Of a DNA stretch of 64,000 nucleotides, positions 1-64,000 are shown in pieces; position 1 is the stretch's first letter, and each line of letters opens with the position of its first letter. The stretch is from NCBI RefSeq assembly GCF_006345805.1, contig NC_043013.1, forward strand, positions 1,364,001-1,428,000, in the 5' to 3' direction. Both the position numbers and the translations under genes were made by a program. The notes under the pieces were generated by a model. The model was not told the DNA's origin and did not search any database. It saw only the letters and a program-made list of their open reading frames with translations. The stretch is from Octopus sinensis (lineage: Eukaryota).

Positions 1-1322
<1,322 letters not shown>

Positions 1323-1918
1323 TATTATATATATATTATATATATATATATATGTATTTATATATATGCATGTATATATAAATAATATACATGCATATAT
1401 ACATACTTATATGTACATACTTACATCTATACTTATACACACACACACATATATAATCTATTATCTCTTTCTCTCTCACTCTTTGTCTATCGATATACAC
1501 AGGGTTGTATTAAAGTAAGTAAAAGACATGTAGATGTTTCAGAAAATAACTTGGATGTTGTTCGTGCAAACACGCTTCAGATTTGCATGTGTATCTTCAG
1601 CAAAAGCTCGTTTTAAGTCGATGCTTCTCCAGATTAACAACTTTTATACACACAATGAATACGTGCCGATATATTGGTCACAGTTTCATACACGATTGTA
1701 CTGTAGCCAATATTTTATCACGAGTGTATCATCCCGTTGTAAACAGAATGATAGTAACAGTAACATCTTACGAGAAGTTGAAGAGAGATTCTATTCTAAA
1801 ATAATTTATGAAACTTTTATGCCTTCTGGAAATTAGTTTTTAATCACATAAACACACAAAACATCAAAAAAATATATTTGTAATTTTTTAATTCGCAATT
1901 TAGAAGAAAGTGTACACA

Positions 1919-1978
<60 letters not shown>

Positions 1979-2254
1979 TACACCCCACTCCCACGCAGAG
2001 TCAACGGATGAGATCCAGAGATTCTCAGTATAAAAGTCCCATGTCTTTACAAGGGGTCAATTCCACGGGGTAAAGAATAGTTATAAGAGGGTTGAAGTTG
2101 AGCAGATATGAAGGCAATTCTGCGGATAAACATATGAGATATATTAAATATAACCCTCTGGGTATGAAATACAAAATATGTAATTATGTATAGAGGGAAA
2201 AGGAGAGAAAGCAAAAAGTGGAGACATTCATACGATGAATAGTTAAGCATAAAT

Positions 2255-2475
2255 AAGGCGGCGAGCTGGCAGAGTGGTTAGCAGGCCGGGCGAAATGTTT
2301 AGCGGCATTTCGTCTGTCTTTGCGTTCTGAGTTCAAATTTCGTCAAGGTCGACTTTGCCGTTCATCCTTTCGGAGTTGATAAATTAAGTACCAGTGAAAC
2401 ACTGGGGTCGATCTAATCGACTGGCCCCTTCCCCCAGAATTTTGGGTCTTGTGCCTAGAGTAGAAAAGAATATTT
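2255..2475 (+). mobile_element. tRNA-derived SINE family B
   Basis: ggcggcgagctggcaga..ttctgagttcaaatt..gtcgactttgcc.ttcatcctttcgg..gataaattaagtaccag. Confidence 0.9.
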
Positions 2476-2955
2476 AAGTATAAATGTATCGATACTTCTA
2501 TTAACAGATCCAACTTACACAGTACAAACGAGAGAGAAAATGAAAGGTGAAGAAGAAAGATGTTATAAGTTCAACAGATGTTTCTGGGGACTCGAGATCC
2601 ATCATAATGTTTGTAGATGTTGTTCACAACATTATGTGACCGAGTTGGGAGCAATTAATATTGATAAATCGAACCTCCTTCATCAGGGTAGGAAAGATCA
2701 CAATGAAATGCAAGATCTTTTCTGAGTTTCCAGTTTTTGCCTTCTCTCGTTTTGCATGCAAACATAATTACATATTTTATATTTCGTTAGAGTTGACCTG
2801 TGAAAACTAATAAAAGAAAAAAATACAATTATAAATGATATCGTTTGTCCTACGATCTTGGTAATGTTTTTTTCTCCCGGAAGTGTGTGGTTATTAATCA
2901 AACAATTGAAGTTACTATATGCAAATTAGTTAACGGATAGAAACTAATTACTTAC

Positions 2956-3105
2956 CATATTTAGCACACCCCCATCCCATAGCCATGCACATGTCTCCTA
3001 TTTTCGGAATATTTGGTGGACCAATAGTAATCGGTTGAAAATCTTTGCTTGGTACTGGATTGGACATTTTCAATAATGCAATATCATTGTTTTTCTTATG
3101 TAGGT
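2956..3105 (-). CDS. S1A serine protease exon with catalytic Asp102
   Basis: Acceptor tttttcag, donor gtaagt, phase 1 to 1. Translates (D)LHKKNNDIALLKMSNPVPSKDFQPITIGPPNIPKIGDMCMAMGWGCAKY(G), containing the DIALL and C...GWG motifs. Confidence 0.95.
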
Positions 3106-3254
3106 CTGAAAAACAATATTTTGGTCATTTAGAACAGTTATATTAACAATTTATGACAACGGTCGCCATTATTATTCTACCCCCCCCCCCACCACAAAAA
3201 GCAAACAAACAAAAAACGAGTGTATAAGAATTGCGTGATAAATGATTAAATTGG

Positions 3255-3465
3255 TTTCGAATTTCGGCACAAGGCCAGAAGGTTTGAAAGGAGGGGGGGG
3301 GGGCTAAGTCGATTACAGCTGGTCTAGCTGGTACTTATTTTATCGACCCGAAACGGACGAAAGGCAAAGTTGACCTTGGCGGAATTTGAACTCAGAACGT
3401 AAGGTCGGACGAAACGCCTATAAGCATTTTGTCCGGAGTGCTAACAGTTCTGCCCGTCGCCTTAC
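3255..3465 (-). mobile_element. SINE family B
   Basis: Reverse complement of the family B consensus. Confidence 0.85.
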
Positions 3466-4049
3466 AGGTAAATGATTATATTGAATATAATTAACATTAT
3501 GAAATTAGAAATCATGGCCGATGGAGTGGCAAAAACGATCGAGTGCCGCGGACAATGCCTGGCAATTTTTAGTTTAATCGATAAAATAATCATTAGAATA
3601 ATGGATTTACAGAACTGATCCAGCGGTAAGCCACAGATCTTACGTTATTATTTAGTTATGTTACTCTATGACGAATTCAAATCCTGCGGGGGGAAGAATT
3701 TGTCTTTAATCTGTCTGAGATTTATTTATTGAGGAGTTTAATGAGACGCATTCACTCGACAATATTGTTGCTTTGTATTCCGCCGAGGTCGACTTTGCCT
3801 TTCATCATTTCGGGGTCGATAAATTCAGTACCAGTTGCTTACTGTGGTCGATCTAATTGACTGGCCCCCTACCCGAAATTTCGGGCCATGTGCCTAGAGT
3901 AGAAAAGAATATTGTTGCTTTGTAAATCTGGAATATTGTCACAATGTATAAAGAAAAACCAAATTAATATAATGATTTATAACAATAGGTCAATGAACCC
4001 AAGTCAGTTTATCCATCTCCAGTGAAATCGTTCTCAACCTCCATATACT

Positions 4050-4305
4050 GGTCATCCGTCGGTTACGATCAACGGAACAGCCTGCTCCTGGAATTAACGT
4101 ACAAGCGGCTGAGCACTCCACAGACACGGATACCCTTAACGTAGTTCTCAGGGAGATTCAGCGAGGCACACAGAATGTGACAAAGCTGGCCCTCTGAAAT
4201 GCAGGTACAGCTCATTTTTGCCAGCTGGGACTCAATGCGCTGCCGGGTATCGAACTCACTATCGTGAACTGAATACCCTAACCACTAAGCCACGTGCCTT
4301 CACTA
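4050..4305 (-). mobile_element. SINE family C (C1)
   Basis: cgtcggttacga..ctcatttttgccagctg..ccctaaccactaagcc. Confidence 0.8.
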
Positions 4306-4865
4306 CTTTTACACAGCTAAGAAAAGAAAGTTACTAGAGACCAAAAGAATTAGAGGTGATCGATATAAAAGTTCGGTTTGATTTCCACACGAGGGATTTG
4401 TTCGAAAGGACATTCACTCGAATACTTTCACAATAAAATTATGTCAGAGTCAACATCATTCTTGCTCTTGCCTCCTCAAATGGTGACTCTTGTTCATCTT
4501 ATTGTATTCAAGACAGAAATAGAGTGGAACAAATTTTTCATGGCTTTTCCCAGTTCTATGGGCGAAAGACTCAAGATCAGCAGTATAAACGTACGAAACA
4601 TTATTTATATCTTTGTCCCCGCTAATTACAGTGATTAATTGCACATTCTATATCTGTTTGCGGTTAATTGGGTTGAACTAGTGAGAAGTCATTCTTTTTT
4701 GATAAAGAAGACGCCGGGAATAGTGTTGCACAGCTCAGCAAATTATTTCTCAGAATAATTAACTATATAGATGAGACAGTTCAATAACCGGGTATTAAAT
4801 TCGGCCATTTGTGCACTTAAAAAGTAAAATTTAAAACATATTTACTTTGGAAATGCAATACTCAC

Positions 4866-4935
4866 CTGCCATGACAAAACCAGGGTGATGAATGTATTTA
4901 GAAACCTCAGATACATGTGTGTCAGGACCATAGTT
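4866..4935 (-). CDS. S1A serine protease internal exon (70 nt)
   Basis: Acceptor cttttcacag, donor gtgagt, phase 0 to 1. Translates NYGPDTHVSEVSKYIHHPGFVMA (typical V..i.HP.y/f motif). Confidence 0.9.
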
Positions 4936-5233
4936 CTGTGAAAAGATATTTACATTGTATTATATAAACATGTAAGAGTGACGTAATACGGCAACATGAA
5001 TGATCGCATGGAGTAATTACTGGTCTCTCGGGCGTATTAGAGTTTTTAGCGTTTCACAGGATATTCATATGATTAATAAAAAGTTTATTTCTAAGTATTT
5101 CTTCAAATATTTATATTGCTTAAATTAGTGGCTACTGTTGAACTTCAAAATAGCCTGCAGATGTCGTTTCTGACCGGTATATTAATCAAATTACTGTATT
5201 ATTCATCATATAATGCATAATGTTAAGAATATA

Positions 5234-5798
5234 CGGGGGGGGGGGTGAGGAGTATTTAAGGACATCCAATTATCAGCTTATTACCGTCTTTGAACAAATT
5301 CAAAGTTAAAAAAAGAATTTTAATGACAGATAATATGAGAACAGAAGAAATGAAAAGACATGTAGTCATTATCGCCAAATGTGTAGAATCCAGCGATTTA
5401 GAAATCACTATCTTTCTAAATGCAGCAAGATCTTTTGTTCACAAATTTCAGGTGAAACTAGAAGACATAGAAAAGCGTTATTAGGGCAAATGAACACCTC
5501 AAATGCTAGCAGACTGTTGTCGAATTGCAGACGAACGCTCTTGGTATCTTTTTTCTTCTTCTTTTACCACGGACAAAATAACTTTGAAAGTGAATGGTTA
5601 TACCTTTCACAACATTTAATAAAATGTTGTGTATCGTATCAGATTCTTTTATACAACCCCCCCCACCGATACAAAGCAAAACAAAACAAAAAGAAACTAG
5701 TTTGGTCTTGTTACATGTCGTTAGTTGTTATCAATGATCTTTATTATATCCTTTTTTATAAATTTTGGAAAATGTCCAAATACGACACAATCTTGTAT
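5234..5798 (+). mobile_element. Tc1/mariner-superfamily relic
   Basis: MKRHVVIIA..SDLEI..FL..ARSFVHK transposase N-terminus; TIR-like ends. Confidence 0.55.
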
Positions 5799-6147
5799 TT
5801 CAAAACAATTTGCAAATATTGAAAAGTTGGTATCATCTTCGGAATAATGACCAAAGATCTTGAAGAACTGGACACATTCATACCCTAGGATAGCAAACAA
5901 ATTAACTTGATTGAAGAGTTGTTTAGTCGACGTAAGTTAAAGGAGGAAATCAAAAGCATAATTTTGTCACTTAAAAACTTTAAACCAATCTAGAAAAATA
6001 ATTATTTTTGTAAACTTCGAACCGGAGTTAAAAAATAACGAGAACAAAAATAAAACAAACGACTGGTTTCGTATTCAATATGTTCGTCTGTTAATCAGCC
6101 AAACCCTGAATAAGTGAAAACAGAAGAAACATAGAAAAAGAAATTAC

Positions 6148-6208
6148 CTCGATGTCCACGCTTCCAATTACAAGCTTCAGGTTATTTATCGAAAATAATT
6201 TGTTGTTT
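6148..6208 (-). CDS. S1A serine protease internal exon (61 nt)
   Basis: Acceptor catttcag, donor gtaatt, phase 2 to 0. Translates NNKLFSINNLKLVIGSVDIE (V.vG..d strand) and joins both neighbours in frame. Confidence 0.85.
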
Positions 6209-6250
6209 CTGAAATGTATAAATATGTAGGACGTGCAATATGTATGTATG

Positions 6251-6336
<86 letters not shown>

Positions 6337-6443
6337 AAGAGAGAGAGAGAAAGAGAGAGAGAGAGAGGAGGGGAGAAAGAAAGAAAGAGAAAGAGGAAAC
6401 ACAGAAGTTGAAAATGCACTGAGAATAATAATAAATATAATAA

Positions 6444-6523
<80 letters not shown>

Positions 6524-6526
<3 letters not shown>

Positions 6527-7950
6527 TAGTTTTATTTTCATAGTGTGCTTTCACTTCACTACCAAGCGCAGCTCTGTGTGCCTTGGGTATGTGCTGTGAT
6601 TTGTTGTGATGCTCTGATAGTTATTGTATGGAAAGTGTTCTGCGTAGGATGTGTGCAGTGCCTAGTAGTGCAATTTTCTGTATGTTATATGTGTTTGTAA
6701 GTCCTGGTGTCATTGTTATGTATTTGTTTGAATATTTTTTTATCATGCCTAATGCACCTACTATGATAGGAATTGTTTCTGTTTTTAGATTCCACATTCT
6801 GGTTACCTCTATTTCCAGGTCTTTGTATTTTGAAAGTTTCTCCATTTCTTTTAGAGACACGTTGTCATCCGCTGGTATTGATACATCAATTAGAAAGCAT
6901 TTTTTTCCTTCATGATCTCTGACAACTATATCTGGTCTGTTGGCCTTAATTTCTCTATCTGTGTGTATCGGCATATCCCAGAGTATGGTTGCTTTCTCGT
7001 TTTCTGTGACCTTTTCTGGTGTGTGCCTATACCATCTTTTTTCTGTTGTTATTCCATAATGTTGGCATAGCTTCCAGTGTATGTAGGTTCCAACTCTGTC
7101 ATGTCTGTGAATATATTCCTTCTTAGCCAGAACTGAGCAGCCAGAGATAATATGATTTATTGTTTCTTGTCCATCTCCACATATTCTGCAGTTACTTGTA
7201 ATATTTCTTTTCATTACATGTTTTTGGTAATTTCCGGTGGGGAGGCTTTGGTCTTGTACTGCAATTAAAAATCCCTCTGTTTCTGCTTTGAGTCCTGAGC
7301 TTCTCAACCATTGCTGGGATTTTTCTTTGTCTATTTCTTTTGCATTTAGTTTAGTCCAGTATTTACAATGAAGGGGCTTTTCTGGCCATCGTTTTATCAT
7401 GGTTCTTTGCTGTTCTATTTTTAGTTTGGATTTCATTTGTTTTATAGCTTTTGTTGTTTCTTTCTTTTCTTCTTTCTTCTTCTTCTCTTCTTCTTCTTAT
7501 TCTTCTTCTCTTCTTCTTCTTCCTTCTTCTTCTTCTTCTTCTTTTCTTTTCTTCTTCTTCTTCTCTTCTTCTTCTTCTTCTTCTTCTTCATATTTATTAG
7601 GTGGTATGATTTCTTGTTTGTATTTGTCAGCTTCCTTAAATACTGAGAACAGTTTTTTGTTTTGCTCGTGTTTTGCCGCTATTTGTATCAGTTTTCCTTC
7701 CTTCTGAAGTAGATATATTTGCAATCCTGGTTATTTTATAGTAGTTTTCCAGCTGTATAAGGCCTCTACCACCTTCTATACGTTGTATATATAGTCTTTC
7801 TATGTCAGATTTTGGGTGATGCATCCTAGATCCTGTCATTATTTTTCTTGTTTTCCTATCTATTTTGGTCAGTTCATTTAGTGTCCAGTTAAGGATATTG
7901 TAGCTGCAGCTTATAACTGGGACAGCTAAAGTGTTAATCCCTATTGTCTT
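6524..7950 (-). mobile_element. R4/Dong-like non-LTR retrotransposon (RLE endonuclease), 5'-truncated, family 1
   Basis: ORF 6621-7436 has a CRIC..ETINHIISGC zinc knuckle, RHD, NRPDIV and FLIDVSIP..KE.EK..KY RLE motifs. Interrupted by (TTC)n; (ATT)n on both sides. Confidence 0.92.
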
Positions 7951-7982
7951 GTTTTATTATTTATCTTGTTTTATTATTATTA

Positions 7983-8057
<75 letters not shown>

Positions 8058-8080
8058 CATTATTATCATTATTATTATTA

Positions 8081-8129
<49 letters not shown>

Positions 8130-8160
8130 CATTATTATTATTATATTATTATTATTATTA

Positions 8161-8227
<67 letters not shown>

Positions 8228-8367
8228 CATTATTATTATTATTATTATTATTATCATTATTATTATTATTATATTATTATTATTATTATCATCATTATTA
8301 TTTTATTATTATCATATTATTATTATTATCATTATTATTATCATTATTATTATTATTATTATTATTA

Positions 8368-8401
<34 letters not shown>

Positions 8402-8495
8402 CATATTATTATTATTATCATTATTATTATTATTATATTATTATTATTATTATTAATTATTATTATTATTATGATTATTATTATTATTATTATTA

Positions 8496-8538
<43 letters not shown>

Positions 8539-8555
8539 CATCATTATTATTATTA

Positions 8556-8601
<46 letters not shown>

Positions 8602-8682
8602 CATTATTTTATTATCATTATTATTATTATCATTATTATTATTATCATTATTATTATTTTATTATTATTATTATTATTATTA

Positions 8683-8725
<43 letters not shown>

Positions 8726-8757
8726 CATCATCATTATTATTATCATTATTATTATTA

Positions 8758-8788
<31 letters not shown>

Positions 8789-9019
8789 CATTATTATTAT
8801 TATTTTTATTATTATTATCATCATTATTATTATTATTATCATTATATTATTATCATTATATTATTATTATTATTATTATTATCATTATTATTATATTATT
8901 ATTATTATTCATCATTATTATTATTATTATCATTATATTATTATCATCATTATTATTTATTATTATTATTATTATTATCATTATTATTATTATTATTATC
9001 ATCATTATTATTATTATTA

Positions 9020-9052
<33 letters not shown>

Positions 9053-9123
9053 CATTATTATTATTATCATTATTATTATTATCATTATTATTATTATCAT
9101 TATTATTATTATTATTATTATTA

Positions 9124-9157
<34 letters not shown>

Positions 9158-9272
9158 CATCATTATTATTATTATTATCATTATTATTATTATTATTATT
9201 ATCATTATATTATTATTATTATTATTATTATCATTATTATTATTATCATTATTATTATTATTATTATTATTA

Positions 9273-9315
<43 letters not shown>

Positions 9316-9383
9316 CATCATTATTATTATTATTATCATTATTATTATTATTATTATCATTAATATTATTATTATCATTATTA

Positions 9384-9416
<33 letters not shown>
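7951..9416. repeat. ~1.45-kb degenerate (ATT)n microsatellite with ATC interruptions
   Basis: Direct reading; source of the poly-I/L/Y ORFs. Confidence 0.98.
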
Positions 9417-9589
9417 TTAAAGCTTTAACCGGTTTCACATTTTATGCTAATTTTCAAAAAGTTGCAATAGAAAGACGTGGTTTATGACGCAGCTGTTTGC
9501 TTCTGGCTAGTGTTTGAAGCTATTTTTATAGGGAATTTATGGCTCAAACTGGTATATAAAAATGACTCTATTAAAATAGGGCGAGGTTC

Positions 9590-9850
9590 AAACACCAGAC
9601 AGAAGCAAGATACATGCGACAAAAACCATGGTAAACTGTGAAACCAGTTAAAGTCTGTCCAGCAGCTCTACGGCATCATCAACAACGACTCCAACAGCTC
9701 GATGAGAGTCATCACTGAGAAGCTGAAGATGGTGAAGTCCACTGCCAGACTAATGCTGCGCGAGGACATCAGATACAAGCATAGGTAATAAGTAGAGGGT
9801 AGTTAGTGTCTAGCAAGAGCTGAGAAAATCGTGTGATCCGGTTGAAAAAC
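9590..9850 (+). mobile_element. Tc1/mariner relic, probably the same family
   Basis: QQLYGIINND..SMRVI..L..EDIRYK segment. Confidence 0.5.
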
Positions 9851-9899
9851 TTATATATTCATATCATCTCAACTGATTGTTCTCGTTGTGAAGTTTTCA

Positions 9900-10115
9900 T
9901 GGAGCAAAAGGAGAAAGTGTGTATTTCTTCAACAGTCGAGTAATTGTGTATTAGAAAAAGAGAGGAGGTAAATTTAGACCAAAAGGCATGAGAAAGCTGA
10001 GTTCCCTCCGGAAGCGAGCGTTGGGAGATTCGATGTTTGAAGCGAAACCGAAGACCGGGAGGTGTTGGGTAAAGCGGTTAGTAGAGCAGAAGTGTCGAGA
10101 GACAGGTGATCTGTT
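9900..10115 (-). mobile_element. Penelope-like GIY-YIG C-terminal relic
   Basis: RHFCSTNRFTQHLPVFGF..RFRRE..PFGLN, similar to the 34.5 kb copy. Confidence 0.5.
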
Positions 10116-10129
10116 GTCAGACATACATA

Positions 10130-10430
10130 CTTGCTTACTTACTTGATCTCTCCTGATAGAATCGCAAAAGCAACGTTTTGTTGTGCATCACTATGCTCCA
10201 TCATGGGCTCTCTGCTGAGGATTTGTTTCTCCATTCCTTGATGTATTTCACCCTTTCGTCTGTCAGCTTTTCTTTCTTCCAACCCCTACAGTTTCTTTAC
10301 TAATCTACTGGAACTTGTCACATAGTTATACCTGCAGTTATTCTTCGTTGTGAAGTTATCATGGTGGCTATGTCATAATGGATGGTTTCACGCCGCTGCT
10401 CGCTTATGGTATGATCCGAACGTAATATGC
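10130..10430 (-). mobile_element. RTE-type LINE 3' end
   Basis: ..IKEW.. segment, 3' end ggagagatcaag followed by a (TAAG)n-like tail. Confidence 0.5.
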
Positions 10431-11061
10431 CTGAGACACTAGTGGAACATCTAATATCTAATGATTATCTTATCTTTGAATTTTCTCAGAGAGATATGGA
10501 AACACACACACACACACATACACACACATGCACACACACATACACACACACACACATGCACACACACATACACACACACACACGCATATAGTTACGATAG
10601 GTTATGAGGGATATACGGACCTGGTCGAAAATATTTTAACTTCATGAGTCAATGCAATCATTAACAATTAGTAGCTTATAAGAGAAACTGGTTGGATTAT
10701 TTTTTTATCCAATCACCTCAGGATATCAGTGATTGATATTTTTTAAATAGCTACTATTAAAGTCAAAGCTAATGTTAATTGTTATTGGAATTAAAGTTGA
10801 TATTGTTAAGAGGTTATCATTTGTTGACTTTCTGGCAAGCTGGTCTTTCAATGAAGACGTATTTAACCAGCTGCTGCAATAGATTATTATTATTTTTTTT
10901 TTTTTTAGTTCATAACTCTTTTTAAAGCCACCAAATTTGCACGACTCAAATGTTAACTGATCGGAAATGCTCGATTATAACTTCACAGAAATATGGTGCT
11001 GTTGAAGAATGGCGAATACTCCAGAGAAAAACACCTTGCAATCTACGTTTATACCGTTCGT

Positions 11062-11440
11062 GGAGGCGCAATGGCTCAGTGGTTAGGACAGCAGACTCGG
11101 GGTCGTAGGATTGCGGTTTCGATTCCTAGACAGGGCGTTGTGAGTGTTTATTGAGCGGAAACACCTAAAGCTCTACGAGGCTCCGGCAGGGGGTGTTGGC
11201 GAATCCTGCTGTATTCCTTCATCACAACTTTTTCTCACTCTTTCTTCCTGTTTCTGTGGCACCTGTATTTCAAAGGGCCAGCCCTGTCACACTCTGTGTC
11301 ACGCTGAATCTCCCCGAGAACTTCGTTAAGGGTACACGCGTCTGTGGAGTGCTCAGTCACTTGCACGTTAATTTCACGAGCAGGCTGTTCCGTTGATCGG
11401 ATTAACTGGAACCTCATCGTCGTAACCGACGAAGTGCCAC
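11062..11440 (+). mobile_element. tRNA-derived SINE family C (tail C1)
   Basis: Head ggcgcaatggctcagtggttagg..ggtttcgattcc, tail cgtcgtaaccgacg.agtgcc; flanked by direct repeat tataccgtt. Confidence 0.85.
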
Positions 11441-11864
11441 GATATACCGTTTATTCAACTTGTGTCGTAAATGTCCTTCAGAATGATGTGGACGGCGTAT
11501 CTTCCCATGAAGAAAGAAACGCTGTGATATTTTAAAATAGTTTCTTTCTTAGTTTCGTACATGCTTAAGCAGGTTTTGCATTGACGACAGAAATGACATC
11601 TTCAGATAAAATAATAACTTGTACTTTATAATAAGAGGGAAGATCTCGGCACGGAAAAACTTCGATACGATTTCAGTCCCTCATAAGAAAAGGCACAATA
11701 TATTATAACCTTCCTGCCTAAAACAGAAAGTAAGGTTTTATTATATCGTGAAAAAGAAGCCAATAAAAAATAAAAAAACGTCGAGAAAAAAAGTGACTCG
11801 TTGTACAAAATGACAATATTAATCAAAATGATGCTTCTTCTTCTTCTTCTTCTTCTAAATATCT

Positions 11865-12055
11865 TTTCTACTCTAGGTATAAGGCCCGAAATTTTGGGGG
11901 AGGGGTTCCGTCGATTAGATCGACCCCAGTACGCAACCGGTACTTAATTTATCGACTCCGAAAGGATGAAATCAAAGTCGACCTCAGCAGAATTTGAACT
12001 CAGAACGTAAAAACAGACGAAATACCCGGAACGCTAACGTTTCTGCCTTGCTTCT
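11865..12055 (-). mobile_element. SINE family B
   Basis: Family B consensus, reverse strand. Confidence 0.85.
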
Positions 12056-12299
12056 TCTAAATATCGTTGAGTGGAAACTAACATGGCTTATACAGCTAGA
12101 AAATATTTAAACAATTAAAATCTACCCGTAATGAAGAGATCGTGTCGATAATTCTTAACAAGAAAGGTAAAAAAAAAACTGCGATATCTAAACTGATCCA
12201 AAATTGGATGAAAACATGTAGTAGGAAGCGAGTGACATGTTTGGCAAGTAGGGGAAGAACCCAGAGGATGTTTGGGTCTAGGACATTTCAGTGCAACGT

Positions 12300-12620
12300 A
12301 ATAGGTAAAGGGTAAAGATCTCCTTTGGTCATGAATGACCATGGGATTGCATCAAAAAAGTTCCCTTCCGAGGCACAAGTCCGAGCAGGGTTGTCTATGG
12401 AAGATCGGCAGTCACCCCTACATACCAGTATCCCCTCTCCACGCCACTGATATTATCTAAGGGAAAGGCAATGGCCGATATAGAATGGCACCAGTGACGT
12501 CACAACTCATTTCTAAAGCTGAGTGAACTGGAGCAACGTGAAATAAAGTGTCTTGCTCAAGAACACAACACACAGCCCAGTCTGGGAATCGAACTTACAA
12601 CCTCACGATTATGAGGTCGA
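12300..12620 (-). mobile_element. SINE family C (tail C2)
   Basis: Shared ctgagtgaactggagcaacgtgaaataaagtgtcttgctcaag core with a different 3' region. Confidence 0.8.
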
Positions 12621-12730
12621 CGCTCAAACCTATGAGACGTTAGGATGATTGAGAGGATAAGAATTTAGTTGTAACAACATTCATTGATTTGCTGATTAGG
12701 CAATTAGAAATAATGACATGTATTATCATT

Positions 12731-12870
12731 AACTGAAACAAACCAATTATCTGAAATCAATTAAACTGAAACCAATTAAACTGAAACCAATTAAACTGAA
12801 ACCAATTAAACTGAAACCAATTAAACTGAAACCAATTAAACAAACCAGTTAAACTGAAACAAACCAGTTG
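12731..12870 (+). repeat. 15-bp minisatellite AAACTGAAACCAATT (about 5 perfect units plus degenerate ones)
   Basis: Direct reading. Confidence 0.9.
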
Positions 12871-13912
12871 CAATCAAGTTACTTATTACTGTGTTTCCTC
12901 TTGATTTTAAGAGTAAAAGACTAAATGGAATATTCTGGCGTTTGTTCTTTTTCGAGGGAATTTGGCAGCGTAAGTGAAAGAATGTCGCCAACGGGAGATG
13001 AATGTATATCATGATGCAGTTTATTCAAAAGACTTACCATTATCCAGGAAGCTTGGTGTCAAGGAATTATAATCTTCCTCGTCTATTTATCATGTTTCTC
13101 TTTTGTAGAAGGGAAAAAACGATTCCGTATGAAATTTCTTGTTCGTGGTTTATGAGTTTAAATGCGCATCTAATATTTCGTAGTCTTACTGGATAAAAAA
13201 AAAACCTTCTCAATTCATTTAGCTCTTGAAATTAGATTCCAGATTATCTGGAAACAGACTAGTGATAGACTAGCGTTCTCTCTTCGGCTGTATGCCGTGA
13301 AAACAGAGTTAAGTTCGGATTGTATGAAACGGAAAGAAAATTATTTGCCTGTTTGTATCTTTCATTATCTCTATCCCTTCTTTTTCTTTCTTTGATTATG
13401 TATCCTTCTCTTTGAGTCTTAGATTATTAATATTCCTATCATTCCTGCTAATCTCCTTGAAAGTTTCATATTTAAAGGAGAATAAAAATGAAGTGCAATG
13501 GCTACAATCAAGAATCTTTATGCAACCACGACCGTTCTCATCTTCCGTAATGCTTCATTCTATAATTGATTCTGTTGATTGGGCATAACACCACAGGTTC
13601 ATAGAAAACTTAGTAACATAATAAATATAGACTTGGAATTATATATCACAGATGATTCAATACATATCTTTGCGTGACACTCATTATCTCTGGTAATCGA
13701 AAGCACCTGTAAACTCGGGGCCATACTATTCACCTGTTTATTGTAAAGAAACACAACGGAAAAAATAAAACAACGACAAAAAGAAAACAAAAAACAAGTT
13801 TCGCTATTATTTTCATCATTGCATTGACCCAAATTGTTGAAATATTTCCGACCCGGTTCATATAGTTTTCATTAACTGTTTTGTTAAGGTTACTTCTACA
13901 GATAAACTATAG

Positions 13913-14006
13913 AAATTATATCCAGCCTTGATTTTTGTTACAGCATTTCGTAACGAGACGTCTCGATACGAAACGATGTAGCAAAAATCAGGGCTGGCTA
14001 TAATTT
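13913..14006. repeat. 94-bp imperfect palindrome
   Basis: 47-bp arms with 6 mismatches, centred on CGAGAC|GTCTCG. Confidence 0.85.
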
Positions 14007-14354
14007 TAGTACTGGCAAAATACTGTAAAAAAACACTGCTAACACAGTGGGATGTGTTATAAAAAAAACGTTTAATATACTTTATAGTATATTATGGTTG
14101 CATAGGGAGATAACACGTGCCCACAAGCCTTATGATTTGTAGGTTAGTCTTCATAAACTATCAGTTAATACAAAATCCCAGACAGCCACACCTCGAATTT
14201 ATATTCACCTTGAATACATGACGGACATCACAGGAAAAGAAAGAAAGGGTGAGATGATGAAAAGAAGAGTTAATGCAAGTTGATATAATGAGATGTGTGG
14301 TGTTGTAAACAAGAGTGAAAGAGTCACTATCTCTTAATTTTATTTATTTATTTA

Positions 14355-14870
14355 AGCGCCCTTTTCAAGCCTAGCCAGGCTCATGGGCCCGGTTTCCCGG
14401 TTTCTATGGCGTATGTGTTCCCCAGCTGGACTGGACGCCAGTCTATCGCAGCGTTACTCATTTTTGCCAGCTGAGTGGACTGGAGCAATGTGGAATGAAG
14501 TGTTTTGCTCAAGAACACAACGCGTCGCCCGGTTCAGGAATCGAAACCACAATCTTACAATCATGATGCTGACACCCTAACCACTAAGCCACACGCCCCC
14601 CACATTGTCACTTAATACGTAAAGGATTTAACTGGTACTCGGTCGGTTACGATGAAGAAGGTTCCAGCTGATTCGATCAGCAGAACAGCCTGAAAGTGGC
14701 TGAGTACTCCACAGACACGTGTACCCCTAATGTAGTTCTCAGGGAGATTCAGCGTGACACAGAATGAAATACTGGTAGAACTCATTTTTGCCAGCTGCGT
14801 GGAGTGAATCGAACTCACAGCCTTGCGATCGTGAGCCGAGTATCCTAAACACTAAGCCATGGGCCTTCAG
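14355..14870 (-). mobile_element. Two SINE family C copies (C3 14355-14600, C1 14630-14870)
   Basis: Shared head and core, different tails. Confidence 0.8.
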
Positions 14871-15224
14871 CAACGATTTAAACAAGTCTTCCATGAATGA
14901 GTCAGGAGAGTAAGAAAAAATTTCCTCTGCCGTGAATTCAGGGAATTTCATAAACAGTCTACTTTCCAAATATCGAAGAAGTCAAGTCACACAAATCAGT
15001 CGTAACTCTAAAGCTTAATCTTCTTTTTCTTTTTCAATACATCAGTTGAGAACAAAGCTTGTTTATAGCTGTGTTCTCTGTCACGCCACACATTGGCTAA
15101 TCATATTGTCACTGGCGCGATGATCTGCCCATAGCAAAGTCATTCAAATCCCGAATGACCGTTTAGCGTTTTACCGGTCTGTTAATGTTTCTGCCAGCTC
15201 GCCGCTTGAACGGTATTTTCTATA

Positions 15225-15737
15225 TCTATATATATAAAACTGTAGTTGTGTGAGTGTCTGTCCCCTTCGATTTAGATTCCTAACTACTCCCACATTTTGC
15301 GGTGCAGTTTAACCAAATTCAGGTATCTTATAGTCGTGATTAATATCGAGCCCGTCTGGGTATTAGTGCGCGTCTACGATGAGTCTACGATTTTAAAAAT
15401 AATTTAACATCATTTTTTATTCCATTTTAATGCATAATTTTTCGTGTGTCGATGGCTGCGGAGTTGGCGTCCATGGTCACACCTGCACCTGTTTGATTCT
15501 CCCCCTTCTTCCCTCTCTCGTGAAGCTGTGGGGAAGGGAGTGTAAGGAAATCAACGTCGTAAAGCGTTGTCAAGGAGACCAGCGTTCTTTTAGAACAACG
15601 ACTTCATGGCTTGAAGACACCAAAACAGAAATGGCTAAGAAAGCCCGAATTGGCATCTATAAGGGAAGTAACTCTCTAAAAATGCTTATATAGTTATTTC
15701 CCTTACAAACCCGAGCAACGCCGGGCGATACTACTAG
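15225..15737 (+). mobile_element. Non-autonomous Helitron-like element
   Basis: 5' TCTATATATATAAAA, 3' hairpin CCCGAGCAACGCCGGG plus CTAG, inserted between A and T. Confidence 0.75.
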
Positions 15738-16087
15738 TTAATAATAATAATTTTTGACAAAACTATGATTAAAAAAATTGAGGAGGAGACATTGCTATTA
15801 ATACTAAGTTCGGTATTTGATTGATGTTTATTTTACCGATCGTAGTTAGGTAAGTAGCAAATTCTTATAATCTATTCTTTAATAATAATTTTGTCAACCT
15901 AATACCTACTTTATTGACCTTGGTAGAGTGTAAGTAAAAAAAAATTAATTTCAGTGGAATTTGATTTCAGAAAGTACAATGACACAACTAAATACCAGAA
16001 GGCATTCGTCCATTCATCAATTCTGACGAGCCATCGCCCCAAAGACAACAAAAATAACGACAACAAAGAGAACAATATTTAACTTAC

Positions 16088-16262
16088 TTTTCATTGACAT
16101 AAAGACAATGTGCCGCTGTGAGGACCCAATATTTAGTAATAAGCATGCCTCCACAGTTGAATGCTTTCCGTTTGTGTTTCGCAGTAATGGAGACCATCCA
16201 TGGCCAACGACCTTCCTCAGAGAGTTTGCCATCGACAATAACTGGGCTGGTCTCGACTTTCT
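16088..16262 (-). CDS. S1A serine protease exon: end of propeptide, mature N-terminus and catalytic His57
   Basis: Acceptor ttttcag, donor gtaagt, phase 1 to 2. Translates KVETSPV-IVDGKLSEEGRWPWMVSITAKHKRKAFNCGGMLITKYWVLTAAHCLYVNE(K), containing the WPW, CGG and WVLTAAHC motifs. Confidence 0.95.
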
Positions 16263-17227
16263 CTGAAAATATTGGCTTCGCATTCAGTTTAGCATTTACA
16301 ATTATATACAAATAAACACATTAAAATATTTATTTAAATCGTTATATGATTTTGGTAGGGGACTAATCGCAACCATACATACATACATTTCAAAATTTAA
16401 ATCTTGAAGTTAGCTTTAATCATAAAATTACATCTTTCAACTGTTAAAAGCATTTTGAATTTTTTTCTGTTTGGCAGCCATTTTTCAATTTTTTCAATTT
16501 CTGTTCCAATTGATTTCATATTTGATGTAATGATGTACTTTTGTATGTTAATCATTGACATAAAATCCATTTTCATTATAAATCAATAAGTAAGGAGTTA
16601 ATAGCTTTTAAATTTTCAAGTTTTGGGTAATTTTAGCCACAAACATTCATGCATGTCTCCATAGTAACAAGCTAAGCATGAGAACTCCTTTGTCTGCGAG
16701 AAAGCACATGTTCACAAATATCTATATACTCATTGAGGTAGTTGTGAGATGTGCTAAACATAACAGCTTAAGTTGGCCTTAAATCACGCACCCCAACTTT
16801 TTTGTTTTTGTGTTTGCATAATCTTATGAATTCCCGTTTGTAGAATACAAATTCGTTAAAATTTTCTGAAAGTTTCAAAAAGTAAAAAAAGTTATGAGGG
16901 TTTATAAGGCGTGCGAAAAGCAGAATCCTGCCGATATTTCATTCGTTTACAGTTGACAACATGTGCTGTCACGCACAAAATGACAGCTTCCAAATCTTGT
17001 TTTCTGACAGGGTAAAAATGAGCAAACTTTAAGCCTCTATAACTTTCTTTTAAAAAAGTTTCTGGGAAAAGTGAAATACCTCCTGAGATTTAGCGTGGAA
17101 AATTACATGAATACAATTAATAAAATGTTCAATAAACTTTGAAATTTCCACATGTGTAGAAAAGATCCGCTAAAGAGAATAGTCTATGTTGAGTTTTTAG
17201 ACTCAGTCGAGTTTCCTTAATTTCATA

Positions 17228-18525
17228 TCATGTGGCATTTTCCCATGATCCTCTTTCATTTGACCAAAATATTGAAAATTTCTGTCGCATTCCTGATCTT
17301 TCTGATGTCTAAGGATTAATGTTTATGTGAATGAATCTTTTATAAAATGTAATTTTGGAAAACTAACAAATTTACCTTATCTTGTTTTACTCATTTTGCC
17401 CCGTCTAAATGTGTCTTTTCCATGCTCAAAGGGAACGGCGATAATTTTCTGAAACTGTGTTCTGAATATGTCATAGTTTTTACTACATTTAGAGGTCTTT
17501 GTTTAGCTGATATAATTTTCACAAGGTAGTAAACATTTGTAAAACGTTTTTTCTCCAAAGTAAAAAAAGTGCAGTAAAAATAAGTCATTGTGCAACACCT
17601 CACCACCTCCTGGGAACTGGAAAAGTAGACTTTCGGAAATAGCTGTTTGAATTTCCCCGTTTTTGTTGGGATTCCCCCACCCCCACTTATTTTTCGCGCA
17701 ATGCAAAACGATAAAGGGAAGTCATTTTAAAAGAAGAATTTTAAAAATTCACGTCTTTTAAATATTGGTATATCCACCCACCCCCTCACACACAAATACA
17801 CACACACACACGCACGCAACAACCACTAAAATAATTTTTTTGTCTTTTCGTAATTTTCTGTCGTTTCATCGTATTCTCCATTCTGAAATATTTGTAACTC
17901 GCATTAAAAATCAAAAGAAACATCTTACTTCCGCTTCCCTCCATCGTTATACTTTTCCCAATGAAGGAAAAGTCAAACACCACAACTCGATGCGTGAACA
18001 AACGACATTTGGCTTTTGCAAAGTATATCTGTAAAACGACATTTTTAGTCATTGATTTCAGCCTTTTCTGCTAATTCATCAAATTCAATTATTTGAAATA
18101 GACGGGTTTTGAGATTTAATTTGATAATTTTCTAAGATTTAAAATCTTGTTTTTTTTTAAAAAAAGGAGCACTCCGTCGGTTACGACGACGAGGTTCCCA
18201 GCTGATCCGATCAACGGAAGAGCTTGCTCGTGAAATTAACGTGCAAGTGACTGAGTATTCCACAGACAGGTGTGCCTTTAACGTAGTTCCGAGTGAGATT
18301 CAGCGGGACACAGAGTGTGACAATGCAGGCCCCTTGAAATACAGGTACTACTAATTTTTGCCAGCTGAGTGGACTCGAGCAACGTGAAATAAAGTGTCTT
18401 GCTCAAGGACACAACGCGTCGCCGGGAATCGAACGCACGACAATACGATCATGAGCCGAATGCCCTAACCACTAAGCCCACTTGAAGTGGCCCAGACCCC
18501 ACCCACGGTTTAAATCCGGTTCTAC
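17228..18525. mobile_element. Unclassified ~1-kb DNA-element family, copy 1 (interrupted by a SINE)
   Basis: Colinear similarity with 54495-55530; terminus ggtttaaatccggttct. Confidence 0.7.
18168..18478 (-). mobile_element. SINE family C (C1) inserted in a DNA-element relic
   Basis: C1 consensus, reverse strand. Confidence 0.85.
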
Positions 18526-18530
18526 ATAGA

Positions 18531-18569
<39 letters not shown>

Positions 18570-18872
18570 ATTCAATGTATATCTTAATGAATATAGAGCT
18601 TTAGGCTTTTATCGCTTTGTCTGAAGAAAAGGTGGTTTCAATTTGGTTTCTCTCTTTGCTCAGACCTTCAGAGAAAGAATACCAACGTTTTATACGAATA
18701 AAGATGGTCAATCTAATTAGTGTTAAAACATTTGGTGTTGCATTGATATTTGTATCTTTTCTTTATCCCCTTTTTTGCTTTACTTTTATAAAATGTATTC
18801 CACTAACTAATTAATTAATTAGTACATTACACATCAGTTATATGTAATTAAAAAAATATTATTATTATTATT

Positions 18873-18942
18873 CAGGTCGCTGCTTGGAATTGAACTCGGA
18901 ATCTTGGGGTTAGTAGCCCGCGCCCTTAACCACTACGCATAC
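18873..18942 (-). pseudogene. tRNA-like (Ser-ACT-like) pseudogene or mini-SINE head with (AAT)n tail
   Basis: gcgtagtggttaag (A box), loop CT-ACT-AA, gagttcaattcc (B box); 5' end truncated. Confidence 0.55.
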
Positions 18943-18944
18943 CA

Positions 18945-19490
18945 GGCAGTGGCTCTCGTGGCTTCTGATCTTAATGATTGGAAGTGTTATCATGTACATT
19001 GTTTTGTTTTGGTATAAAAGATGGGTTACAGCAAATATTCTGCTCAATACCACAGATTTGCTTGTCAGTTGTTTGACCGTAACCAGTTGAGAACGTCCCT
19101 AGGTGGCTGACGATATGTGCATCTCTGATCACGAGCAGAAGTAGTGGGGGAGCATCGTATCCATGTGTTGAGAGGGATTCTTTGGGGTTTGGATAAATCA
19201 CCTTTGGTAACATGGGTGTTTCGTTCAGCATCCTTAAACAACCCTTATTCAGGGACCTTTTGAGCGGGATGGGCTACTCAACCTGAAGAAAATTCTATCT
19301 GGGCCCCACCTGCAAGGTCATGTGCTGTTTATCTTGATATAAGTTCACCATGTCGCGCACATATGGTTGTGATGCATGTGCCTGGTGTACCCTTATCAGA
19401 CGGGTAGTTATGACGGGTATACTGGGCTTCGTATATTTTACCCCAGTGTCACTTTGATGGCATGCACTGCTCTCTCACTCAATAATAATA
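18945..19490 (+). mobile_element. Module of the composite element alone, with (AAT)n tail
   Basis: ccaggcagtggctctc..ggtgtacccttatcagacggg..ctctctcactc followed by (AAT)n. Confidence 0.8.
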
Positions 19491-19508
19491 GTAATAATAA
19501 TAATAATA

Positions 19509-19562
<54 letters not shown>

Positions 19563-20129
19563 CAACAACAACAACAACGTCGAAAAATAATTTTAAAATG
19601 TTCGGTGAAGTAAGAGGTTATTAGGATGTAGCTTTCATAGTCTTGCTCCCTTGATTTGCATATAATACATTAATTAGCCTCGTAGTTAATTAAAATAGAA
19701 TGTATTAATGGCAAATACAGCAGATTGAAGATGATGTTTAAATATCTTATTGTTTTCCGAAGTATTTAGAAAGATAACTGATATTATTCTTATAGAGCTG
19801 TTTCGAGATGATTTTTCCCTCATCAGACAGTAGACATCGTTATTCTTCGGCTACTCACAAAACTATTAATGGAAGTCACTAAAACACAATAACTTATAAC
19901 ATAATACCGTCCATTAATATTAAAACGAATGAATAATTCAACTCAAGACCACAAAGACTATTAAAAACTCAAGACATTAATAGCTAGTCACAAAACATAC
20001 ACTAAATCAACAAATGTCCAGAAAAATCACTTACGTATGCAGCTCCTGTCACATCTAACATAAATTATAACGGAACGGATTACGTAACTATGACACTAAA
20101 TCATTTCAATGTTAGATATATTTCCTGTC

Positions 20130-20355
20130 TACAATAGGCACAAGGCTTGAAATTTTGGGCGAGTGGGGTGGGGGTGGGGGGGCTAGTCGATTACATCAGC
20201 CCCAGAGCTCAACTGGTATTTATTTTATCGGCCCCGGAAAGATGAAATGCGAAATCGACCTCGGTGGAATTTGAACTGAGAACGTAAAGGCGGACGAAAT
20301 GCCGCTAACTATTTTCTCCGGCGTGCTAACGGTTCTGCCATCCCACCGCCTTAAT
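20130..20355 (-). mobile_element. SINE family B
   Basis: Family B consensus, reverse strand. Confidence 0.85.
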
Positions 20356-20669
20356 ATTAGGTATAATTAGCATAAATACACATTCCGGACGTTAGTAAAA
20401 ATATTTGAGAACAAGCCGTATATGGTTTTGAAAAGTAATAATCTAGAGTATCAGTACCTATTAAAGAATAACAAGATATTTCGACACAGAGTTTTGCATT
20501 AAGAGTTTTTGCAAAATTAATGCATAAACAACTTAATTCCGTTGTTTACGCAACAGAAATCTTAATTCTAGATTCTGTAGATCTTAATGTTTTAATTCCG
20601 ACATAAAACAGTTTCTTATCGTCTGTGCGATATAATATTAAGAAATCCTGCAACAACAATGAAATATGC

Positions 20670-20857
20670 ATCTTTATCTTTTTCTGGTTTCAGTCATTTG
20701 ACTGCGGCCATACTGGAGTACCGCCTTGAAGAATGTTCGTCGGACGAAGCCACGGCAGGATTTAATCTTTCTTAAGCTTCGTACTTACTCACTATCTTTT
20801 GCCAAACTACTAAGTTACAGGGACATAAACACATGAACGCCGGTTGTCTAGTGGTGG

Positions 20858-20939
<82 letters not shown>

Positions 20940-21346
20940 TGTATATACGACGGGCTTCTTTCAGTTTCTGTCTACCAAATCCACTCACAAAGCTTTGGTC
21001 GGCCCGAGGCTGTACCAGAAGACACTTGTCCAAAGTGCGATGCAGTCGGACTGAACCCGGAACCACATGAGAGGGACATAAACTTACCACCTGGTCACGT
21101 CTACGCCTATTATTTTCTTCTTTCTTTTTTTACAATTTTCAGTCATTTGACTGCGGTCATGCTAGAGCACCGCTCTTAGTCAAACACATCGACCCAGGAC
21201 TTATTCTTTGTAAGCCTAGTACTTATTCTACCGGTGTCTTTTACCGAACCGCTAAGTTACGTGGAGGTAAACACACTATCAGTTGTCAAGCGATGGTAGT
21301 GGGACAAAGACAGATACAGACAGACAGACGGACAGACAGACAGACA

Positions 21347-21381
<35 letters not shown>

Positions 21382-21530
21382 GACAGTCTTCTTTCAGTTT
21401 CCATCTAACAAATCCATTCACAAGGCTTTGGTCGGCCCGAGTCTATAATAGAAGACACTTGCCGAAGGTGCCACGCAGTGGGACTGAACCAGGAGCCATG
21501 GAGTTGGGAAGGAAGCTTCTTACCTCACAT
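20670..21530 (-). mobile_element. Two tandem SINE family A copies (20670-21108, 21118-21530)
   Basis: Same head, core and tail with internal (CA)n. Confidence 0.85.
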
Positions 21531-21899
21531 CCAAAAAAAAAATGTAGTCTTTAGAGGTTAAGGAGTCAGAGTGATCTTCCCTTAAAATTATATTTGACAT
21601 TTTCATAATAACTGCAGTTATATGATATATAGAAATAAGTTTAATATTCCTTCTATCATGGTTCTTTTACATAAAACAAATTTGGAGTTTACTTCGTTTC
21701 TGTATGTGGTTTGCAAGATTCTTGATGTGAATTCGTGTGTTGAAACAAATTTTGTTGTGCCTTGTGAGAGTCATTACGCCAATTAATAATAACAGATGCG
21801 CAGTTCAATTCCACTCCTTTACTATTAGTTAATGGTAAATATCGATCGTTCGTCTGTTTAAGAGGTGATCGGTGTGTTTGTTCCTGAAAGCTCTTTCAT

Positions 21900-22180
21900 T
21901 GCCGTGCGCAACCATTTCGGTGATTTGTGACCACCCGACTTTCTATAGAAGCTGTTTATGGGAGACTAGCAGTCGACCATGTCTACCAGCCACCTCTCTC
22001 CACGCCACCGTTGTTATTCCAAGGGAAAGGCAAAGGCTCATTTCTACGGCTGAGTGAACTGGAGCAACATGAAATAAAATATCTGGCTCAAGGCCACAAC
22101 ACACAGTCCTCTTCAGGAATCGAACTCACTACCTCATGATTGTGAATCCGAGACTCTAACCACTGAGCCATGCGCCTTCA
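21900..22180 (-). mobile_element. SINE family C (C2)
   Basis: C2 consensus with head ..ctctaaccactgagccatgcgcc. Confidence 0.8.
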
Positions 22181-22200
22181 CATTGTAATATATGACTCAC

Positions 22201-22228
22201 CAGTTATGTAATGTTCCATGTAGCTGCC
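22201..22228 (-). CDS. Candidate 28-nt propeptide micro-exon of the protease
   Basis: aacattttag|GGCAGCTACATGGAACATTACATAACTG|gtgagt. Reads GSYMEHYIT(E); its phase-1 end fits the exon at 16262. No homology support. Confidence 0.3.
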
Positions 22229-22984
22229 CTAAAATGTTAGATATGAAAATCAGTCCATCCTGTTTACTTCGATCTGGTGTATGAGTAATAACAATGTGTT
22301 TATAAATAGCTAAATTCGGTACACAGCTATTGGTGAAAACTCAAAAAGCATTGAAACGTACAAACAGCTGTTCCCCCTTTTTGTGTCCAATCAAATATTA
22401 TTCTGAGAAGTTGCTTACAATTGTCGTCACACACAAAAGCTAAGAAAAAAAAAAAAGATTTATTGATATGTTCTACAATATATTATAGCAACGAAACACA
22501 ATACTGGTAATTCATTGTTCAATCTCGTTGCTACGAAAGTATTAAGGATGCAATTTAATCTATCCACTTTACCCTAACCTCATATATTAATGGTTTTATA
22601 AGCAATGTTTGTCGATGGCTAAAGAAAGTACACAATGGCCGACGAAGTCTCCATAAAAGAATTGAAACATACGAGAACTGTCCTCGATATCTTTTTTTTC
22701 CTTCTTTGTACTTCTGTACGAAATGTTTATAACCTTCCCAGCACACGGTGTTGGCTAAACAAAAGAAAAAAACAACAACAATCTATTCATATGTTCTTTG
22801 GTACATTGTAGCAGTTACTAAATATTACCCTAAGGTAACTCTTTAGTTTCAACATGTCAAGCGTTAAAACCAACACTTTATTTTTGCTTCTGTGATGTTC
22901 TTTTTAATATTTATCAACCTTATTCTACTCACACACATATACACACATACCACACCACACACCAACATATAGATAGATAGATCA

Positions 22985-23019
<35 letters not shown>

Positions 23020-23274
23020 CATACACATGCATATATATGAGTGCATTTATATATATATTGTTAATTACATATACTAATGTATAAGCTTTGTGTAATTTCC
23101 GGTGGCTGCAATGGCGTAGCAGAATATATAACTCTCATGACGCCGGTGTTAAAACACCTTACAGCCATAGACAGGCGAGATAACTCACCATCAATCCCAT
23201 CTGGGAGTGATGGACATCGACGTTTCGTCATTTTTGTGGCTTATCAACACCACGTGTACACACACACACACACA

Positions 23275-23313
<39 letters not shown>

Positions 23314-23466
23314 TTATACGTAAATGTAGAACGACGAAATGAGTGCTCAACACAGCATTGGTGAATATAGAATTTCTTTATTTGTGAATTAAGGCTGTCA
23401 TTGGTTTCATATTAAGAAGAGTAGGAAAATATCCTAGTATCTTAATTATTTTTCAAGCCGATCACA

Positions 23467-23505
<39 letters not shown>

Positions 23506-23508
23506 CAA

Positions 23509-23553
<45 letters not shown>

Positions 23554-23594
23554 GAGAGAGAGACATACAAACACATGCATATATATTTGTGCAT

Positions 23595-23633
<39 letters not shown>

Positions 23634-24382
23634 TATCATATCATATCTATAAAAGAGAGGATGTGTGCGTGCGCGCGCGCGCGCGCGCGTGTGTGTGTGT
23701 GTACGTGATTGTAATTTATGTACGTCCACAAAATAGCACGCATGTCGCACCAATTTTAGGAGGACATTTGTCAACACCCTATCTGGGTTTTGTCAACTTA
23801 TTATTTTCCCCGGGGCACCCGTGGATAGCGTAAATATCTATTTTCAGACATAGCTTTTAGCCACAAAAAATATCGGCCATTGCTTTTTGACAGCATCTAA
23901 CAAAAAAAAAAAGATAAAGAAAAGTGGAAGAAGGAGGCAGAGAGTTTCACGGGAAAGACAAAGTGAGAGAGGGAGAGAGAAAGAGAGTGACTAAGTTCAT
24001 AAAAAATAAAATGTAAAATGTTTTGTTTTTTGTTTTTGAAAGACACTATATTTTATAATCATAGTATATATACTTTCTCACACAACACTTACAATATACT
24101 GCGTTCCATTTTGTTTGTTTGTGCGCATGTGTGTGGGTCTGTGTGTGTGTGTGCCTATAAATGCACGCATGTACGTATGTATGTGTGTGTGTGTGTGTGT
24201 GTTTGCATGTGTTTGTATGTTAGATATGTAAATAAACAGATCAATATACAGACGGATAGGTATTTAGACTATATGAACAGACACATATGGAGACACGGAC
24301 CCACACATATAAAGATGCACATCCATACATAAAAACACATGCAAACACACACACATACATACGTACATATGTGCATGTATAG

Positions 24383-24413
<31 letters not shown>

Positions 24414-25152
24414 TGTGCACAAACAAACAAAAGGGAACGCAGTGTAAATGACGGACAGAGTCAAAACTATTGAAAAGGTTGCAACGCGCAACGAAAATTT
24501 TAGGAAAATAAAAATAAGAATTAAGTGGAAATTTTACCGGTGAATGTGTTAAATAATAAGGCACAAAAAGAAAATGACTCTCCCAGACGCAACAGAATAT
24601 GCTTCAACACATGAAAGAATCTTGCAAGCGAAATCCAAAAACGAATTACTTATTTTAAATCGTTCATCTTTCTCCCCCCTCTCTCTCACACACACATATT
24701 ACTTTGGGTACGAAAGGGTTTTGTTTTTATTTTACGCCGAGTAAAAAAGTGTTTTGTGACAATCCATTTATTTAACAACAAAGAAACAAAGAGGCGAGTA
24801 ACAATTTGTCAGTGAATTACACAATATAAATGGGTACAATTTGCGAGGCTTCCACTACACCCCACTCCGTTTCACGGACCACAAAAAGGGTTTTGAGGCC
24901 AGACTAGTTGATTCCACGCAAAAAAAAAACCGATTTTTCTTTTTAGTGAAAATCGTGCGAATGTTAATCTACAAATTTAACAACATTTTTTCCCATTCAT
25001 TTCTGTTTATGAACATGTATGCGTGCACAAAACATGTAATAGGTGTACGTACGTACGTGTGTGTATGTGTGTTCGAGTCTGTTGCCCATATATATTTATA
25101 TTATATTATATATATAATATATATATAATATATATAATATATATATATATAT

Positions 25153-25234
<82 letters not shown>

Positions 25235-25236
<2 letters not shown>

Positions 25237-25360
25237 CTAATTTCAACGGATTTCGCCCAAATTTGACGTCTATATTACTTAGTTTGGTTTGAAATAAAGA
25301 ACTTGATTAGCTTAATAATTGTAACTTAATCCCGGGCAAGGCCGGGTTATACTGCTTGTA
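25235..25360 (+). mobile_element. Short Helitron-like 3' end
   Basis: CCCGGGCAAGGCCGGG hairpin followed by CTTG-TA. Confidence 0.55.
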
Positions 25361-25364
25361 TATA

Positions 25365-26126
25365 TATATATTCTTTTCAAACCTATAATGGAAATGGCAA
25401 AGGAGTATATTCGGCATATTTTGCTTTATGAGTTCAATAAAAGCAACAACGCAACGAAAAGTGGGAAGAATATTAACGCAGCATATGAGGACCAGACAAT
25501 AAGCATAAGCCAGTGTCAATGGTGGTTCCAGAGATTCCAAGCCGGATACTACAGCCTAGAAGACGAGTCCCATCCTGGAAGATCTGTAGAACGGACGAGG
25601 ATGTCTTGCAAATTCTGGTAGAACAAAATCACACCGTAACTGTTGAGGAACTAGCAGAGAAGCTTGGATTTGGTAATTCAGCCATTCATCGACACCTGCG
25701 TGCCATTGGAAAAGTCAGCAAATTGGGTCAATGGGTTCCTCACAAACTTTCCGAGTCTAATTTCGAACCACATACAGCCAGGATGACATTCCAAAGGCTG
25801 GAGCAGTTTGAATGGGAAACGATGCCCCACCCACATATTCGCCGGACATTGCCCCACCTGAGTATCATTTAATCCGCAGCCTTCAAAATCATTTGGACAG
25901 GAAAAATATGAATTCTGTAGACGAGGTCAGAACAGTGCTGGAGGAGTACTTTTCGCACCGGACAAGTGCATTTTGGAAGAAGGGCCTTGCAAGTCTATCA
26001 GGTAGATGGAAGAGCATTGTACACAATGAAGGAGAGTATATTTTAGATTAAAAAAGAACTTTGATTATCTTAATTTTGAAAACTAAGAGTATTAAAAAAC
26101 TACATTATTTATAGGATGGCCCAATA
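25365..26126 (+). mobile_element. Mariner transposon, internally deleted, left TIR lost
   Basis: MEMAKEYIRHILLYEF..WFQRF, WVPHKL and YSPDIAP motifs; right TIR cattatttataggatggcccaata. Confidence 0.92.
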
Positions 26127-26993
26127 TATGGTCAGTGGATCATATATCCAAGAAAGAAGCACACTCTATAAGTTTGAGCATTAATGTATGTACAAGTGGT
26201 TGCTTGTGTGGCAAATCATAGAGTGACCAATGGTTTCGCATCCACAAAGCGTCTAGACTTGTAGGCGGCTCCGTCTATAAGAAACAATTATTTCTTTATC
26301 ACAAATACTTTCATTCATTCGAAATCTTTTTTATTACGTTTTTATGTAATTTATATTAGGTGTTGATATCCAGAAACTTGTCGAGCAACATTCCCTTCGA
26401 CTCTTTGCAGTTTGAGTTCAAACTCCACCGAAACCTAATTTGCTCTTTAGAGTCAAATAAGTCCTAGTTGAGCCCTGGGCTCGCTGTAATCGACTGAGCC
26501 CCCCCCCCACTTCCACGCTAAAATTGGTAGCTCTATTCCCAAGCTTGAAGTAGTCATGATTATTATTGATGGGTGGTATAAAATGAAGGTTATCGGTCTA
26601 AATGCGTCTCTATTTCAGCTCAAATTTTACTGAATCAGATTTTGTGTTTAGACACAAACATGAGTAATAGGTATTTCCAGACTTGTACTTGCTATTGTTA
26701 ACCACACCCTTTCCTGAAAATGTTTGGCCGGATGTCAATGCAAACATGTCATACATTAATTTTGAGAATACGCTTTAACCACTGTAAGTCGCAGCAATTA
26801 TTGTTACGTAACTCCAATTATAAACTGTTTGAATGATTTTCAAATTCTATGGCGGTTCTACGAAATAATCAAATGAATTCGAACTTCTACAATGAAGAAA
26901 GTATTTATATTGAAATAACTAATTTAATAGAATAAATTTCTCATTTGTTTATCTGCAATAAATGTATCTAGCCAACAACAAATTTACTGTTTT

Positions 26994-27370
26994 AGGCGCA
27001 TGCGTGGCTGTATGGTAAGAAGCTGGCTTCCTAACCACATAGTTCGGGGTTCAGTCCTACTGCGTGGTACCTTGGCGCCAGTGTATTTTATGATAATCTC
27101 GGGCCGTCCAAAGTCTTGAGGGAATTTGAAAATCGGAAACTGAGAAGAGCCCGTCGTATGTGTGTGTGTGTGTGTGTATTTGTGTCTGTGTTCATTGCCC
27201 CGTCCTCATCAACCAGTGATGGTGTGTTTACGTCTTCGTAACATAGCGGTTCGGCAAAAGAAACCGATAAAATAAGTATTGAGTGGAGATTCATTTCACT
27301 AAAGCATTTTCAGGGCGGTGCTGCAGCATGACCGCAGTCTAATGATTGAAACAAGTAAAGGATAAAAGAA
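26994..27370 (+). mobile_element. SINE family A
   Basis: ggcgcatgcgtggctgtatggtaag through gactgaaacaagtaaa-like tail. Confidence 0.85.
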
Positions 27371-27887
27371 TTACAAATGTAACTTGTTGACTGAAACCAT
27401 GTTTTTGGCACGAGCTATCAATTAGCCAATGAGGAGGGCTCTTCATTAGGCCTTGGGCCCAACAACGACACTTCATCCATTAGGTTCATCAAAACAATGA
27501 TATAATATGTCAACTTGGAACTTATTGCAAAGCTGCATGATAAACAACAGTACCACCACCATTGCTACTACATCTGCCATACACACACACACCATTCAGA
27601 CTTCTGACGCCGCCACCACCATCAATCAATACCTTTGGCTTCATCGCCTATCCCTCCACCACCATCAGCACTGTCTTTCTTATCACTTACTCGCAACGTC
27701 ATCCCTGGTCGCTTCCACCACCAAAACCACCACCACCACCACCACCACCAAATCCACCGCCACCACCACCAAATCCACCGCCACCACCACCGCCGCCGCC
27801 GCCTCTTACTATTATTATCCCCCCATTACCATCACAAAAAGGCTAAATGTGTGTGTAAAAGAATTGTGTTGAGTATGTTCTGTGTTC

Positions 27888-28120
27888 TAAGGCGGCGAGC
27901 TGGCAGAAACGTTAGCACGCCGGTCGAAATGCTTAGCAGTATTTCGTCTGCCGTTACGTTCTGAGTTCAAATTCCGCCGAGGTCGACTTTGCCTTTCATC
28001 CTTTCGGGGTCGATAAATTATGTACCAGTTACGCACTGGGGTCGATATAATCGACTTAATACCTTTGTCTGTCTTTGTTTGTCCCCTCTGTGTTTAGCCC
28101 CTTGTGGGTAATAAAGAAAT
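27888..28120 (+). mobile_element. SINE family B (longer 3' variant)
   Basis: Near-consensus copy ending tttagccccttgtgggtaataaagaaat. Confidence 0.9.
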
Positions 28121-28621
28121 GAGTATGTTCTGTGTTCAGTCCCTCTTTCTCTCTCATACCCACTCTGTCTCTTATTACTCCCACTGCCACCCACCATCAA
28201 CACCACTACTTAAAAAAAAAACATCATCAACTCTCGCTAAATTTCTTTACCTCTCTTTCTCTCCCTCTCTTTTTTTTCTTTCTCTCTCTGTCTTCGCAAC
28301 TGTCCTTCCCGTCTCTATGCCTACTATTACTCTCACCCAAACATGAGCTATAGTAGGAGTGTCAATGTATAGTGAGAGATGGGGGCGGGGCTCGAAGTGT
28401 GACACACTGACACACGGAAATTAGTTTTCCCATTTATTATATTAGATGTTAGTTACTATAAAAAGGAGGAAATCTCCGAACGATATTTCTTTGGCGTATT
28501 GATTAGCGACATTGGCACAAAGACTTGATTTATCGTTGAAGAGCCTGAATGGTTGATGAATGGGTTACGGGAGAACCAGTCGATGGAACATCAAAAGAAA
28601 ACGGACTGGAAAAAAATGTAA

Positions 28622-28882
28622 ATATTGTGTTGGTGTAATATAATTATTGCGGCTTTCTTTCAACAAATTTTATTCAACAAAAACAATAACAACATTTAAC
28701 AAAAACATCTTTAAATGACGGTCTGACCGTCTGCCAAGCAAATGGGAAGCAGTAATTGAAGTAGATGGTGAATATGCTCCGGAATAATCATTTAAAGATG
28801 TTTTTGTTACATGTTGTTATTGTTTTTATTGAATAAAATTTGTTGAAAAAAAACCCCGCAATAATTATGCACAATTCCAATA
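28622..28882. mobile_element. Mariner-derived MITE with ~100-bp imperfect TIRs
   Basis: Inverted arms enclose DRLPSKWEAVIEVDGEYAPE*, a mariner transposase C-terminus. Confidence 0.8.
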
Positions 28883-29824
28883 TTAAAGCTGTTGTTTAGC
28901 CCTAGGCCAGCCTAGGTCAAGCAGGCTTTTGATCCAAGTATTCCATTCGTGACTATTGTCTTTTTTATTTTTGTAGAAATAGTGTACTTAGGATTACACG
29001 TTTCCTTGTATCCTTCCCTTTTTAAGACGGCATGGTTTGTGATTTGACGAAGATTTCGCTGCTATTTCAAGCAGATCAAATGACTGCTTATAAGCTTCCT
29101 CGTTGGTTTGTTTTAGATTTTAATGATGTCATCTTTTGAACTGTGCGACAGTATGATTGATCCGAATTTGTCTGTTTCTCAATGCGTCAACATGGCCGTG
29201 TGTGGTTAGAGCGACCTCAACAGCTGTTACTAAAGCATGGTGTTACAAGTTTATCTCTACGTTGGTCATATATTCCTTTGGTGTAATTTGAAACCTCCCT
29301 TTAACTCTTCTTGCCGCATCAACCTGTCAAATTTTCTAGGTTAACATTACTCAGAGAAAATATTTTCGATATTTATTTTTTTATATAGCAGTTGGCGAAC
29401 AGATACAGAAATAGGTATAAGTATCAAATACAACAACAAAAAAAAAAACAGCCCATCATTGGTTACACTGCTTTTCTGACAGTCTGTGTGACATGGAAGT
29501 GTCTGTAATTCAGTGTAGAATACATATCTCAAAGGACTTCCGTTGTAAAGCCCTTGGTTTTCGGTTTTTCTCGCCTATTTTTATACCTGTAATTGAAACC
29601 CATACATACAGTGGCTTCTGCACATTCTTCCTTTACTAAATTCCCACTCACAAAACATTAATCGCGCCCAGGTTACAGCAAAAGTCACTTAGTGAACGTG
29701 CTGCGCAATGCGATCGAACTCAGAACCACACAATTATGTCTGCGCCTGTTTGTAAATAGCGTTTAAACCGGATAATCTCGTTACAAATCTCTTCTTCTGA
29801 AAGTCTGTCTTTATTTTATAAATA

Positions 29825-29989
29825 CAGGGTTGGCCAAAAGTCACCCGACAGTGATGCTGTATTGACAGGAATGGGAAAATGTGTCGCTCAAGAAGGACTT
29901 TGAACAATTTTCATGTTTCATATTTAGATGCTTTTATTAAATTCATTCAGTTGTTAAACATAAATCTTGGAATTAAATGGCCAGCCCTG
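29825..29989. mobile_element. Tc1/mariner-type MITE
   Basis: TA|CAGGGTTGGCCA..TGGCCAGCCCTG|TA, i.e. TIRs with a TA TSD. Confidence 0.8.
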
Positions 29990-30004
29990 TATAGATTCAA
30001 CTTG

Positions 30005-30310
30005 GCTTAGTGACTTAGTGGCTACGGCATTTGGCTTACGATTGTAAGGTGCTGAGTTCGATTCTTTATTTCACGTTGCTTTAGCTTGCACTTAGCTGGC
30101 AAAAATGAGTTAGCGTTCACTTAGATGGTAAACATGAGTTGTACCTGATATTCAAAGGGCCAACCTTGTTACGTTCTGTGTCACACTGAATCTGCCTTAG
30201 AACTACATGCGTGTCTGTGGTGTACTCAGCCACTTGCACATTAATTTCATGAGCAGGCTGTTCAGTTGATTACAACTGGAACACTCATCGTCGTAATCGA
30301 CGGAGTGCCA
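30005..30310 (+). mobile_element. SINE family C (C1)
   Basis: ggcttagtg..gagttcgattc head; tail cgtcgtaatcgacggagtgcc. Confidence 0.8.
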
Positions 30311-30869
30311 GAATATATTATAAAAGTATTTTTACACTATGACGAGAGGGGATATTATCCACTACATATGTGGGAAATTCCATCCGTGGGTGTGTTTGTA
30401 AAGCTGTTAGTTAACTCCGCCTATATCGTTTTATCGATTTTGATGCAACTTGACACGTGAGTAGAACTCATGTCTGGAAACTTCATGGCATACTCAGATT
30501 GTTGAAAAAAAATCGATAATAGGCTCCTTAAATATAGCCAAGGGAAATAACCCATTTATATTCCTAAATTATTTGGTAAAAATGTAATTGAGTATGCTTA
30601 TTTCTTAGTATTTGAACTGTTAGAGTTATTTTCGAAATTTATCCAGTACAACTCTTAAACAAGTAAATAGTATTTTTCTAAACAATAGATCCACTTATTT
30701 CGGTTAATAACTTATTCACGAATACAGCAACACTAGCGTCCCTGAGGGTAATATTCTCTGGGAACGCACAAAAGCCCTTTTCAGAGTTATTTACTTTGAA
30801 TTGTTACTACCTCATATCTGATTAGCCTGTTATTACGTTACATGCTTCACGATTTTAGTATACATAACT

Positions 30870-31475
30870 TATTTGACGATTGACAACTGATGTTGGTGTG
30901 TTTACTTTCCCGTAACTTAGCGGTTTTGCAAAAGAAACCGATAGAATAAGTACTAGGCTTAAAGGAATAAGTCCTGGGGTCGATTTGTTCGACCAAAGGC
31001 GGTGCTCCAGCATGGCCGCAGTCAAATGACTGAAACAAGTAAAAGAAGAAAATAATGAAAAAATTATAAATATTAGGCGCAGGAGTGGCTGTGTGGTAAG
31101 TAGCTTGCTAACCAACCACATGGTTCCGGGTTCAGTCCCACTGCGTGGCATCTTGGGCAAATGTCTTCTGCTATAGCCCCGGGCCGACCAATGCCTTGTG
31201 AGTGGATTTGGTAGACGGAAACTGAAAGAAGCCTGTCGTATATATGTATATGTATATATATGTGTGTGTGTTTGTGTGTCTGTGTTTGTCCCCCTAGCAT
31301 TGCTTGACAACCGATGCTGGTGTGTTTACGTCCCCGTCACTTAGCGGTTCGGCAAAAGAGACCGATAGAATAAGTACTGGGCTTACAAAGAATAAGTCCC
31401 GGGGTCGATTTGCTCGACTAAAGGCGGTGCTCCAGCATGGCCGCAGTCAAATGACTGAAACAAGTAAAAAAAAAT
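30870..31475 (+). mobile_element. SINE family A: 3' half (30870-31052) plus full copy (31075-31475)
   Basis: Full head ggcgcaggagtggctgtgtggtaagtagc..ggttcagtcc (A/B-box-like), core and tail. Confidence 0.9.
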
Positions 31476-31529
31476 AAAAAAATTAGGAATTGTATAATAG
31501 AAATTGTTAAAATATTTTGTGCATTGTAG

Positions 31530-32010
31530 AAGTATGAGTGTTGTGTGCATCCAACGATGACTGATGCATCTGGACACATCTTCACTGGTGTACCTGGTAT
31601 CACCGAGTGTTTCGGGTCTTTCAACATCATACACCCTCCTCCAGGTGACGCAGCTGAGGTTGATCAGATCCCAGCTTGTATCCCGATGGCCAGCTCTCTA
31701 TCCCATGGCTCTCCTCTTTTGATCCACAGCCATCTTGAGGCCCTCTCTGCCGAATCGGTGGTTCTGTGGATGGCCTTCCTCCTTCTCACTCCCTCGATGC
31801 CCGCTCAGACTGCTGAAGGCTCTGGTCGGGGAATAGGCTGCGAAATCCCTGCATCCAACCGCCACTGGGAGACACCGAGCTCTCCAGCCAGCCCGCTGGC
31901 AGTTACTGACCAGACCCGCTAACTTGGAGAGCTTTCCCCCTAAAGCTTCTTCCTGGCGAGCAAAAAATACCCTACATGGACCGCCCCACCCAAGGGCCAT
32001 ACATATCCCT
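31530..32010 (-). mobile_element. HERO/NeSL-like RLE LINE 3' end
   Basis: ..GW.ARCLPVAVGCRDFA..IGREGLK.LWIKR-like C-terminus and 3' UTR gatgttgaaagacccgaaacac..gatgtgtcc. Confidence 0.65.
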
Positions 32011-32781
32011 GTTGAGAACTACTGATATAGCAGAACATATTTAACGTTGCTGCTGAAATTTCTCAAAATAATTTGTCGGAACGGAGAAAACCTTCAAGAC
32101 AAGCTTTAAATCGTTGAAAGCCTGACGCGCTTTACTAAACCTCGCTTTGCTCTCCACCTACGCACCTTCACCACGTTTCTTTCGGCACTTCAATCATTTT
32201 CCTTCATTCAATATGGCATTCCCAACTATGATGGGCACAGGGCTATTCCTTTGAATATTCCTAATTTTTGTCTTTCTAACCTTAAGCCTCTTATTCAATT
32301 TTCACTCCTGTCTACTGCCCTGCATGTCTTTCTCTGCATGCCTCCAATATCCCGGTATATCAAGCAAATGTCTTTCACAAGGTTTGGATCCTTTAGTGTC
32401 TTCTCTTCTGGTCATTGAATGCTTGTTCGAATTGCGTAGTTTGACGCATCATCAATATCGATCTCGTCAATATCGATCTCGTAAACCATTGGGAACAATA
32501 TTCCTGCATCTTTCCAGCTTTTACTTTGGAAGATTTGACGGCTTGTTATTGAATATTAACAAACGGTGTATTTTGGGAGGGACATTATGTCAATAATGAG
32601 TACACTCATTGGTTCTGTTTTATTTCTTTTACTATCATTAGCCAACTAATGGCTTCCCAGCCACATGATTCCGGATTCAGACCGACAATGTTGTATTTTG
32701 AACAAGTGTCTTCTACTATGGCCTGAGTCCTACCAAAGCTTTGTGAGTGGATTTGGTAGATGGAAACTGAAAGAAGCCGGC

Positions 32782-33312
<531 letters not shown>

Positions 33313-33314
33313 GA

Positions 33315-33525
33315 AAATGAAGAAAATGCTGACAAAATAATTTAAGTTAGATTTTTTTCTCTTATCTGAGAGATAAGAGAAAAAAATCTATCAGAAAGGA
33401 ACTCTATCTCTCTTAAAAAATATCTTTTGATAAGCATAACAAATGCGCAACCGGTAAAAAGGACTTTCACCTAATTAAATACACACTCCCTTACTTAAAT
33501 TATTTTGTCAGCATTTTCTTCATTT
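33315..33525. mobile_element. MITE-like element with perfect 33-bp TIRs and an internal 20-bp hairpin
   Basis: 33315-33347 is the reverse complement of 33493-33525; hairpin 33348-33390. Confidence 0.8.
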
Positions 33526-33571
33526 CCTTTTTTTATATATCACAACTCGTGTTCCACATCTCCTTTTTTAA

Positions 33572-33644
<73 letters not shown>

Positions 33645-33648
<4 letters not shown>

Positions 33649-34656
33649 GGAATTTACAAAAAACAAACAAACAAAAACAAACAAGACAAATGACGAAGCT
33701 GGGGTGTGTAAACAACAAACAGATGTATTAGTTTAACGCTCGGGAAGTGAGAAAGTCTTTTACGTTTCGAGCTTACACTTTGCAACAGAAAGAAACACAG
33801 AAATAAATAGAGGCAGAAAATAAAAAAGGCTTAGTGACTAACGATCAATCATGGCAAATGCTGGTCAGAGGTAGTCAGACAGGAGAGCTAGGAAGAAGGG
33901 GAGATAAAAAAGTAGTGGTGATCCCAAAACGAAGGTGCGCGTACGTGTGTATGTGAGCGCGTGTATGTGCATGTGGATAAGGGCTGGTGACCTTGACGTG
34001 TGCGTGTGTGCATGTGTAGGTGTATGGATGACGGTGTGGGTGCAGGGAAGTGGTGAGTGCTAGTGTGTGCGGGGTGGTGTGGTATGGTATGGTGGTGTGT
34101 GGTGTCGTGGTGAGGTGTGTTGTGGTGGGATGGGGTGTGATGGTGAAGTTGGGGAAGCAAAGGTGGGGTGTAGGTTGGGGTGAGAGTGGAGGTAGGGGTG
34201 GGGTATGTAAAAGTGGAATGTGTGGGATGGGATGTATAGGGATGGTGGGGTTGGAATGTGTAGGGGGTGGTGTAACAACGGAGGGGGTGACGATGAAGGG
34301 AGAGGGTGGAAGGGAGAAGGTGGGTAGGAGTGAAAAGAGGAAGTAGGTGTCAGAACAAGAAAGGAGAGGTGGGTGGGAATGAAGGGAGGAAGTAGGTGTG
34401 AGAAGAAGGGAGGAGAGAGGAAGGGGGTTAGAGGAAGAGGGGAGTAGAGTTGAGCCCATGTGTCGCAAAGGAGCGAAGAGAGAAGATTAATTCCTATTCA
34501 CGGCGAAGACGGGAGTCCGGATGGCCCCTGTGAGAGGTCAATCCGAACATAGACAGGTGTTGTAAAGAATGACAGGTAGAGCGGAAATGGCGCAAGGCTG
34601 AGGTGTTATTGCCGAATCTGATGTCTCGGAGGTGTTCCGGTTCACGGAACACCTCC

Positions 34657-34661
<5 letters not shown>
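33645..34661 (-). mobile_element. Penelope-like element, 5'-truncated, inserted in (TA)n
   Basis: GIY-YIG C-terminal text EHLRDIRFG..RHFRST.HSLQHLSMFGL..DSRLRRE.ELIFSL..HGLN; low-complexity spacer; hammerhead-like motif; terminal hairpin. Confidence 0.75.
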
Positions 34662-34694
<33 letters not shown>

Positions 34695-34698
<4 letters not shown>

Positions 34699-34860
34699 GA
34701 CAGTCGTCTTTCAGTTTCCGTCTACTAAATTCACTCACAAGGCTTTGGTTATCCGAGGCTATAACAGAAGACACTTGCCCAAGGTGCCACACAGTGGGGC
34801 TGAACCCGGAACCATGTGGTTGGGTAAGCAAGCTTCTTACCACAGGCCACTCCTGCGCCT
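34695..34860 (-). mobile_element. SINE family A, 5' half
   Basis: Head and core only, ending at (TA)n. Confidence 0.8.
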
Positions 34861-35165
34861 TAGTAAAACAACAAACAAACAGTCAATAGACGGGATTTCT
34901 AAACAATATAGTCCAGAGTCTGCAACTCACGCATGGCTCCATTCAATTGTACATAAAGCGACTCTTCACAATTCCATACATAAATCTATGATCTATAAAT
35001 AAAAAGAGAAATGCATGTACTTACTTTTTGCAGTGGCTCCTTGTACAAGACTTGTTAGGAAGTTATATAACATCAAGACAATAAGAAATTTCATGTTCAG
35101 CACTAAGTCTCCAGGTAAAAGTCTAAAGAAAAGTCCCGATGTATTATCATTGCAATAATAATAAT

Positions 35166-35245
<80 letters not shown>

Positions 35246-35269
35246 TAAAAATGATAATAATAATGATAA

Positions 35270-35485
35270 TCCTTTCTACTGTAGGCACAAGGCTTGGAAT
35301 TTGGAGAAAGGGGTCCAGTCGATTAGATCGACCCTAGTACACAACTGGTTCTTAATTTATCGGCCCCGAAAGAATGAAATGCAAAGTCGACCTCGACGGA
35401 ATTTGAACTCAGAACGTAGTGACGGGCGAAATACCGCTAAGCATTTCGTCCAGCGTGCTAAATGATTCTGCCTGCTCGCCGCCCT
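35270..35485 (-). mobile_element. SINE family B between (AAT/AAC)n tracts
   Basis: Family B consensus, reverse strand. Confidence 0.85.
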
Positions 35486-35536
35486 AATAATAATGATGAT
35501 GATAATAATAATAATAATGATAATAATAATAATAAT

Positions 35537-35629
<93 letters not shown>

Positions 35630-35644
35630 AATAATAATAATAAC

Positions 35645-36265
35645 AAGGAGAGCACATCAGACAAATTGATGAGAAACCTCTGCATGGCGAATTTTGGAGA
35701 GCCACTGAAGAGGTAAGTGGAACAAACACCTGGGCTTGGTTAAAAAGGGGGCAATTAAAAAAAACAGCCGACAGCTTAATTGTAGCAGCCCAAGATCAAA
35801 CGATAAAAACAAACAATTTGTGAAAAAGTATATTTGGAGAAAATATGTCAGAAAAATGTAGAGCCCGTGTAATTTGGAACGAAACAGTGGCACACATTGT
35901 GACAGAATGCCTCAAGTTGGCATAGGAAGAATATAAGAAAAGTTTTATGCTGGAGTATTGGAGTCGGAGAAATGAAAGATTTTGTGGGACTTTCCTACTG
36001 AAACGGACAAGAAGTTAGAAAATAATAGACCAGATATAACGATTATAGATAAGGAAAAGCGAAGTTGTTTACCGATTGACCCATCGTTGCCGTGTTTGAT
36101 GCCAGGATCGTAAAGAAAGAGAGGAAAAAATAGAATCCTTTAAAATTTGAAATGGGAAGTACTTGAAGCATGAGAACAGTAAAGGTGGTGCCGATAATAA
36201 TGAATGCGTTAGGAAGAGTCGGCCAAGATATAGACAAATGGCTGACGGGGATTGAAACGGTAGAG
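35645..36265 (+). mobile_element. R4/Dong-like LINE fragment (distinct family), degraded
   Basis: KPLHGEFW..TWAWLKRG..LIVAAQDQ and ENNRPDITIID motifs; begins right after (AAT)n. Confidence 0.8.
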
Positions 36266-36428
36266 CTCCTAGAGAAGCTCCTATAGAAACTGGAACCATG
36301 TGGTTGGTAAGCAAGCTACTTACCACACAGCTACTCCTGCGCCTACGCAGCCAGCCCTGAGCCCACAGGCGCATGCATGTGTATAAACATACGTATATAT
36401 ACATGTGTGCGTGCGTGCGCCGAAACAA

Positions 36429-36478
<50 letters not shown>

Positions 36479-37354
36479 GCCTATATACACATGCATCCAC
36501 GCACGCACGTGCACATACACATATATGTATATATGTATGTATATACACCAATATTGACGCAGAAAAAAATCAACAAGTACGATTAAAGTCAATAATTAAA
36601 ACAAGCTATAATTTAAATAGGTAGACGAAAAATTTCTGGGTAGGTTAAGTCGGGAACTCTTCGATCCTGTTCACTTAACCATTTCTCTAATTGTGCCCGA
36701 GTGCAACCAAACACACTAGTATGCCTTTCTGGAGACATCTGGTGTTTAGCAAAGCATATTCAACTCATTTGTCATGTGTATGTATGTATGTATGTATGTA
36801 TGTATGTATGTATGTATGTATGTATGTATGTATGTATGTATGTATGTATGTATGTATGTTTGTACGTACGTACGTATGTATGTATATATCAACTTGATAT
36901 ATGTACTTAACGTGCAGAACGCCCCCTGATGTATTTTCCCATAGCTCTATCATCAATATAAATAATCAGTGTTACTACGTTCTCTTTAGTTTTGGATGAA
37001 AAGCGATTGTTTCTAAGCCTTGAAAACTGAGCTGAATGCGCTCGAAATGTTAGGAAGAGTAGCTAATTTTCCCTTAGATTCTATCTTAACGTTTTGAATA
37101 AAGAATACATCGAGCAATGTGTTAGATGTAAAAACAAACTCAGGATAGTCATGGTTGGAATATTTTTTCTGTTAGATGTGCCCAAGCAGAGGCTAAACAG
37201 GAACAGTATCAGCAATTAAACGCTAATAATTCTAATCCCACCTATCTACCAGTTATTGTAATTCTAATATATGAGAGTGTAAGAAGACTATAAATACATT
37301 TCTTAATAGTAATTCCACCAAACACGAACATTGACAATATATTTTTTCTTTATG

Positions 37355-37760
37355 AAGGGCGGCGAATTCGCAGAATCGTAGGAACGATGGGCAAAACCTT
37401 TAGCGGCATTACTTCCGGTTATTTACGGATGCTTTTTATCGTTTTGGGATCGATAAAATAAGTACCAGTTGAATACTGAGGTTGATGTAATCGACTAGCT
37501 TCTCCCTCCTCCCCCGTAGTTGCAGGCCTTGTGCCAATTTTTGAAACCAATATAGGTTTCCTACATGAAGGGCAGCGAAATCGAAGAATCATCGGATTAG
37601 TGGTCAAAATGCTTAGCGGCATTTCTTCCGGCTATTTACGTTTTGAGATCAAATTCTGCTGAGGACGATATAATTAGCGTTAGGTAAGCATCAGAGTTGA
37701 TGTAATCGACTGGCCCCCTCCCTCAAATTTTCAGGCATTGTGCCTATATTAAAAAGGAAT
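37355..37760 (+). mobile_element. Two degenerate SINE family B copies in tandem
   Basis: Both begin gaagggc(g/a)gcgaa and contain gatgtaatcgact. Confidence 0.75.
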
Positions 37761-39483
37761 ATATATTTCGTACACGAATTATAAATCTTGATGAAAGTAA
37801 ATCACCAATGAAAAACATTGAATTCATCTGTAGAATTGAAAAACTGGATAACATGTCATTTAGCGACATCTTCATTCTGATTGAGAAGATCTATGATGAA
37901 AAGCATTTCAGCCAAAATAACTTGGTTCTTTTAGTAACCTAGGACTACATTCTCTAATGTACTCTTCCACTTTTTATGACAATAGAAAAAAAAACAACAA
38001 AAAAATAAAACCAAACCTTGAGGGAGAATTGACTGTTGTTTAACCTAGTCATTCTTGTGGGTAGAGCTTACGAAAAAGAAATTGAAATCCTAAACATAAG
38101 TAAATTATATAAATATCTCAAATGAGTAATTTTGATGCTGCTGGACCCAGGTTGAACTAAAACCCACTAATTTACTTTTTCTTGTGATTTTCGATCAAAG
38201 CTGATATTCTCTTTAACAATTTTCAATAACGAATAGTGTTCTATCTTATACGTTGTGGTATTTTCTCTTCTCCTCCATAATAAACGTAATGTTTCCTTTA
38301 ATTTCGCTGCTCTGCACAGATAAAGGGTTATATCTTAGGAAAATATATTGATTTATTTCAGATGCCTAATGCTTTAGTTATATACGGCAAAGCATTAGCA
38401 GTTGTAAACGAATTATAACTAGGATTAAAATATCGGGTCTACGAGTCATCAGAAAAATATTGATTTCTAACACAAGACGTCTCTCAAGAAAGTATATTAA
38501 GACATAATAGAAAAAAAGGGCAAAAATCCCCAAAGCCACCAATCACATACCCATTGAGACACGCATCATCTTAATTGCAAAATGACCACATCTTACCTTA
38601 TCTCAGTTGTCTTTCAAGCTGTCAGCAGTCTTCTCTGTTAAATCGTAATACTAGAGAAAGTCACAGTATTAAAGAGCTCGTTTAAGATAACATCGATAAG
38701 GATTTTTCAAGTAATCTTGTATGATAGTTTTATATTATTTGTAAGTAATTAAAACGACTGGTAACTTTCTGTTATTAAACTCATAAAAAAGTGAAATCCT
38801 ATTTAAACATCGACTATTTCATGTGTGCAGGTGTCTTTTCTTTTACATATTCATAACACGAGTATTGAATCACCAATTATTGATGGATACAAAAAGAAAG
38901 AAAGAGATAAAATATGAAGAAAGACGTGTGTACATTTTCCAATGATTTATTTCTTATTTAAATTTTTCTTTTCTTTTCTTATGCACTGTATAATGGTGAT
39001 TAGAGATGTGACCAGTCCACAGATGGTGAAGAAAATACACGAATCATCTCTAACGTAATTGAACTGGTATGAACATTATTCTGACCTTGTCGATCAATAA
39101 CAGGTTAATTCAACAGATGGACACTAAACGACAGAGTTGGGTCAATTCACTTCATTTTTTTCTACGTTACCGAATTCATTCCTTGCCTTGGCAGTTTTAC
39201 CTTCCGTCCCTCTGGCTTCTATAAAATGAATAATATCATGGGACTGTGATCCAGTTAATCAATTATACTTTCATCCAATAACAGAATAAAGCTAGCGTTT
39301 TATTAAAAAGCTCGTTTAATGTTTTTCCGTTGGGGAAGCCAAGCCTTGACAGACGTCTTTAAGAAACAAACTGTTTTTTGGAGAATTTCCGGTTTTTATG
39401 TCTTTAGGGAAATTGTACTGTGGTCGATATAATCAACTGGTTCCCTCTCTCAAAATTTCTGGCCTTGTGCCTTAACTGGAAAC

Positions 39484-39564
<81 letters not shown>

Positions 39565-39566
<2 letters not shown>

Positions 39567-39715
39567 GTTTGACTTTTTCTTTATATTTGTACAAGTTGGC
39601 TCCAAGTCTCACCCAGAGACCTCAAGAGACAACAGGTTGGAAGTTCACGTTGTTGTTATGCCTAGTGTGCCATATATTTAGTTGTTTTTGTTTTTGGTGT
39701 TGTACTAGTGGATGT
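39565..39715 (-). mobile_element. R4 family-2 3' UTR fragment between (ATT)n tracts
   Basis: ccaagtctcacccagagacctcaagagacaac matches the 40805 and 58275 copies. Confidence 0.75.
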
Positions 39716-39802
39716 CTAAAAAAAATTATTATTATTATTATTATTATTACTATTATTATTATTATTATTATTATTACTATTATTATTATTATTATTATTA
39801 TT

Positions 39803-39835
<33 letters not shown>

Positions 39836-39837
<2 letters not shown>

Positions 39838-40620
39838 TGGGTAGTCTTGTTTTTATCATGTGCTTTCACTTCACTACCGAGCGCAGTTCTGTGCGCCTTG
39901 GGTATGTACTGTGGTTTGTTGTGGTGCTCTTATTTTCACTGTATTGAAAGTGTTTTACGTAGCATGTGTGCGGCGCCTACTACAGCTATGTTCTGTATGT
40001 TATATATACTTGTAAGACCTAGTGATTTTGTTATGAATGTTTTTTTATCATAACTAATGCGCCTACTATAATAGGTATTGTTTCTGTTTTTAGGCTCCAC
40101 ATTCGAGTTACCTCTATTTCCAGATCTTGGTATTTTGAAAGTTTTTCCGTTTCTTTTAGAGAAATACTGTCATCTATTGGTATTGATACATCGATTAGAA
40201 AGAGTTTTTTTCCTTCGTGATCTCTGACAACGATATCCAGCCTAATGCTCTTAATTTCTCTATCTGTGTGCATTGGCATACCCCAGAGGATGGTTGTTTT
40301 CTCATTTTCTGTGACCTTTTCTGAGGTTTGCTTATATAATTTTGTTTCTTGTGTTATTCCATAGTGTTGGTATAGCTTCCAGTGCATATAGTTCCCAACT
40401 CTGTCGTGTCTGTGAATATATTCCTTCTTAATCAGGACTTGTCTGTCAGTATGATTTATTGTTTCTTCTCCATCACCCATATTCTGCCGTTACTTGCATT
40501 TCTTTTCATTACATGTTTTTGGTAATTTATGGTGGGAAGGCTTTGATCTTGTGCTGCAATTAAAAATCCTTCAGTCTCTGCTTTGAATCCTGAGCTTCTC
40601 AGCCATTGTTGGGATTTTGC
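39836..40620 (-). mobile_element. R4/Dong-like family 1 fragment
   Basis: ORF 40031-40480 homologous to 6621-7436; same 3' UTR; flanked by (ATT/ATC/GTT)n. Confidence 0.9.
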
Positions 40621-40804
40621 TTTGTCTGTTGTTGTTGTTGTTGTTATTATTATTATTATTATTATTGTTGTTGTTGTTGTTGTTGTTGCATTTGGGGATG
40701 GTCATGTTGCCAGTTTAGCCAATAAAAACACACGCACTATATATTTGGTGTTATGTTGCTTCAGCTTTTTGTTTTTTACATTAATCGTATTATTATTATG
40801 TTTT

Positions 40805-41653
40805 GGCTTTTGCTTTGTATTTGTACAATTTGATTCCAAGTCTTACCCAGAGACCGCAAGAGACAACGAGTTAGAAGTTCATGTTGGTGTAATACCTAAG
40901 GTGTCATACATTTGGTTTTGCATATAGTGTTGTTCTAGAGAATGTTCAAGAAAACGTAAGAAAATTATGAGTTTGTTTTAAAATTTGAGATTACATAGAC
41001 AGTAATTTATGTAGGACATGGGCAGTTCCCATGAGCACTACCTTTTGAATTTCTGCCATTTTGGGGTTTCCTGGTATTTGAAATAGGTAGGAATCAGCCC
41101 CTTTTGCTACCATTCCTAGGGCACCTATGACAACAATTATTATTAAGTGAGAGAGCAGCGCATGCCATCAAGGTGACACTGGGGTACAAATATACATAGC
41201 CCAATATACCTATTATGATTACCCGTCTGATAAGGGTACACTGGGCACATGCATCACAACCATGTGTGCGCGACATGGTGATCCCATATGAAAATAAACA
41301 GCGTATGACCTTGCAGTTAGAAATATCTTCAGGTCTAGTAACCCATCTCACTCAAAAAGTCCCTGAATAAGGTTTGTTTAAGGATGATTAATGAAACACC
41401 CACGTTTTGAGGGATGAAACATTCAAATCCCAAGGATTCCTCTCAGCACATGAATATCATGCTCCTACATTATTCTTGCTCTTTATCAGAGCTGCACATA
41501 TCGTTAGCTACTAAGGGACATGCTCAACTGACAAGCAAATAAATCCCTGGTATTGAGCAGAATATTTGCTGCAGCCCAGCTTTTAGACCAAGACAAAATA
41601 TGCACATGATAACACTTCCAACCAGTTGAGATCAAATGCCACGTGAGCCACTG
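40805..41653 (-). mobile_element. Composite element copy X: ~510-bp module, (AAT) linker, R4 family-2 3' end
   Basis: 40805-41134 encodes VVIGALGMVAKG..EIQKVVLMGTAHVLHKLLSM* plus 3' UTR; the module at 41145-41653 matches 18945-19490 and 58671-59082. Confidence 0.8.
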
Positions 41654-41671
41654 AGGAATTATTATTATTAT

Positions 41672-42470
41672 ATGAAGGTGGCGAACTGGCAGAAACGTTA
41701 GCACGCCGGGCGAAATGCGTAGCCGTATTTCGTCTGCCGTTACGTTCTGAGTTCAAATTCCGCCGATGTTGACTTTGTCTTTCATCCTTTCGGGGTCCAT
41801 AAATTAAGTACCAGTTACGCACTGGGGTCGATGTAATCTACCTAATCCCTTTGTCTGTCCTTGTTTGTCTCCTCTATGTTTAGCCCCTTGTAGGTAATAA
41901 AGGAATTGAAATAGGTATTTCATCTGCTGCTACGTTCTGAGTTCAAATTCCGCCGGATCGACTTTGCCTTTCATCCTTTCGGGGTCGATTAAATAAGTAC
42001 TAGCTACGCAATGGGGTCGATGTAATCGACTTAATTCCTTTTTCCAAATTTGAGGCCTTGTGCTTCCAGTAGGAATGATTATTATTAATGTTGTTGTTAA
42101 GGCAGTGAGGAGGTAGAATCGTTATCATGAAGGGCGAAATGTTTATCGGCATTTCGTCAGTCCTTACGTTCTGAGTTCAAATTCTGCCGAACTCAATTTT
42201 TCCTTTCATCCTTTCCGGGATCGATAAAATACGTACCAGTTGAATACTGGGGTCAGTGCAATCGAGTAAACCCTTCTCCCCTAATTCGAGGCCTTGCGCC
42301 CTTGACAAAAAGGATTATTTTTATTGTTATTGCGACATTTGTTCCATCTCTTTGCCTTCTCTGCTCAAATCACTTGCGGTCATTTTACCTTTCATCGTTT
42401 CGGGGTCGAGAAAAGGAAGAACCAGACAAGTACTGGAGTCAGTGGTAGCAACTGATCCACTCTTGGGGTA
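41672..42470 (+). mobile_element. Head-to-tail cluster of about four SINE family B copies/fragments
   Basis: Repeated ttctgagttcaaatt..tttcatcctttc.gggg blocks near 41750, 41935 and 42170, plus a fragment at ~42390. Confidence 0.85.
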
Positions 42471-42701
42471 AAGATTGTTTGCCAACATAACATAGCAGTC
42501 CTGGTTTAGGACGAGTGTTGCTGTAATTTAGCCCCAGGAGACATTGTCTCCTGCTGGCTATACGACACAATCTTGCTCAAAATATATAAGGACACAGATC
42601 GTGTCATATAGCCAGCTGGAGACGATGTCTTCTGGGGCTAAATTACAGCAACATTCGTCCTAAACCAGGACTGCCATGTTATGTTGACAAACAATCTTTA
42701 C
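42468..42701. mobile_element. Foldback MITE: 106-bp arms (8 mismatches) around a 22-nt spacer
   Basis: Arms 42468-42573 and 42596-42701 are reverse complements. Confidence 0.9.
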
Positions 42702-42769
42702 TACAAAGTATTGTTGCTGAATATCTCATGTTGTGAGATTTAAAAATAGTGATCCACTCCTTTCCCCCT

Positions 42770-43190
42770 TTTACTCGCTTCAGTCATCATTAGATCGTGG
42801 CCATGCTGGAGCACCACCTTGAATTTTAGACAAACGAATCGACCCTAGTATTTACTTTTTAAGCCTTGTACTTATTTTATCGGACCCTTTTGCTGAACCG
42901 CTATATTACGAAGACGTAAACGCATCCACACCAGTTGTAAAACGGTGGAGGGGGACAAACACAAACACACGTACTCATACACGCATGCATGCGCACTCAC
43001 ATACACGCACACACATGTACACACACATGCACACACTCATATGACGAGCTTCTTTCAGCTTCCGTCTACCAAATCCACTCGCAAGGCTTTGGTCGGGCCA
43101 AAGCTATCGTGGGAAACGATAGCCAAAGGAGCCACGCAGTGAGACTGAACGTGGAACCATGTTGTTTCAATCTTCTTACTGCCTAGCCAC
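42770..43190 (-). mobile_element. SINE family A
   Basis: Tail, core and degenerate head. Confidence 0.8.
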
Positions 43191-43330
43191 ACCTTAAAAT
43201 TTTGAAACGTTGTGCTTAAATGAGAAATAAGTGTCAACTGCGAGGCATTATTCAGATGACACAAACACTATGAACGTAATAAAGAGAAAACGTAAAGCAT
43301 GCTGTTTGCCCTAAGTTTTTTTTTTAAATA

Positions 43331-45535
43331 GGCGCAGGTGTGGCTGTGTGGTAAGTAGCTTGCTTACCTTACAACTGAAGAGTTCGTGCTGCTTAAGTCA
43401 CGTCTTTCGACGTGAAATATTGTACGTTTGAAGCTCGACTACAGGTAGGCGTTTGTTTTATTTTGGGGGGCTTAGTGGAGTTTGTTGCTCTGTATTTAAT
43501 AATTTTTGTTGAGCAACAATCTCCACTCTGCTCCAGACATTTGCCTGCCTGTGGTCGTGCGAAAAGCCTCACTTTGCAGTGAGAATTGTGCTTTTGAGGA
43601 GGCGTATCCCCTCCACAAATTTTCTTTTGTGAAAATTCTACTTGTGTGACTGTATTCGTGTGACTGGAAGTTCCATTGGAATTACCACAGGCAAGGAGTA
43701 CGAGGACAGCAAGAATTAATTTGTGTGCTGCGAAGGTGAACTAGAGTACCTTTATTCTTGTGGATTACCAGAGTGGCGGAATTGTGTTGCCGTGAATTGA
43801 ACTCTCTTCCTTCGTTCCCATTCTCTGCTCTGTCTTTCTGTTCTTTTTTGTGTTTTTATTGAACTTTTCTGAACTTTGTGTTGAACCTTTTTTGGAGACT
43901 TTCTATGTTTTTGCAAGTATGGCAACAGAGAAGGGTACTGTGCTGGAGTGGGAAATTTTACCCCCTAAGCAGTGGATAAAGGACCGTAATGAGAGAACGG
44001 TGGTGTTGAGGACATATTCCAAGTCCCTCGACACCATCACTGTGTTCCCTCAGGTCGAGATAGAGAAAGAGTTGGCAGAATACCAGCCAACTATCAAGTT
44101 TATTGCAAGGGTTGTAAAATTTGCAACAGTGTGGGTGCTATTTGACACCCCTGAGGAGGCTCACATTTTTGCTAACCAACCGCTGGAAGAGAAAAAAATT
44201 TTTGTTTCTCCCCACATATCGTGGGAAGAAATTGACAAGTGTCTGGGTGTGTGGGCTGACACACCCAGAGGACACTATCCGCCGGGGTCTGGGTGGCAGC
44301 GGAACCAGGCTCTTAAATGTTAAAATGCTTCCTGTGGCTGATTGGGTGGGGTCGAAAGCAATTTTGACCCTATGGACCCATCAGCCAAAGATCTGGCTTT
44401 TCCAGATTTCTTAAAGATGGCCGGTTCTAGGTATCCGGTGATCCTTGAGGGACGCCCCCCCCCAAGTGTCACCTGGAATCGGGCCACATAAAGAAGAACT
44501 GCTCCAAGAACCAAGCAAGGGTACTGGAGCAGTTAATAGATCTCCCTGTCCTCCCAAGAGAGGTTCCTGAATCTCTAGCGGAGGGAGAGGTAGAGAAAGT
44601 CGAGGGGGAGGTAAACTCCCCGAAAACAAAAGGAAAAAAAAGAAAGGTGGACAACAATGGTTGCACACCAATGGATCCTGAGGCGGCGGGAGGTAAGGAG
44701 GGATTTCCGAATATGACGGAAGAACTCCACCTTCTCGTCGTAAACAAAAAGAAAAAAAGGAAAAGGAAAAACGACGCATCGCCGGCGGTTGCTGGTGCAC
44801 CGGTGGCATGTTCCGAAACCCATTCGGTGGAACGTGATCCACTGGAAGAAGACCCCCTCCCAGTAGAAATGTTGAAGAACATGTGATTTTCTATCTCAGG
44901 GGAGGGGCTATAGAGAATTATATAGAAAGTTCCTTTGATAGTCGGGACCTGATAGACTCGACTTGTATTCCAGAGTGGCTGCTCGGGTACTGGAAGAAAG
45001 GAACCTCTACCATATAATGGACTCCTTCTCAAAGAAAGAATACAGAACATGTTTATGGGCCCCCAACTTGCGGTTCCTGGAATGCCTGCAGGAGGCAAGA
45101 AAGTTTATTAAGGGCTCATTTATGTAACAGGCTTATCGCCTATTAAATTGTTTTCAATTGTAGTGGACTTTTTAGTCCATAAAGTGTAAAAATTGTAAGA
45201 GGGTTAATACCTCATTCAGTATTTTTTAAAAAAAGAACAATGTTTTAGAGGAGCAAAAGTCGGCGGACGCTTTTCGTCTTCTCCCATCCTTATCATCCTT
45301 GTATCATTATCATTCACCTCATTAATGCCCGTGTCCAGCCCGCAAGCTACCTTACTCTATGTACTGCCTTTATGGCAAATTCGATAAAATAAAATAGATT
45401 GCTTACCAAACACATGATTCCGGGTTCAGTCCCACTGCGTGGTACCTTGGGCAAATGTCTTTTATAGCCTCGGGCCAACCAACGCCTTGTGAGAGGATTT
45501 GGTAGACAGAAACTGAAAGAAGCTTATCGTATATA
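43331..45535 (+). mobile_element. SINE family A split by a 2-kb insertion (head 43331-43368, remainder 45399-45535)
   Basis: Head stops at ttgcttacc and resumes after a second ttgcttacc with aaacacatgattccgggttcagtccc. Confidence 0.85.
43369..45398 (+). mobile_element. Non-autonomous L1/Tx1-like LINE derivative: 5' UTR, frameshifted ORF1, short remnant, 3' UTR and A-rich tail
   Basis: 9-bp TSD TTGCTTACC (43360-43368, 45399-45407); tail ataaaataaaat. ORF1-like text MATEKGTVLEWE..TVWVLFDTPEEAHIF..PTYRGKKLTSVWVCG plus a KKKKRKRK segment; no RT recognisable. Clade is inferred. Confidence 0.65.
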
Positions 45536-46189
45536 TATATATATATATATATTGAAAAAAAGGTTTGAAAATGCAATTTAAACGATGTTTATTTACTTAA
45601 CCGTTTCACACTCTTTGGTAAAATTGTCAAAAGTAACATTGAATATTATGGGTTCAAAAAAAGTTTTTTACATAATTGTCACATTGAATATTATGAATTC
45701 AAAAATGTTTTTTTATACATAATTGTCACATTACATGTATAAAATAGTATAAAAAAGTTCAATAGTGTGATGAGAATTTTGTAAAAATTGGCAGAAAAGA
45801 ATAAAACAATATATTATTGGAAATTTGTTTGCGTTAATTATTGGTTGTGTCGCAAATTGTCACATTACATGTATATATATACAGTCTTTGGTAGAAAGGA
45901 CATGTTAAAGACATAAGGAAGTGTAATAGTTTGGTGAGAAAGCTTGTAATATTGACAGAGAAAATTAAAATGGATATTTTAGACATCTCAGAATATTTTG
46001 AATCGAAGGCGAGAATTTGTTTTTTACTGACCTGTTTGTTTCAGCAGAAAAGTTGAATTGAGAGAAAAAAAGATGTGTACCCAGTTTGGTTTATACTTCC
46101 CCTTCAAGCATCAGTGATTTTGGGGTTATTGGGAGGTGAGTATGCGGGTGTGAATAGATGTGTCCGTGTGCCTGCTGGTCAGACAGCGT

Positions 46190-46272
46190 CTGTTTGTCAC
46201 ACACATATATACACACCCACAACAACAACAACACACACACACATAGTATACAAACACACACCACATACACAC

Positions 46273-46309
<37 letters not shown>

Positions 46310-46860
46310 CACTCACACACACACAACGCACCCACATATATAATATATACACACAGCACACAAATATAACATGTATTTATATATAATATACACACATATA
46401 TAACACATACACACACAACACACACACACACTAACACACACACACAACACACGCACACATATATACATAATATAAATATCACACAAATACACCTAGCATA
46501 TATATACACATACACAGCATGTATATAATACACATACACAATATATGCATGCAATATACATACGCAATACATACATATAATATATATATATAGACAATGC
46601 ATATACATATATACATATATACATATAAATAGTGTTTACATACACATACATAGATATACCACATATACACACAATATACATACATACAATGCATACACAT
46701 ACACGTACGCATACATATAATATATATAGACACACACACACATAACATACATATACAATGCATACATATATATACACGCAACGCATATACATGTATTCAT
46801 GTATATATAGCACACCTACAATATACATATATACAATGCACACATTGTATAGTAGAGACT
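46190..46860. repeat. Long degenerate (CA)/(TA) low-complexity tract
   Basis: Direct reading. Confidence 0.9.
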
Positions 46861-46940
46861 ATACAATGTAGAGACACCCGATCAAACTACTTCCCACACA
46901 GCCACTCCTTCGCCTATACACACACACACACACACGCGCG

Positions 46941-46988
<48 letters not shown>

Positions 46989-47569
46989 CACATGCATATA
47001 CCAAAAATTTACATCCGATTGATTTCTGTTCCTTAAAGTTAGTTGTTGTCAGCGACGCAGTTATGCAGCAGACTTCCTGTTTTCCAGATTGTTTAGCTCC
47101 ATGTTGACTCACTGAGTACACGTGATGTAAGGCAATGTTAGTGCAACACTAGTACATTAGTACCTTTTTTTTTTTTTTTGCTAAGACTCTAGGTGTTGAT
47201 TTGGGCAGATTTAACTTCTGAGTCCAGAAGGTCAAGAGAATGCGGAGAGCTTTTTGGCTCACCATGTTGTTGTTGTTGCTGTTTAAGCTCAGCTCATGCC
47301 CGATCGAGCAAAAGTAGCATCAAACATGTTCCATTAATATTTTGAATTCTTTTTAGCGGGTTGTAGGACTATATTAATGAGTCCTTTCTGTTTGAAAGAT
47401 AGAATTCGATTGGAAGGAAATTTAACAGTGACGTCCACTCCACTCGCGCGTCTGCCTACAGACATTCTCGTTGGTTTGTGGGTTTTCAGTGAAACAAGGA
47501 TTCTGTAGCCTAAAGATTTGGTTGTGAGACATATAGAACTGGCTATTTAAAAACTTCACAACCGTTGTA

Positions 47570-48380
47570 ATAACCCCTGGAATTTTGGGAGAGGGGTCTA
47601 GTCGATTATATCGACCTCATCGACTGGCTTTTATTTTATCGACTCCGGAAGGATGAAAAGCAAAGTCGACCTCGGCGGAATTTGAACTCGTATCGTAAAG
47701 ATGGACGATATGTCGTTAAGTATTTTGTCCGGTGAGCTAAAGATTCTACCAGCTGGCCGGCTGATGACATCTTTGTAACAGGCACATGCCATCAGTAATT
47801 ACTCAGGGTAGGCAGTTGACGACCTTCATGTAATAAAACACACAAAAAATAAGCAAAACACAGCGACTGAGTTGAAAGCAGATCTATTTCTACCTTTATA
47901 GCACTTAAAGAAAATGGTGCTGTAGAAATGTACGCAGCAATTCTACGCATATCTTTAATACTGAGATTGAAAAGCAGGGGCGAATTATGCCGACCTAATC
48001 TACAAAAATATATATATATATAAAATTAAATAAATATATAAAATTAAATAAATAAAAACATTTTGCATTTTATGCAGATTAATCAGAGTAACCTTTAAAA
48101 TTTTATTTAATTAGGGGAATATTTTGCCGTGAGAGGAAAATGTTGCTATCGATTTATTTTATGCATACCTTGCCTACCCAGGCAGCACATCCCTGCTTTG
48201 AAATAATCTTTTCTACTATAGGCACAAAGCCTGAAACTTTAGGGAAGGGGGTGCTAGTCGATTACATCGACCCCAGTGTATAACTGGTATTTATTTCATC
48301 GACACCGAAAAGATGGAAGGCAAAGTCGACCGTGGCAGAATTTCGAATTAGGATGTAAGGACAGACGAAATGCCGATCTT
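47570..48380 (-). mobile_element. Two SINE family B copies (47570-47760, 48205-48380)
   Basis: Family B consensus, reverse strand. Confidence 0.8.
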
Positions 48381-49420
48381 ATCATGTTTCGGATACACTT
48401 GAAAGAATAATAACATAAATATCAAATTAAGTGTGAAATGTTCACAAAATTACAAAGCAATAGGCAGACTATTCTTAGCAACGAACAAAATACTCGACCA
48501 AGCGTGAAGTTGTTTACAAAGTTACAAAGTAACTAAGGAGTGGATTATGACGGGAAGAGTATTGTACTTCAGTAATATTATGCGAAGGTACAAAGTGACC
48601 CATATATATGATAAACGTAGTTGTATCGAGAATAGAGCTATCATAACGAAATGCAGCACTGTATTGAAATACTTCAAGCATCCAATGAAGTTAAAATTGA
48701 AATATGAATTGTGTAGAGTATTGTATAAGGCTGACTGACCTTTTCATTCCACAGCTTCTCCGGATTGAAACGTCTTTCCCTGAATCGGCCCTCAATCGAG
48801 AGATTTATGTTATAGATTTAGTAGGATGAACAAAACATATAAAATATTATTTATTTATATCCAGTGACACAATTAGTAAATAACTAGACCAGCAACTATA
48901 AAAAGTAGTTGTTGTATTGTGGAGTAGTCGAGCTGTTTCGAACGTTCCAAAGAACCGCAATTTTATAGGAATGGAGAAATGAGAGTGTAACATGTATAAC
49001 ATCGTAAAAGAACTTGCACCCACACGAAAATCAGAATCACCTATGTCTCCTATGTACACTTTAAACTTGTGGGGAGGAGGATAATTTCCTTTAGACCTTT
49101 CGAGACTCTCCCGGGCTTGTGAGTCTGACGCAGTTGATGTGTAGCGCGAACATTTCCAGATCAATTTTTCCAGAAAAGCGCCAGCAGAGAAGGAATCTCA
49201 GAAAAGTGAAGTTACAGTTCTTAGGGATAGGGATAAGATAAATGGTTTCTTTCGTGATCTGGAAGATAAGCGACAGTGAATGTGACAGGAAGAAAAGTGG
49301 CGGCAATGCCTGAGGGATCTGGACAGTGGTGATGCACAGATAGCTGGTGGAGAAAAGCAAAATCTATTGAAGTAGCAAAATCTGTTGAAGTATCAATGCG
49401 AAAGCATCCTGTATTGTAGA

Positions 49421-49438
49421 GACGTATGGCGTTGTGGT

Positions 49439-49527
<89 letters not shown>

Positions 49528-49538
49528 TAATAATAATG

Positions 49539-49593
<55 letters not shown>

Positions 49594-49640
49594 TAATAAT
49601 AATAATAATAATAATAACAACATCGAAAAATACTTGTGTA
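49421..49640 (+). repeat. (AAT)n tract between a truncated tRNA-like head (gtatggcgttgtggtta) and catcgaaaaata
   Basis: The same right flank (cgtcgaaaaata) follows the (AAT)n at 19490-19590. Confidence 0.6.
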
Positions 49641-49689
49641 GCAGGCGGCATATCTGAAAGAGCCACCACAAACAACAGCAATCCTAAGA

Positions 49690-49950
49690 CAGCTCCCTTT
49701 GTTCATCCTACCACTGTGACATATCAGCCATGTTCATCCTTACCAAAGGCCTCTGCAAAATCGAGATATACAGTAATCCTTCGACTATTGCGAGTATTGC
49801 ATTTCAAAAATAAACCCACGGTAGATGAAAATTTGTGAAGTAGAAACGGTACTGTATATGATACAGTAATTGCAAGACAACGCCTCCCGAGTTTCGTTTT
49901 CCATACAATTTGTGCGATTCTTTGTTTACTCACCTACGCTACACTAAGTA
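49690..49950 (-). mobile_element. CR1/L2-like RT relic
   Basis: TVYLDFAEAFGK resembles VYLDFsKAFD. Confidence 0.4.
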
Positions 49951-49959
49951 TTTTCTTTT

Positions 49960-50645
49960 AATATATTCCAATTAGTGTGAGAAGATTTGGGCCTCAACGT
50001 AACCAACAAATAAGTTGGCAAAATTGAGACCCGTTCTCGTTTCCATAGTGACGTCAGACGTTGCTGGTAAATCTCTGCTGTGAACGTAAAGCAGCTGAGC
50101 ACGAGGACGAGTTCTGCTAGGCGGAGAAGTGTGGAGACGATGATGTAGGGTCGGGGTGACGGTCGAGGAAGTATTGAAGGGCTAAGAGGCCGTCGTTGTG
50201 GGGGATCACAGTGTACAAGGATTTTATGTCCATGATGAAAAGGAGGCGTGAAGGGCCGGGAGGGAAGGTGAAGGAATTGAAGAGGCGAAGGGCGTGGTTG
50301 GTGTCATATATATGAGACGGGGGTGCAGCGACTAAAGGGGAAAGGACTGAAGTCGAAATATTTGGAAATGAGTTCTGTGGGGCAGTTACCAACGGAAACA
50401 AAAGGATAGCTGGGGTTATCAGGCTTGTAGATTTTGGGAAGGAAATAGATGGTGGAGGTACGGGGGAGAGAGTTCGGACGATGAGGTTGGTAGCGGTAGC
50501 ATGTAGGGTAGAAGATGAGCGAGGTCATAGATGGTGGAGGACACACGCTGCTGGTGGGAGGGAGAGGGATCGGAGGAGAGGAAGTGATATAATATGGGGT
50601 TCCGAAGTTGACGGAGCGCTTCCTCCTTGCACAGGTCGGCACGCC
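49960..50645 (-). mobile_element. Penelope-like reverse transcriptase relic
   Basis: YFLPKIYKPDNP..PFVS..CPTELISKYFD and LLFIMDIKSLYTVIPHNDGL motifs, frameshifted. Confidence 0.85.
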
Positions 50646-50655
50646 AGAGAGAGAA

Positions 50656-50733
<78 letters not shown>

Positions 50734-51196
50734 CGAAATTTGGCTGAAGTTCGTCACGCATGGACCGCACACACACAAATATAAATCTATGCATATATCC
50801 GTCTACCTCTCCTTCCTTTTCTTTTCTCTCTCTTTCTCATTATATATGTTTCTGTTAATTTGAATATAAATATTGCCATTTATGAAATATTTCTATGGCT
50901 GGCCGACGTATATTAAAATTTAAATATATTGTCAGTAAAGTTAATGTAGCGTGTATTTAAATTCTATGTAGTTAAACTAGTTTTTATCGTTTAAGTTGTT
51001 AGAATTAACAGATGTAAATAAATCTTGTGTGTGTATGTGTGTTTATACATACACTTGTGTGTATGTATGTGCGTGTGAATATGTATATATTTATATATTT
51101 ATATGCTTGGATATGTTTACATGTATACAGATTTAGGCATACATATGCATATACATGGGGGATCTGTTCAGTTTGGCTCACAGATCAAATCTTTTT

Positions 51197-51814
<618 letters not shown>

Positions 51815-51879
51815 TACCGTGAAAATTGTCTGAAGCTCGTTATTCATCCATAAGAAATGCATATTTCCTTTATTTAGTT

Positions 51880-52500
51880 CTCTCCGTGTCATGAGGTACA
51901 TAAGGCCACAGCACGATCTCTCCAAGCAGCTCTGTTTTCTGTTATTGTTCTGGTCTCATTGCAACTTCACCTTTCTCATCTCCTTTCCTTACCATTGGTT
52001 CTTCGCCATGTGATTATAAGATGCCCTGCTGCTCTCTTCCCCTCAGGCTTTCACTTTAGTGCCACCATGCAATCCCTTTCTCGATCTTGTCTGAAGATGT
52101 GTTCAATCCAGTTCCAGCATCCACATCTTAATTCGTCACAAATCCTGTTGATGTCTGCTGTCGTCTCAACTGTGTCATTTCAGACTCTTTGCAGCTACTT
52201 GATGTCAAGTATTCTTCTTAAACATTTGAATTGAAAGCTGTCTGTTGTTTTTCTTCCATTTTTGTCGCTTCCTAGTTTTCACATCCATAGAATAATTCTG
52301 GTCACACGAATTTCTTCAACAACTTCAGCTTCATTTTGCCGTCTCTACTTTTGCTTCTTCATACCTTTATTAGGTTGTGGAATGCTCTCCAGGCTTTGGA
52401 TATTCCGTTCTTTTCATTCTTCGTTGCTCCTCTGTCTTCCTTGACTGTCGCCCTGAAGTAAATAAATTCTTTGATATCTTCGACCTCGTTCTTGCCGATT
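51880..52500 (-). mobile_element. RTE-type LINE 3' relic
   Basis: WIEHIFRQ..AL.KPEGKRAAG..TWRR C-terminal motif. Confidence 0.65.
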
Positions 52501-52524
52501 CTCACACAAACTTGTTGGCCTTAT

Positions 52525-52680
52525 TCCTTAGTGTTCTGAGTTCAAATTCCACCGAGGTCGACTTTGCCTTTCATCCTTTCTGGAACGATAAATTAAGTAC
52601 CAGTGAAACACTGGGGTCGATATAATCGACTAGTCCCCTCCCCACAAATTTCAGGTCTTGTGCCTAAAGCAGAAAGGATT
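52525..52680 (+). mobile_element. SINE family B, 5'-truncated
   Basis: ttctgagttcaaattccaccgaggtcgactttgcc.. Confidence 0.85.
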
Positions 52681-53667
52681 ATTCCTTTATGTTCTACATT
52701 TTCCTGGATTGAGTTTAAGGCCGACCCAACATTTCCTTTACATTTTTATTAAGTATTTAATCACGCTACTGGCGAACATTCTGTCGGCAAATTATTTTCG
52801 CTATTACAACTAAATATTATTCTGTGAATAATTTTAATAGTATTTGCTATGAAGTTCTACTTGTAGGTTGTAGAAGGGTGGATAGAAGCTGTGTTTGTTC
52901 GCTGAAGACTACCCAGCAAGCCATGACACATACTGGGGCAGTTTCTTTCATTTTTCTGTGCAGAAGAATAACCGATTAGGTTGTGCACTTACATTACCCG
53001 TTTGTAGACATTAAAAATATATTGACAAAAAAAAAAAAGAAAAAAAACCCATTGATGTTTCCACTTTAGAGACAGCAATTAAATTGAAATACCCAAGGGA
53101 ATCGTAGCTGCTTTTGGGACAACAGAGAAAAGGGAAACAATAGAACACTCCTAGAAATGTATGTATTTATGTGTGTCATTGTTCTCTTGTACTAGCTCCT
53201 AGTGCATGTGCGATCATTTTCTTTACCTGATAAACATTAGCGGGGTCCGTATGGCTCTGGTCCATCCGCTCCATCTCTCTTAAACGTCTACAAGGGCAGA
53301 AACTACTAAGGTTGTGTTAAACATAATACATAATACAATACACAGATAAACAAATGGAATTAAATAACTATATACATTGACAAAATTAAAGATTAAAAAT
53401 AAATTTAATTAAATTAAATACAAAAAAAATAATAGAAAAAAATAATAAGTAGGTATAAACACATGAACAAAATAAATAAAAACAAATTACACGAACGTGT
53501 ATAAACAGGGGATACAGATAATACAGGCACTCCCCCCACCACATGCACTTACTAAATATAGACACACATAGGGTTATACGCATGCGCAAATAAAGACACA
53601 TACAATAGGAATACAAAATGACTGATCGTTAGTAAGGAAAGACACAAATAAGACAGAAGAAAGCAAA

Positions 53668-53712
53668 GGACCACTGATGAGGTCACAGAAGTGTGACGAA
53701 AGAACTCTGGCC
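53668..53712 (+). ncRNA. Minimal hammerhead-like motif
   Basis: GGACCA-CTGATGA-G-GTCAC(AGAAGT)GTGAC-GAAA-GAACT-C-TGGCC. Confidence 0.4.
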
Positions 53713-53943
53713 GAAATACGATTAATGTAAAAAATAAAATAAAGCTGAAGCAAATTAACAGCAAATATATTGTGTGTGTGTTTTTATTGGCTAAACTGGC
53801 AACATGACCATCCCCAAATACAACAATATATAAAGAGAATGTTTGAAAAAATCTTTTTGTCTTGTTCAATGGATGACTGAGCTTGACCTTCGGTTGACCA
53901 TAGAAGTTAAAGGCGCACACACACACACACGCACACACACACA

Positions 53944-53993
<50 letters not shown>

Positions 53994-54219
53994 TTCTGGT
54001 TGAAAACTTATTTCAGCGAGGCATTGAAAACTGGTCTTATTTTATGAAGCAAGTGAGTAAAGAAAACATTTTGAATTTATTTTTAATTATAAAATTATTA
54101 ATACATCTCTCAACAGGTTTTTTACATTCAAATGTTTCATTAAACTGAACCTTTTTTCTTTCTTAATTTTTCCTATATTTTTCCTCATTCTGAGAAACAT
54201 TTGGAATTACTATATTGAA

Positions 54220-55061
54220 GTGGGGCAAAATTAGTAACTGGGTCAAAATGGATAATTTCTGATTTCTTGTTATTTTCTCTCATTTTGCACCATTGCATCA
54301 TCTTTGGGAGTAAGAAATGGTCAGCTGCATAGTTGAGAATAAAAATTGGTCAGTATAGTTGAAATCGAGAGTTTGAAATATAGTTGACAGAGGTTATTTT
54401 CAAGAAATTTTTCCTCAAATTTGATCCGATTATAAGTGGTGTGGCTAATAAAATATCTGGATAATTTTTCGTGAAGTTATAGAGGGTGATAATGCAGTGC
54501 TATTTTTCCAAGATCCCCTTTCATTTGACCAAGATATTGCAAATTTGGTTCCATTTATGATCTTTCTGACGTCTAAGGATGTTTATTTGTATGAGCCTTT
54601 TTTTCAAAAGTAATTCTAGAAAACTGAAAAGGCACATTTATTTTATCGTGTCTTACCCAATTTGCCCCGCCTAAATTTTCTCTTATATACTCAAAGTGAA
54701 TAGTGATAATTTTCTGAAATAGTGTTCTGAATATGTTATAAGTTTTACTGCTTTAGAGAGGGTCTTTGCTTAGCTGATATTCGTTCGACAAGGTAGTGAA
54801 CATTTGTAAAACATATTTTTTTTTCAAACTCAAAAAATCCAGTAAACATAACTCATTGTGCCCCTTCCCCCTACTGGAAACTGAGAAAGCAGACTTACAG
54901 AATTTCACTGTTTTTGTCGAGATTTCCCCCACTTTCCCCCCACGCATTGTAAAACGAGGAAAAGAAGCCGTTTTAAAAGAAGAATTTTTAAAATCCATGT
55001 CTTTTGTGTGTTGGTGTCTCCACCCCCTCTCTCTCTCACTCTCTCTCTTTCTCTCCCCCTA

Positions 55062-55134
<73 letters not shown>

Positions 55135-55530
55135 TCATCATGCGTTTGAAGCAGCAACAACCACAAAAATAGCTTTTTTTCTTTTTCTTAATTTTCTGTC
55201 ATTTTATCGTGTTCCACATTCTGAAACATTTGTAACTCACATTAAAAGGGGGAAAAAAATCTTACCCTACTCTTTCCACCTTCATTGTACTTTTTACAAT
55301 GAAGGAAAAGTCAAACATGGCAAGTGGATGTGTGGAAAACCAAATTTGAATTTGGAAAAATCTATAAAGCGACATTTTCAGCCATTTATTTAAACTTTCT
55401 CTGCTAACTCATCAAATTCAATTATTTGAAACAAATGGGTTTGAGATTTAAATTTGGTAATTTTCTAAGATTCTTGCGTATAAGGGGCCCACCGAACTTG
55501 AAGTGCCCCATGGTTTAAATCTGGCCTTGA
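54220..55530. mobile_element. Same DNA-element family, copy 2, with extra ggggcaaaa-type inverted repeats
   Basis: Colinear with 17228-18525; ggggcaaaattagtaa (54221) vs tcttacccaatttgcccc (~54650-54668). Confidence 0.65.
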
Positions 55531-55773
55531 CTAAATCTTCAAATGTTACTAAAGGATCTTAAAACGGAATATACTGGAAAACGAAATCCTAAGTATTCAT
55601 AGGAAAAACAAACAAATATTGTTTGAATGCTGGTTGAAAGAAGGCAGACGTTCGGCTTACCGAAACAAGTATCTCTGGGAAGGTTTTGCTGATGTGAAGG
55701 CAGACGTTTGTGCTTCTCATTGTTCTTTTGAGTTCGAAATGAACTTTCTGTATAATTTATTTAACTTCTGCAG

Positions 55774-55834
55774 ACCCGGAATGTCGTCCCTTAACTCCGG
55801 ATCACCTCCCGATTGAGAAGACTTATGGTGAAAG
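55774..55834 (+). other. Candidate upstream exon (5' UTR or coding) of the 60.5 kb gene
   Basis: ttatttaacttctgcag acceptor and AAG|gtattt donor. The only open frame, (D/N)PECRPLTPDHLPIEKTYGE(S), is in phase with the exon at 60475. Confidence 0.35.
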
Positions 55835-56053
55835 GTATTTTACCTCTGACCTCTAATCAATTTATTTTTTATTTTTCGGAAGTAGTGTGTTTCTTAAGCT
55901 AAAACAGCATTGGTTGTTATTTCTAGCAAGTCGAGTGACCGCATAGAAATTCTTTTGTTGACAGTCGTTGATGTGGCGCGTATTCGTTAGAAGGATCCTT
56001 TACAAGAGACCTTTCGTAAATTGAGACAGACAGACAGACAGAAAGACAACGAG

Positions 56054-56120
<67 letters not shown>

Positions 56121-56126
56121 ATATAT

Positions 56127-56191
<65 letters not shown>

Positions 56192-56731
56192 GAAGAAAGA
56201 GTCTATGTGTGTTTATATATAAGTAAAATGTATGTGTTGAATATTGGGTATATTTTTAGATTTTATTTCTCGTGGTCTCTGGCAAATCTTTCGGTTGTAT
56301 AGAGGAAAGTGGATAGAGAAATAGATAGACAGACAGACAGATAGGTAGATAGTTAAAAAGATAGAGAGAAAGGGAGAGAGAGAGAGAGGAAAAGAAGTAA
56401 AGGCACAGAGTGAGTGTGTGTGTGTGCGCATGTGTGTGTGTGTCTATTCATTCGAGTCAGCTACAAGAGAATAGATTAGACAGAGTAACCCATTCGTCTT
56501 TCCATTCAATTCACCTGACTGCTGTTTTGTTTATTCAACAACAACAACAACAACTTCATCAGCCTAGTGGAGAGATCATTTTTTTATAGACCTACCAGGT
56601 AACATGACTGTCAAAAGTCTTTCTCCTTAGCATACGTTTTAAACAATCGTGTTTCATTTAATTTATGTAATTTTACCATTTATTTATAATTTTGTTTTTA
56701 ACTGACAATTGAATAATGATTACATTAATTA

Positions 56732-56824
<93 letters not shown>

Positions 56825-56829
56825 CGTCG

Positions 56830-56863
<34 letters not shown>

Positions 56864-56864
56864 T

Positions 56865-57185
56865 CAGTAGTCTTATTTTTTTCACGTGTTTCCCACTTCA
56901 CTATCGAGTGCAGCTCTGAGTGCCTTGGTTATGTGCTGTGGTTTGTTGCAATACTTTTTTTTTTTAAATCATACCTAATGCATCTATTATGATAGGAATT
57001 GTTTCTGTTTTTAGACTCCGCATTCGAGTTACCTCTATTTCCAGGTCTTTGTATTGTGAAAGTTTTTCCATTTCTTATAGAGAAAAGTTGTCTTCTGTTG
57101 GTATTGATTAGAAAGCATTTTTTGTCTTGATGATCTCTGACAACTATATCTAGCCTATTGTCCTTAATTTCTCTATCTGTGTATT
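56865..57185 (-). mobile_element. R4/Dong-like family 1, 3' end
   Basis: Same 3' UTR and ETIPIIIDALG-type end; flanked by (ATT)n-type tracts. Confidence 0.85.
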
Positions 57186-57201
57186 ATCATTATCATCATC
57201 A

Positions 57202-57288
<87 letters not shown>

Positions 57289-57298
57289 ATTATTATTA

Positions 57299-57343
<45 letters not shown>

Positions 57344-57395
57344 TATTATATTATTATTATCATTATTATTATTATTATTCATTATTATTATTATA

Positions 57396-57474
57396 TTGAC
57401 GTCGCACAGTGTACAATATCGTGAGGTTGTTGATTGGAGATATTGTCTACCGGGGGTTTGTACTGTTTGTCAAG

Positions 57475-57540
<66 letters not shown>

Positions 57541-57636
57541 CATTGTTATTATTAATATTGACGTCGCACAGTGTACAATATCGTGAGGTTGTTGATTGGA
57601 GATATTGTCTACCGGGGGTTTGTACTGTTTGTCAAG

Positions 57637-57639
<3 letters not shown>
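57396..57639 (+). repeat. Identical 82-bp unique segment duplicated (57396-57477, 57558-57639) within (ATT)n
   Basis: Direct reading, period 162. Confidence 0.95.
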
Positions 57640-57678
<39 letters not shown>

Positions 57679-57789
57679 TTAACTTGGATTTTGTTGAAAC
57701 TCTTGGAACTTGCTACATGTGGCCTTCAGTACAATGCAGTCTCTTCACCTAACTAATACGTTCCTAACGATGCATTATTTATTATTATT

Positions 57790-57920
57790 ATTCTGCCGAG
57801 ATCGACTTTGCCTTTCATCCTTTCGGAGGCCGATAAAATAAGTACCGGTTGAGCATTAGGCCGATGAAAATGACTTGCTCCCTCTCCAAAAATCTGTGGC
57901 CTTGTGCTTGTAGTAAAAAG
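57790..57920 (+). mobile_element. SINE family B fragment
   Basis: ccgagatcgactttgcctttcatcctttcgg.. Confidence 0.75.
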
Positions 57921-58198
57921 AATGGTTAATGTTTACAATATTACCCAGATTGTGGCATAGTAGGTCACCGTAATTCATTTATCGAAAAAAAAAAGAAGGT
58001 AAACATTTTCCAATAAACCCATTCCCTTTACAGTTATGAAAGAAAAACATCGGATCTTGTGAATTTTCCGAAGTCCTCTCCCACTACCGTTGTTTTGCGC
58101 GCTTTTTGGTTTTCATGTTCGTTTCCTATAGATTCTTTTTTTACACCTGTTGTACTATTTTTTAAATATTTCGTTTCCAGATATTGTAAACATTAACC

Positions 58199-58232
<34 letters not shown>

Positions 58233-58274
58233 TATTATTATTATATTATTATTATTATTATTATTATTATGATA

Positions 58275-58615
58275 TGTCTGACCTTTGCTTTGTATTTGTA
58301 CAACTTGACTCTAAGTCTCACCCAGAGACCTCAAGAGACAATGAGTTAGAAGTTCATGTTGGTGTTATGCCTAGGGTGCCATGTATATGGTTTTGTACAT
58401 AGTATTGTTCCAGAGAATGTTTAAGAGAATATAAGAAAATTATGAGTTTGTTTTAAAATTTGAGATCACATAGACAGTATTTTACGTAGGATATGGGCAG
58501 CTCCCACAAGCACTATTTTTTTAATTTCTGCCATTTTGGGGATTTCTGTATCTGAGCTAGGTAGCAATCAGCTCCTTTTGGTATCATTATCATTATTATT
58601 ATCATTATCATTATT

Positions 58616-58654
<39 letters not shown>

Positions 58655-59082
58655 ATTATTATTATTATTATTGAGTGAGAGAGCAGTTCTTGCTATCAAA
58701 GTGACACTGGGGTAAAATATGCGAAGCCCAGTATACCCATAATGACTACCCGTCTGATAAGGGTACACTAGGCACATGCATCACAACCATATGTGCGCGA
58801 CATGGTGATCTCATATTAAGATAAACAGCATATGACCTTGCAAGTGGGGCTCAGTTAGAATTTTCTTCTAGTCAAGTAAACCATCCCGCTCAAAAGGTCC
58901 CTGAATATAGGTTGTTTAAGGATATTGAACGAAACCCCCCTGTTTCCAGAGGTGAATTATTCAAACCCTAAAGAATGCCTCTCAACACACGGCTATGATG
59001 CTCCCCCACTACTTCTGCTCGTTATCAGAGATGCACATATCGTCAGCCACTAAAGGACATGCTCAACTGGTTAATGTCAAAC
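58275..59082 (-). mobile_element. Composite element copy Y
   Basis: Same order as copy X: R4-2 3' end 58275-58588, microsatellite linker, module 58671-59082. Confidence 0.8.
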
Positions 59083-59094
59083 CAAATAGGCATT

Positions 59095-60200
59095 CTATAA
59101 TCCAAGAATGTGGGATCATATCGTACAGGCGTACGATATAATCCGTAGCATGGCTAAGTTAGTTTTCCTCCTCTTGCCGTCTCTAAGTACAGTTTTGGCT
59201 TCCATGAGTTGATCCTTGGCATCTCTGCATTTACGTTTGCAAAAATGGAGTCCTGCTCATGTTGCAGGACTCCATTTTTCCCCAAATGTCCGTACACTGA
59301 CTGCGCGACTATTCCAGTCAATAATTTCCACAGGATATCGGCCTCTTATTGTCTACCGTATTGCCTTTTTCGATGCTTTTCAAGCATAGCCCTATCCTAC
59401 TCATTGTCAACCACCCTGTTGTTACTTGGTCGGCGTTTAATAAGGTATTGAGTTGTGTAGCTATTCGTGCATGACATTCACCAAATCTTTTAATCCAGTA
59501 GCCTTGAACTCCATCAGGTCCCGGGGTCTTCCAGTTGTCCATTTTTTGCTGATTTCCTTCACTTCCCTAACTGAAATGACTAGTTCTGCCTGTTTTGGAC
59601 AGACTACTGTTTGTTTCAGTTCTTTCAACCAATCAGCATCCTTCTTGTGCTCCTTGTCTTTGCCCCAGATGTCACTCCAAAACCTTTGACTTTTAATGTT
59701 ATCTGGTACAACTTTTCAACTGTTCACTCTTCATTTATTTCTTTTAGAATCTCTTCTGATCTACTCTAAATAATCTATTCTGCTGGTAACCCTTCATTCT
59801 TTGGTCGTATCTTACCATCTTTGTCTTCTTTGCAACGAGGCGCTGTTGCAGTTCCTCCATTACCACTTTCAGGTCCTTTCTTTCTATATCATACTCCCTG
59901 TTCAGTGCCCTCTATTTCTGTTCGCTTTTAACTACCTCCTTCTCTTTTCGGCCTAATACAGAAACGTCTTTCGAGAGCATATCGAACCCTACCTGGATTC
60001 GTCTTTCCCACCACGGATCTTTCCTTTTCTCACTCCCATTATATTTATTTTTCTTGACATCAACGCCCATATTTTCTGCTACAACAACACTTGCTGCCTT
60101 CATCAAATTATTTGTTTCTGTGATATTTTTTGCTCTCACGGATTTTACAATTTCATTCACATTTTTGGTTTCTTTGGTTCAATTCCCATCGATCAACTTT
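59095..60200 (-). mobile_element. R4-like LINE N-terminal/RT fragment
   Basis: NWKTPGPDGVQGYWIKRF, RPISC and CKRKCR..KDQL..KTNLA motifs, with stops and frameshifts. Confidence 0.85.
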
Positions 60201-60230
60201 TTACTACTACTACTACTACTACTACTACTA

Positions 60231-60303
<73 letters not shown>

Positions 60304-60358
60304 ACTGCTGGTACCACCACCACCACCACCACCACTGCTGCTACTGCTGCTGCTGCTG

Positions 60359-60430
<72 letters not shown>

Positions 60431-60450
60431 ACAATAATAATAATAATAAT
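60200..60450. repeat. Compound (CTA)/(CTG)/(CCA)/(ATA) microsatellite
   Basis: Direct reading. Confidence 0.95.
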
Positions 60451-60474
60451 TTTAAATATTTTTCTTTATTCCAG
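60426..60474 (+). promoter_or_regulatory. Branch point TACTAAC, AG-free zone, polypyrimidine tract and 3' splice site
   Basis: TACTAAC at 60426-60432; no AG dinucleotide until the acceptor at 60473-60474. Confidence 0.55.
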
Positions 60475-60478
60475 CAAA

Positions 60479-60727
60479 ATGGCTTTCTCTGGAATTTCAA
60501 TTATCGCGATAATTCTTCTTTCTGTATGTTTCGCTCACGGTGTAAATACTGGAAATGACAACATAAACACACACCCCAGGGATAAAGTCGATGTTTTCAG
60601 TAAATTCCTGAAGAATTTCAATTTGAAAGGAAATCTCTCGTTACCAATCCGTTCCATGGAATCCAGTCTGAGTAAATTCTATTCCCGATATTACTGCTCA
60701 TCCAAACGAACATGTAAGACGTCTTTG
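60479..60727 (+). CDS. Unrecognised secreted-protein precursor, first coding exon (83 codons; 97 aa to 60772 if unspliced)
   Basis: Acceptor tttctttattccag at 60474, caaaATGG start context, donor TTG|gtaaga. MAFSGISIIAIILLSVCFAHG is a typical signal peptide (A-x-G site), followed by VNTGNDNINTHPRDKVDVFSKFLKNFNLKGNLSLPIRSMESSLSKFYSRYYCSSKRTCKTSL. Confidence 0.7.
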
Positions 60728-60849
60728 GTAAGATTTCAGTTTCTAAAATTCTGTATTCTTCACATTTTCTGATAAATCTATTGGAGTTTGTTAAATCTGT
60801 GTAAATGTTTAATTTTCACGGTTTGAAATAAAAATCTTTCGCATGTGCA

Positions 60850-61225
60850 CGTGTGTGCATTCTTGCGTTTGTGTCTATGGGTGTGTGTGCATGCGCGTGT
60901 GTATGTGTGTCTCTGTCTGTGTGTGCGTGTGTATGCATGTGTGCGTATGAGTGTGTGTATTTATGTATGTGTATTTGTGTGTGTGTGTCTATATGTGTAT
61001 GTGTGCATGTGTGTGTGTATGTATGTGTGTCTGCGTGTGCATGTGTGTCTGCGTGTGCATGTGTGTGTTTGTGTGCATGTGTGCGTGTGCATGTGTGTCT
61101 GCGTGTGCATGTGTGTGTTTGTGTATGTGTGTCTGTGTCTATGTGTGTGTGCATGTGTGTGTGTCTGTGTGTGTGCGCGTTTATGTGTGTATGTGCGTGT
61201 GCGCGTGTCTGCGCGTGCAGCCATT
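60850..61225. repeat. Degenerate (TG)n tract with recurring gtgtctgcgtgtgcatgt units
   Basis: Direct reading. Confidence 0.9.
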
Positions 61226-61649
61226 TACATATATGTGCACAGCTGACAGGCGCTAACATATTTGAGAAATTTTAATTAATTGAAATTCATATAATTTATT
61301 TATTTACAACATTCATGCGTAATTTGCGACCTGCGGCTCGTTTTGAATGACACACCTAGCGTAAAATTACTTTGAATATTTTAGTTGTGCGGCCCGTCGT
61401 ATGACGAGCTATGTCTCATGTGGCCCGCGTCTCGGAAAAATTGCATAGGCTTCGTTTAAAATATCTTGGCTTGTATATTAGCAGCCACTTTACTTATAAT
61501 TTTCCATGCAGCCAGCGTCCTTGGATAGTTTCCCTCAATCGTTCTTCCAAGTTTATGCATGAATAAGTGCTTCCTAATGTTATGTACATTCCGTGAGAAA
61601 AGCCATTACAAAGGATTACTGCAAACAGTAAAATATTGAGAAACCTGGT

Positions 61650-61899
61650 ATGCAGTTTCCATCGTTGTTTCAAGCTTGTTCGCAATCTACCAAGAACTTT
61701 GAGAAAGTTAAGATTGCCAGTATTTCTAATTTTAGAGAGCCTCTACGAGATACTCAACCATGTAAATATAGCTACCACAACTCCCTTAAATCACACTTTG
61801 CCGTATTTAAGAAAACTGGTACCACATTAAATAACCGAATAACGTACAGAGTATCTAAAAATAAGACAGATGGCCATGGTTGGAACGCTTTGATCATAG
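61650..61899 (+). CDS. Candidate downstream exon of the 60.5 kb gene
   Basis: Non-repeat 96-codon ORF with donor ATAG|gtatgc at 61900 and several possible acceptors; the phase match to the previous exon is uncertain. Confidence 0.25.
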
Positions 61900-62079
61900 G
61901 TATGCTTGGGGCTAAATCACTATCAAGTTCTGAATTGTAATTATATGTTTCAATCAGAAAAATTCAGGTAAAAAAAAGGTAACTAAGCTGAAATGAAAAA
62001 GTGGAAAAGTTAAAGCAAGCTGCTTACCCTGAAATAAAGAAACGGGTGCAGGATTTAAAAAAGAAAATGAACGTAAGCC

Positions 62080-63140
62080 AAGATATGTTAAATCAAGCAT
62101 AATGTTGAAGATCTTTCGCGCATACGGCATTCTCGAAGTACTAGTTCTTACCATTGCAAAGACCTTCGAGAAAACCAGAGTACATGTGTTGTCATCTAAC
62201 GGAGAAATAGAATTCTTTTAAATACTAGCTAGTGTGCTACAAGGAGACACGCTTGCACCTTGTCTGTTTGCAATATTATCGGATTATGTGATGCGATGGG
62301 CTGTAGGCAACAGTGGCGAAGGCCTTGGCTTCACCTTTGACCGGCAAGGATTGCAGAGAGTACCAGCAGTAAGCATCACAGACCTGGACTTCGCAGATGA
62401 TGTAGCACATGCATCTGATGAAACAAATCGAGCTCAACAGCTGCTCAGCAGAGTAGAGACATCAGCTGCCAAAACTGAACTGTACACAAATGTCAAGAAA
62501 ACCGAATACATGACTTTCAACCAATCAAGGGATGCTGAACTGTTTGCTTTGAGTGGTTCCGAATTGAATGTTGTTAAAGACTTCATGTACTTAGGTGGTT
62601 GGATGAGCAGTTCGGAAGCAGACATCAAGATCAGGAAGGCACAAGCATAGACAGCCTCTCACAGACTAAAGAATGTCCTGAACTCCAAATTGCTCCGGCG
62701 AATCACAATCAAGCTGGTCATTGCAGCTGTCAAATCGGTGCTGTTATAGGACAGTAAAACATAGACACTGGTAAAGAAATTATCAAACGGGTTAAATGGA
62801 TGATACCCAAGGATGCTACGAATGGCCCTAAATGTGAAATAGCAGCCACATATGACAAATGAATGCCTTAATGAAGACCTGCCGAAAGTTAGCGAGAATA
62901 TCATGCAAAGATGGCTGCAATTATCTGGTCACTGCATGCGCCACGCTGAGCTGGAAGCTTCCAGATTAGTTTGTGGAAAGCAGCTCCTGGTGATGTAAGA
63001 AGATTTGGAAAACGTCGTCAACTTGACAACTTGATTGCTGACACTGACCGGGAATGTATCCAGGAGCCCGAGGCAGCGATGATGGATTGAGAAGTGTGGT
63101 GGGTGGATTTTGTTGCTGCGGCCCGGGCTGGAACCCAGCC
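62080..63140 (+). mobile_element. RTE-type LINE RT relic
   Basis: KIFRAYGI..VLQGDTLAPCLF..DLDFADDVA..F.YLGGW motifs, with stops downstream. Confidence 0.9.
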
Positions 63141-63576
63141 ATAATAATAAATATATTTTGATCCTGCAGAACTGTGATTTCCTCTGTTTAAAACATTTGA
63201 TTCACAAAAGAAAAAAAAAATCGCAAATAAAATCACAAATGAAAAAGTTTATGGCTAATTCTGTTCTCTGAAACTAAGAAGAGGATGAAAGCTGATAGAA
63301 TTTAAAAACGGTCACTGGGCAACGGTCACACTGGAGCATTGTCTTAAAGTGTTCAGTCGATCAAATCACCACAGCCCCCACACGTTTGGTACTTATTCTA
63401 TTGGTTTCTTTTGCCGAATCGCTTATTTACGGGGTCGTAAGCAAAATAACACCGGTTGTGAAGCAGCAGGAGACAAATAACGACGCGTGCACAGACAGAC
63501 ACACACATGCACACACAAGCACGGACACACACGCGCGCGCGCACATACACACACGCGCGCGCGCACATACACACAA

Positions 63577-63607
<31 letters not shown>

Positions 63608-63611
63608 CAGG

Positions 63612-63660
<49 letters not shown>

Positions 63661-63663
<3 letters not shown>

Positions 63664-63878
63664 CGGGAAGCTTTATGAAAATAAACAAAAGACGAAGGCA
63701 GGTGGAAAACAAACGAACAATTGTATTAGTATGGCGCTCAGGAAATATAAATAAAACAAGTCTTTAACGTTTCGAGCCTACGCTCTTCAACAGAAAGATA
63801 CACAGAGAGAGAAAAACACAGAAAGAAGGAGAGCAAAAAAAATGCGTGCAGTAGCTAACGAATCAACATGGCGAATAT
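63661..63878 (-). mobile_element. Penelope-like terminal repeat relic related to 33645-33870
   Basis: Shares tgtattagt..gtcttt.acgtttcgagc..caacagaaaga..tagctaacga.tca.catggc; (TA)n on both sides. Confidence 0.65.
63761..63798 (-). ncRNA. Minimal hammerhead-like motif, non-canonical core
   Basis: TCTTT-CTGTTGAA-GAGC(GTAG)GCTC-GAAA-CG-TT-AAAGA. Confidence 0.45.
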
Positions 63879-64000
63879 ATATATACAGGATGCGTAAAAT
63901 ATTTGAGGACAGATTTATGTTTATAAAATAAGATATAAATAAGAGATAATAACTTTATTTATTAAAAAATGCTATGGGAATAAAAATAAACCTTTTCTAT

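Follow-up and report, generated by a model that had tools for sequence, protein, structure and literature searches.

Structure of the candidate frame and its surroundings

The candidate open reading frame (ORF) is located on the plus strand near the right end of a stretch of 64,000 nucleotides, which was analyzed in its whole length and is referred to here as the window. Its start codon, ATG (60479-60481), sits 4 nt 3' of an acceptor-like AG and is embedded in the context CAAAATGG, with A at -3 and G at +4. The acceptor-like site (60458-60474, plus strand) consists of TTTTTCTTTATT, in which 11 of 12 positions are pyrimidines, followed by CCAG, the AG being at 60473-60474. A branch-point-like heptamer, TACTAAC, can be read directly at 60426-60432 (plus strand), 43 nt 5' of this AG, and it arises where a (TAC)n microsatellite meets TAAC, being a by-product of the repeat. 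Upstream of the ATG the frame is open for 9 codons only, and entry from a prior exon is permitted only through the single base C 60475. Residues 1-21 (60479-60541, plus strand), MAFSGISIIAIILLSVCFAHG, form a signal-peptide-like segment that passed a heuristic combining a hydrophobic core with the -3/-1 positions: its hydrophobic core spans 13 uncharged residues, positions -3 to -1 are A-H-G, and its n-region carries no basic residue.

The signal-peptide-like segment is followed by a polar region of 62 aa (residues 22-83; 60542-60727, plus strand), VNTGND...YYCSSKRTCKTSL, containing one NLS sequon (N52-L-S), single Arg residues at positions 34, 58 and 70, two Cys and one KR. The motif YYCSSKRTC corresponds to residues 71-79, with K76-R77 lying between C73 and C79. 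After codon 83 there is a donor-like site in phase 0, TTG/GTAAGA (60728-60733, plus strand). An additional internal donor-like GTAAGA is found at 60714-60719 (plus strand); its use would end the exon in phase 1, one base into the Cys79 codon. If unspliced, the frame reads through to a TGA stop codon at 60770-60772 (plus strand) and encodes 97 aa, and an AATAAA sequence is present 3' of this stop (60827-60832, plus strand). The strong acceptor, good start context and 21-aa segment ending in A-H-G that were reported in the preliminary description of this DNA are all present in the sequence and its translation, as are the 62-aa region with its sequon, single Arg sites, YYCSSKRTC and GTAAGA donor; the second GTAAGA at 60714, the TACTAAC heptamer and the AATAAA signal are features that go beyond it.

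The GC content of the window is 31-43% over most of its length and drops to 14.5% in a single block of microsatellites; microsatellites and LINE debris are abundant. In this context, the candidate occupies a unique island of approximately 420 nt flanked by two microsatellites and two decayed LINE fragments. Directly 5' of it there is a compound microsatellite of about 250 nt, (TAC)n(TGC)n(ACC)n(TAC)n(AAT)n (60202-60450), and directly 3' a degenerate (TG)n microsatellite (60870-61217). Further upstream lies a decayed, 5'-truncated LINE copy with frameshifts (approximately 58460-60180, minus strand), carrying an ...NWKTPGPDG... segment, the start of a reverse transcriptase and the C-terminal tail of the family; its fragments gave no Pfam match, and the family was called from recognizable motifs and from a likeness to the zf-RVT ORF at 6624-7436. 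Downstream, a decayed non-LTR reverse-transcriptase fragment (62033-63100, plus strand) matched Pfam RVT_1 on 62234-62647 (E = 6.5e-08). The GC content of the candidate is 37.5%, vs. 11-29% in its short unique flanks. No plausible next exon was seen in the 3.2 kb between the candidate and the end of the window, and no plus-strand coding exon was recognized upstream, where the DNA consists of the minus-strand LINE and microsatellites.

There is no second copy or paralogue of the candidate exon within the 64-kb window, and no inverted, terminal or direct repeats bracket it. A reading as a repeat or MITE was rejected, given that no inverted or direct repeats surround the candidate; nor does it show the marks of a transposable element, having no Pfam match, one copy in the window and no bracketing repeats. 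A search of the whole window against Rfam found nothing. Elsewhere in the window, a 162-nt unit is present in 2.3 copies with 96% identity at 57314-57678, and each unit includes (TTA)n runs. Both strands carry overlapping long ORFs (157, 143 and 209 aa) at 43850-44323 (plus) and 44411-45098 (minus), with no Pfam match; the plus-strand ORF at 43850-44323 is protein-like in composition and could be part of an unclassified mobile element.

The divergent S1 protease that had been described about 44 kb from the candidate was confirmed by Pfam: it runs leftward and the candidate rightward. Two minus-strand exons, separated by about 13 kb, matched the Trypsin family (E = 8e-13 and 3e-06). The exon at 16087-16311 covers profile positions 1-45, starts with IVDGKL... 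and contains the His motif TAAHC, and the exon at 2951-3100 covers positions 85-131 and contains the Asp motif NNDIALL (DIALL). The exon with the catalytic Ser (GDSGG) is outside the window, and that for profile positions 46-84 was not located. The best match of the trypsin was an 80-aa UniRef fragment of O. bimaculoides, 90% identical, which marks the DNA as that of an Octopus-like genome; this entry reads through the donor site (…CLYVNEM), which is an artefact of the gene model.

The large intron of the protease holds a 1.5-kb microsatellite block of the trinucleotide type (7931-9487), with 14.5% GC, in which runs of I, L and Y make up 'ORFs' as long as 518 aa. The same intron contains one of three copies of the C-terminal part of a single LINE family (6621-7436, 40031-40480 and 58469-58567, all on the minus strand), which share a ...GALGMIKK... 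/ ...GTAHILRRTLSIQ-type tail; the copy at 6621-7436 has an intact ORF of 271 aa and matched Pfam zf-RVT with E = 2.9e-05, just under the gathering score. A 119-aa ORF at 25513-25872 (plus strand) gave helix-turn-helix matches (HTH_11, E = 4.5e-05, and others) and, by resemblance, may be the N-terminal, DNA-binding portion of a transposase of the mariner/Tc1 type. LINE pieces, this transposase-like ORF and microsatellites are found between the protease and the candidate.

Relatives, coding statistics and chance expectation

Neither the 83-aa nor the 97-aa product of the candidate matched any Pfam family. A word-index search of 5.8 billion protein clusters and a sequence search of the PDB gave no match, and a back-translated scan of metagenome contigs revealed no candidate locus. 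An exhaustive phmmer search of 1.84 billion representative proteins returned two matches only, with E about 8e-5, which were rejected as homologues since they are translated tandem repeats aligning, in several stretches, only to the hydrophobic residues 8-30. These two proteins (P0002 and P0003, of 371 and 736 aa) consist of near-identical tandem units that resemble translated satellite DNA, and they show that the reference library includes spurious ORF translations attracting hydrophobic queries. There is no relative in Pfam or the PDB and no credible one in the protein libraries. It must be noted that this absence weighs little, given that the libraries hold hardly any cephalopod protein, the trypsin of the window itself finding one 80-aa match of O. 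bimaculoides. A full-text literature search for four peptide strings of the candidate found none of them, and its tryptic peptides are absent from the supplementary files of a single study on the salivary glands of O. vulgaris, a weak negative because the species may differ.

The coding potential of the candidate was evaluated by an amino-acid log-likelihood ratio (LLR) comparing average-proteome with random-translation composition, which was calibrated on 219 chance ORFs of the window. The candidate scored -0.156 bits per residue over its 83 aa and -0.185 over the 62-aa part, with a median of -0.123 for the chance ORFs; 61-74% of these lie above it. The two trypsin exons reached +0.04 and +0.10 and transposon ORFs +0.02 and +0.16, and the top ranks were taken by LINE fragments, from which it follows that the measure does detect real coding sequence. 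The Fickett TESTCODE score, in which the ranking and not the absolute thresholds is relied on, was 0.56 when 83 codons of the candidate were taken and 0.45 when 97 were, both of which fall in the 'non-coding' range, 0.83 for the trypsin exons and 0.95-0.995 for the transposon ORFs; 77% of the chance ORFs scored higher than the candidate. At codon position 1, the candidate has 0.18 G and 0.30 T, and the trypsin exons 0.29 G and 0.19 T. The candidate therefore lacks both coding-type composition and codon-position asymmetry, with the limited power that is given by 249 nt and by a small set of controls, namely two exons and some transposon ORFs. A noise-like composition is also possible for young, lineage-specific genes and for propeptides.

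There is, at most, weak hydrophobic order in the 62-aa region. Its hydrophobicity has peaks at 180 degrees, with z = 2.8-3.1 on two scales, and at 100 degrees, with z = 2.7 on the Eisenberg scale and only 0.7 on the Kyte-Doolittle scale; the family-wise p is 0.02-0.04. The period of two residues along 60542-60727 to which the 180-degree peak corresponds may mirror a 6-nt regularity at the DNA level instead of a structural trait of the protein. In the same part, the mean alpha-helical hydrophobic moment was above that of shuffles (z = 2.6), and 0.5% of the chance ORFs reached its value. Alpha-helical amphipathicity was nevertheless rejected as support, since the signal was lost when the scale was changed. 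AlphaFold2, run without an alignment, gave a pLDDT of 52 and no confident fold, which is uninformative either way.

Each signal of the candidate is, taken alone, common in T-rich, repeat-rich DNA. About 20-30 frames of 97-codon size are expected per 64 kb of such DNA, and 33 non-repetitive ATG ORFs with a length of 80 aa or more were counted in the window. Two of them are signal-peptide-like by the heuristic, i.e., the candidate and a 95-aa ATG ORF at 6628 (plus strand). The latter is antisense to the LINE ORF and provides an example of a chance look-alike. Simulated windows contained 0.33-0.52 signal-peptide-like ORFs of at least 80 aa per 64 kb. Acceptor-like sites defined by at least 11 of 12 pyrimidines, N and YAG occurred 34 times when both strands were counted (128 kb), at a density of 0.27 per kb per strand, rising to 0.9 per kb per strand when at least 10 of 12 pyrimidines were accepted. 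Both strands together contain 29 GTAAGA hexamers, and GTRAG is present at 1.46 per kb per strand.

The combination of these signals is rare by chance. Of the 66 non-repetitive ATG ORFs that are 60 aa or longer, four are preceded by an acceptor-like site at a distance of 30 nt or less and 10 have a GTRAG after codon 40, and signals of both kinds, one on each side, are present in one, which is the candidate itself. The conjunction of an ORF of at least 80 aa, a signal-peptide-like start, an acceptor no more than 30 nt upstream and a GTRAG inside the ORF was obtained about 0.0027 times per 64 kb under a Markov-3 null of the whole window (in 2 of 736 simulations) and, per strand, under a local T-rich Markov-2 null (in 2 of 749), values which are optimistic because the criteria were set post hoc and real DNA is more heterogeneous than the nulls. 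In a genome of 2-3 Gb, they still imply chance conjunctions on the order of a hundred. As a rough estimate, real signal-peptide first exons of such a layout are about as numerous genome-wide as chance ones, and, both being similar in number, the signals alone leave the odds near even.

Interpretation of the candidate

On balance, the candidate is best explained, with somewhat better than even probability, as a chance ORF in T-rich, repeat-flanked non-coding DNA, either intergenic or intronic, with fortuitous splice-like borders. This reading is based on the frequencies of the single signals, on the noise-like coding statistics and on the relatives search, which found none. Under the mechanism we propose, the T-rich strand would provide frequent TTN, ATT and CTT codons, and the resulting hydrophobic runs after an ATG would mimic signal peptides; the same T-richness would produce pyrimidine tracts ending in AG, and GTAAG, a common pentamer, could supply a donor-like site by chance. 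No product would then be made, or at most a fortuitous, unselected exon of a non-coding transcript, and we infer that the candidate is neither expressed nor translated. Several observations speak against chance, namely the conjunction with the phase-0 G/GTAAGA, at an optimistic 0.003 or so per 64 kb under both nulls, the good start context, the TACTAAC 43 nt before the AG, the weakly non-random order of hydrophobicity, a GC content above that of the flanks and the small number of coding controls. With respect to the interpretation as a secreted protein, the testable evidence leans against the preliminary description.

The foremost alternative, which we consider unlikely, is that a genuine gene begins its coding sequence here and that the product is an orphan, lineage-restricted protein, either secreted or a type-I membrane protein. 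Splicing would then join a 5'-UTR exon to 60475, with translation starting at 60479, cleavage in the ER after A-H-G and a phase-0 frame running on into exons to the right of the window; a role of K76-R77 as a processing site, or a disulphide between C73 and C79, would have to be supposed in addition. All expected signals are indeed found in the right order and phase, a conjunction for which chance gives the above optimistic 0.0027 per 64 kb, and the candidate has one copy in the window, no recognizable transposon piece and a weak, non-random hydrophobic periodicity. Many novel lineage-specific genes have also been reported in octopod genomes (PMC7656900). However, its coding statistics match those of chance ORFs while true coding controls stand out, no homologue was found even with O. 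bimaculoides UniRef proteins included, the n-region has no basic residue, and no downstream exon was seen in 3.2 kb. The absence of its tryptic peptides from the supplements of the O. vulgaris study points weakly in the same direction, since the species may differ; AlphaFold2 gave no confident fold, which is uninformative without an alignment. Slightly less probable again is the more specific proposal of a new octopod-restricted secreted protein or peptide precursor, perhaps arisen de novo from repeat-flanked non-coding DNA, the remainder of which would lie beyond the window; such a de novo origin would account for the noise-like composition. An exon of another kind appears improbable. It might be internal to a gene, with the AG at 60474 as its in-phase point of entry and the hydrophobic run as a transmembrane helix, or else a spliced exon of a non-coding RNA or an exonised stretch of intron with an incidental ORF. 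The splice-like signals are statistically the rarest part of the conjunction, with the acceptor in four of the 66 ORFs, noise-like coding statistics would suit a non-coding exon, and the upstream frame, open for 9 codons, does permit entry, if only through the single base C 60475; on the other hand, no upstream plus-strand coding exon was recognized, nor any homologue with a membrane-protein architecture.

Two further explanations are both very improbable, and to the same degree. One of them, raised in the preliminary description, is that of a gland-specific secreted peptide precursor in a venom or salivary neighbourhood, co-regulated with the S1 protease. Its background was well founded, since serine proteases dominate the posterior-salivary-gland-specific expression in some octopods and octopod genomes are reported to be rich in novel, lineage-specific genes (PMC7656900), and the window does contain a bona fide trypsin-family gene. 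Nevertheless, co-occurrence in one window is the sole support for the locus itself: the two features are about 44 kb apart on opposite strands, with LINE, transposon-like and microsatellite DNA between them, no second secreted-protein gene or tandem protease copy was found in the window, and the peptide matches no described family. The other explanation is a relic ORF in a fragment of an uncharacterised repeat or transposon, in favour of which stands its position among LINE debris and microsatellites; against it stand the single copy within the 64-kb window, the lack of bracketing terminal or direct repeats and of any match in Pfam or other protein collections, and a composition unlike that of the transposon ORFs of the window, which score as coding.

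If the candidate were real, it would be one more orphan secreted protein in an octopod genome already reported to be rich in lineage-specific genes, and its interest would rest on its site of expression and on the full protein. As it stands, the case calls for caution, in that a tidy, splice-bordered, signal-peptide-like ORF can arise by chance in T-rich, repeat-rich cephalopod DNA. Sequence signals by themselves do not prove a gene, chance look-alikes being frequent enough to make them insufficient for a gene call, and a trypsin gene within 64 kb does not make a venom locus.

Comparison with known systems

The candidate shares with generic eukaryotic secretory precursors, as far as can be judged from the sequence, the initial Met, the 13-residue uncharged core, the small residues at -3 and -1 (A-H-G) and a polar region with an N-X-S sequon and two Cys, and it differs from them in an n-region without basic residue and in its noise-like coding statistics. 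Neuropeptide and prohormone precursors are similar to it in the signal-peptide-like start, the spacer and a Cys-x5-Cys arrangement with K-R (residues 73-79). In contrast to these precursors, the K-R of the candidate lies inside a putative loop and does not flank it, and there is no Gly amidation signal: a single K-R was found, with no G-K/R-R motif, no repeated unit and no Pfam precursor family. The likeness to peptides of the CCAP, vasopressin/oxytocin and allatostatin-C types is one which we take to be a lead only; an assignment to the CCAP, vasopressin or allatostatin-C type was rejected, because the Cys spacing and the motif do not fit and no matches were obtained.

With the proteins of the cephalopod posterior salivary gland, the candidate shares only the neighbourhood, i.e., a trypsin-family gene 44 kb away, and it has no sequence similarity to any described family and no tandem arrangement. 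Finally, it can be compared with chance ORFs, de novo and proto-gene candidates among them, of AT-rich non-coding metazoan DNA. It differs from these in the well-placed splice-like signals on both of its sides (one of 66 ORFs in the window), but it is like them in its length, in its flanking repeats, in the lack of detected homologues and in a composition rich in S, K, N, F, L and I.
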